Source: Eledone cirrhosa (lineage: Eukaryota). Taken from it: a stretch of DNA of 64,000 bases. A program made the translations under genes and the position numbers. Numbering within the stretch: position 1 is the stretch's first letter; each line of letters begins with the position of its first letter. This document shows positions 1-64,000 of the stretch, in pieces. The stretch spans positions 55,056,001 to 55,120,000 of the forward strand of contig OZ024745.1 of assembly GCA_964016885.1 (NCBI GenBank). Direction: 5' to 3'. The notes beneath the pieces were generated by a model. That model was not told the DNA's origin and made no database searches. It saw nothing but the letters and a program-made list of their open reading frames with translations.

Positions 1-454
1 TTGGTAAGTTATATTGTTAATTTATATATGATTTTTTTTTATTTATATTAACTATTTTTTTTAGTTCGTTATAGCATGCTTATAATATTGGTTGTATCAT
101 ATTTACTTATATATGTGTCCATATTATTGTTCGTTTTATGTTAGATTATTTTATTATTATTATGTTAGATTATTTTTTTATTATTATATTAGACTATTTG
201 AATGTAATATTTTATTTTTATTAATTCAACTATAACAATTATTATGTAAGATATATTTATTTATTATTGATTGTTTTTTGTAGTTGTTTATATTAAAAGT
301 CAGAAAATATTTTTATACATCTGACAATATTATTTATAAGATCGTTTATAAAATAACAATTATATAATATAATTACATTACAACGATAATTTATTATTAA
401 TATATATCATGTTTAACTAGAGTTATTACAAGCGTTACCTTAAAAAATATTAAA

Positions 455-898
455 CTAGATCTGACAAATGCACAAGCTCAAAAGAGCCACAAAATGTTAT
501 AATAAACCTTCAAAAGTGTGGGACTAGAATTGTTGCTCAAAAATATTGTAATCATTATCTATCGTACACACTGTGGCATCCTTTTATAAAAAAGAGACTC
601 ATAACGAATTCAAGACGACACGATAATTATTTAATTGAATTTATAATATAGAATTCGGTTTAAGTGCATTTCGTATTACTCATTAATAAACATCTACTAT
701 GATATATTGAACATTAGCTTAAATAATTATCGGGTCGTGTTGAGTTCATTATGAGTCTCTTTTTTTATAAAAGGATGCCACAGAGTATACGATAGATAAT
801 GATTACAATATTTTTGAGCAACAACTATAGTCCCACACTTTTGAAGGTTTATTATAACATTTTGTGGCTCTTTTGAGCTTGCGCATTTTTCAGGTCTA

Positions 899-900
<2 letters not shown>
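455..900. repeat. Foldback inverted repeat (arms ~455-632 and ~721-900, ~88-bp spacer) abutting (TA)n
   Basis: ACTAGATCTGACAAATGCACAAGCTC...GATAATTATTT is the reverse complement, with scattered mismatches, of AAATAATTATC...TCAGGTCTAGT. Confidence 0.92.
658..691 (-). ncRNA. Decayed minimal type I hammerhead motif in the foldback spacer
   Basis: Minus strand GTTTA-TTAATGA-GTA A TAC-GAAA-TGCA-CT-TAAAC: stems I, II and palindromic III are in place, but the core differs from CTGATGA at two positions and the UH site is mutated. Confidence 0.45.
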
Positions 901-956
<56 letters not shown>

Positions 957-1269
957 TGTTGGGTCCCTTCCTGTCCTGAAGAGACTGACGAGAACAGCAT
1001 CCTTCCAGTCTTACGGTCTGCATTCTTCAACTACACCAGTTGCCATATGTTATGTAACATATCGTTTATGTTAGGACCAGCATCTTACCATGTTAGGTGC
1101 TATGCCTATGTTTGTTTGTTTCACTGCAGATTCAACCTCGTCCATAGTCGGAGGGTCATCGTGGTTGTAAATGATTTGAGATATCATGCGGAGGCTCTCT
1201 CGGGAGTAGCGCAAGAGGAATTCTTAGAATCAATCTTATTACGAGTCGCATTTTATACTCGACCTTTCA

Positions 1270-1465
1270 ATAATAGGGATTATTCTGAGTCAGATTTCTC
1301 TAGCCGACGGTCCTCGGGTATTCGTGTTTCAGGTGGAGCAACAATATCCAGCTGATACCTGTGGAACACTTTACAGATAAGAGCAATTCGACGTTCAGAA
1401 AGATTTGAACCTTGTACATGCGATAGCGTGCACACGCTCGAGGACACAAATTTCAAAGGTGTCAT
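1270..1465 (-). pseudogene. Degenerate RTE-type LINE fragment, N-terminus of the AP endonuclease
   Basis: ORF 1280-1465 (SVCTL...SERRIALICKVFHRYQLDIVAPPETRI) resembles the RTE APE pattern NVRTL...ERRTAL...RY.IDIAALSETR. Confidence 0.65.
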
Positions 1466-2369
1466 GAAAGATATATTCGCTTCAGCGTTTGTCTTATTGT
1501 TACTTCATTTTCATTACAAGTGTTTTATGTATACATGAACAACCACCAACAACAAGTTGCTGACCCTTTCAGGTCCCTCTTGGATAGCAGGAGAGCAGTT
1601 CTATGACTGGAAAGAACTGCTCAGTCTCTCGAAATTCAAGTGAGTCGTACCATTGCCTACCTATTTGTTTGGAGATAAAACGACCAATATCCCAGTTCGC
1701 CTGCCTGTAGGTTTGCTACACCATAATCCAACATTGTTTAGCCTGTACACACGATAGCGCTCACGAACGCTGCACGTATTTTGAATGTGACTTAATTTTT
1801 TATTCGGTCAAGGTTTAAGAACATCATATGCGTGAATATAGTGGACGTGGCTTGCATTGAACCACGCCCCACTTTCAAATAATACACGTAGGAAAATCCG
1901 ATCGCACAACATACATTTGGACGACCAGCATCTGATCATGTTTAGGTCCTCTATCAGGGTTTCACACTTCGAGTAAACGTTCGTATGGCTGTTGAACCTT
2001 CTGCACTTTAGTGGATTTCTATTTTTCCTTCCGCAGGTTGTCTAAAGTATCCTCCTCCTGAGCAAGCTACCATAGTGGGGTTGGCAGTTTAATCACTGAC
2101 GACAGGACGATGCGACAGGCTCCACTAGGCTACATGTTAACAGTAGCACTCGCGAGCGACTTGGGATACATACAGAGATAGAAACATAATATATATATAT
2201 ATATGAAAATGTATAAATGATTTAGAATAATGAAATCGGAAACATAATTTCCTGAGAAAATGTCAACCTTTGGATAAATAAATGATGTGATTTACATATT
2301 CTCTGATTTTGCATTCCTCCATCATTCCCTATATATGTTATTAGCTTGATATTACTAAATACTCCTAGA

Positions 2370-5300
2370 TCAAGAGATTCCTCGGACCAACGGCTTATTG
2401 TGTGTATAGTCTTTGGCAATTCTCATGCTGCAGGACATGTGATTCTGAGAGAGAGGAAAGGGAAAGGCCAGAGAGGCATATGGAAAGAGATGGAATCAGA
2501 GGAATAATGAATTCCGGTACTTGACTGGTACTCCATTTGAAAACAATCAGACGTTTGAAATGTAAAGGCTACGTTGCCATGATTTGAATACAGACGGCAA
2601 CAATGTAGATTTACCGCAATACGATTCGCTGAAATTCGGGTATCCTTAGTCTTATAAGTACGCATACATTAAGATATTTATGTAAACTGTATTCATGTAT
2701 ACATGCTTACGTATAATACACACACACTCTCTCTCTCTATCTTTCTTTCATCGTCACTATTTTTAGATATATATAACAACCACACACATATACGCATATA
2801 TGCATATATACATGTGTGTGTATTTGTGCGTCTGTGATTGTGTGTAAAGGGAAATAAATCATGCTACGGGCATTTGTATGGATTAATATTTATTCGATAA
2901 AATAGGAATTATCATAGTAGAGAGATAAAATTTCAACGTTTACATCTTACGGATACTGCTCTCATTCTCTTTTAATCGAATGTTACTAAGAAAGTGACCT
3001 TCATGTTTTACATAATGTTATTAAAGGACTGGTATGTTACTGCCCTTTACACTTTACACTTTCTACAGTCTATTTTCCGTTTCTCTTCTTTCGTTTTAAG
3101 TTTTAACCTTTTAGTTATTTACAGAATTTAGTAGGATTAATGCTGTTACTATTGTATACTGAAGCCTACAAATGTCAGCTTTTTCTTCGGGGAATTTATC
3201 TTTGGAAAGGCATATTTTGAAAAAATGCATAGGTAGTTTTGTAATTATATTGTGCTGTAACTGATCAACATTTTTCTCGACTGAATCATATAATGTCTCT
3301 GCTGACATTGCGAGTGGTTGCCATTCGTTAGTCATTTATTTAACAATGTGTTAAGGATTTCTATTACATATTCTTCATGTTATATCCATGGTAATATAAT
3401 AGAGAATATCAAAACAAAAGAAATTTCTGCATTTAAACTGATTGCAGTATTTAGAAAAGATCCATTATTATCATGCCTTACATGTGGAAATGCTTTCATA
3501 AATGTAGATCATAAATGTACTTGATAGACCATTATTTTGATCGATCGCTTTGAAATCAATAACAGTTAGAGACTGACTCCCAGCTTAGTAATTATTATTC
3601 ATAAAAGAGGAAATAAGATTAAAAGCTAAGGAAGCCTAGAAAAGCGTCGGTCTTTCAAGAAAATGAAAAAGAAATACATGTTACTACAGGAATAGAATTA
3701 GAAGTATTTGTGGCATACAAACATGGTTGTATTGTCATTAGCAGCCTCAGAGAAGTTATCTATGCAGCACAGAATATCAAAATGAAATGTGAATGGGCAT
3801 TCTATATATAATACCTGCTACAAAAATAATTGCATATTTTAGATCAAACTTGTAGCGGATCTGATTCTATTAAAATTTATTGATAATTGCACACGCCATT
3901 TCGTACTTGATTAATACAGAATTACAGTCACCGAAATATAACCTCTCAGAGGACATGTTTTGATTTTTCTCAACATTGAGAAATAAGGTATCCGCCTTTT
4001 ATTCGGATGCGGAAATCTATCCAAACTCTTGCAAACATGTGACGGTAATGGAAACATTTGAAACGGTAATGAATGTGCCATGTAAAAATGATCAAGTCCG
4101 AAGAACGTTTACAAAATCGAAAGCGCCCAGTATCCAAATACTGACATATACTAACCCAGCGGCTACTGACTCGAATAATTCTATGGTCGAGCCTGTGACA
4201 GTAGAAACCTACAGTATTCTTGGCCCCATACCTCATACGCACAGCGATCGTGTACGTGCTGGCTATTCCTTCGTGCGAGCCCCGTGAGATATAGTCTCTG
4301 TTCAAACCCATGATCTTCACCACTCACCGGGTAAATGTTTTCTACATCCTCTCTACCAGGGCCACAATACGTATTTCCCTTCGAACAGTGGGTGGTAAAC
4401 GCAGATAACGCACACATGGAGTAGACTTTCCTCTTTCGTCTAACGGAAATAAGATCGAACAAATAATACAAATGAATTCTAATTAAAAGAAAGTACTTTC
4501 TTGTTGGGCTTTACGTATTCTGACCATAATTCTGATTTTAATTCAAACTTCAACTTTCATTTTCTATTTCCACTAAACACACACATGCGGACCCCCCCCC
4601 CCCCCCACACACACACACACGACGCTATCTACACCCCAAAAGGAAATTTATACCATTTTAAACAAGTTTTATCTCGTTTTATTGGATGTAATTCCTTTCA
4701 ACTCACAGCTCAACCTTCAAGTCACAAGTCTATCCTTCTCACACCAGCTCTATTTAGTCATATCACACTTACGCAAGTCTGGCCTAAACGGCGGGCAAAG
4801 GCAACGGTTACACAACCAAATAGATTTATACATATTTATATATATATTAATTTCTTACACTTTATATAATTCTATTTTTAATGGTATGACTTTAAATTTT
4901 TATCTGCATGTTTTCACTTCTCTATTATCTCACGTTCGTTTGTATACCCCCTTTTGTCTGTGTTTCCCGAACTCTATTGCTAGCATTATTTTACTTTGCT
5001 GTATTGTAAATTTCATTTCGACGTGCTCTTGACTTCCAACTTACTCTAGGTCATCTTCATTGCAGTCAGGGGCAAACGTACATAATAAATCTAACTAATT
5101 TACATCATCACATCCAGACCTGATTGAATTCTTATATGTCTTAAACAAAATAAATAAAAATCTTCTGATTCTGACTATCACTGCATTTGATGAGTAAATA
5201 GAACCTTGATACGAAGGTGATGGTAATCGATAACTGCTCGGTCATGGTCAGATGTAAAAACGCGTGTTATATACGATTACGTATACAGTAAAGTAAACTG

Positions 5301-5378
5301 AAACTGACCTCCATTATCAATATAAGCAATCAGCATATTGCACCAACAACAAACAGATGTTGGTCTTAATACACACTT
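2370..5378 (-). CDS. Tentative spliced Cys-rich ORF (candidate exons 5378-5309, 5090-5045, 4439-4328, 2444-2370), product unknown
   Basis: GT-AG boundaries (donors GTCAGT, GTAAGT, GTGAGT) with compatible phases give an open frame. One acceptor is weak and no homology is recognised. Confidence 0.22.
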
Positions 5379-8300
5379 CTAAATAATCAATTTAGATAAA
5401 ATCATAGCGTACTTACAAAGGTGCCACCTGGAGTAGTATGTTGAACTCACACACTTGATATATTTTAAAACATTTAAATACCCACACGAACACGCATCCA
5501 CGCGTATACACGAATCTTTACTGAATTGATGATTTACAAATAAAAGTGTCAGCAAAATAGTGCTTTATTATTTTCTAATATATCCTAAGAGTCTTCTAAG
5601 AAACATCGTATGGGAATTTATGAATAAAATTGATTAGTTATAAACAGTTTAAAACACGAAATAGGAATGAAAATTCTGTTGCAAGGCCATTTCATTTATA
5701 ACTTAAACCTGTCATACTATTGTTGATAAATCATTGTATCTCTAAACGTTGACGTTAACCTATTTTATTTCTCAGCAAATAGAACACTCATTTTATTGAA
5801 AAGTACGTAGAGAATATATGTTATTTATTGAGAAGTTTCTTTTCTATTTTCTAGTCTAATCTCTTCATTAAATATATAGAAATACGTGAATGAAAACATT
5901 TTTAAAAAATGCCTACTCAATGTATTATATCTCCCCTATTGATATATTTACTAACATATATTTTATGTATTTTATATACAGTTTGAATCATCAAATCTTT
6001 CATCTTTTCTATTTAAAAAGAATAAAATCGCTAATTGCTATATAAAAGTGCGTATCAAATATTTTACCATGAATTTGAAAAACACACTATTTCGTTTAGA
6101 TGCAAATTAATATTCTGATAGTCTTGCTTTGTTAAAGGTGAATGTGTGAAACAAACTGAATGCATTAAAAAGTATATATATATTTGGAAAATTATGAGTT
6201 TTTAAACATAAGCTCAAAACAATGCATTTAGTGGTTAACACATGATTACAGGGACTTTACAACATTATCAATTTTCAGGCTATTGTATGTCACTGATTCG
6301 GCATAGATTCAGGAATGAAAGTAAGTAAATAAAATCTGCGAATTGATTTAAAATTCACTTCATATATTTTATATTTGAAAAGAAAAGAATAAAAGCACAT
6401 GCATATTAATCAAGAATATATAGGAAGGTTTTTGCCTTTTTATATTAGCTACAATATCTCTGTATGTTATTTACCTTACCGTCGATTACTTGGCTCTGCA
6501 AATATAATTAAATCAACTGTGACTTTATTGTCCAATATAATGCATTTTTACAGCAATTGGTGAATGCATCAGAAATTGTATTGAATTTACAGTGAACATA
6601 TACATCGCAACAACGCTTGGCCAAAGAATACTAAGAAAGTAATGTTGTTGAGTATTTATATACAGTATATAATTAATTGTCATGTCTACGAAATACTCTC
6701 CTAGGAACAGTAGCCAAACCACATCATATCGAATTTAACTGCTTTCAAAACGAATGCATTCTCTGATTTAAACATACATGATGTTCCTTGCAGGAAAAGA
6801 ATTATTCATACAGAGAAGGTGTTCCCTAAACAAATAAATCAGGAACAAGAACAAGTGACGCAAGACCAAACATCAACAAGATCGCTTTCGGGCGAAAACT
6901 TGATTGCCCCTATGTTAGTCTTAAATACAAATCGAATTAAGGGTCCTGAGTAATCATGTTTTTCAAGATGAGATGGTGAGCAGCTAAAGATATAGAGTGA
7001 CATGAACACCGTATAAATAAAATAGTAATCTATATTATGAAAAAAGTATTGTAGAATAGTTATTTTAATAGGAATGAAAATAAATGAATATAAGATAATT
7101 ATTTTGATAAAATTGAAACCTACGCAAACTATGCACGAGTGTGATGTGTTAATACACATTCCTACCGTGCAACACAGTGCCTAATTGAATTAATAGTAGT
7201 GGGCATGTTTTGCTGTTAGTATTATGCAGTACATCCACACATCAGAAACAATCATTGATTTCTATGATTAATATTATAAGAGGTTTCTAATGCGTTGTCA
7301 AAAATTTCAATCAAGAATCCTGAGGATAATTTTTGCAATTACTTCCTAGGATAAATAATTAACATCACTGTCACTGAAAAAATGTAAACGAAAAACTAAA
7401 TGAAATTACTTTAATGTATCTTAATCCATAGTGACATAACCCGTCGTTCAAAGCTCTCAAATGTTTACAATCCAAGCGTATTGGCTGCTTGAATACACCT
7501 TTAATTAAACTGAAGATGAAAATAAAATTAAAAAGGTAGTCACATAATTATTCGTGGTAACACAACTTGTGTTTTCTTTAAAATCTTCTCTTCAAATAAA
7601 AAAAACAAGTATCAGAACAAAACGTTAACATAAAAACAATGAGCAAAAAGAAAAAAAAAAATAAGCAATGCATTATTAGGATTTAAGGTGTGTATGATGT
7701 AAACGTTTACAAAATTTTGGCATTATTAGTTTTACGGATAATAGTTGATGAGCGAAGTAATTTATCAATGTAGGGTATTAACTTTGCACTGTTAATGACT
7801 TTTGGTTTAAAACTGATCACGTTGTTAAAAAAATATTTATGTGACATTCATTAATTTTCTCGGTGTGATAATAGGGTCAATAATTAGAATTGATTGACAC
7901 AAATTTATCTTAAGTGTTTTATTTTGATACGATTTTTAATAATGGAATTGATAAACATGTTCTTTCTTTAAAAAAAAGAAACGTTTTAACATCTATCGTA
8001 GATTTGTGTGCGATGCAGTGCGCTTTCGATATGAGTATAGGTACATTGTCAGTGCTAGAATGCCTTCGATTATGTATCTGTACGGTCAAAACTGATTTGG
8101 TCCAAAGGATAATAATAAAATAATATATTAATCTATAAAATAATCTGACTACTCCTTCGAGTCTATTTTTAAGTCTTGGGTTCACTCATCTCATTAAATT
8201 GTTGAATATCTACAATACAATTTACAGTTTCATGAAATAAGATATCTGTAATGAATTATATGTTTAAATATATTGGATGCTACGGTTCCCACAAATTACG

Positions 8301-9149
8301 AGGGCAACTGTTTTACACAGAATATCATTAATTATTAACTTTATAAAATTTGCCAGGTTTCATTGAAATAACATTCGTGTATGTATAATTTGAAGGTGGT
8401 AGAATATTTAGGATGCCGGAATATATGTCATCAGTATAAGATATATCAATTTATAATGCAATTAAAATGATTTACATGGATATCCACAAATCGTTTAAGG
8501 TCTACAACATAAAGTATCAAACACGTAATAGGATCGATTAATATCGCGTTCAGAAAGTCCATGATTCTGTATATTGATGAATGAGTTTTATTCTCAAAAT
8601 CTGTAAATGCCACATGATTTTGAGACAAAGGTTTCAATAATATATATTTTTCATTGCAGTATCTCTTTGTATAATCTAATACACATATATTTAAGTATTG
8701 CTGCCGTTGTTATGAAAGGAAAATCTCAAATACGGTATGACAACTACCAGGTCATCTATATGCCACAATGAGTTTCGATTTCGCATTGATAAATGCACCG
8801 AAGGCAACGCGTCAACACATGCTTCAGTCTTTCTCCGAATATAATCTTTTGATCTTGAAGGTTGACAGAGATTTAGTCTACTGGCGGTAAATGTTTTGTC
8901 TGTCTCCTACATTTCCCACTACCTTCATTGCATAGTTGAACTTATCAAGAGAAAGGCTCCTGTGAGTATAACAGTCCGGATCAAAGCTTCACACATAACA
9001 CTTCACCTCAACAACTGTAAATGTATTAACTATTTGGAAACCAATACGTCGACACAGATGATCAAATCTCTTCCTTGTATGCTCAAATTGTATGGTATAA
9101 AATCAATAAATTTACAATACACTCGGAACATTCTGTAATCATATAAATG

Positions 9150-9320
<171 letters not shown>

Positions 9321-10440
9321 AAAGATACAGACAAAAGGAGACACATGTATACGCGCACGCATATATACATATTGCATGGCAGGACCCGTGAGTTAACGGA
9401 GCGGAAAAAAAACTTCTACGAAGTCAGAAGAAATATGTGTGTGTGTGTGTGTGTGTGAGAGAGTGTTTGTGTGTGAGTGTGTGAGTGTGTGCCTGTAATA
9501 GTTATAGAATGTTATGCTGTGCTTCACACCGTGACGACTGTCTTCGTATTGTAATATGTCAGCGATTATACCCATAAGAGTGAGCTGGATGCCGTAGGGT
9601 TTAACAGAGGTTGATCTACTATGTGTGTTTTTTAGTACAAACGTGACTGAGACCAGAGGTAAGCATGCTCAAAACATACATATGCATTCACATAGACACA
9701 AACACAACATGTCGGAGGGCATGCCTATCAGTCATAGATTTCTTGTGATTAATTTATATGTCATGAATGTGGTTCAAAGAGCCTTACGAGGTACAGCACG
9801 TCAGTATATACGGTGAAAGAACTCTACAGCTGCCAACGATAGAGGCTAAGTCCTTCTCGGCTCTTGGACTCTCGCAAAAACAACGTCACCCGCATGTAGC
9901 ACAAATAACAAACATAAACAACAGCGGACACACATGTATTGTGTATCATGGTATTCGGCAACAACATGCGTGTCCCTAGACAAATACGTATAGCAAACGC
10001 CCACAACTGTAAGCTGAAATGCGCATGGAAACACGTATTTTCCTACATGCACGTCCATACAGATATATTCAGCATGATGAGCATTTATTCAATGACTACC
10101 ACTTCACCTTTTGTCCGAATATGAGCCATGGATTTCATATTTGTCACAGATTATGGAATATGTCTTGCTACAGCCTATTATAACGGATATATGATGATCT
10201 CAGCCACCTGTGTCTTTTATATCAACCATTTACAAACATTGGAAGTGACGATTTTGTGGAATGTTGCTCCTATTTGGAGTATACATACGTAAGAATAACA
10301 ATTAGTGAAGAGAAATGCACAGCATTTAACAGAGCAAAAAATATGTCGTACAAATATATAGATAATATGGAAGATGCACACACACTTGCAAACACTTTCC
10401 TCACACACACTGTCAGACTGACCACCACTTTCACAATATA

Positions 10441-10848
10441 CGAAGGAAATCCCAAAAGTAAGGTATCCGTCCGATATTGCAACTTCCGATATTGTAACTT
10501 TTCCGTTAAAATCCAGTGGATGGTGCTTCGGGAAACCTCAGGAAATAAAATGCAGAGAGCATCCAGAGTGGTCCGCCGATCTTTACGCATGTCTTCCGCG
10601 GAAAGAGACCTTACTTTTGGGATTGCCCTCTATATAATAACAGCGCGAAATTCGCACTTGGCGATAGAGTTAAACGGGAGCTCCATTCTCAACGGCTGCC
10701 AAGCCAAGATTGAGCATCCCAACAAAGCGAGGGCATGCTTGTTTGAGAGTGAAGGAATCACCAATCACAACAGTGTTGCCAACAACCGTACGAACAGTTT
10801 CTCTGCGTCCCCATCGCTTTGGAGACCTTACTTTTGGGATTACCTTCG
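10441..10848 (-). mobile_element. Internally deleted and rearranged mariner (Tc1/mariner) element
   Basis: TIRs CGAAGGAAATCCCAAAAGTAAGGT / ACCTTACTTTTGGGATTACCTTCG flanked by TA. Transposase HTH remnant [34 protein letters not shown] on minus. Third TIR copy at ~10605-10632. Confidence 0.85.
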
Positions 10849-10894
10849 TATATACATATGTGTGTGTATGTGTAGTGGGGTGCTTATGCATGTG

Positions 10895-11270
<376 letters not shown>

Positions 11271-11307
11271 TAGAAGGATTTAAATGGATACAGTTCAGAA
11301 AAGGAAT

Positions 11308-11428
11308 TTATTGACACGTATTTCAATAACAGTTATATAACCTGAAAACAGTTGCTATCTACAAAGTATTAATTATGCAGACACTCAATATTTCAATGTT
11401 ATTTTCAACTACCATTTCATCAGAATAA
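11308..11428 (-). ncRNA. Type I hammerhead ribozyme with long stem II (pLTR copy A)
   Basis: Minus strand TTATT-CTGATGA-AATGGTAGTT...AACTGTTATT-GAAA-TACGTG-TC-AATAA. Confidence 0.72.
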
Positions 11429-11883
11429 TATCATTGAGAACTTGTTTGGTTTTTATAGAGAATATTAAGATGGAGGAGTGAAGTTGTTAGAAGAATAGTT
11501 AAGCGAGTGGATAGAAATTGTTGATAGCAGTAGGTAATTAGATTCCGATCTGTTATTTTGTTAGTTGTGTTTGACATATTTTAGAATAGAATATTCATTA
11601 TTTGGCGTTAGTTGTATTGGTTATTTTTCTAAATCTATCGAAGGATTAGAGATAGTAAAGATATGCATGGTTGGTTTTTGTGTTTGCACTTAATTCACAT
11701 ACAGACTTAAGTTTTTCTTTCAAGTGAACGTATCCGTTCGCCCACAAATAAATATATGCGTATATATACTTATTTTTTAAAAAAACATACACATTCCCAC
11801 ACATACATATATGTACACCTCTACAAATACATACACTCACATACACATACTTACATGCTCATACCTACATACATATATACCTG

Positions 11884-11939
<56 letters not shown>

Positions 11940-12358
11940 TATACATATATATATGTGCATACATACGCATTCATGTATATACGCTTTCATACTCTACTTA
12001 TCCTCATATACACACATATAGACACACACATATATACATACATACTCTAGTCCATGTGTATCTATAAATATATATATAAATACACATACATTTAATTATA
12101 CACATCAAACATATATATATATATAGACTCACCCACTTATTTACTTATTTGTATACATTTTCACATATATACACACATATGGTCGCTTTTAGACACATTC
12201 ATTATAGCATATTCGTACCTATTCTCACCATCATATTTATCCATTATTAGTGTGATAATTTAAGGTTATTAATAGTACATATATATGTTGAGAAGAGATT
12301 GTTTTTATATTTTTCTAACTAGATTGAGGATTTGTATAGTTGGGAGGATGTCCCTCGT

Positions 12359-14400
12359 TTATGTAATATTCAGCTTGTAGTGGGAAAAAATGGTTTTAGT
12401 TCGGTGACGGCAGAATAATGTTCGTTCAATTCTGTTATTAAGCAATTTCTTCTTGTGTGTGATTATGTAATAAATCTCAAGATTACATAATTTGCAGAAA
12501 TTTTGGCTTCTGGAAAAGCTTTGGGTTTTAGCTAATTTCTCCCATTTTAGGGTAAACTTTTGATCGCTATCCCTGAGTGTCCAAGCTTTTTCTGCTAAAG
12601 TTGTTACATATCTTTGGCTCTTGTGTTTTATTGAGTAAGAATGCCTATATAATCGAGATTTAAACGATGTTGCCGTTGATCCCACGTAATACCACTCGTT
12701 GCCTCCGGATTCAATGGTACACTTATAGATGACATTTTTTCCCGGCAGTTATTGCCGAGGGGGCAATTGTCATGATAGGTGCAGTTACAGTTGTGTACGT
12801 TGGTTTTGTAGTTGGGTGGTTCACTCTGGAGTAGTATTGCGGACGAACTTAGGTGTGGCTTATTTATGTTCTGTAGTGTATTGTCTACTGATTTTCTTGT
12901 GCTCTTTGTACTTAAGTTTTTAGTGTTTTTGTTTAACCTTCTAGTATTAATCTTTTTTATGTGTTGTTCAAGGTTTAACGCTGTAGAGTATGACAGTCTT
13001 ATAGTGTTAGGGTTTAGGATTTTGTGGTATTTGTGTGATGTAGGAAAATGTTTCTTAACTATTTTAAAGAAGAGTACTGGTAAATTTGTACTAATGGAAC
13101 TATTGTATTCAGGGTTATACCATAAGTACTCTTTGCATCGCTTCCTATTAGTTTTGTTTGTTGGTTTATTGGTGTGTACATTATGGTAGTAAGTGTGGTT
13201 TGGTGTTGTGTTATTATTTCTACCTATGTGGGATTTATTTTGGATGTTTTGATTGTTTTCATCTATATATTCTATTTTATTGAGGTAGCCTACTTTAGTA
13301 AGGGCGTTATCGTAGTACTGGGCGTGTTCCTTAAATACTTGTATGTTAGAAGATAGACCCGAGATTCTAAGGGAAATATTCTTAGGGATAGATTTAATTA
13401 TAGAGATGGGGTGGTTAGACCCAACATTCACGTACTTGAGATTTTCATTCAATTTATAAAACGGTTTAATCAGACCAGAGTTTAAATTGAGTGTGACATC
13501 CAGGAAGTTAACTACTTTAAGGTTGTGTTCATATGTTATAGTTAGTCCTATTTCAAGTAGTAGTTTTCTTATATCTTTGCGTAGTTTTTCTAGTTTTTGG
13601 TTATTTAGGTTTTTAACTAGGAGGAGAGCATCGTCACGGTATATTCCACCGTGGAGATTACTGAATGTTTCCTGGAGTCTAAAGGCGATAAATAACAACA
13701 CAATATCAGTTATTTCCGCCGAATCGTTAGAGCCCATTGTTATGTCAAAGTTGGAGGGTCTATCTTTACGAACCCAATAACTGTTCTCAAATTTGACTAT
13801 AGTTTTCCTAGCTTCTAATATAATCTTAATTTCTTCGTTTGTAAGGTCAGAGTTATGCTTAGCAAACTCAATGGCTCTATTCAGAGTTTCAGGTGATATC
13901 GATGAGTAATATTCATCGATATCAAACTGGATAAACTAATATTTATTCTTATTGCTAATGCTATTAAACCATCTTATTGCTTCTTGGGTCTTCCTCCAGA
14001 GTTTAATGTTAACCCTAGCCTTAATTTGGGGGATGATTGACTCTAAGATATATTTGCTTATTTTACCTATATCTGATTTAGAGGGGCAGATTAGTCTAAT
14101 GTTAGTGTCATTATCAAAGTTTACCTTATGGTCCTTAAGATTGACGGTGGGTACCGCCGGTAAGAGTGGTCCTGTCCTATCTTCGATTCCGAGATTGTTC
14201 ACTATTTCGCATGCCTCATCATTGGTGTGCTTAAGGGTTACTTCACTCGTTTTTCTATATTTTTTATGTAATTCTTTTCGAATGAAGTTGTTATATGTAG
14301 TGCAATCCATAGTGTACATGTTAGATTTTTGTCCGCTTTTACTACAATTCCTTTGGTGTTTTTAAGGTCATCCAGTAGTTTTTTAATATCTTTCTGCTGT
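12359..14400 (-). pseudogene. Penelope-like RT + CxC linker + GIY-YIG endonuclease, disrupted by frameshifts and stops
   Basis: Motifs LKDHK, RLICPSKSDIG, MGSNDSAEI, GIYRDD, NFLDVTLNL, YVNVGSNHP, LWYNP, CNC...CPLGNNC, GSTATSFKSR, CKLCNLE, LLN, CRH. Confidence 0.9.
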
Positions 14401-14510
14401 TTGTTGTTGGACAGCTAACGTAGGGTTTGCTCGACGGTTCCAGTTGTAGTTTCAAAAGTAATCCGGAGAAAAAAGAAGGATTTAAATGGATACAGTTCAG
14501 TAAAAGGAAT

Positions 14511-14631
14511 TTATTGACACGTGTTTCAATAACAGTTATATAACCTGAAAAACGCTGCTATCTACAAAGTATTAATTATGCAGACACTCAATATTTCAAT
14601 ATTATTTTCAGCTACCATTTCATCAGAATAA
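14511..14631 (-). ncRNA. Type I hammerhead ribozyme with long stem II (pLTR copy B)
   Basis: Minus strand TTATT-CTGATGA-AATGGTAGCT...AACTGTTATT-GAAA-CACGTG-TC-AATAA. Confidence 0.75.
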
Positions 14632-14944
14632 TATCATTGAGAACTTGTTTGGTTTTTATAGAGAATATTAAGAGGGAGGAGTCAAGTTGTTAGAAGAATA
14701 GTTAAGCGAGTGGATAGAAATTGTTGATAGCAGTGGGTAATTAGATTCCGATCTGTTATTTTGTTAGCTGTGTTTGACATTTTTTAGAATAGAATATTCA
14801 TTATTTGGCGTTAGTTGTATTGGTTATTTTTCTAAATCTATCGAAGGATTAGAGATAGTAAATATATGCATGGTTGGTTTTTGTGTTTGCACTTGATTCA
14901 CATACATACTTAAATTTTTCTTTCAAGTGTACGTATATGTGTAT

Positions 14945-14977
<33 letters not shown>

Positions 14978-15072
14978 GACTAGAGTATGTATGCATATAT
15001 GTGTGTGTCTATATGTGTGTATATGAAGATAAGTAGAGTATGAAAGTGTATATACATGTATATATATGTATA

Positions 15073-15172
<100 letters not shown>

Positions 15173-15628
15173 CAGGTATATATGTATGTAGGTATGAGCA
15201 TGTAAGTATGTGTATGTGAGTGTATGTATTTGTAGAGGTGTACATATATGTATGTGTGGGAATATGTATGTTTTTTAAAAAAAATAACTATATATACGCA
15301 TATATTTATGTGTGGGCGAACGGATACGTACACTTGAAAGAAAAATGTAAGTCTGTATGTAAATTAAGTGCAAACACAAAACCAACCATGCATATCTTTA
15401 CTATCTCTAATCCTTCGATAGATTTAGAAAAATAACCAATACAACTAACGCCAAATAATGAATATTCTATTCTAAAAAATGTCAAACTCAACTAACAAAT
15501 ATAAGAGATGGGAATCTAATTACCCACTGCTATCAACAATTTCTATCCACTCGCTTAACTATTCTTCTAACAACTTGACTACTCCCTCTTAATATTCTCT
15601 ATAAAAACCAAACAAGTTCTCATTGATA

Positions 15629-15749
15629 TTATTCTGATGAAATGGTAGTTGAAAATAACATTGAAATATTGAGTGTCTGCATAATTAATACTTTGTAGAT
15701 AGCAGCTGTTTTCAGGTTATATAACTGTTATTGAAACACGTGTCAATAA
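15629..15749 (+). ncRNA. Type I hammerhead ribozyme with long stem II (inverted pLTR copy C)
   Basis: TTATT-CTGATGA(15634-15640)-AATGGTAGTT...AACTGTTATT-GAAA(15733-15736)-CACGTG-TC-AATAA; palindromic stem III. Confidence 0.78.
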
Positions 15750-15897
15750 ATTCCTTTTACTGAACTGTATCCATTTAAATCCTTCTATTTTCTACGGATT
15801 ACTTTTGAAACTACAACTGGAACCGTCGAGCAAACCCTACGTGAGCTGTCCATCTACTGTGTATAATATTCATATTACAACACTACGGATAATACTA

Positions 15898-16348
<451 letters not shown>

Positions 16349-16544
16349 ATAGACATGCTTAGAGTTCTGTAGAATTTTCTATCTCCAAACACGTACAGAT
16401 AGACAGACAATTGGGTCAGTTGCATTTTCATGTATGATGTACAATGATATATCTAAACCATAATAAATGGAGGAGCACGGGACTGCGTATGGTTTATAAT
16501 TTGTTATCCCATTAGTAAAATAAGTTGGATTACTTTAAATAAAA

Positions 16545-16937
16545 AATTGTTTCTACTTTTGGCACAAGGCCAGCAAATATCCAGTGCATTACTGGTACTT
16601 TATTTTATCGACCCCGTAAGGATGAAAGGCAAAGTTGACCTCAGCAGGATTTGTACTCAGACCATAAAGGGCCGTAAGTCTTTGCTGCAAAGCATGGCGT
16701 CCGACCCTCTACCGATACTGCCAATCCAACGCCCATTACTTTGAATAAATAATTGTTTCTACTTTAGGCACAAGGCCAGCAATTACCCAGTACATTACTG
16801 GTACTTTATTTTATCGACCCCGTAAGGATGAAAGGCAAAGTTAACCTCGGCGGGATTTGAACTCAGACTGTAAAGGGACGTAACTATGCTAGAAAGCATG
16901 GCGTTCAACCCTCTACCTATACTGTCAATTCACCGCC
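16545..16937 (-). mobile_element. Two tandem tRNA-derived SINEs (~16545-16733 and ~16750-16937)
   Basis: Minus-strand A box TGGCAGTATCGG, B box GTTCAAATCC, body TTTGCCTTTCATCCTTACGGGGTCGATAAAATAAAGTACCAG, ATT tail; separated by ATTACTTTGAATAA. Confidence 0.9.
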
Positions 16938-16938
16938 T

Positions 16939-17111
16939 GAATCTTTAAATATGTAATGAAATGTATTTAATCAACAGCCACGAAATTTAGTAGATTAATT
17001 ATGTGATATTCATTCATTACTTTGAATAAATAATGAATGAATATCACATAATTAATCTACTAAATTTCGTGGCTGTTGATTAAATATATTTTATTACCTA
17101 TTTAAAGATTC
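16939..17111. repeat. Foldback palindrome with ~80-bp arms
   Basis: TGAATCTTTAAAT...TTCATTCATTA / TAATGAATGAA...ATTTAAAGATTCA around a CTTTGAATAAA loop. Confidence 0.9.
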
Positions 17112-17377
17112 ACTTCTTTAAAATTCCTGAAATGTCAACTCTTCCGTTTGGCGATCGCTTAAATAAACATATTAATTTTATGTCACTAATGCTGTTTATA
17201 TATAATATCGTTTTTTTTTTATGAATCATCTTTTACGTTACTGATTAAATATGACAGTGTAACGTAGCTTTAGTTCAATTTCTATGTATTATATATTGTC
17301 AATTACGATTTTATATGATTTATCATATCTACAAGTATATATAGTTGCGTATAATATCAATATATACACTACACATG

Positions 17378-17415
17378 CTAGCAGAAAACCAACCAAAGGG
17401 TGGTTTTTCTGCTAG
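17378..17415 (+). other. Hairpin ending in CTAG, resembling a Helitron terminus; paralogue at ~29854-29892
   Basis: CTAGCAGAAAACCA...TGGTTTTTCTGCTAG self-complementary; a diverged copy with similar upstream sequence lies at 29.8 kb. Confidence 0.4.
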
Positions 17416-18672
17416 GTCAAATAAAAAGTGTTTATCGTTTGTATTTGGTATGATAATCCTGGTATACTTGTCTAATTCTTTAATGTTTTAAAAGTAAATA
17501 ACAATAGTTATCTCAGATGAAAATAGCAAACTATTTCTGTATATAATAAGTTTAAAGAATCAAAACTTAAATGATCTCAAAGTCCATAATCTTTGGATTT
17601 AGTTACGAATGATTCTGCAAAAATAGAGAAAAATAAAGGGTATTTTGACTAATATCTCAAACGAATCTTTCGTCTGATATTGTTTCCATGGCAACCACAT
17701 ATACACATACGCACGTACATACCTGCATAAAATAAACACACACACACACACACACAAACACAAACACAGACACGCGCACACACACAGATAGATATATATA
17801 CTTACATATGCACGTACATTTTATCATATAATGAAATCTAGAAACAGTAGACCGATTGATCAATATTAGATTTAGCGTACACAATCAACGGTAATTACCT
17901 TGCTAAAAAAGACAACTAAATAATTAAATGTGTTAAAATTTCAGTCGTATTTGATCTTTATCAGAGTTTCTTTAGGAATATATTACTATTTTTTCCTAAC
18001 TTTTTTCTCACGTCCTCACATTAACCCACAAATAAAACTTTCATTTCAATGTGGAAAAAATAACATCGATTTCATATAACTGAACCAGGTTTAGATATTG
18101 GTTTATTGTCGCGTTTCCTTTTTTAGGTCTCGTGAGTCTCTTCCATGTTCAATGATTCATGTTTTATTGACTGCACTTTTTGTTCTTTCCTGTGCAATAA
18201 ATTTCACATTAAAAAAAAACGGCTTTGCTAAAATAAGTTTCTGGGAAAGATAGAAGAATAATTTATAATGAATTTTGTTTCATATATATTGTTTGCTTAA
18301 ACCGTTAAGCACATTTTTTTTTGTTTTCTTTCATATAACTATAGTGTGAGGATGGAATTGGTACCATAGATTCTTAATTGATAAGTGGTAATTTAACATA
18401 AGATACGGAAAACAAAAGGACAAAATATAAACGGTTATTTTAAGTTAAGTGAACAATGAACGTATTGATTCATTTTTAGTGGGGAGGCTTCACTCGGCAA
18501 CTAAACTATAAATAGAATACATCAATAGAACATCAAACAAAATATCTCCAAATATCTCCATGCATTACGATTTGCTTTAGACAACCAGGATATGTCCTGG
18601 GGAAATAGACATTTGGTGAAGCAAGTTCATTCATCTAATGTGTCGTTTTTATGTTTATAGTGTACTATATAT

Positions 18673-18766
<94 letters not shown>

Positions 18767-19785
18767 AATAGCTCTAATAAAACAGGTGTATGTGGGGCTG
18801 TAAATGAGGCGTGTATGCATAATAAACATATATTTATTGCTATTGGTGTTTGAGACATTGTACCTATTGCAGCTATATCAATAGACATCTATGATGTATT
18901 AAATACGTCTTGTTCTTCCAGCATCCAGCTTACATGTGGATTCAGCTAAAGACTCTCTAAGCAAGATGACTGGTAAACACGTAAAACGCATGTTTCACTT
19001 CAGCGTTTACTTCTCCTAGAAGAAGGCTGGGAACAATAGCTCAGTGTCCTTCACTACCAGTGGACCTATGGTTCGTACTGATACTAGCCAGGGTGGTTTC
19101 CTAGTTACTGCGCTTGGATGGTTTGTCATTAAGATGATTAACGAGTCTTACATGCTGCGTTTGAAATCATTGAGGCATTTCTACCCTGAATGTTAACGAG
19201 TACTATCTACACAGACCACTTGAGTTAAATAACCTGTAAGTGAACTTTGTTTCCTTTCCTTCTTAATTCCAATTTGCTCCTGGAAAGCCAGGCTAGGTTT
19301 CGGTTGTCAAAATGTATATGACACACATGTCGTTTAGGGCCATTTTGCAGACGGTAGATTCTCAGTCCTACTCCCCCTTCACCAATTAAAACATTAGGAT
19401 ATTCCATACGTATATGCATGCCTTACTCCCCACTCATGTACATACCTATATATCTTACTACATACATACAGATCATATATGCATATATAAACACATAAAT
19501 ATTTAGATACATAAAATATATATATAAATCTACATATATGCATACATATATGATATCAGAGCCTTACGTGATAATTCTTTGTATCAGGGGATGAGAGTCA
19601 ATTTTATCAAGGTAAACGAATCAATAGCTTTCTTCTTAATACTTAACTAGAACTTATGTTTCGAACAGGCTCGTTGGACCGAAAAAAAATTAAGAGACAA
19701 ATATTAACATTTTATGTTAGTACGTTTATACAGCCGGATACCCAACATATTATATTATTCAAGGATTTCTATAAATAATAATAAT

Positions 19786-19972
19786 AATTGTGTCTACTTT
19801 TGGCACAAGGCCAGCAATTAACCAGTGCATTACTGGTACTTTATTTTATCGACCCGTAAGAATGAAGGGCAAAGTTAACCTCGGCAGGATTTGAACTCAG
19901 AATAGCAAGGGCCGTAACTCTATGCATCAAAGCATGGTGTCCGACCCTCTACCGATACTGCCAATCCACCGC
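19786..19972 (-). mobile_element. tRNA-derived SINE flanked by (TAA)n
   Basis: Same family body and A/B boxes as the 16.5-kb copies. Confidence 0.9.
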
Positions 19973-21329
19973 ATAATAATAGTGATAATATTATAGCATC
20001 TAAACTGCATGCTTCTCAATTGTTGAGATTTCACCACACTTAATTTTGAAAGTTGCTTTCCCAGTTCGAAACAATAATCACATCCTGTAATTTGTAATGC
20101 AACTGACTGAAACGGAATGTATTTGTAAATAAAAAATAACAGTTTATCTCAAAATATGCTGCGAATATTGTGAAAAATTATAAACCTACACAAGGCAACG
20201 GTATTAATAAGTGCGAGTGTGGGTGGGGGTGTATGAACGTGTTTCTTTGCGTCTGAAATATTAGTGCGTCTATGGATAAGGTTATCGGTTTTTATTCTGT
20301 CGTTGAATGTATTAGAAGACACTTTCAAACGTTGTTCAGCCTAAAGTAAATAACGATGATGATGCGATCGAGGAGAATCTCCTAAGGTGCAGCGAATTAA
20401 TGATCATTGTCTAGCTGCAGACACGAGTGAATTGATAATACTTTATATGTAATATATATAGAGAGAGAGAGACAGAGAGATAAGGAGAGAAAGATACAGA
20501 TACTGAGAGACGGAGAGAGGGAATACTGTATTTAATTAGAAGGGTAAAGCAAAGCAAAATGTATATTAAACGTTAAAAGTTAGAATAACAAACGATAGAA
20601 TGTTTCTTTGCAATTGTTTCATAGTATTTAACATATCGAGATCACACTTCTTCATGAAAAATGTGTTAGAACTAAATCAGATCAAAATTTCGAATTTTCT
20701 GATACAGTCCTATTTAATCAATGCTAGTATTAATGAATGGATTATGTGATACGTGTTATCAGATAAACTTTTAACGTTATTTGTAATATATACATTGTGG
20801 AGCTATCACATAAAGCACAATATGTTCTGGGCTTTACTCAAAAATATTAGTTCTTTTTTTCAGACTTTATATATTTTATATTTTATATTTCCACTTATTT
20901 TCATTTTGCCAGTGTTTCCTTGCTACAAACTGAGTTAATTTAAAATATTCCACAATGTATTTACATATGCATTGCAATTGTTAACATATACTTCAGTTAT
21001 ATGCATGCTCCATTCTAATTTTATAGAGAAATATTCAGTGGTGTCCAACGATTGTAAAGACGGATCATCGGAATGTCTACAGGAGTAATAACTAGTTGTA
21101 ACCTGTCATTTCGTTATAACAGGACAAGTGACTGTCTGGAATGTTCACCTCTGGTATCCTGACAAAATATTTAATGTTACCATTACATTCATATAAGTTG
21201 AAAGTGACATGTTTAGGTTTGGCTAAAGAGGTAGTTTGGCGTTCATTCATCCCACGTATTTCGACTTTTCTTATGCAACTCTGAAATGTATATATATATA
21301 CATGGCAAATAGATATCGTAACGACGTTT

Positions 21330-21414
<85 letters not shown>

Positions 21415-21418
<4 letters not shown>

Positions 21419-22099
21419 TACCATTAAAGCCCGGCGTTGCTCGGGGTCAGTAAGTTACCAAAGTTAGATTGCACTACCCATTTTATGGCAGCACTTTTAT
21501 GTCTGCCAGGCACTGGGTGAATGAATTGCAGACCTGGACTGCCGAAGCAAGAGCTGCGCCAGCAGTGACAATTGTAGTTTCGCCTATGGATATTATTTCT
21601 GTGCAAAGAAGTGTTGAAATTTATTGTTTCACAGTACTTGCGCAACACGCGCGTAGACGATGCCAGCCGAATAACAGAGCTGCGATGGAGTTGTGCTAAT
21701 GTGTGTTTTCTAAATTTAAGACAGTAGGGAGGGGTGTCATATGGGGGAGAATTAGCTGCTGTTTCGAGCAGGTTTAGTGACCTCATAGAGGATATGTTTT
21801 CTAAATTTAAGACAGTAGGGAGTGGTGTGTTATGGGGGAGAGTTAGCTGTTTAGCTGTTGTTTCTAGCAGGTTTAGTGACCTCATAGAGGATATTATTGT
21901 GTATAGTAAATGAACTGATACTTCTTTCTTCCACGTTCGTTGATAGATGTTTTAAAAAAGATTTATCGCTATTTTTTTTGTTGTTGAATACATTTATCTG
22001 TTGCTTTTGAATAATTGTTGTTTCGTATGAAATGTAATAAGTTCTCTTTGTCATTGAAGTAAATAAATGTTTGACTGTTCCACACTCAAAAACAAACGT

Positions 22100-22149
<50 letters not shown>

Positions 22150-22290
22150 TCTTAACGTTTAAGGGGAGTAGAGAGAGGTAACCTGATTGTATTAGAGGGG
22201 TAAAGCGTCATGTATTTAGTTCTATCGATTATTTCCGTAATTGTGGGTGAATGTGAATTGAATTAATAGTCGTTGACCTAAGTTAGACCA
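21415..22290 (+). mobile_element. Possible non-autonomous Helitron-like repeat with an internal ~90-bp tandem duplication (~21707-21895) and (CT)n
   Basis: Starts TACTA...GCCCGGCGTTGCTCGGG hairpin directly after (TA)n; duplicated TTTCTAAATTTAAGACAGTAGGGA...CCTCATAGAGGATAT. Right boundary is a guess. Confidence 0.4.
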
Positions 22291-24349
22291 TTTACAACAT
22301 TCTTACAGACGTTGAGTCGAAGTGGTTTGAAATTGTGCAAATGTATAAACATGGAACATGCAGGCACACACAACAACAACAATCTGCCTCTGATAGTTAA
22401 TGATATATATACATTTGCAAGTGTCCACGTGATGGCATGTATTTAGTAAATGAGCATTTTGTATTATGTTAAAAAGAATTAACATAAAACAAATAGGAAA
22501 GGCGAAATATATATTTGAAGCACACACATTATCTTAAAATACCTTTCATATAATATGTCAGTTCTTAATGTTATATTATAAAACCATTGCATGTAATTGT
22601 CAGATTATATGGTTGACGTAATAAAACAACTAAATGGCTCATCATTGAAAATAAGTTGGATAACATTGCAGATGTCAAGCACTGAGCATTCTGCTTGACA
22701 GAGGAACCTGATATATTAAAACAACATTATCAATAAGGAATATATGCAAGTGTTAATCTTTAAATGCACCTACGAAATAAAATAATCCTAAATATTACAA
22801 CATGATATACAATATGTAGGCACCGCAAATATGAAAGAAGGGAACTTCACATTAGCGTTTGTACTTTTGAACAAGTATTCTCAATACACTTCAAAACTTG
22901 TTACCAGCAACACATTAGTAACATTTACAGACTAAATTTCGTCAAATTATTATTAATGCTTACTGTTCACACCTCTCTCTACAAACAATATTTTAAGAGT
23001 TTGATAGAAAATCGTGCCGATTTTATGCGGTTCAGAGTAAGATATTTTCGCAGCGCAAGCTTCTCCCTCAAGATGCACGGGCCAAACTCATGCACCCTAG
23101 TTAAACAATAGACACCCTCACTCTTGCACATATGAATGCGAAGACACACACCCATACAGACAAGCACACAGACGCACCCATCCCCAAATGTATATATATA
23201 TGTACATATTATTGATCTCGACTCTATGGTAAATCTCTACGTTGCCTATTGATGCGCTCGCCGAAGGAATCTTGACAAAACCGTCTAGAGATAGTTTCGT
23301 TCAGATAGTGATATTGTACTAGTTGCTGTGGATCATGCAAGATCCATTGGTTAATATCCCACCCCGTTATAGCGAATATAAAATATCCTCAATGTTATTT
23401 CCATTGCCACTCGTTTCCATTAATATATTACATTTTAGGGATTGTGGGGCAAAAATATATATAGCAGGGATTTTTTATAAAATAACTGATTATTAAACTT
23501 ATGTCACGTACAATAATCACGCATATTTTAGCGTATTTTTCAATATAGCTTCTGTGACTTCATGGAGACAACGATTAACCCTATTATTAATAAATAAATA
23601 ATTCTTATCTAATGTAACGAAGGGGATATATTAATGTTCACAAATATTATCTATAACAGCCAAGATTACTTATAAAATGAATATCGAATTATCTATTTGA
23701 AAATATTATTTGAAGATATTATTTGAATAATCATGTAAATTAACATATTGTTTGCATATGCATAGTCGTATGTATTTACTGAACCATTAGAGCTAACACA
23801 ATGCTATTTGAAATTTGTTCTGGCTCTTTATTCCATAATTTCTCGACATGGTCAAAGTCATATTTCATCCTGCTGTTGGTCCACGAAATAAAATAATACA
23901 TATGTACTTGCGTAGATTTATGACCAAATCATAAACCATTGTTTACTCCTATATGATATCAGGTACGGACTATTATACATGAATGCTAATATAATCAAGG
24001 ATTATGATATTTTGCTTCCAGTTTAACAGATATTTATATTAGATTTGAAAATGTTAGTGAAGATTTATTCGATTATACTTGTTTTACAAAGATAATTCGG
24101 AAACTAAATCATAAGACACGTTCTAGTAAAATATTCCAATAAACTCTCCCTAAATATGCCATTCATACATTACAAAGCTAATTTTCTTTAATTATGAACA
24201 TTCATAATTTAATAAAGCTTTTAATGTTCTCTGACTTTGATTGATTCACCATGGTTTCTGTTTATTTGATTTTAAGATAACCATCTTGAATGTAATAATA
24301 AATTGAAATACCTGCATCTTAGTTATATTCTGGGGCTGCATTATAAATA

Positions 24350-24508
24350 ATTGTTTCTACTTTTGGCACAAAGCCAGCAATTAATCAGTACATTACTGGT
24401 ACTTCATTTTATCGACCCAGTTAACCTCGGCGGGATTTGAGCTCAGATCATAAAGGGCCGTAACTCTATGCTGCAAAGCATGGCGTGCGACCGTCTACCG
24501 ATACTGCC
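24350..24508 (-). mobile_element. tRNA-derived SINE (internally deleted) with target-site duplication GGCTGCATTATAAATAAT
   Basis: Family body plus a direct repeat on both flanks. Confidence 0.88.
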
Positions 24509-26650
24509 TAATGTGGCTGCATTATAAATAATGGGATGAAAGTATAAATGCCAGTAAGAACTTCAAAATATATTTTAAACATGAGGTAACGTGTTTAAAT
24601 ATGCATATGTAGAATGAAATTTGTTTAAAGAATATTTTAATTGTGTGTATCTTTTATAAAATGCAATGTTTATAAACAGTTTCGCTTTTAAATGAGATAA
24701 ATATTTTAGTTATGATTAAACAATAAAAATATGCATATTTACTACCTCTTACAATTCAGAAAATTATTGCCAATGTGTTTGCTGGAAAGTGAGCAGTGTT
24801 TTTTTTAAAGGAACATCATTTCTTATCAATATATTAGCTGATTTATATTCGCTTAATATATTCCTAACATATTTATTTTCCAATATTCACTTTGCTTTGA
24901 ATTAAAATGAATTCTACTAACATGTGGATCCGAAATTGATTTCCTTCGTATTCGCCCAGTTGATTAACATTTTAATCATCTAAAAGGGAATTAAAGTATA
25001 AATTGATTGAACGCGAAATTTCAGTTTACAAATCAATCGAGAGCAATTGTCATTGACGAAAATAAACATTCAATTATGATACAAATGTGATCCACATTCA
25101 CTGTTTCATTTGTTTCACATGTGAACACAGTTGCTCGAAGATAGAAAGTCTCGCTTGGCTGATTCCTTAATCCAGTTTTGATCACGAAACTAAGCCTATT
25201 CCATCTTCATATTCCAGTATTACCAGGATTTCTTGTAGATCGTGTGGTATTTACCTAGAGCCAATTATGTTAGTTGAAATACAAATGTATTAAATGTGGT
25301 TTCATGATTTTGTCGTTGATGAATGATAGTGAAAGACAAGTGAGGCAGTGTATAATAAAGAAATAAAGTATGTATATGCTTTAAAATATGTCGACCTTAT
25401 ATAATGTGTTTGATGTAGAAATATGCAAGCTACTACAAACTCCATGAATGGCAATTCAGGATGATTGTAATGCATAGGACAACATATTTCTAAAGGATAT
25501 GATTTTGTTTCAATACTAACCATGCTTTCTCCAACATATATACAGGAATATTCTCCATTAATCAAATTATTTTGCGCAGCTCAATATGTATGTTAACTTT
25601 TATGCGCGATCATGTACACATTTGCTTTATATATATAACAAAGAGAGTGAAATAATTATTTGAATTTCCTTTATAACAAGTATTTGTTATTACTTGAGCT
25701 GGGAAGAAATCCGCAACCGGGTGCTAGAATAAATGAACAAATTGTTTTATGGATTCAGATCATTGAAAGGTTATAAGGAATAATCGGCGACGGTATAAGG
25801 AAATTTCCTAATGGAGTTCACTGGAAACATTCTGTTGTTGGCTTCCTACAGACATCTATTAAATAATCTTCATAAACATATCAAATTTTAATTCAAATTA
25901 TATCGCTTAAAGCAACGAAACCTTCATTAGCTTTCTTTCTTATGATCTATTCGCAGAAGCCATTTTATTGGTAAATGCGAAATCTATATTTTCTGAGACT
26001 TTCCACTTGCTATACGGAATAATTGCTAAACATCTCATTTCAGATTATTTCATATTCATATTAATCTTAAGTGAAAAAAAAACAAAAAAACGTACGAATG
26101 GTGTCGGATATGTCGACTCGTTTGTAATTCTATTATAATTACAAATGATATAAAATTGCTAGTGTATATTTGAGACTGTTTAACACTAATTACTACAGGC
26201 ATATTTGTTAAACCTGAATCTCGGAAAAAATAAGAGAAACTAAGTGAGAGAATAGTAACTACTGCAATTACATATGTTTCTTAAAGTACTAATAAATAAA
26301 GAATGACGTATTTGAATTTCTACCCATTTGGTAACCAGAAAGGTATTATGTTACTTTATATTTAAGATATTGATAAGTAAAATTAATCAAAATAAATTAA
26401 ACATTGAGGCCTTCAACCATACGTAAATATAGTAATGTGTCTACTCGAGTGTGTTCATTGTGAGTATATGCATTCAGATTGCATGGGATGGCGTTTTAAA
26501 ATAATTATTAAACGTAAGATTTCATACACATAATAATGTTTCTCTTTTTCATCCAGGATACATAATTATAATTTACTAACCAAGTATATTACCTTATTTT
26601 CTTATATTCCGAATGTCATATATTCTGATTAACATTAATTTGTTTATACA

Positions 26651-26827
26651 TGGCAGTATCAGTAGAGGGTCGGACGCCATGCTTTCCAGCATAGTTACGT
26701 CCCTTTACGATCTGAGTTCAAATCCCGCCGAGGTTGACTTTGCCTTTCATCCTTACGGGGTCGATAAAATAAAGTACCAGTAATGCACTGGATAATTGCT
26801 GGCCTTGTGCCTAAAGTAGAGACAATT
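26651..26827 (+). mobile_element. tRNA-derived SINE
   Basis: TGGCAGTATCAGTAGAG...GAGTTCAAATCCCGCC...AAAGTAGAGACAATT. Confidence 0.9.
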
Positions 26828-27066
26828 AATTTGTCTTTAAATTAACTATGCTGAATCAACTTGCTTAACAAGTAGCTTTGGATACTATTAAATGTTACGT
26901 GTACATCCGTTTAGTTCGAGTAATATTTTTAAATATCAATAGAACGTTAAACTTAATATTTAAAAAGTAGATTCACCTAATTTAAATTCATGATTTATTT
27001 GTGATATCGATATTTAAGCATAATGATAATTTATTAGCTATAACTTGTTTATAGCTAATAAATTAT

Positions 27067-27252
27067 GGATTGGCAGTGTCAGTAGAGGGTCGAACACCAT
27101 GTTTTGACGCATAGAGTTACGGCCCTTGCCATTCTGAGTTCATATCCCGCTAAGGTTAACTTTGCCTTTCATCCGTACGGGGTCGATAATTTAAAGTACC
27201 AGTAAAGCAATAGTAAATTGCTGGCTTTGTGCCAAAAAAGTAGAAACAATTA
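27067..27252 (+). mobile_element. tRNA-derived SINE
   Basis: Same family body. Confidence 0.88.
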
Positions 27253-27367
27253 TTATTTTCTGATATTCCTGTAATCTAAACTATAATAAAGGAAGATCGG
27301 CGGGATTGCGTACGGTTTATTTTTTTTTTATCTCGTTTGTAAAATAAGTTGGATTACTTTGAATAAT

Positions 27368-27746
27368 AATTGTTTCTACTTTTGGCACAAGGTCAGCAAT
27401 TACCCAGTACATTATTGGTACTTTATTTTATCGACCTCGTAAGGATGAAAGGCAAAGTTAACCTCGGCGGGATTTGAACTCAGATCGAAAAGGGACGTAA
27501 CTATGCTGGAAAGCATGTCTGACGCTCTACCGATACTGCCAATTGACCGCGCGATTACTTTGAATAATAATTGTTTCTACTTTAGGCACAACGCCAGCAA
27601 TTATTTCAGTGCATTGTTCGTACTTCATTTTATCGACCCCGTAAGGATGAAAGGCAAAGTTAACCTCGGCGGAATTTGAACTCAGATCATAAAAGGACGT
27701 AACTATGCTGGAAAGCATGGCGTCCGACCCTCTACCGATACTGCCA
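27368..27746 (-). mobile_element. Two tandem tRNA-derived SINEs (~27368-27551 and ~27568-27746)
   Basis: Same family, again separated by ATTACTTTGAATAA. Confidence 0.9.
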
Positions 27747-28399
27747 AGAATGAATATTACATAATTTATGTACTCAATTTCTTAGACAAAAATAATTTCG
27801 TAAAAATAAATTATTTCAAATTGATTTCTTTTCAAAGTGGCACTTCCGGTATATCGTCCCCACCACCACTACTTCAACTACCATATATATAGAAAGAGAG
27901 AGTGTGTGATGAGAGAGATAGAGAGATTATGACTTTCTACACGCTGACATCTATACGCAGACATCTACACGCTGATATCTATATGTATGAGTATATAACT
28001 ATTCTCAGTAAATAACTATAATCGCGCAAACACAAACTTATGAAAATACACTCTCACAGACATAATTCATTCACACATACTTTCACACAAATACACATAC
28101 ATTTACACAAACATACATACATTCACACATATACATTTACACAAACCCACACATACAGTTATGATAGCGTTTGGTGAATTGGAGATGAGTGGGTAAAACA
28201 TGTATAACGTTTTATTTATTTATTAACTCTTTATTTATTTATTAACTCCTTATTTATTTATTAACTCTTTTTTTTAACTCATTTAAAGTAATGGTTACAG
28301 AACGAAATAACTAACAAATATAATATATACAAAAGGAAGGGAAAGGAAAAAAAGAAAGAGAAAAATACACAAGCACATAATAGCTACATCTTAGACACC

Positions 28400-28935
28400 A
28401 TATAACAACATGCAGACAAAAGGGGTGGAAAACGAGCCGCTACCAGAGCAAAAGATAGCAATGTAGCGAGGGGCACTGGGACATCTCGCTAATACATTTT
28501 GAGGCAGGCCAACACGCTCGCAACGTTACCTTGGGTGATGGCGAGGCTGAGATGCTGGAACAACCAAGTGCCCTCACGAGCATCACCAGTTACCTCTGTC
28601 TGGCGAGCCGCCAGTGAAGATAAGAACCTCGCTGTCAGTAGCCCGACTCCCCCAAACGTCTCGAACGCCATAGGCTGGATAATGTATTTAGCTGACAGAA
28701 TACGGTATCTTAGGATTTTGTTCCGTTCAGCTGCGGATGCTGTAGCTCTCGACCTTACCGCTGCATCCAGGATGTGGGAAGAAGCAAAAGAGTCACTAAC
28801 TGCGACGTCGCTGGTAAGGTACCTGCCTCTTGCCCAGGAGCACAGAGTAAGACCATCAAGTTTCTCATCAATTCAGGACAACACAGATGGTTTCAAAATT
28901 GAGGGGATGTTTGCCCAGGCCAAAGCTCTTGAGTG
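28400..28935 (-). pseudogene. 3' fragment of a CRE-clade non-LTR retrotransposon (restriction-like endonuclease domain)
   Basis: Minus-strand translation RALAWANIPSILKP...LDGLTLCSWARG...SD...AAERNKILRY...PMAFETFGGVG...TGDARE..LFQHLSLAITQGNVASV. Confidence 0.75.
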
Positions 28936-29099
28936 GTAATAAGACAGTGTGCCCATGTGCACGCGCGTGAGTTTGTCGGCGTTCTTCAATTAGAGACACG
29001 TGTGTGTGTCACTGTTTTTAAGTTAGAGACATATGTGTGTATCCCTTTCCTTACTTTTACACGCACAAACATTCACACAAACACGCATACACATTGCGT

Positions 29100-29773
29100 G
29101 ATGGACAGGTGGACAGAAGTCCCTCAAATTTATATACATGTGAATGGAGTTGTACTGAAGCAGTTAGAGAGGTTCAAGTATCTTGGAGCCATGTTCATGA
29201 GTGATGGAATGCAGGAGACTGAATTAAGTGCGAGAATTGCAAGAGCTGATGCAGCTAAGCGCCAGCCTCAGCAATCAGATGAAGGGGTAGGTATAAAAGC
29301 CAAACTCGCTGTCTTCCTGGTATTCCTGCCAAATCTTACCGAGGATCATGAATCTTGAGTAATGACCAAAAGAATACAATTACAAATAAAAGTGGCAGAA
29401 ATGTGATTCCTCAGAAGGGACTTTGGAGTAGCGTTACTCGATAAAGTGCATAACTCAGAGACCAGAGAGTCACTCCTGGTACAGCCACTACTTCTCCAAA
29501 TTGAGAGGTCACAACTCCGATATTATGAGCATGTGGTTAGAATGTCTCAGTAAAAAATCGCTGGACACATTTTACAGGCAAAACTAACCGGCAAGAGACC
29601 TAGTGGTAGACCCTGAGCAAGATAGTTGGATAACATCCATGAGCTTGGCTGGTCACGCTTTGGGATCCAGGTGGATCAGTTAGAGATTTTTGCTACTTAC
29701 AGACTCGCTGGAAGGAGTGTATGAGATAGACTCAACGACCACAACCCTCTCAGAAATAAGCGGGTGAAGAAGA
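29100..29773 (+). pseudogene. 3' fragment of an RTE-clade LINE
   Basis: LKQLERFKYLG...ELSARIARA...HES*VMT...PLLLQIERSQLR...GKRPSGRP, with stops and a short GAA tail. Confidence 0.8.
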
Positions 29774-30048
29774 TATTGTCAATTTACTTTTCAATTTACA
29801 TATATCTATATGCATATATATTTGCGTATAATACCAATATGCACACAACATATGCTAGCAGAAAACCAGTCGAAGGGCGGCCTTTCAGGTAGTTTTTATA
29901 AGAAAACTAGTTATATTCCATATATTAATTTTGTAAAAATAATTAAGTTTGCATTTGTAAGGACTACATAAGTTACCTCGCTGATTTACAATATATTTAC
30001 TCTTTTACTAGCTCCAGGCATCCGGCTGAGGCCATGCTGGGGCACTGG

Positions 30049-30097
<49 letters not shown>

Positions 30098-30186
30098 TAA
30101 CAGATTAAAGTTTAAGCAAAGAATCGGTGCTTTCACCCTTAACGGGATCTTGAGTTTCAGAAGATTCTGTTACTTGTTGTTATTAT

Positions 30187-30557
30187 TGGCAGTATCGGTA
30201 GAGGGTCAGACGCCATGCATTGCAGCACAGTTACGTCCCTTTACGAACTGAGTTAACTTTGCCATTCATCCTTACGGGGTCGATAAAATAAAGTACCAGT
30301 AGTGTACTGTGTAATTGCTGGCCTTGTGCCAAAAGTAGAAACAATTATTATTATTATTAGTATTGTAAGGGCGGTGGATTGGCAGTATCGGTAGAGGGTC
30401 GGACGCCATGCTTTCCAGCATAGTTACGTCCCTTTACGATCTGAGTTCAAATCCCGCCGAGGTTGACTTTGCCTTTCATCCTTACGGGCTCGATAAAATA
30501 AAGTACCAGTAATGCACTGGGTAATTGCTGGCCTTGTGCCTAAAGTAGAAACAATTA
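30187..30557 (+). mobile_element. Two tandem tRNA-derived SINEs (~30187-30347 and ~30370-30557)
   Basis: Same family, with (TTA)n tails. Confidence 0.9.
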
Positions 30558-30568
30558 TTATTAGTATT

Positions 30569-31575
30569 GTTCTTTGAGTCTCAGTCATTGATGTTATTTA
30601 ACTGGAAAGTGTGTTGAAATGAATATCAAGCCACTACCTGCAACCTCATATATTCAGAACGTATTGGAAGGTTCTTGCTGTTCCCAGCAAGCATGCCTTT
30701 TGAAGTGTTCCAAAAAGCGGGGCTGGACTACTCTTCTTTGACCATCCTTGGAAACTCTTTGAGATAGTACCTAGTGCGCCTATGACTTTGACTTCACGGC
30801 AGTTCCAAATCCTTTTTACCTCCCACTTTAAGTCCTGGTATCGGTTAATTTTCTCCCTCTCCTTCTCTTGCACTTTTGTGTCGAATGGGCAGGTCACATC
30901 CACAATCAGGCACGATCTTTTTTCCTTGTCCAAAACCACCAGGTCATGTCTATTGTGTTCCAGTTTCTTGTCCGTCTTTATCATAAAATCCCATAGCACC
31001 TTCACCTATTCGTTTTCTATCACCAACTCTGGCTTATGCTCATACCACTTCTCAGAATGTGGTAAATTGTTTACTTTGCATAGGTGCCAGTGGATCAATC
31101 TGCCTGTGACATCATGTTTCCAGCCTTTATAGTGAGTCTGGGCTAGGTGTTTACACTCGGATACAATGTGAGCCACAATCTCCTCTCTCTCTCTCCACAT
31201 ATCCTACACAGTGGGCTAGCCTCCTCCTTGTAAATATGGTGTTTCACCCACTTCACTCTGAGGGCCTGCTCTTACGCAGCCATTAGCATTCGTTCTGTAG
31301 CTTTTTTAAGGATTGCTCATGAAGGTTGCTCTTACTCCTTGTTGTTATTTCCTCCTTGGACATCCCCTGGTCTATTGTCTTCTCCTTCAGTACAATTTTG
31401 AGCATTGGCTCCCTACTGTCAGTCACGTATTTGTGCAGGTTATTTTTCTCCATCTGATCACAGTCCTCTATGCTGATGAAACCTCTTCCACCTTCAGATC
31501 TCTTTAAGTAGAGACTATCGACATCATTCTTCTTAGGGAACATGTTGTAGATAGTCAATAGCTTCCCATTCTTCC
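30569..31575 (-). mobile_element. 5'-truncated R4/Dong-clade non-LTR element (CCHC finger + RLE domain)
   Basis: LYLKRSEGGRG, AHIVSECKHLAQ..Y..KHD, LWDFMIKTD...NRHDLVV...IVDVTCPFD...EKINRYQDL...GALG...LQKACLLGT; flanked by (TAA)n. Confidence 0.88.
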
Positions 31576-31646
<71 letters not shown>

Positions 31647-31897
31647 GTTCTTTGAGTCTCAGTCATTGATGTTATTTAACTGGAAAGTTTGTTGAATTGA
31701 ATATCAAGCCACTACCTGCAGCCTCAGATATTCAGGACGCATCGTAGAGTTCTTGCTGTTTCCAGCAAGCATGCCTTTTGAAGTGTTCCAAAAAGCGGGG
31801 CGGGGCCAATTTTCTTTAACCATCCCCGGAAATTCTTTGAGATAGTCCCTCGTGCGCCTATGACAATCGGGATCACTTTGACTTCATGGCAGTTCCA
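31647..31897 (-). mobile_element. Second, shorter 5'-truncated R4/Dong copy
   Basis: Direct repeat of ~30569-30810, bounded by (TTA)n on both sides. Confidence 0.85.
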
Positions 31898-31935
31898 TTA
31901 TTATTAATATTATTATTATTATTATTATTATTATT

Positions 31936-34900
31936 GGTGACCTACGTAGGAAATCGTATTATCGTGAGCTCCGCAAAGGTTTGTTATTTCCGTTTGTTTA
32001 AAAATTGCCATTTATGGAAAATTTTATTGTTAACTGTTTATAAGCACACATACATTGTTTTCCGAAAAGGACACCGAAAAAGATTGGGGCCTTGTGCCCA
32101 AAATTTTAACTTTTATTATTATCCAAAAATTTCTTTGAAAAAAAATGGCTAATTCCCCTCTGCACGAAGCAGCTGAAAGCCTTCCTCACAAAATAACACC
32201 TCACACCGAAACCACCATTGTAAATGTTACTACGTTTGCCAACACAAAAAAAAATATAAGCAGTAGCAATATTTTAAATTTGTCTCAGGCAGACATTCAT
32301 TTCCCGCCATTACCAATGACTGCAGGTGTTAAAGCCTCCACCACCACCAACACCGCGACAACCACCACCCCCACCACCACCGCGACAACAGAAACAAAAG
32401 AAGAAAAACATAAATTAACTCGTGATGTCGAAATGAAATTAAGCAAAATGGACTCTTCCGCACCAAAGACGACTGACGCCACCACCACCACAACTGAAAC
32501 TAAAATTAATATTAACACAAATAACGATAGCAACAACAACAACAATGACATTATAAAACCGACCCTCAGTTTCGCCATCGTAGCAAAACAATTCGAAGCG
32601 TTCACGGTAACTCAAGAGGATTTAGAAAATGCCAAACAAATGGTAAAGAAAGATGGGTACAGGGTCAGCCTCAGACACACACCTAATAAAATGGAGCATC
32701 GGCGCCTATGCACCGATGAGGCGCTTAGCAAAGGCATCGCGACCGACGTACTTGCGGCGAAATTGGCCCTTGACCAATTCTTCAATGCAAAGCACGAAGG
32801 CTGCGTTGTCAGAGCTAGGGTGCGTGCTCTCAGACACGAGGGGACGAAAGCCGTTCAATGGGCCCGAGTGGCGGAGGCGCGTCGTGGCAACAAAGCCACG
32901 ATCCGGTCTTTGGTGGACCACGACGGGCGCATGCTACTCGATCCCGGGCAAATCTGTGAAGCTTTTCAGCGACACTTCGCTCAACTGTTCGGGGGCAGTG
33001 GCGGGCCGGATCGAGGGATGGACTTTAGTGTCTACCTCGACGGACTGCCGCGGCTTTCGGCCACTGAGGCGGAGTGTTGCGAAAAGCCGATAACAACCGC
33101 TGAAGTACGGGAGGCAATGACTAGTTGCACAAGGGGTAAATCGCCTGGTTTGGATGGTCTGCCCTATGAACTTTACGTACAAATGCCAAACTTGTTCGGA
33201 GGCCTCTTGGCGGACGTCTACTGCAACTGGCAACAGAACGGGAGAATTCCCAGCTCTGTGAGCCGAGGAGCGGTGGCGCTGCTGAGAAAGGATCCGAACA
33301 AGGGGGATAACATAGATAATTTTAGGCCCATAACTCTGCTAAACACAGAGTTCAAGATTTTGGCCAAAGTGCTAGCAAAGAGGTTGGCGCTTGTCGTTGG
33401 TGGTCTGGTGGTAGAGGCACAGACATGCGCCATTCCCGACAGATCCATCCACGACAACCTCCACCTCATGCGATACATCGTAGAGAGGGTAGCTAGGGAA
33501 CCTGGCACGGGTGGGTCTTTGATCAATTTAGATCAGTCGAAAGCCTTCGATAGGGTCGACCATCGTTACCTAGCGGCAGTCCTGAGGGCGGCTGGCTTTG
33601 GGCCCGTCTTCAGAGGCTGGATCGCTGCCATGCACGGCGATATCTGCTCTGTGGTGAGAGTGATCGGTCACCTTTCGGAACCGTTCAACATCATGCGCTC
33701 GGTCCGCCAAGGATGTTCCATCTCGTCCCTCTTGTACGTATTGTCTCTCGAGCCATTACTGCAAAAACTGGAGACGTTGAGGGTTTTCCCGCGCGAACTA
33801 GGATGCCGAAGATCCGTGTCAGCATATGCGTACGATGTCACCGTAGTGGTGTCGAACGCCAAACACATCGAGGCGATCGGCACTACACTAAGAGAATACG
33901 AAGCGGTGACAGGAGCAATGATCAACCAGGAAAAGTCAGTGGGCCTGCAGCTCGGCACCTGGAGAGGCAGGTCCATGCCGTCCAACAGCATCGTCTGGCG
34001 CTGGACGGACCGGTTAAATTGCTAGGGTCTGGTTCGGTCCGGACCTCCAGACGAACAAACACTGGGACGAGGTGACGAGCAGGGTGGCTTCTCTCACGCA
34101 GAAATGGGTGGAGAGGAAGCTTTCCTTGAAAGCTCGAGCGGAGGTGGCTAACGCGTACATCGCATCCGTCATCTACTACCGCCTGGCCGTCTTACCTTGT
34201 CCTAAGCCCCGCCTGACTGCGCTGGAGCGTTTGCTCTTTCGTTTTTTGTGGAAGGGACACCTCCGATGGTCAGGCGGTCCATCTGCTGTCAACACCTGCT
34301 ACGTGGAGGGATGGGCATGCCGTGTCTGATGATGGGGTTACACGCGCTCAGGCTACGACATCTCCACCTGTTCCTCGACGGTTATCAGGTGTGGTCGCCG
34401 TTTGCTAGACGCGTCTTTCCCCATCTCCTCTCCTTCACGGAGCTGCAGTATTTGGTCAAGCGGAGACAGAGAGGGAGCGCTTGGAGACTGGAATGTCTTC
34501 AGGCGCTCACAGCCCTCGACTAATCGGGCAATGTGATCGGTGGAAACTCCACCTTGGCATTCTATAGAGGATTAGTGGAGTGGAAGAGTGACAACGTACA
34601 TGGGGAAAGTCTAGGCGTGGACGAAAATCAACTAGCCAATCTCTTCGGAAGAACTTTCGGGCCGGGGCCTATGGACAACTTCCAGAAATCCCTAGCCTGG
34701 TAGTGCTACCGAGGAGCTTTGCCAGTTCGGGATAAACTCTACAGGCATGGAGGTGCCGTCAGCCGGGCATGTCCGAGTTGCGCGTAGGGCGACGAAACCG
34801 TCCTGCACGCACACCACCGGTGTCGGAGCATTGCTGACTTGTGGGTTTATGTCGAACACCTGCTGTCGCGTGTATGACGGATCCAGCTATCAGTTGAGTC

Positions 34901-35440
34901 CATCGTGAAGATTGCCCCGCCCTCTTCCTTTAGCCGGGAAAGGCAGGCAGGTTTTATCTGTTTGGTGGCCATGGCGAAAGAGATAGTATGGTGGACACAT
35001 TTGAAAGGGCTGAAGACGAGCACTTACCTCTTCGGTGATGCCCTGATTAACTTTTTCAAATTTTATTAGAAAATGAAAATCAGGGTATAGAGGGAAGTGC
35101 TCTCTTCCCAGCATTTTGTTGAAAGATGGGTGAGAGAGGCAACAATGGCCCGAGTGAATAGGCCTACTCTGAGTATGTGTCTGTAAATTAAAGGTGGAAA
35201 ACAACTGGGAGAGGGCACTTGCCCTGGTGGTCAGGGTTACTGTGGCTTTTTAATGGCTTTCTCCACGAATGTCCCTCGGAAGTCTCCCCCGTATTGGGGA
35301 ATTTTTCATTGTTATTTTTTTTGTTACATCGTCTGTTTTTGTTTTTTACACGCAGAAATGCCCATTTGCAACGTCCTGTATTGTCCTGTATTGTCCTTAA
35401 TGTCTACTTTATATAAACCCTTGTGGTTAATAAAGAAAGC
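31936..35440 (+). mobile_element. Tx1/L1-clade retrotransposon copy 1, internally deleted (no endonuclease), inserted in (ATT)n
   Basis: 5' UTR, Thr-rich ORF1 start, RT motifs, C-terminal region, AATAAA then (ATT)n. Confidence 0.9.
32145..34025 (+). CDS. 626-aa ORF: ORF1 N-terminus fused in frame to a Tx1-like reverse transcriptase (probably inactive)
   Basis: KSPGLDGLPYE, NFRPITLLN, LDQSKAFDRVDH, VRQGC, and YAYD in place of YADD; abrupt compositional change near 32690. Confidence 0.8.
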   Translation: MANSPLHEAAESLPHKITPHTETTIVNVTTFANTKKNISSSNILNLSQADIHFPPLPMTAGVKASTTTNTATTTTPTTTATTETKEEKHKLTRDVEMKLSKMDSSAPKTTDATTTTTETKININTNNDSNNNNNDIIKPTLSFAIVAKQFEAFTVTQEDLENAKQMVKKDGYRVSLRHTPNKMEHRRLCTDEALSKGIATDVLAAKLALDQFFNAKHEGCVVRARVRALRHEGTKAVQWARVAEARRGNKATIRSLVDHDGRMLLDPGQICEAFQRHFAQLFGGSGGPDRGMDFSVYLDGLPRLSATEAECCEKPITTAEVREAMTSCTRGKSPGLDGLPYELYVQMPNLFGGLLADVYCNWQQNGRIPSSVSRGAVALLRKDPNKGDNIDNFRPITLLNTEFKILAKVLAKRLALVVGGLVVEAQTCAIPDRSIHDNLHLMRYIVERVAREPGTGGSLINLDQSKAFDRVDHRYLAAVLRAAGFGPVFRGWIAAMHGDICSVVRVIGHLSEPFNIMRSVRQGCSISSLLYVLSLEPLLQKLETLRVFPRELGCRRSVSAYAYDVTVVVSNAKHIEAIGTTLREYEAVTGAMINQEKSVGLQLGTWRGRSMPSNSIVWRWTDRLNC

Positions 35441-35754
35441 ATTATTATTATTATTATTATTAATGTATCATTATAAATAGTGTATAGTCTTCATTTCCTC
35501 TTTAATGTTTTACTGATATTAACATTAGAGACTTTCGAAGTGATTTCATTCCCTCGTTTCTTAGAGCAGGCACTTCTGATAATGCAAATTTCACGTTTCA
35601 GGCCTCTTGTAGCCTTTCTATAAAGGTCACACTCTTTATTGTTATTTGAGGTACACTCTTTATTGTTATTTGACGCGCGATCGGATTGTGTGAGAGTAAT
35701 TGGTAGAAACGGTGTGTGCAAAGCCTCAAGAATGTGATCAGGCATTTCCAAATG

Positions 35755-36960
35755 TCTGAACGTTACCGGTTAGATTTCCCGAATACACCAGTTTTGACCT
35801 AGACCATAGAGTCGACCTAATCGTATGTAGATCGACCTTTCCTTAGGTCAACTTATATGGATATCATAGAATCTCTATATGTCCAAACGTAGCAAATACA
35901 GATCACAAGTTCGTGAACGGCATGATGGACCTAAATCGGATACGTAGACAGAGATTGGTTTACTAAAAGCTAAAAGCCACGTGTAAATCGTACAATGACC
36001 GGGTTAGCTCATTAGATAGGGTAAATCTACAAAGGGGTCATCAACAACGGGTGTTGAGGTACTCTCAAGGGAGAGATTAGAGTAGAATCTATAGTGTTTA
36101 GTAAATTTGAAGAAATAGAAGATCGACAGGTGGGGGACTAAGAGCTACATAAGAAGGGGCGATTAAAATTGGCATTGCAACCAAGATGCTAGCAACGAGA
36201 ATCAGTTGACAATTTATGCAATGCAAATCATGTTGCATTCTCCGAGCGAAGATGCCTTCTCTGAGAACCGACAGAACGAAAACTGTTACATCAACCCGTT
36301 TGCAGAGCTATATTGTTGGAACACAAGCACAATTCGGTTTTTGTCGGTCAAAGATGTTTGCATCTTTATCGAATCCAAATGTGCCTGGATTTTCACCAGC
36401 ATATTTACGTAGATATACTAAACTTGCATTCCGACCACCTCAAACCCTTCTACTGCAAATGGCAGTAGAACGTGAGAATTCCTAGTTCTCTTAGTGAGAG
36501 CTTAGTAACGTTGATGATGAATGATTAGCACAAGATGAACATAATTGATAACTTTCATTCATGCGTCTGTACATATTGACTCTTGAGCAATTACGACGGA
36601 AGTTTGAGCTGTTTCAGGACATCTCGCTTGAACCGCTACGTGGAAGGGCTGTTTCGGCTTGTGCGAACGACCTTATCGTGTTGATGTCGAACACCTAGGA
36701 AATCGATGTGGACAAAAACTAGTTAGATTAATATGAAAGGTTGATCCAAAAAAAGAAAAAAGCAAGAAAAAGTCAGTGAATTTGCGGCTCGGCATCTGGA
36801 GAAACAAATTCCTGCCGTACAACATGGCCACTCTTACGAAGGAATGAACCAAGAGGTACCTATCGCAGAAAGATTGGGTTGATGGCGCGAACACGTTTAT
36901 CGCGTTGTTCATCTATTATAGCCTGACGTCTTGCCGTAACTAGGTTTCCGCCTCACCAAA
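35755..36960 (+). pseudogene. Highly degenerate Tx1-like fragment with multiple deletions
   Basis: Patches matching the other copies: TACCGGTTAGATTTCCCG, GATCACAAG, ATTAGAGTAGAATCTATAG, GCGAACACGTTTATCGCG...ATCTATTAT. Confidence 0.6.
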
Positions 36961-37005
36961 TTCAAGTGCCTAACTTTCAACATGTTCTAGATGGGATAGG
37001 TTGTG

Positions 37006-37029
37006 TTAGGGTTAGGGTTAGGGTTAGGG
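37006..37029 (+). repeat. Short interstitial telomeric repeat (TTAGGG)4
   Basis: Direct reading; GGTTGTG on both sides. Confidence 0.85.
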
Positions 37030-38039
37030 TTGTGCAGGTCCATCTGCTGCTAGCAATCCCTGGGTGAATGCCTGTGTATGTTGCACCTGATAATGAACAA
37101 GCACCCGCTGAGTGTACGATATCTCCGAGTATTCCTAAACGGCGAGCAATTGTGGCCGCCTTATATGACACAAGAATTGCAGCAGATCCTCCCGTTCACT
37201 GTGCTGCTGTAGTCAGTCAAGAGAATACTAAGACGATTTCTGGCATGTGCAATGTTGCCAGACGCTCACCGCCATCTACCAATCGGGAATTGCGATCAGT
37301 GGAAATTCAACTCTAATGTTCTATAACTGTCTGATGTCAAGAAAAGCAATCTTAACCCATAAAAAAACTGTTAAATAATCTATATATTTGTAGGATATCC
37401 AGGTAGCCTCAGCTCTAATCTATAACAGTCACAGGTTGAAGTATAGAAATGACTAAATAGGCGCAAAAGATGTGGGAATTGCGGTTGCATTTATAAACTT
37501 CTTTTCCATCTTTACCAGGCTTTATAAGATTATGTGATTCTACTTCTTTTCTTTTGTTCTCATGTGAAAATATATGATTATATCAAGGTATGCATTTCTA
37601 TATATATTGCCAGTATTTGCCTTCGATTGTCTTTTCGTCAAGTCTGTAATTATACTTCAAAATATTTTCATGGTACACACGCATTATATTTCCATTTATA
37701 GAGCTCTGTGCTATAACAGTTTTCGTGAAATTATGTCTAGTGTTACTCTTGCAAATATCCAGTCTATCATTAATATATCAACCAATTCCTGAAAGGGGAT
37801 ATTAACTACACATATTGCAAACAATTTCTGAGTTTCCAGTACGCTTACAAGCATTTATAGATTGAAAAGAAGTTAAAAAAAAATAGCGAACATATATCGG
37901 TATGTCGGCTGAATTTGTATACTTCAGAATTTCCTCTTCCGGCTCAGTATTCTGTATATTATCTCAAGAGTTCTCTTGCGTTTTCTGGCTTCCCTCTCTC
38001 TTTCTCATATATATATATATATATATACATATTTTTTTC

Positions 38040-38755
38040 CCTTCCCTCCCTCCTCCGTTTTCCCAATAACTTATCTGCTCTGGGCGGTAGATATCTTGTC
38101 TTTAAAGCGTATAAACATCCGAGCCCCCCAGTAGACAACTGATGGGGAACCCCTCCTCCTTCCGTTCTTGCTTTCTTCTTATTCCCACTCTATTTTCACA
38201 TTTTCAGCTACCTTAAATAGCAACTACACAGCCATTTCTATTCGCCATATATTTTATGATATTTTCGCTGTGACCATTCTTCTCTTTCCTTCTACCTACC
38301 TATTTCGCTACTATCTACTCTTACCCCTCTTACTTCCTTTCCCTTTCTCCGTCTCACTTTCACTGATCCTATTTCTAACTGCCACCTCATTGTTTCCCTT
38401 GCCTGACCCTCTAGTAGTCCTTCTCTCACTTACAACTCGCTGGGGTCACACGTGTGTCTTTTCTCACGCCCACACAGTCTTATACTTAAGTTCTCTCATC
38501 GTGTGGTCTTGGATTTTGTTATCTTAAGTTGCTCGCACATTGCTTAGTTTGTTGTTTTTTCGCTGATTTTTCTTTTCACCGCTTTTGTTTTCCTTCCTTC
38601 CCTCCTCCGTTTTCTCAATAACTTATCCAGTTATTGACACTCTGAGCGGTAGATATCTTGTCTTTAAAGCGTAGAAATATCCGAGACCCCCAGTAGACAA
38701 CTGATGAGGAAAAATCCCCCTCCCCCCGTTCTTGCTTTATTCTTATTCCCATTCG
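38040..38755 (+). repeat. Direct repeat pair (~38040-38190 and ~38593-38755) around a CT-rich spacer, carrying a CTGATG(G/A) motif; pLTR-like
   Basis: CCCTCCTCCGTTTT...GCGGTAGATATCTTGTCTTTAAAGCGTA...CAGTAGACAACTGATG...TTCTTATTCCCA occurs twice. Confidence 0.7.
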
Positions 38756-38769
38756 ATTTTAAGCTATAT

Positions 38770-38939
38770 ATATATATAGTAATAATAAATTTGAAGACTA
38801 AAATCCAAAGAGGGCTCGATAAGGATAAATATATATCAAATATATAAGAACCGTAGAACAAATATTTATTAAAATAACAGAAGATCCCGTTAAGGGTGAA
38901 AGCAGCGATTCTTTGCTTAAACTTCAATCTGATATTTTA

Positions 38940-38945
<6 letters not shown>
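38770..38945 (+). repeat. Dispersed (TA)n-associated repeat; also at 63902-64000 and, inverted in part, at ~30090-30155
   Basis: TAATAATAAATTTGAAGACTAAAATCCAAAGAGGG shared with the window end; AGATCCCGTTAAGGGTGAAAGCA found reverse-complemented at 30.1 kb. Confidence 0.75.
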
Positions 38946-38987
<42 letters not shown>

Positions 38988-39179
38988 CGAAGGAAATGTG
39001 GTAAGGAACCAGATGGACCATAACGCACCAAAGTACTCAATACTTAGGGTAGTAGAGTGGGTAATAGGAACGAGTAGGACCCCGACGGCTGAGCGCAAGC
39101 CGTTTCGACGGCTAATTCTGGACTAAATGAACATTTTTATCCTGGTATTTGAATAGCCGATATATATATATATATGTGC

Positions 39180-39245
<66 letters not shown>

Positions 39246-39525
39246 CTGTGCGAAATTCCATCCTTGCTCACATTTCAACCAGGTTTGATGGTCTTTATTT
39301 TCTCGTTCACGATTCCACCGAATTTATATTCATAGAAATCTGAGACTTGTTCTTCTTCATCACTTTCTGTTGCTTAAACCATTTTGTTTGTTTACCCTAG
39401 CGTCCCCCTTATGTACGTGTCCCAACGACTTTTTTTAGCCGTTGCTCGCACCAACCTGAGGTATATGGCCTTTAATGCGACGAAATGCCTACGACGGTTG
39501 AAAGGCCACTGATGAGGACAAACTT

Positions 39526-39562
<37 letters not shown>

Positions 39563-40201
39563 GCGTGTTTGTGTATTGAATATGTGAGCTATTTATTCAA
39601 ACAAGATTGCAGAGTAGGGAGAATTATATTAATATATATATATATATATACACGTATACTTACATATTTATATGCATTGTAGTCATACACAAAATATAAA
39701 TAAACACACATACATATCTACATCTTGAAAAATACATTATAAACTCTCTTCAGATTCATTGAAAAAGTGAATTTTCCAAACATAATGTATGTTAATATTA
39801 ATATATTTTAAGCAGTAGACCATTTGTCAATAGAAACGGAATATGTATTATATCGAGGGGTAGAAAAATGTTGCACTATTACATATTATATAAATGGAAT
39901 TCTTTCAAATTTCACAGAAAGAGTTTTAGAGAATATGAAATATGGTGGTCGATAGGAATGTCAAATTCTAATGTAGATAAATTGCGGAAGAAGGCGAGGG
40001 TGAATTTGAAGAGTGGTGTCGGAGCTTCTTATCAAGAAGTGTCGTATGTATAAGACGTTGTTTATTGGAATAGCAATAAAATCTATAAGAGCTGTGGGGG
40101 GTGAGAGAATATTTCACATAGATAAGAATATATTTATAGGAAGATTTTCTTTTTGAATAGCGCGACAAAATGTTCCTTAACATAGTCATTAATGCCGATC
40201 C

Positions 40202-40243
<42 letters not shown>

Positions 40244-40248
40244 ATCTA

Positions 40249-40760
40249 GACGCGTGGAACATCGCTGGTAAGCTTTTTTTGTAAATTTTTATACAAAAAG
40301 CTGGACTAATTGTTTGAAAAAACATATCATTTTGTAGATTAAACCCCAAGCTGGGTGGTAATTCTGTTTTTCGCCTCTAAAGGGGCGAACATTTAATTTA
40401 AAAATTGTTTTAAAAAAATCAAATTTTGCCGACTATAAAAAATGAGTGACTCGGAAAGAACGCCGAAGAATGTTAACAGAGTGAAAAGAAGTAGAAAGGC
40501 AGATATTAACGTTATATCTGCTTCTGCCACTATGGACGTCGTCATGGATACGACTGTCAACAAAGGAAAAATATTGCCACTTGAACATTTTAAAATTTCT
40601 ACCGTCGAAGCGGAGAAAAATAACACACAACATACACAGAAAACCATAGAAAACACAGAAATTAAACCTATTCATATACATACACATGAACAAGCCAACA
40701 ACAACAACTCCATGAAATTGCGATTTCTAACACTGAGGATTACAACAACAACAACAACAA

Positions 40761-40792
<32 letters not shown>

Positions 40793-43700
40793 ATACCACA
40801 AAAAATATCTTTCGCTGAAACAGTGAACAAGAAACAATATTTTATAAATCTTGACATCTCTAATGCAAGCGATATGCTCCAGCAAGGGAGAAATCTTGTA
40901 ACATTCGAACGACAAGGGTGGGTTTAGAATCAACTGACCCCTCGAAATAAAAGAAGAGACGGTTCGAAGGACAGTGACCTTCAGGACTGTCTCAAACACA
41001 ATGAGAAAGCCAGTATTTGTGAGTCAACGAGACATAGAAGCCACCTTGAAGGAGCCTCTAGAGAATATTGACTTTCTTCAACGGAAGTATTTCCGTACTG
41101 TTTAAAAGCGAGGCACTCGCCCAAAAACATTCTGCGTCACCAAGGTGTCAAAAGCATTCACCTTTTTCCCTACGTACATGGGAAAAAAAGACACAAAAAA
41201 TAAAAATAAAAAGTATACCACCAAACATTAACATCTGGTGGATCTTGGCTGGCTTTGTGGAGCCAGAGACTGATGCAGATGAGGCCGGAGAGTATCTCCA
41301 CAATACCCGAAAAAGTCATCGTCGACGACAAAAACAAGATATACATTTCGGTGGAGGGGTGTAAACCTCATTGCTTTCGCTGTGGTAGCACAGCACACCT
41401 AAAGGCATCCTGACCTTCACAAATACATCACAACAATATCATTAAAAAACACTATTACAAACACTAATACCGAAACAACCACCACCACAAGTACAACAAC
41501 AGACGAAACGAGCAAACACACCAAAACAAACAGACACTCAACCAACAACAACAGAAAAAAACACAGACAACACCTCTGAAGAACACAACCACACCCCATC
41601 ACTCCATCAAACATTACCACAAACGAACACACCGAAACAACATCACCACACAACATTCCCCTATCCCACACTCCTGACGATGATCATTCATCGACGGATG
41701 ACGGTGCTTCTCCTTCTTTAAGTGAAGAAGAATTTTAGCCTCAGAAATCAAGTAAAACAAAAAAAGAGACACCGCAAAACACAAAAAAATCCAATCACCA
41801 GCACCAACACAGAACCACAGACACAAACAACCACACAAACAACACCACAACCAAACCTCCCCCTACCAACAAACAAACACCAACATCACCCCAAGCACAA
41901 AAAAGAAAACTCACAGACGAACAACAAACTAAAACAACACAACCAAAACAAAATCAACAATATACATACATCAAGGCCAACAATAACAATTTAATGGAGA
42001 TCATCTCCCAGGACCGCAAAGTGGAAACTGAGGGGAAAATATTTGTAAAATCTGACACTGCACCACACCTCAGTCTAATAAGGGTTCCGGTAGAAACCTA
42101 CCAAAAACTAAAGAACTAATTTTCACAGGGCGTTGGCAACCCATACCAAAAACCAATAAACCGTGTCCTGTTGAAATGTTTCCCCACCCCACTCAACGCC
42201 CCCACCAAAACTGAAATGGAGATCGAACAACGCGATCTCCAGGAAACGGAAAGGTAAGCGCATCCTTTCGTCCTTGATTTGCCAACTCTTCTACACCAAC
42301 AAGGCGGATTTACGAGTTGAAAGTGTGAATGTGCGTGGCCTAGGGATGCCCTGGAAAGAGGGCAAACTCTTAAACGACCTTAGGTCACACAACAGGCAGC
42401 AGCTGACCCCCAACTTCGACAACTTTGAGATCAACGAATTTCTCTGTCAGCCAAGAGGTGGAGTAGATGTCATGTTTAGGAAAAACCTGGATATCGAAAT
42501 ACAGCAACTACATTTGAACAAGGAAGGGTTGACTGGTAGTCCTAGACGTGAACAGTGTTGGAGGTGGAGCCTTAAGACTGGTGGCCGTTTATGCCCCGAC
42601 TGGGCAATCGCAGACAGACTTCTTCAAGCGTCTAGAGTCTTTTCTGGGAATGTCTCGCTCCTTGCTTTTAGTGAGGGACTGAAATGGTGTCCTAGATGCA
42701 CGATGTGACTATGTGGGATCATGTCCCAGTAGAGGGGGGTGCAGCTGCCTCAAAACTTTAATCGGCCAATTCCAGCTGGCCGATAGGTATCGACTGGATT
42801 TCCCGACTGCACCACAGTGGACGTGGGCAAACCGTAGCTGGACATCTAAATCGTATTTAGATAGGTTCTTCATTAGAGACAGGGACAAGGAGATGTTATG
42901 CTGTCCACGAATACACATGGTTGCCTATTCAGATCCCAAATTAGACGTCTGCATAGTCAACAGTGATAGAACACATAGACATGGACCCGCATACTGGAAG
43001 CTGAACGTGTCGTTGCCAGCACGTAAAGTTTAGAGTGAACAGATAAGTAGACTAGTCAAGCAGCAGTTAACGTGAGCCATCGTCAACAATAGATGGTGGT
43101 ACTCTCTCAAGACAGCAATTAGAGTAGAATCGATAGGGTTTAGCAGAGAGTTAGCTTTAGAGAAAAACAAAATTGAAAGAGAACTAGTAGCCAAGGTAGA
43201 GGTGGAGAAAAACGAAGTCACGGCCAAGGTGTTTGCGCTCACCCAGAAGATGGCAGAGTGCAAACTGTCCTTGAAAGGTCGAGCGGAGGTGGCGAACACT
43301 TTCATAGCGTCCGTCATCTACTACCGTTTGACTGTCGTGCCTTGTCCCCGTGAACACCTCACCAAGATGGAATGCATGCTCTTCCCATTTCTGTAGAAGA
43401 AACAGGCTCCGCTGGTGAGGAGATCCGTCTGCTGTCAGTACCCTTCCAACGGGGGGGGGGGAATGCCGTGGCTGATGATGCGCAAACATGCGCTGAGCCT
43501 GCGGCATATCCAGGTATACCTCACCGACCCACAACCGATGTGGGCACCGTTTGTAAGACAGGCCTTCTTGCAGCTCGTCTCGGTGACGGAGATGCAGTCC
43601 GGGGTCAAGAAAAGACCGAAAATGATGGGCGCCTGGCAAATTGAATGCGCTCAGGCGCTTACTGTCCTCTGGCAAGCGAGCACAGCAATCAGTCGAGACT

Positions 43701-44582
43701 CCACTTCGACATTCTATAGAGGGATTGTATGTTACAAGGACGACGGCTTGCACGGAGAGACTCTGGGCGTCGAAGACGATGAGCTCACCAGTTTGTTTGG
43801 TAGGACTTTCCGCCCGGGACCTATGGACAACATCCAGAGGTCCCTGGCCTGGCAGTGCTACTGAGGAGCTCTACCAGTTCATGACAAGATCTACAAGCAC
43901 GGACGCCCCAGCAGGGATCATTCCAAGAGGACTTCCAAGATGCGCGCAGGACATTGAAGCCATCCTGCACGCAATTGTACACTGCCCGGGCGTAACCGAC
44001 CTGTGGAACTACGCGGAACAACTGCTGTCGCGTATGGGACAAATCCAGTTGTCTGCCAAAGTCCATAGTAAGGACAAACCGCCAACTTCTTTCAAAAACG
44101 AAAGAGAGGCGGTTTCCCTCTGTATAGTGGTTATGGTGAAAGAGGTTATATGGTGGACGAGATTGAGAGGACTGAGGAGAGATGCCTTTCTCTCCGGACA
44201 ACAACTGATTTCGTTCTTTAGATACCAGTTTAGAAGGAGAAGAAGAATGGAGTGAGAGGCACTGCTCCCCAATAAATTTACTGAAAGGTGGGTGAATGTG
44301 GCAAAAATGGCCCGAGTGATTGGACCTTCTCTGTATATAAACCTGTAGGTTGAAGAAGGGAGCAAAAAGAAGAAAGGAGCACTTGCACAACAAGCTCCTG
44401 AAGTTGAGGGTTGTTCTATCGACGGTGTATTAAACAACCCATTTATGGCGCCTCCCCCCTATTAGGGATTTCGTTTGTTATAATTGTTTGTTTTATATTG
44501 TTTTACACGATTGTATGTAAAACACCCGGCATGTCTTTGTTTTGTCCCCCGTTCTTGTGCACCCTTGTGGCTAATAAAGAAA
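40249..44582 (+). mobile_element. Tx1/L1-clade copy 2: ORF1 with zinc knuckle, AP endonuclease, RT deleted, C-terminal region retained
   Basis: CFRCGSTAHLKAS* at ~41372, LRVESVNVRGL, SKSYLDRFF, YWKLNVS, jump near 43200 to KLSLKGRAEVANTF; 3' end CCCTTGTGGCTAATAAAGAAA as in copy 1; (TCTA)n on the 5' side. Confidence 0.88.
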
Positions 44583-44596
44583 TATATCTATCAATA

Positions 44597-44723
<127 letters not shown>

Positions 44724-44817
44724 CAGGAAAGAAGAGTGACACGGTTTGCTATACAAAAAAGGTTTTTAATCTCATTGCTGACAATTGTTTCTCTGAACTG
44801 GTAGGTCTTGTTACCCC

Positions 44818-44865
<48 letters not shown>

Positions 44866-45056
44866 TCAAGGAGGTAGAAGACTAAGAAAAGGGAAAGAAG
44901 AAAAACAGAAACAACAAACACGGACTACAAATGGTGTAAAGAGTCACAAAGGAAACTGTAAGCAACCGCAGGTGAGATGGCATGCGCCCCAAACCGGTAC
45001 GATCGGCCGACCGAACAACAGGAGTGCGGTTAAGATGGAACAAGGAACAGCCAGAC

Positions 45057-45761
45057 GATAGCTAATAAGCTTGAAACTAGTACATCGTTCCTGTGTCAGT
45101 GTTGAACAAAAAGGTGACGTGGTTGCCTAAACACTGTACGGCGTAATTCGGGCTGTTTGTTTGTTTACAATATATGTGTGCATGTATGTATATAAATATA
45201 CATACTACTGTACGTCTGTATACATATATCTATGTACGTATACATATATAAATACTTACATTTAAGTAACTGCCGTACTAAGAGTGAGAAATGAAATTTC
45301 GTTTCATTCTATTCCATTTATCGTTTTCGGTGCGCCCGGCCGACTAAACTCACTCGATATGCAAATTAGGCTGCTCAGCCGTTAATATGCATAAGGAAAG
45401 TATATACTTTCAGACGTTCGTTCAACCATCTGGCAGGAAGGTATACGATGGTGAAGATAGCTAATAAGCTTGAAACTAGTACATCGTTCCTGTGTCAGTG
45501 TTGAACAAAAAGGTGACGTGGTTGCCTAAACACTGTACGGCGTAATTCGTGCTTTTTGTTTGTTTACAAACAAACCAACCATTATAATAAATGTTCCGTA
45601 ATCCGATACGTGCATATATATGTGTGTGCATGTATGTATATATATATATATATATATACTACTGTACGTCTGTATTCCTATATGTATGTACGTATACATA
45701 CTTACATTTAAGTAAGTGCCGTACTAAGAGTGAGAAATGAAATTTCGTTTTATTCTATTCC

Positions 45762-45765
<4 letters not shown>
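45057..45765 (+). repeat. Tandem repeat with 399-bp period carrying a hammerhead motif (retrozyme- or pLTR-like)
   Basis: GATAGCTAATAAGCTTGAAACTAGTACATCG at 45057 and 45456; downstream blocks also repeated. Confidence 0.85.
45445..45487 (+). ncRNA. Minimal type I hammerhead with mutated core (GTGAAGA)
   Basis: ACGATG-GTGAAGA-TAGCT AATA AGCTT-GAAA-CTAG-TA-CATCGT; perfect 6-bp stem I. Confidence 0.65.
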
Positions 45766-45827
<62 letters not shown>

Positions 45828-46769
45828 AGTCTTAACTTTGAATCCCGAAATTTCCTCTGTTAAAGGTGCATAAAATACTCCAGTGCAATGATCAACAGGT
45901 AGCGACCCTGTATCTCAAAGATCTCCATCATCCATCGGGTATGATGGGCTAGGCCCTGGTTTTCGTGTAGAGCAGTGATATCAGTTCCACTAATTTCTTG
46001 AGGATTCCACGAGCCTGTAAGATTTTCATCGGGAATTGATGCAAGATATGAAGACTGTCAATGTGCGTTGGGCTGAGCATAAATGAGAATATCAGGTGAG
46101 AACATCAAGCAGTAAGAGATCCTGAATCTGGTCGAAAAGGCGCTATAAAATTCCACTCAATCGACATCCGTAATTGGTAAACCAGTTGTATAAAAATGTA
46201 GGAGTGTTTCATATCTCTCCTATGCCCAGGAAATATGTGGAACGATAAAAATGTACTATAACAATGCTCTGGATAAAATCAGTTTTACTGGGATGCTAGT
46301 GTACATGGAAAATACGTCAAGTATTCTATATGCATGGAACACAAATATGCGTAAATAACATAGTATATCCCATTTCATTCATGGTAAATTAATACATCAT
46401 TCTTCATTCAAGTTATTCTGTGTGGACATAAATGCTAGTAAAGTCTAAACGTACTCCTGATGAATGCTAGCGATTGCTGTCTGGAAATCAGTCTAAAAAA
46501 CTGCTTGTAATAATACAAACGCAAATGTACTCTTCCTATACCCCAACAACACATCTGCACTACTATAGATCAAGTGTTTCCTGTCCACAAATAATAATCT
46601 GCCGTTCTGAAGTCGTGATGGATAATATTGTTCTTATTATAGCAGATAATATACATGAAAAATAACGTGAATATTCTTTTTCTATCATGGGATGGATATA
46701 GAACGGGTAGCAGAAAGGGTTACCCCAGCTAGATGGCTGGAAAGAATAAAAGAGTACGTATACATACAT

Positions 46770-46873
<104 letters not shown>

Positions 46874-46877
46874 TTTA

Positions 46878-46916
<39 letters not shown>

Positions 46917-47047
46917 TATATATATGTATGTATATATATATAATATATGTTCTATGCAAATTAGTCTACCCACTACTAATTTTCATAGAAAAAGCATATA
47001 ACGATATGTGCTTTTACAATTCTCTAGAGAAGCCGGAAGATGGGTAT

Positions 47048-47090
47048 ATATTGCTGATGAGATGTAATAACATCGAAACTAGTCCAATAT
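47048..47090 (+). ncRNA. Intact minimal type I hammerhead ribozyme
   Basis: ATATTG-CTGATGA-GATGT AATA ACATC-GAAA-CTAG-TC-CAATAT; all core nucleotides present, predicted cleavage after 47084, stem I extendable outward. Confidence 0.9.
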
Positions 47091-47381
47091 TCCTGTCTGG
47101 CTCTCTGGAGAATAGAGGAAATGTGTTTCCTTGAAAACTCGTATGACTCTAAAACCCGGTCCGTCTGCGTGGTTACATACAGACTAGCTGGACACTCACT
47201 GTAAAGTGTCTAGTGAAAAACTCAGTACATGTACATATGTATACATGTGTGTATTTATATGCATACTAATACTTCCGTATACATATGTAGATGTACACTT
47301 TAACTTAATTGTTTAAGCGTCAGTCATACAAAAGTGAGTTAGAAGCGAAACGAAATTTAATTTCGTTTCGTTATTTGTTTT

Positions 47382-47422
<41 letters not shown>

Positions 47423-47458
47423 ATTAATAAATGGAAACTATATTTATAAAGCCATATT

Positions 47459-47523
47459 TATTTCATTATATATATTTCAAGGATACCAAGTTAAATCATG
47501 GTATGCCTTCATCAGACAAAATA
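47459..47523 (-). ncRNA. Type I hammerhead ribozyme, left arm of the palindrome
   Basis: Reverse complement of the motif at 47664-47728. Confidence 0.78.
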
Positions 47524-47663
47524 CAATATATAACATATTTACAAATAGATATTGAGGTACCCTTTCAAAAGGTGACCGTTGTTTTTGGAGACCATCCGGA
47601 TAAAACAACGGTCACCTTTTGAAAGGTTACGTCAATATCTATTTGTAAAACTGTTATATATTG

Positions 47664-47728
47664 TATTTTGTCTGATGAAGGCATACCATGATTTAACTTG
47701 GTATCCTTGAAATATATATAATGAAATA
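47664..47728 (+). ncRNA. Type I hammerhead ribozyme, right arm of the palindrome
   Basis: TATTTTGT-CTGATGA-AGGCATACCA...TGGTATCCTT-GAAA-TATATA-TA-ATGAAATA. Confidence 0.78.
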
Positions 47729-47855
47729 AATATGGTTTTATAAATAAAGTTTCTATTTATTAATATTGTATATCTACTCCAAATATTTGTCGAGTGCTTT
47801 ATATCAGTTATAATAATATTTGCTTGTTGTATCCCAACAATTTAAATAGAAATTT

Positions 47856-47905
<50 letters not shown>

Positions 47906-48521
47906 AATTAATATGAAGAATTAGAAATAGGACTATCCATCATCAGTGATCTACTAGCCATCATAGGCATTAAAGACCAGATACCTCAGCCTAGCGCGAA
48001 CAATACCTAAAATAAGTTATTGGGATTAAAAGAATTGGGTGGAGAAAGAGAGATAGGTAAATAAAGATGAATGGCGAGGCAACGTAAAGAGAGGAAAAAA
48101 TGAGAAAATCAAGTCAATGATTCGTTTGTACATAAGAACTTGCGAATATTGACGAGAAGACGAGAGACACATCCCAACCATGCGAAAGTAAGCGAGGAAA
48201 GAATTACGCACAGTGTGGGACGAGGGAGGAAGTGAGAGAGAGAGAGTGAGTAGCAGAGAGTGAGTGAGTGAAAGTGTGAGGAAGAGGCTAGCCGAGAGTG
48301 ACTAGCAGAGGGGTGAATGAAAGTAAGAGGGAGAAGGATATATATATATATATATATATATAGCTAATTAGGTGGGTAACTTGTAATTACTAGCGGTGAC
48401 GCTGGTCGAAGCACTCGATGCTGGTCTCTCGTTCGCTTGTGCACCAGGTTTAAGACGACTGTATTTTACAGAGTGTATATGAAGTGACAATAAGAATAGC
48501 AGCTGTTTGTAAACTTGATTA

Positions 48522-48600
48522 CATATTACGATTTGTTTCCATATCGATCAGCTCATGTATGATCGGATCCCGGCTCTTAATCGATACTTCTTCTGATATG
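48522..48600 (-). ncRNA. Decayed type I hammerhead (core CAGAAGA)
   Basis: Minus strand CATAT-CAGAAGA-AGTATCGAT...ATCGATATG-GAAA-CAAATCG-TA-ATATG. Confidence 0.5.
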
Positions 48601-51357
48601 ATAGTTTACAAACATTTAGATCGTTTTTGTCTTGTAGTATGTTATTTCAATTGGATTAAGTGCAGAAACTACAACATTTAGTAAGCTGTTACATAGAACT
48701 TGGTAGGAGAAACGGAGAGAAAGTAGCCAATTAGACCTTTAACAGATATATTAATAATATAATATTTAAATTACAATTAGTAATGTCCCATTAACTATGT
48801 ATATACCACGCAGTTTCAAGCCAAGACAAACTTTACCAATTACCATAAATGTTAATTAATAATTAACAAAATGAGGGCGATGGTTGCCTTCAGTAGGCCG
48901 TCCTAATATTGTTACAGGATATTGTCTATCGACAGTTAATTCAAACTGAAAGTGGACAATAGAATTAGAACAGTAAGCGGATAGCAAACAGCTTAAGCGA
49001 ACAATACACTACAATGAAGATATATGTTAGTTTAACGCTTGAAATAGTAGGAAACGTTATTAAACTTTTCGTATGCTAGACCTACACGAAGAACAAAGGA
49101 AGAAATAGAATGATAGAAGACAGTGAGAAGGGGAAGAAACGGAAAAGGTACATTTTGGGGAACCAACGTATATATTGAAAGACAAACGTTTGGGCGAATA
49201 TATAATTTGAATATTTGTGTTACAAACTATGATGCTGCATTTTAAGATAGACTTTAGAAATATATCCATCTCAAAGATCTGATGACATGGCTCCACCCCA
49301 ACTATTTATAAAGCTTTACATTTTAATACAGCTATCCTTTATTACATTTGCATGAATCTGGAATTTGTCATTAAACTAGGAAGAGGATGATTCAGCATGT
49401 ACCATTACAATTCCAATACAAGAAAACGTCTAATCTTGATTCGATATATAGTAGATTATGAAAACCTAATATTTTTATACACGTTACCGCGTTTTATAAA
49501 GATAAATAACTGAAAATGTCCAGATGGTATACTGTTTCGCCGAAAACGTTTCCATTTTCAGATAGAAATTTGGATGTTAATATCTGAAAATGGAAATCCA
49601 AATCTAAATGTATGTAGGTGAGGGAATAGCTTTAGATGGCAAATACACATTTTAACTTTACTATCATGTTCCTTACATATGTCGTGCGATATATTTAATA
49701 AACAAGACTTAGTAGTGCGTTTCTAAATTAATGTTATTAGGCACATTTTTATTAAATATGGGACATATTATTTGTATGTAGTAGTGTAACTCGACTATCC
49801 TTTACGATTATAAAGGATTTGCTATATATCCATATTTAAAATTAAAATAGAATGATTAGTTTCATATGATGAATAAAATAAGTATAACGTCGGTAGCAAG
49901 CGGCTATCCTCTGTAAGAGAACATTTATATTTTGCTAAAGTTTATGAAGTTCTATTTTCAATATCGTTATATAGCGTTTTCGCTGAAAAAAAGGTGTAAG
50001 GACTCCAATAACCGGTGAAGGAACGGAAGATGTATTTTTAAAACACATGGATCTCGTGTGTTCTGTTCAAATAATTACTCAAATATCGTGGATTACTATA
50101 CCTTCATACATATATCTATCTCTTTCTATAAATATGGTGTATCGCTTGATACTTATGCATTAACACCACGGATACGTTTTTTTAGTGCAGCTAGGAACTT
50201 GCCTATGACTGGCAATACCATGCATCACATATCAAGTTATACCTGTGCTTGATGATTTTTTTAAGTGAGAAAAGGCTTTGCTCGGGGCCAATCTCACTCT
50301 CTTAACATCAAGTGTATTTACCCTAAAAGAAGAAGTGATCTACCCCATTGTTTGCAAATGAAGTCGCGGGTTCTATAGCAGTGTGAACTTCTCATAGTGA
50401 GGTGTCACAATGAAGACTAGGTATCTCTTGCTCCACAAAAAAATGTTTTATTGGGTGGCCGTTGACTGTTCTAAGTTTCTCGGCCCTTTGACAGGTTTTG
50501 GTTTTCAACCCACAAGGTGTCCAAAATCACTCTTCTTACCAAGCAACCTTAGTGTGGTTGCCGGTTTAGTCACCAGCGACCCGACCATACACAACTTGTA
50601 CTAGGTTACATGTTACCAGTAGCGCTGAAGAGCGATCTAACATAACCTATATCTGCGTGTTTATGTGTGTGCATATAATTTCAAACATAACATATTATAA
50701 ATGTGATATTGAAGCCAGTTTCTGCCCTGATACGTTTTTAAAACGGAATGTAGAAATACAATATATTTGCATATATGTAATTATATAAATAGATTTAGAG
50801 CCATGTATCATTGAGAAAAACAGAGAGGCATAGGAAAAATTCTAAAGCGAGGTGAGATGATGAATGCATAAAATTAAAAATTTGTCTGGACACAATGACG
50901 TAGGTCAAAATGAAATCCTATCATTCGTTTGACAATGAGAATATCAATGAGAGTATTTTCATAGGGATAATCTAGTTTTATATTACCTACAATATATTGA
51001 TATTGACCAACAATATTGTAACGTAAATTCATCAGCAATTGCCTCTTTTTACAATATTTTCTTACTTAAATATTACTTTACCACGTAGATATAATAACTC
51101 GTCATTAAACAATATATTACCTCAAACGACACTCTCAATAAGGAATTGTTTGACCTTCATCGTGTAAAGCGCATGATTTGTATTTGTCTTCATAATAATT
51201 GAAATGTAAACGATTACCTGCATATGGTTAGTCGATTATTGGTGTTAGAACTCTATGTACTACGGAAATATATTTTCCAAAGAGATTAGAAGATAAGAGT
51301 TTTTGTTTTCGTAGTAGGCCATCATCCCATCCTGGGAAATTCAAACGGACTACAGAG

Positions 51358-51397
<40 letters not shown>

Positions 51398-52544
51398 GGT
51401 GGGTAGGAATGAGGCTGAATGAAAGAGAAAGAAAATGTTGGAAGTACACATTCATGACACTATTCGACTATCATGAAAATGTTATGAATACTTTGTATAG
51501 TTTATTAAATCCCTATCTGCTAATTCTCAAGTGAATGGTTGCCTTATATTTAGGCATATCTTAAACGGATTATTGACATATAATTCCGTTTCTCAGTTGG
51601 AACCACTATGTGTAAGAAGAACAACTTATCATGGTTAAGTAGAACCCAAATTCAAAAAGTGAGGGAAGGGGGTATACCATACAAAGTTTTCCTCTATGTT
51701 AGAGACATTTATTTTATCATTTCCACAATGTTGAAAGCCTGTTACTCAGAAAGGAAAGCAACCACATCAAATAGTTTATAGCATCTAGTATGTAACTTTA
51801 CTGCTTCTGTCGACTCTTTATTATACGTGTAATGGTCTATGATTCATTCAGCATAGAATCAAACATCGAAAGGCTACAGTAGTTTGTGTGCTTAAACAGT
51901 TAATACGTTCCCTTTGAAATGACACGGAAAGCGAAAAGATAACCAGCTATGAAAGCAAGCGAAAGGATCTCTTAAATCAATGGGTTCGTAAACGTCTGTA
52001 GGCGGATATATCTAGTTTGGATGTAATAGCTTGGATTTATGAGTAATCATTTCATCCCATTAGTTGGTTAAACGACTTACTCTTCTCTACATTGATGGAT
52101 CAAGAATAAGCCAGTTCAATTTGAATCTAGGGAAGATAAAATATGTCATATCTCCTAGATTTTTATTAACCAAATACATGATAACCGATATTCATATTCT
52201 CAGATGTTTCCTTTGTAACGTATTCTAATAACCAAAGAAAAAAAAACCACATATATTTTTACACATCAGTTTCAAACCTGAAACCAACAAGAACTAACGC
52301 AACGAAACAAAGGCATGTCACCAAAGATATATATTTTAGTACAAATGATGCGATAGAAGCAGACAAATGATATTACTATATATATATATATATACAGTAT
52401 TTTCCGTTGTGTTGTAATATAAATATTACACACAGTAGATTATCAGCTCACGTAGAGTTTGCTCGACGGTTCCAGTTGTAGTTCCAAAAGTAATCCGGAG
52501 AAAAATAGAAAGATTTGAATGGATACAGTTTAGTAGAAAGGAAT

Positions 52545-52664
52545 TTATTGACACGTGTTTCTATAACAGTTACATAACCTAAAACAGCTGCTATCTACAA
52601 ACTTTTAGTTATGCAGACATTCAATATTTCAATGTTATTATTTACTGTCATTTCATCAGAATAA
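52545..52664 (-). ncRNA. Long-stem-II hammerhead (pLTR copy D)
   Basis: Minus strand TTATT-CTGATGA-AATGACAGT...ACTGTTATA-GAAA-CACGTG-TC-AATAA; A.A mismatch at the base of stem II. Confidence 0.68.
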
Positions 52665-53221
52665 TATTACTGAGAGCCTATTTCGTTTTTATAGAGAATA
52701 TTAGGAGGGAGGGGTGAAGTTGTTAGAAGAATAGTTGAAGGAGTGGTTTTTCGATAGCAGTGAGAATTCTTGGTGGCAGTGAGTAATTAGATTCCCATCT
52801 GTTGTTTTGACATTTTTTAATAGAATATATTATTGGTTATTTTTCTAAATCTATAGAAGGATTAGAGATAGTAAAGATATGCGTGGTTGGTTTTGTGTTT
52901 GCACTTAATTAACATTCAGACTTAAATTTTTCTTTCAAGTGTACGTATCCTTTCACCCACGCATTCACACACAAATATATTTGCACACCTCTACAAAATA
53001 CATATACTCACAATTCACATATTCATACTTACATATATATACACATGCATACACATATATATACACACATGTATTCATGTACATACATACGCGCTCATGT
53101 GTATACATTTTCATACTCAACTTATCTTTATATACACACGTATAGACACACACATATATACATACATACTCTAGTCCATGTGTACACACATACACATACA
53201 TACACATCTATATACACATAT

Positions 53222-53300
<79 letters not shown>

Positions 53301-53567
53301 CACTTTAATACATGAATACACTTACATCTAACTATACACATCAAACATATATATATATTTACTTATTTATATACATTTTCACATATATATACATACTTAT
53401 GGACGTTTTTAGACACATTCATTATCGCATATTTGCACCTATTCTCATCAGCATATCTTTCCATTATTAGTGTGGTAATTTAAGGTTATTAATATATGTT
53501 GAGAAGAGATTGTTTTTATATTTTTCTAACTAGATTAAGGTTTATATAGTTGGGGGATGTCCCTCTT

Positions 53568-55690
53568 TTATGTAATATTCGGCTTGTAGTGGGAAAAAAG
53601 GGTTTTAGTTCTGTGACGGCAGAATAATGTTCGTTCAATTCTGTTATTCAGCAGTTTCTTCTTGTGTGTGATTATGTAATAAATCTCAAGATTACACAAT
53701 TTGCAGAAATTTTGGCTCCTGGAAAAGCTTTGGGTTTTAGCTAATTTCTCCCATTTTAGGGTAAACTGTTGATCGCTATCCCTGAGCGTCCAAGCTTTTT
53801 CTGCTAAAGTTGTTACATTTCTTTGGCTCTGGTGTTTTATTGAGTAAGAATGCCTATACAATCGAGATTTAAACGATGTTGCCGTTGATCCCACGTAATA
53901 CCACTCGTTGCCTCCGGATTTAATGGTACACTTATAAATAATATTTTTTTCCAGGCAGTTATTGCCGAGGGGGCAGTTGTCAGGATAGGTGCAGTTACAG
54001 TTGTGTACGTTCGGTTTTCTCTGGAGTAGTATTGCGGACGAACTTAGGTGTGGTTTATTTATGTTCTGTAGTGTATTGTCTACTGTTTTTTTGTGTTCTT
54101 TGTACTTAAGTTTTTAGTGTTTTCGTTTAACCTTCTAGTATTGATCTTTTTTATGTGTTGTTCAAGGTTTAACGCTGTAGAGTATGGCAGTCTTATAGTG
54201 GTAGGGTTTAGGATTTTGTGGTATTTGTGTGATGTAGGAAAATGTCTTTTAATTATTTTAAAGAAGAGTACTGGTAAATTTGTACTAATGGAACTATTGT
54301 ATTCGGGGTTATACCATAAGTACTCTTTGCATCGCTTTCTATTAGTTTTGTTTGTTGGTTTACTGGTGTGCATACTATGGTAGTAAGTGTGGTTTGGTGT
54401 TGTGTTATTATATCTACCTATGTGGGATTTATTTTGGGTGTTTTGATTGTTCCCATCTATGTACTCTATTTTGTTGAGGTAGCCTGCTTTACTAAGGGCG
54501 TTATCGTAGTACTGGGCGTGTTCCTTAAATACTTGTATGTTAGAAGATAGACCCGAGATTCTAAGGGAAATATTTTTAGGGATAGATTTAATTATAGAGA
54601 TGGGGTGGTTAGACCCAACATTTACGTATTTGAGATTTTCATTCAATTTATGAAACGGTTTAATCAAACCAGAGTTTAAATTGAGTGTGACATCCAGGAA
54701 GTTAACTACTTTAAGGTTGTATTCATATGTTATAGTTAGTCCTATTTCGAGTAGTAGTTTTCTTATATCTTTGCGTAGTTTTTCTAGTTTTTGGTTATTA
54801 AGGTTTTTAGCTAGGAGGAGAACATCGTCGCGGCATATTCCGCCGTGGAGATTGCTGAATTTTTCCTGGAGTCTAAAGGCGATAAATAACCCCACAATAT
54901 CAGTTATTTCCGCCGAATCGTTAGAGCCCATTGTTATGTCAAAGTTAGAGGGTCTATCTTTACGTACCCAATAACTGTTCTCAAATTTGACTATAGTTTT
55001 CCTAGCTTCTAATATAATCTTAATTTCATCGTTTGTAAGGTCAGAGTTATCCTTAGCAAACTTAATGGCTCTATTCAAAGTTTCAGGTGATATCGATGAG
55101 TAATATTCATCGATATCAAACTGGATAAACTTAGATTTATTCTTATTGCTAATGCTATTAAACCATCTTATTGCTTCTTGGGTCTTCCCCCAGAGTTTAA
55201 TGTTAACCTTAGCCTTAATTTGGGGGATGATTCTATCTAAGATATATTTGCTTATTTTACCTATATCTGATTTAGAGGGGCAGATTAATCTAATTTTAGG
55301 GTCATTATCAAAGTTTACCTTGTGGTCCTTAAGATTGAAGGTGGGTACCGCCGGTAAGAGTGGTCCTGTCCTATCTTCGATTCCGAGATTTTTCACTATT
55401 TCGCATGCCTCATCATTGATGTGCTTAAGGGTTACTTCACTCGTTTTTCTATATTTTTTATGTAATTCTTTTCGAATGAAGTTGTTGTATGTAGTGCAAT
55501 CCATAGTGTACAGGTTTGATGTTTTGTCCGCTTTTACTACAATTCCTTTGGTGTTTTTAAGGTCGTCCAGTAGTTTTTTTATATCTTTCTGTAATTTGCT
55601 GTTGGTGTTGCGTCCTTTGAATTTAATTTTAAGGATTAAGTTCATAAGGTCCTGCTCAAATGCATCTAATAGTGGGTTGGTGGGTGGGTT
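53568..55690 (-). pseudogene. Penelope-like RT (521-aa open stretch) + GIY-YIG endonuclease, 5'-truncated and frameshifted near 54080
   Basis: KADKT, LKDHK, FIQFDIDEYYSSI, MGSNDSAEI, GICRDD (YRDD in copy 1), FLDVTL, then endonuclease ORF 53568-53894. Confidence 0.9.
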
Positions 55691-56380
55691 TTTACAACTG
55701 ACAACTGCCCCCTCGGCAATAACTGCCTGGAAAAAAATATTATTTATAAGTGTACCATTAAATCCGGAGGCAACGAGTGGTATTACGTGGGATCAACGGC
55801 AACATCGTTTAAATCTCGATTGTATAGGCATTCTTACTCAATAAAACACCAGAGCCAAAGAAATGTAACAACTTTAGCAGAAAAAGCTTAGACGCTCAGG
55901 GATAGCGATCAACAGTTTACCCTAAAATGGGAGAAATTAGCTAAAACCCAAAGCTTTTCCAGGAGCCAAAATTTCTGCAAATTGTGTAATCTTGAGATTT
56001 ATTACATAATCACACACAAGAAGAAACTGCTGAATAACAGAATTGAACGAACATTATTCTGCCGTCACAGAACTAAAACCCTTTTTTCCCACTACAAGCC
56101 GAATATTACATAAAAGAGGGACATCCCCCAACTATATAAACCTTAATCTAGTTAGAAAAATATAAAAACAATCTCTTCTCAACATATATTAATAACCTTA
56201 AATTACCACACTAATAATGGAAAGATATGCTGATGAGAATAGGTGCAAATATGCGATAATGAATGTGTCTAAAAACGTCCATAAGTATGTATATATATGT
56301 GAAAATGTATATAAATAAGTAAATATATATATATGTTTGATGTGTATAGTTAGATGTAAGTGTATTCATGTATTAAAGTG

Positions 56381-56476
<96 letters not shown>

Positions 56477-57033
56477 ATATGTGTATATAGATGTGTATGT
56501 ATGTGTATGTGTGTACACATGGACTAGAGTATGTATGTATATATGTGTGTGTCTATACGTGTGTATATAAAGATAAGTTGAGTATGAAAATGTATACACA
56601 TGAGCGCGTATGTATGTACATGAATACATGTGTGTATATATATGTGTATGCATGTGTATATATATGTAAGTATGAATATGTGAATTGTGAGTATATGTAT
56701 TTTGTAGAGGTGTGCAAATATATTTGTGTGTGAATGCGTGGGTGAAAGGATACGTACACTTGAAAGAAAAATTTAAGTCTGAATGTTAATTAAGTGCAAA
56801 CACAAAACCAACCACGCATATCTTTACTATCTCTAATCCTTCTATAGATTTAGAAAAATAACCAATAATATATTCTATAAAAAAATGTCAAAACAACAGA
56901 TGGGAATCTAATTACTCACTGCCACCAAGAATTCTCACTGCTATCGAAAAACCACTCCTTCAACTATTCTTCTAACAACTTCACCCCTCCCTCCTAATAT
57001 TCTCTATAAAAACGAAATAGGTCCTCAGTAATA

Positions 57034-57153
57034 TTATTCTGATGAAATGACAGTAAATAATAACATTGAAATATTGAATGTCTGCATAACTAAAAGTTTG
57101 TAGATAGCAGCTGTTTTAGGTTATGTAACTGGTATAGAAACACGTGTCAATAA
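57034..57153 (+). ncRNA. Long-stem-II hammerhead (inverted pLTR copy E)
   Basis: TTATT-CTGATGA-AATGACAGT...ACTGGTATA-GAAA-CACGTG-TC-AATAA. Confidence 0.65.
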
Positions 57154-57321
57154 ATTCCTTTCTACTAAACTGTATCCATTCAAATCTTTCTATATATATA
57201 TATATATATATATAAATATTTACACATACACCAATTAAACAAAGGCACAGGTATATATGTGTTTTGGCAACTATTCACGATGTGGCTCAATGAAGAATTA
57301 AATTAAACAATCAGAGCAAAA

Positions 57322-58156
<835 letters not shown>

Positions 58157-58173
58157 CATATATATATACACAC

Positions 58174-58213
<40 letters not shown>

Positions 58214-58216
<3 letters not shown>

Positions 58217-58335
58217 ATTGAAATGGCTTCTACAGGACTAGAACTAATTCATTCGAAGGAAATCACCAGGAAACCTTTCTTGATGATTTACTTCGAATGA
58301 AACAATTCTAGTCCTGTAGAAGCTATTTCTATATT
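58214..58335. repeat. Short foldback palindrome (~55-bp arms) next to (TA)n
   Basis: GAAATGGCTTCTACAGGACTAGAA...TTCTAGTCCTGTAGAAGCTATTTC. Confidence 0.88.
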
Positions 58336-58362
58336 AAACATTTATACTCATGTATACTCTGC

Positions 58363-58500
58363 ATTGCTTAGTGATTAGAACACTGGGCTTGCAATCGGGA
58401 GGTTGTGAGTTCAATTCTCGGGTAGGGTGACGTATTGTGTCCTTAAGCAAAACCCTCTATTTAACCTTGTTCCAGTTTGCTCAGCAGTAGATACGAGTTG
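58363..58500 (+). mobile_element. Second tRNA-derived SINE family (CORE-like), degenerate
   Basis: TTAGTGATTAGAAC...GTGAGTTCAATTCTCGG...TGTGTCCTTAAGCAAAAC; related copy at 63448. Confidence 0.7.
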
Positions 58501-58519
58501 CGTACCCGGAGTAATTATT

Positions 58520-60200
58520 GTCCTTGATTGAGTATTATCCTTCCGTTTACTGCTCCAGAAATCTGCCTATTTACATTTCTAGGCAGATTGTTTATTACTC
58601 TGGGTGTGTTTTTTCCAGGTTTGTTTATATATAACAGTAATATATTTTGTATTGTTTGTGAATGATATTTTATTCCAGTTATCCTGTCTAGAAATCTAAA
58701 TATTGATAAGAGTGTTGTCAGGTCATTTTACGTTTAATCTAGGAATGCATTTGTAAGGTTTCCTCTGAATTTATGTACTGTAAATCCGTCAATGTTTTAG
58801 CACCTTAATCTTTATTCGTCTTTATATAAATCTAATCTAAATGTGTTTCATATACTTTTACGTTTATCTTGTACATAATGACTGTTATTTCCACACACTG
58901 ATTACGTGATAAACTTGTTCATCCTTTCACTAACCAGCCAAGTTGTACAGAAAAGGATTTTTCGAATGTATTATTATTTTGTTATTGACATCTTGAGTTT
59001 GATTTTCGACATTTAGACATTTGTGACGTCAAATTGTATGCTAATTGTACGAAGCTTTGTTCTCTAAGTCGATGGAATAGACAACATCTGATGGCCACTT
59101 GTTATCTTGTATCAGTATTGACAATTGTACAATTTAGTATGGGCAATTTCTTTGAGATTTGTCTCACTGAATTTAATTTGTTTACTCCCTGATGTAAAAT
59201 TTTGGTTTTCTCTATATCTGGTTTTGTGCATTTTCAGGGTTGTGTATAATCCAAATTGTGTATTCTGATTTGTTATATTGTAACACAATTTTCGTGATTT
59301 TCTCTTCATTGCATCCAATATGTCAAGGCGTGTTTTATTACATTAGTTCTAAATACAACATTGTTGTGAATTTGTTCCGTGCATTTGTATTTTGAATATC
59401 GATAATTTGTTCCCTATACATTAACGATTTTTAATGAAATGTTCTCATGCCTGATTGGTGTTTGGTTTGTATGCGGTGTCCAATATGTTGAATCCTCCGT
59501 TCATTATCATTTTCATGAAATACTTCCTTTGATATTGTGTAGCAGAAATGTGTATTATGAAGAAATGTGTATTACTCGTTGTTCACATTGGTTTTGAGTG
59601 ATTTACATCACATACGTTTCATTATATATTAATTTTGTGGAACAATTATTTCAAATACTGCTGATTTAGGAAACATTTTAATAAATATATAACCAAGCGT
59701 AGTACCAGGTTTTATTTTCTCAAAAATTCGTAAACATTTTGATTATATTACCCCATTAGTTTTTTTCAAATTTTTCCTTATTTCAATGTGCTTAATCCAT
59801 ACATAATATCGATCAGGAATGCAGTGACAGGTGTTAACATCTGAAATCACTCCGACCTGCAAATGTGTAACATTTTCAGTCGATACTTAAAATAGCTTTA
59901 CGAAGTTTAGACTGGATCCTTTCACTTATTCCAGTTATTGTTTACACTGGTTGGTTTGTAAGGATGTTATATGAAGCTTTCACTATGGCTATCATTAATT
60001 CATATATGCTAATACGTTTACTTTTTTGTATTTTCCAAGTCTCAACTTCGCTATTGCTTGCTTATGTTCACTCACATATCTAGACATTTATTCTGGTTAT
60101 TGTCTGCGTTAGTGCCCTGCTCTCTTATGTCTTGTATTTCTGTATTGATTATTTCCTTGCTAGTTTAATAGTTGGCCCCATTATTATATCATTTACATCG
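58520..60200 (-). pseudogene. Highly decayed LINE (RT-like) remnant
   Basis: Strand-biased composition and faint RT-like patches; no intact motif. Confidence 0.35.
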
Positions 60201-60302
60201 AGTATTTCTAAATTCCTAATTAGAAAATATTTCTTTATGTTTTGTATATGTGGTAGGTGATTGTATTCAGGGCTTCGTGTTTACGTCTAATAATTTGTCA
60301 TT

Positions 60303-60362
60303 CTAACTACTAATAATTTTACTAATAATAATTTTACTAATAATTTTACTAATAATTTTATA
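60303..60362. repeat. 12-bp minisatellite (ACTAATAATTTT)n
   Basis: Direct reading. Confidence 0.85.
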
Positions 60363-60369
60363 ACTACAC

Positions 60370-63030
60370 TTGGCAAAGTGCGTTTGATATCTTCGGTGTT
60401 ATTTCCATTAGTTGGCATCACTGATCTTTACAAGTATCCTTTTACGGGTATATCCATTATTGTTGGATTGTTTTATCTCATGCATATAACCTTGGAAACT
60501 TCCGCATTATGCAGTCAAGTATTCCTCCGGTTTAAGGTCTGGACAACCCATCAATATGCCAAATATACCATGCATGTTTTTAGAAACAGTAAACAAAATC
60601 TATTAGTGGGAAGTATGATTATTTTAAAAACAAATCATTCATGATATAATCACAAGGCAAAGACATGATTTGCAAAGAGTGAAACAAATAATAAACAAGA
60701 GTTAAAATATGACCTATGCCAACAAAACAGAAATCAACTAAGAAAATAGCACGATATTAAGCAATGAATAAGAAAGAACAATGCACAATAGAGTAAAGGG
60801 AATCGATACACGCATAAAATATTTCAGAAATGAAACAAAGCAAGAAAAATGCCTGAAATACCGTATACATGAAATATTGGACACGAGCCAATATGCTACA
60901 TGAAAGTGAAAGCATTTATTGAAGGAATGTTGAGAATTCTGATACAAAATCACAAAACGTGAAGCATTCAGAAAATAATGTTTGAAAAAAATTGAAGTTG
61001 CGCATTTCATAGAGGGAAGCAACGACTGCGAGTTTTTATCCAATAGGAAAATATGGGATAAGATCAAAATAAAGAAACTAAAACAGGTTCAGGACGTGTA
61101 AATTAATACAGAGGTAATCAACAGTAGTAGAGTCCACTGGAATCAGAACAACTAAAAGGTAAAATCCTCACAAAGAAAGAGTGAAAACAGATTGAAATGA
61201 TGTTTGGAGACAACACAACCAGCACTCTCGAACTGGAATGCAAACTGATCATCTTCAAGCAATTATGAGCTCTCAGTGAGAAGGTTTGATACCAGAAGAT
61301 GGTGGCAGAATGAATAAGTTTAATAAGATTCAGTTGAAACCAAACGTCAATATATAGAGATATGAAGGGCAAAATAATAAATATCACTGAAACCCCATCC
61401 AAGAAAGACATGAATTAATTCAACCAAGATTCAATGTAGCTGAAAGAGTACCAAAAGCACTAGAACTTACACTACACGAAAAACATACTGCATCAGTGAT
61501 GATACCATTGAGACTGTGATAGGAATACACCAAGATAAGACAACATCAAGAAGAAACTTGAATGTCGGCTACTGGTACAAAACACTGACATTCTATCGGA
61601 TGTATCTTATGGATCTCTATAGCAAATTCTCAAGGGAGATGCACATATACGAAGGTGTTTGACATTAGCACAAAAAACATTAATCCCGGAGTAGAAAGAC
61701 ATACATTTGTGCTGAAAAACTAATAAACAAAAGCGTGATCTCAGAGGTGCGGTAACATAGGAACAATATGGGTACTCTCTGGATGGATTACCGGTAAGAA
61801 TTTGATTCTGTACCACACCCTTGGAGGATAGAGGCTCTCCGACTTGCTAAAATCCCAGTCGCTATTTTCAAAGCCATAACGAATCTGTCTTTTTCTTGCG
61901 CTACTAAACTAAAGTTAAATAGGGATAAGGTTGATTCTATGTTCACTGATAAAATAGAATACCACAGGGGGTATTTCAATAAGAGAGTCTCTCTGTTTCA
62001 ATGTATTCTGTCATTAAACCCCTTGTCCTTACTGCTAGGAAATGGGAAGGACACATAATTAGCTCACGGGACGTGAGGAATATAAACCTAATTCATATCT
62101 GTCTTGTGGAAGACGTGAAACTCTCCAGCAACCGCATTAAACGGAGGAAGAAAAACCGTAAGCTGAATGCAACGTTCTCGAAGTATATAGGAATGGAGTT
62201 TGGTTAGGATAAATTTTCATATATCATTGTAAAGCTAAAAGTCAATCGAGCAGCATTATTATCAATGGTCTAATTTTTTCACGGATATCTGACGTAGACT
62301 GATACAGATATCTAGGAATAGATGAGAATATATCCTATGATGGTATTTGTAACAAGAAACGCGTACCCAGGGAATATTACACCCGACCTACAGAAATAAA
62401 ATTATCTGAAACATCTGTGCACTATAAAACAGTCACTCACGATGTGCTTCCTGTGCCTGTACTAACACAAACATTCGGAATACTCGATTCAACGATGGAT
62501 GAAAATGAAACAGCACCGGAAATGTCCATAAAAACACTGATATATATACAGTATCTAAACTTAAACAGTGAGGCAAAGGTCTAAAATCAGTCCAGACAGC
62601 ATTTGTGTCCCGCATCATATCCATCCAACACGTCTACGTACCACCAAGCGTAGGAGCCTATCCGTTGAACAAGACCTTCTACATCAGACAAATAATATCA
62701 TGAGAGTTGGGAAAGAGCTCCGTGAGAAATACTCCCTGCATGGTAGTAAAAAAAGCACACTCCCAGATATTTCCAAACAATACCGATGTGAATCCATGGA
62801 TGAAAAGCTGCATGCTTTTCTACAAATCGAAAAAAAAAACATGTTGCCCGGAGGCTTCTAACTAAGAGTAATATATATATAAGCAAATTAGTCTATCTTG
62901 GACGAACAGCCGCTATATTGGATCTTTCTTTAAAGGACAGGATTTTGCACTCAAAGAACAGGAAATCAAAACAAAATATCTAATTCACAAATGATATGGC
63001 GATACAGGCAAAACACGTAGATGTGACACG
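60370..63030 (+). pseudogene. Decayed R4/Dong-like non-LTR element (RT region)
   Basis: Broken motifs WMDYR..FDSVPHPWRIEAL, GVFQ, LVEDVKL, IGMEFG, YRYLGIDE, FALKEQEI. The 5' boundary is uncertain. Confidence 0.65.
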
Positions 63031-63194
63031 TATACATACACACACACATATGCAGACATAAATACATACTTACGGAGCTGACAATGTCGAAATTCCAATG
63101 AAAGAGACTTGTGTCTATGTTAGAAACCGTCTCTCTCTCTCTCTCGCTCTCTATTGGTAAACATAGTTAATGGAATATGATTTCTTATATAGGC

Positions 63195-63385
63195 GCTAGG
63201 CCAGCAATTTGGGGGGAGGAGAAAGTTGATTAAATAGACTCCAGTGCGTGACTGGTACTTTACTTTATCGACCCCATAATGATGAAATGCAAAGTTAACC
63301 TCGGCGGGATTTGAACTCAGATCATAAAGGGCCGTAACTCTATGCTGCAAAGCATGGCGTCCGACCCGCTACCGATACTGCCAAT
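63195..63385 (-). mobile_element. tRNA-derived SINE (longer-tail variant)
   Basis: Same head and body as the other copies with extra 3' sequence. Confidence 0.85.
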
Positions 63386-63447
63386 ATAGTGTACAATATA
63401 ATGGAAGAATATACATACATATATGTGTGTGTGTGTGTGTGTGTGTG

Positions 63448-63780
63448 AAGACGCATGACTTAGTGGTTAGAGCATTGGGCTTCTAATCGGGAGGTTGTGA
63501 GTGTTATTCTCGGACCGGGTGTTATGTTTTGTCCTTGAGCAATACACTTTATTTCACGATGCTCCAGTTTACTCAGTTGTAGAAATAAGTTGCCGCATCA
63601 CTTATGGAATTCTCCTTTCCTTGGACAAGTGCCGTGGAAAGAGGAAGCTGGTATGGATTGACGACTGCTGATCTTCCACACACATCATTTCCCGGATGTG
63701 TGCCACGGAGGAGAACTATCTAGGCGCAAATCCCATGGTAATTTGTGGCCGAAGAGGGTCATTAACTTGCCTTTCCTATA
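63448..63780 (+). mobile_element. CORE-like tRNA-derived SINE
   Basis: TGACTTAGTGGTTAGAGC A box, TGTCCTTGAGCAATACACTTTA core-like block. Confidence 0.7.
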
Positions 63781-63785
63781 TATCC

Positions 63786-63906
<121 letters not shown>

Positions 63907-64000
63907 ATAATAATAAATTTGAAGACTAAAATCCAAAGAGGGTTCTATAAGGATAAATATTTATCAAATATATAAGAACCATAGTGCAAATATTTATTAA

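What the first reader, a model, noticed from the sequence alone, without database searches (positions are those of the whole stretch)
15629..15749. Penelope pLTR hammerhead whose core halves are separated by a ~92-nt rod-like stem II, in five copies
Seen: CTGATGA and GAAA-CACGTG-TC lie 92 nt apart, closed by stem I TTATT/AATAA. AATGGTAGTT pairs fully with AACTGTTATT (three G-U pairs), and the interior can continue as a rod (ATAAC/GTTAT, TGTCTGCA/TGTAGATA). In element 2 the 5' strand is AATGACAGT and still pairs with ACTGTTAT, a pairing-consistent change. All five copies (11308, 14511, 15629, 52545, 57034) are in the element's sense orientation. Established: Penelope-like pLTRs carry minimal type I hammerheads with palindromic stem III. 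Inference: this is an elongated variant that short-stem motif searches could miss.
Basis: partly seen in the sequence, partly recalled or inferred. Interest (0 to 1): 0.8.

Follow-up and report, generated by a model that had tools for sequence, protein, structure and literature searches.

The report
Long-armed hammerhead in active Penelope-like retroelement
The end repeat of a jumping gene that has recently spread to thousands of copies in this animal genome carries a complete hammerhead self-cutting RNA motif whose middle arm is about four times the usual maximum length (about 90 bases, up to 116 in a sister family), too long for the standard search pattern, and it likely cuts slowly, as a pair or with protein help, though cutting is untested.

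Summary
CTGATGA (15634) and GAAACACGTGTC (15733-15744) flank a 92-nt predicted rod, closed by a 5-bp stem I. All five window copies exist, three with point defects. The motif lies in the pseudo-LTR of a young Hydra-type Penelope-like element (2773 exact-pattern matches, control 0; 773-aa ORF). Chance is excluded (0 of 2000 shuffles). Core and stems I/III show 0 of 29 differences between two subfamilies, against 23 of 163 in the flanks (p 0.018). Covariation inside this family is weak.

Long arms recur in the same genome: a sister Hydra family (101-116 nt) and an unrelated family (83-84 nt, branched, with compensatory changes). Published Hydra motifs measure about 12-26 nt; 39 motifs from 77 metagenome loci measure 10-30 nt.

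Against an efficient cutter: stem I is unpopulated in monomer folding, and 0 of 49 5' junctions lie at the predicted cut, while 3' ends lie 45 or 160 nt beyond it. Inserted templates were therefore uncut or re-ligated.

Verdict: a new variant of the dimer-type Penelope hammerhead; activity untested.

The parts
15629..15633 (+). Stem I, 5' strand (TTATT)
   Evidence: invariant in 20 of 20 aligned copies
15634..15640 (+). Hammerhead core, first half (CUGAUGA)
15641..15732 (+). 92-nt arm II, predicted interrupted rod of about 35 pairs with a 12-nt apical loop
15733..15744 (+). Core second half GAAA, palindromic stem III ACACGTGT, cleavage triplet GUC; predicted cut after 15744
   Evidence: palindrome self-duplex -10.3 kcal/mol
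15745..15749 (+). Stem I, 3' strand (AATAA)
14934..15902 (+). Inverted 3'-end fragment of element 1 that holds the motif; ends about 160 nt past the predicted cut, in (TA)n
14511..14631 (-). Copy of the motif in the upstream pseudo-LTR of element 1 (14408-14936); rod weakened
11308..11428 (-). Copy of the motif in the downstream pseudo-LTR of element 1; C>T in stem III
11270..14410 (-). Element 1 body: 5'-truncated Hydra-type RT-GIY-YIG ORF in three pieces (13936-14361, 12628-13935, 12359-12748) plus 3' UTR; ends 45 nt past the predicted cut
52545..52664 (-). Copy of the motif in element 2 (91-nt arm, z -5.3)
52387..55697 (-). Element 2 body: 5'-truncated, ORF in two frames (54080-55792 including junction, 53568-54113); 97.6% identical to intact copies
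55698..57193 (+). Inverted 3'-end fragment of element 2
57034..57153 (+). Copy of the motif in the inverted fragment of element 2; one mismatch in the basal helix
56226..56283 (+). Second, hammerhead-like relic about 115 nt after the ORF stop: intact CUGAUGA, 8-bp helix, 4-bp stem I, but A in place of the catalytic G12; also at 53398-53455(-) and, further decayed, 12178-12235(-)

Best explanation
This is a complete type I hammerhead motif with a 88-92-nt arm II in the pseudo-LTR of a young, high-copy Hydra-type Penelope-like retrotransposon, and it likely works as a slow ribozyme that cuts only as a dimer or with help from the element's protein. Shown: sequence, position (one motif per 3.6-kb unit, 210 nt before the AUG and about 1 kb after the stop), copy number, conservation of the core, and the insertion ends. 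Predicted: the arm folds as a rod and brings CUGAUGA next to GAAAC. Inferred: the all-A-U stem I and 2-bp stem III are too weak alone; the 8-nt palindrome pairs with a second motif (the next tandem unit or another transcript); the cut falls after GUC (15744) and would release unit-length RNA. Most RNA that gets inserted is uncut, or cut and re-ligated into a circle, because reverse transcription starts 45 or 160 nt past the site and reads back through it.
For: Chance excluded. Core plus stems I/III: 0 of 29 differences between subfamilies against 23 of 163 in flanks, Fisher p 0.018. Arm II differs at 11 of 91 positions, yet 96% of paired cells stay paired (37-53% or less when slid), and one pair runs C-G, U.G, U-A. 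Arm z -3.1 to -5.3 in 8 of 11 copies. A sister Hydra family (ORF 54% identical over 380 aa) keeps the core, a different 8-nt palindrome, stem I and a 101-116-nt rod at the same place. An unrelated family has an 83-84-nt branched arm with compensatory changes (28 cells changed on both sides, 0 of 500 shuffles). Precedent: metazoan PLE motifs are inactive as monomers and weak as dimers (PMC4209133), and the anole PLE motif cuts only with the element's protein while uncut RNA is the main insertion substrate (PMC11167929).
Against: No cleavage assay and no RNA-end data. Stem I pairing probability is at most 0.02 in 11 of 11 copies, and the hammerhead fold costs 5-11 kcal/mol over the best fold in monomer context. 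No G10.1-C11.1 pair. Covariation within this family does not beat shuffles (33 of 500 for the score, 361 of 500 for pairs). Arm II diverges as fast as the flanks (11 of 91 against 23 of 163), and the flanks hold difference-free runs of 21-23 nt. 0 of 49 distinct 5' junctions lie at the cut (nearest -19 and +48); in the sister family 0 of 30 (nearest +7).
Confidence: 0.6

Rival explanations
1. The fold is kept by selection but no longer cuts: core and rod serve as a binding or folding platform for the element's protein, for RNA dimerisation through the palindrome, or as a boundary signal.
For: Insertions read through the site; stem I unstable; in the anole element ribozyme mutants do not impair insertion in vitro; one subfamily of the sister family has sharp 5' ends 6-8 nt before the core, not at the cut.
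Against: The conserved letters are exactly the catalytic ones plus an NUH triplet in every family seen; the relic motif in the same element, which lost G12, decays further in subfamily 1 while the long motif does not.
Confidence: 0.25
2. A neutral relic: an ancestral short hammerhead gained an insertion and is carried along unselected; the family is simply too young to have decayed.
For: Only two main subfamilies about 11% apart; p 0.018 is modest; weak covariation.
Against: Long arm plus intact core in two Hydra families whose proteins differ by 46% and whose arms are only weakly alike (17 of 1000 shuffles); strong folding in the youngest subfamily.
Confidence: 0.1
3. An efficient monomeric ribozyme that trims every transcript to a linear unit, which is then inserted.
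For: Core and GUC are canonical.
Against: 103 of 118 copies end 43-45 or 159-160 nt past the site with the motif intact, and 40 of 49 5' junctions lie upstream of it; monomer folding unfavourable.
Confidence: 0.04
4. Chance juxtaposition of two short words in AT-rich DNA.
For: CTGANGA and GAAA are common words.
Against: 0 of 2000 shuffles; position matches that of hammerheads in other Hydra elements.
Confidence: 0.01

Closest known systems
Type I hammerheads in Hydra-clade Penelope-like elements (Craig et al. 2021, PMC8557442, section 11 and File S2)
   Same: Sense strand, near the 3' end, CUGANGA/GAAA core, short palindromic stem III, first stem II pair often not G-C (A-U in Hydra-1_oBim); protein motifs and (TA)n targeting match.
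   Different: Stretch between the core halves about 12-26 nt in the listed Hydra motifs (my count) and 10-30 nt in 39 metagenome motifs, against 88-92 nt here; unit 3.6 kb with a long 3' UTR and a second, relic motif.
Minimal dimer-type hammerheads of metazoan PLEs (Cervera and de la Pena 2014, PMC4209133)
   Same: Weak stem I, palindromic helix III, larger-than-usual helix II, pseudo-LTR location, predicted need for dimers or cofactors.
   Different: Their descriptor allows 3-7 bp plus a 3-10-nt loop and no helix III insert; here about 35 pairs and an 8-nt palindrome.
PAc (Poseidon of Anolis carolinensis) hammerhead and two-site tail (PMC11167929)
   Same: Two discrete 3' ends downstream of the motif; uncut RNA as insertion template; no footprint at the cut (against 77, 78).
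   Different: Short stem II overlapping the start codon there; here a long arm 210 nt before the AUG and ends at +45 and +160.
Deviant PLE-X motifs of spike mosses (Craig et al. 2021 File S2)
   Same: Enlarged stem-loop II, about 50 nt by my count: the longest precedent I found in a PLE.
   Different: About half the length, endonuclease-less Chlamys-related elements, flagged as deviating from the canonical structure.
Discontinuous mammalian hammerheads (Martick et al. 2008; title seen in a reference list; details recalled)
   Same: Core halves far apart in sequence.
   Different: As recalled, type III motifs in mRNA 3' UTRs with the insertion in stem I, not in a retroelement's stem II.

Membership tests
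Type I hammerhead ribozyme | CUGANGA and GAAA core with A15.1-U16.1 pair | tested here: met
Type I hammerhead ribozyme | NUH cleavage triplet | tested here: met
   GUC at 15742-15744
Type I hammerhead ribozyme | Three helices around the core, helix I open | tested here: met
   Complementarity in 20 of 20 copies for stems I and III; stem I predicted unstable in the monomer
Type I hammerhead ribozyme | G10.1-C11.1 pair (typical, not strict) | tested here: not met
   A-U, or A.A then A-U; non-G-C first pairs also occur in listed Hydra motifs
Type I hammerhead ribozyme | Loop 1-loop 2 tertiary contact of fast natural hammerheads | not testable with these tools
   The apical loop lies about 35 pairs from the core, so the usual contact is geometrically unlikely (inference)
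Type I hammerhead ribozyme | Site-specific self-cleavage | not testable with these tools
   No assay; genomic ends show no pile-up at the site, which fits uncut or circular templates
Minimal PLE hammerhead (Cervera and de la Pena 2014) | Palindromic helix III allowing a dimer | tested here: met
   ACACGTGT, self-duplex -10.3 kcal/mol
Minimal PLE hammerhead (Cervera and de la Pena 2014) | Located in both pseudo-LTRs, sense strand | tested here: met
   motif before and after intact ORFs, 3.6 kb apart
Minimal PLE hammerhead (Cervera and de la Pena 2014) | Stem II 3-7 bp with a 3-10-nt loop | tested here: not met
   descriptor; 88-92 nt here. Hence a variant that works like this class, not a member by its descriptor
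Hydra clade of PLEs | RWK and DKT motifs, C-terminal GIY-YIG nuclease | tested here: met
   RVRWK, ADKT, NIIY...YVG against the definition; the aligned Hydra proteins match by eye
Hydra clade of PLEs | CxCX5C linker; CxxC and CxH near the end; no CX2-5CxxC finger | tested here: met
   absence of CCHH judged by eye
Hydra clade of PLEs | Insertion into (TA)n | tested here: met
   3' ends run into (TA)n in the rows printed
Hydra clade of PLEs | Phylogenetic placement with reference Hydra RTs | not tested
   No tree built; reference sequences were seen only in a paper supplement

The most novel reading that the evidence does not exclude
In this host lineage hammerheads of several unrelated Penelope-like families have independently grown arm II into 45-116-nt rods and multi-branch domains that still cut, and the arm is a regulatory module (a protein-binding or A-to-I editing-sensitive switch) that decides whether the transcript is cut. 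Such motifs would form a large overlooked class, more than ten thousand copies in this genome, and may explain some 'missing' hammerheads in other PLE clades.
Probability: 0.2. Interest if true: 0.75.

Novelty: new variant of a known kind. Interest (0 to 1): 0.5.

Why it matters
The role of hammerheads in Penelope-like elements is open. This young family, with many intact near-identical ORFs and two sharp 3' ends, is a good system in which to test it. If the long-arm motifs cut, natural hammerheads tolerate domain-sized insertions in stem II without the usual loop-loop contact, and censuses built on short-stem descriptors or Rfam models undercount ribozymes: here more than 11,000 pattern matches above control in three searches alone. 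If they do not cut, a conserved catalytic core with another job is itself informative. A long stem II is not forbidden by hammerhead chemistry (engineered insertions there are routine; recalled), which limits the surprise.

Tried and rejected
Rfam scan of the window: no hammerhead at the five copies. Pfam: no family for the element's ORF pieces or the full ORF. Sequencing runs: no RNA holder listed; the four runs laid are contigs and cannot show ends. One search used a misregistered structure string (my error); it is discarded and replaced. Searches had script bugs and were redone; one search failed and was redone. First metagenome scan with the single protein found nothing; the alignment scan worked. 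In one search the one '97-nt' motif (L303) is a mis-pick: a 13-nt motif is nested in the printed string, so I count it as short. The singleton rate in the core (0.0003 against 0.0039) is not used, because some loci were found by a pattern that demands the core. No A>G excess among genomic copies, so edited RNA is not visibly fixed in insertions. I first linked the branched family to the Hydra ORF in L179 and rejected that: the two are only adjacent, and that ORF has its own 47-nt-arm motif. Literature: nine searches found no report of PLE hammerheads with arms near 90 nt. Lunse et al. 2017 and the Terminon paper are not held, file 1 of the Cervera supplement was not searchable and preprint supplements were not read, so a prior mention there cannot be excluded. 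Earlier scan findings: none on this motif.

Full report
Observation. The motif is at the stated coordinates: stem I TTATT (15629-15633), CTGATGA (15634-15640), a 92-nt arm (15641-15732), GAAACACGTGTC (15733-15744) and AATAA (15745-15749). The arm folds as one interrupted rod. The five window copies exist. Three carry defects: a C>T in stem III (11308), a weakened rod (14511, z -0.26) and a basal mismatch (57034). The pattern has 2773 matches in the 3.0-Gb genome against 0 for the reversed control. Rfam does not see it.

The element. Intact copies elsewhere show the order: long motif, 210 nt, a 773-aa ORF, a relic motif about 115 nt after the stop, a (TA)n-containing 3' UTR, the next long motif, 3.6 kb per unit, with tandem and head-to-head inverted arrangements (8 loci chosen for long ORFs). 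The 149 other top protein matches are 99% identical over 170 aa, many in 785-codon frames, so the family is young. The protein has RWK, DKT, YRDD, CxCX5C, a C-terminal GIY-YIG, CxxC and CxH and no CX2-5CxxC. These are the marks of the Hydra clade as defined by Craig et al. 2021 (PMC8557442; I read section 11, passages and supplement parts 1-2). No tree was built. The host is probably an octopod; this is an inference from genome size and from homologues in Octopus bimaculoides and Argonauta hians.

Selection on the motif. 102 distinct copies fall into two main subfamilies about 11% apart. Core plus stems I and III differ at 0 of 29 positions, the flanks at 23 of 163 (Fisher p 0.018), and arm II at 11 of 91. 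This is modest: flanks also hold runs of 21-23 unchanged bases. In 20 hand-picked variant copies 96.4% of paired cells stay paired (29-53% when slid). One pair runs C-G, U.G, U-A, but covariation does not beat shuffles (33 of 500). The arm's folding z is -3.1 to -5.3 in the 8 of 11 tested copies outside element 1, and -2.1, -2.2 and -0.3 in element 1.

Long arms are common in this genome. Patterns that exclude this family gave 2522 matches (control 227) for spacings of 63-93 nt and 7956 (control 203) for 94-123 nt. Of the 30 loci read, many were chance hits, but several were repeat families. (a) A sister Hydra family, ORF 54% identical over 380 aa, has a 101-116-nt rod, the palindrome ACGATCGT and a stem I of up to 10 bp at the same position; 7 of 42 predicted pairs show a two-sided change in 13 copies, some due to alignment. 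Its arm is only weakly like ours (17 of 1000 shuffles). (b) An unrelated family (900 matches, control 1) has an 83-84-nt arm with two inner hairpins. In 41 of 44 distinct copies aligned, 28 cells change on both sides, 0 of 500 shuffles reach that, and two basal pairs switch between G-C and A-U; relatedness inflates such counts. A GIY-YIG fragment of another PLE type lies upstream on the same strand in L176 and inverted in L120 and L184, so it is probably a Neptune- or Nematis-like element (inference). (c) Further motifs have arms of 27, 46-54, 65, 94-95 and 96-102 nt, not all tied to an ORF.

Outside this genome arms are short. The Hydra motifs listed by Craig et al. measure about 12-26 nt by my count, and two deviant spike-moss motifs about 50 nt. 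Of 77 Hydra-like loci from metagenome contigs, 39 had a motif outside the ORF under a scan allowing 170 nt: 38 measured 10-30 nt, and the one 97-nt call hides a nested 13-nt motif; 4 antisense hits give the noise level. The published descriptor allows 3-7 bp and a 3-10-nt loop (PMC4209133; main text parts 1-2 and supplement passages). Nine literature searches found no PLE hammerhead with an arm near 90 nt. Two key papers were not available.

Does it cut? Monomer folding in context gives stem I a probability of at most 0.02 in 11 of 11 copies and puts the hammerhead fold 5-11 kcal/mol above the best fold; the palindrome forms an 8-bp self-duplex of -10.3 kcal/mol. This is the profile of dimer-type PLE motifs, which are inactive alone and weak as dimers. 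Genomic ends were used as a footprint. Of 118 distinct copies, 58 end 43-45 nt and 45 end 159-160 nt past the predicted cut, 14 continue into the next unit and 1 ends at +106. From 48 regions, 53 alignment starts were listed; after dropping the reference itself and 3 duplicates, 40 of 49 5' junctions lie upstream of the cut, 9 downstream, none at it (nearest -19 and +48). In the sister family 27 of 30 lie upstream and 3 downstream (+7, +58, +174). A cut linear unit is therefore not the usual template. Uncut RNA or a re-ligated circle both fit. The anole element behaves alike: two internal start sites, a motif that cuts only with the protein, uncut RNA inserted (PMC11167929, passages).

Mechanism. 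Shown: anatomy, position, conservation, ends. Predicted: the rod. Inferred: slow dimer- or protein-assisted cutting after GUC, giving unit-length RNA that may be circularised or translated, while reverse transcription starts at +45 or +160 and reads back through the motif. I give this 0.6, a non-cutting structural role 0.25, a neutral relic 0.1, a fast monomer 0.04 and chance 0.01.

Verdict. It works like the dimer-type PLE hammerhead but falls outside that class's descriptor, so it is a new variant of a known kind. Its interest comes from the recurrence of long arms in several families of one genome and from the testability of a young family. It is held down by untested activity and weak covariation in this family. 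Interest 0.5.

Noticed in passing
window 56226-56283(+), 53398-53455(-), 12178-12235(-): A second hammerhead-like motif just after the ORF stop, where Hydra motifs usually lie, with A for G12 in all 100 listed of 1207 matches and further decay in subfamily 1. The element may have replaced its old ribozyme by gaining a longer 3' end with the long-arm motif.
   Followed up: partly
L063:8800-9050, run X4: Contigs of one run of unrecorded kind show clustered A>G (8 of 9 A in one 30-nt loose end, read by eye) and T>C changes across the arm; such a form has 0 matches in the assembly. This looks like A-to-I hyper-editing of double-stranded RNA from inverted copies, but there is no DNA run of the same sample, so it is a weak hint only.
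   Followed up: partly
L190-L192, L196, L199, L201, L202, L211, L212: One subfamily of the sister family forms head-to-head pairs that begin 6-8 nt before the core and end 39 or about 201 nt past the cut: short, ORF-less, retrozyme-like units made almost only of the long hammerhead.
   Followed up: partly
G000 C1:52923241, 52928729, 52934219 (L126-L128): An 85-nt-arm hammerhead-like motif repeated in tandem every 5.5 kb.
   Followed up: no
window 47048-47090(+), 57634-57699(-), 47515(-)/47672(+): Other hammerhead-like motifs of unrelated repeats: 14-nt arm (weak Rfam HH9 hit), 46-nt arm, and an inverted pair with 30-nt arms.
   Followed up: no
L165-L173: An older family with a 96-102-nt multi-branch arm and the same ACACGTGT palindrome; no ORF found within 5 kb upstream.
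   Followed up: partly
window 32139-34025(+), 40439-44255: LINE-type reverse transcriptase ORF (Pfam RVT_1) and a related decayed element.
   Followed up: no
window 16539-16900, 19780, 24343, 27362-27719, 63202: Copies of a short interspersed repeat (families D11, D15).
   Followed up: no
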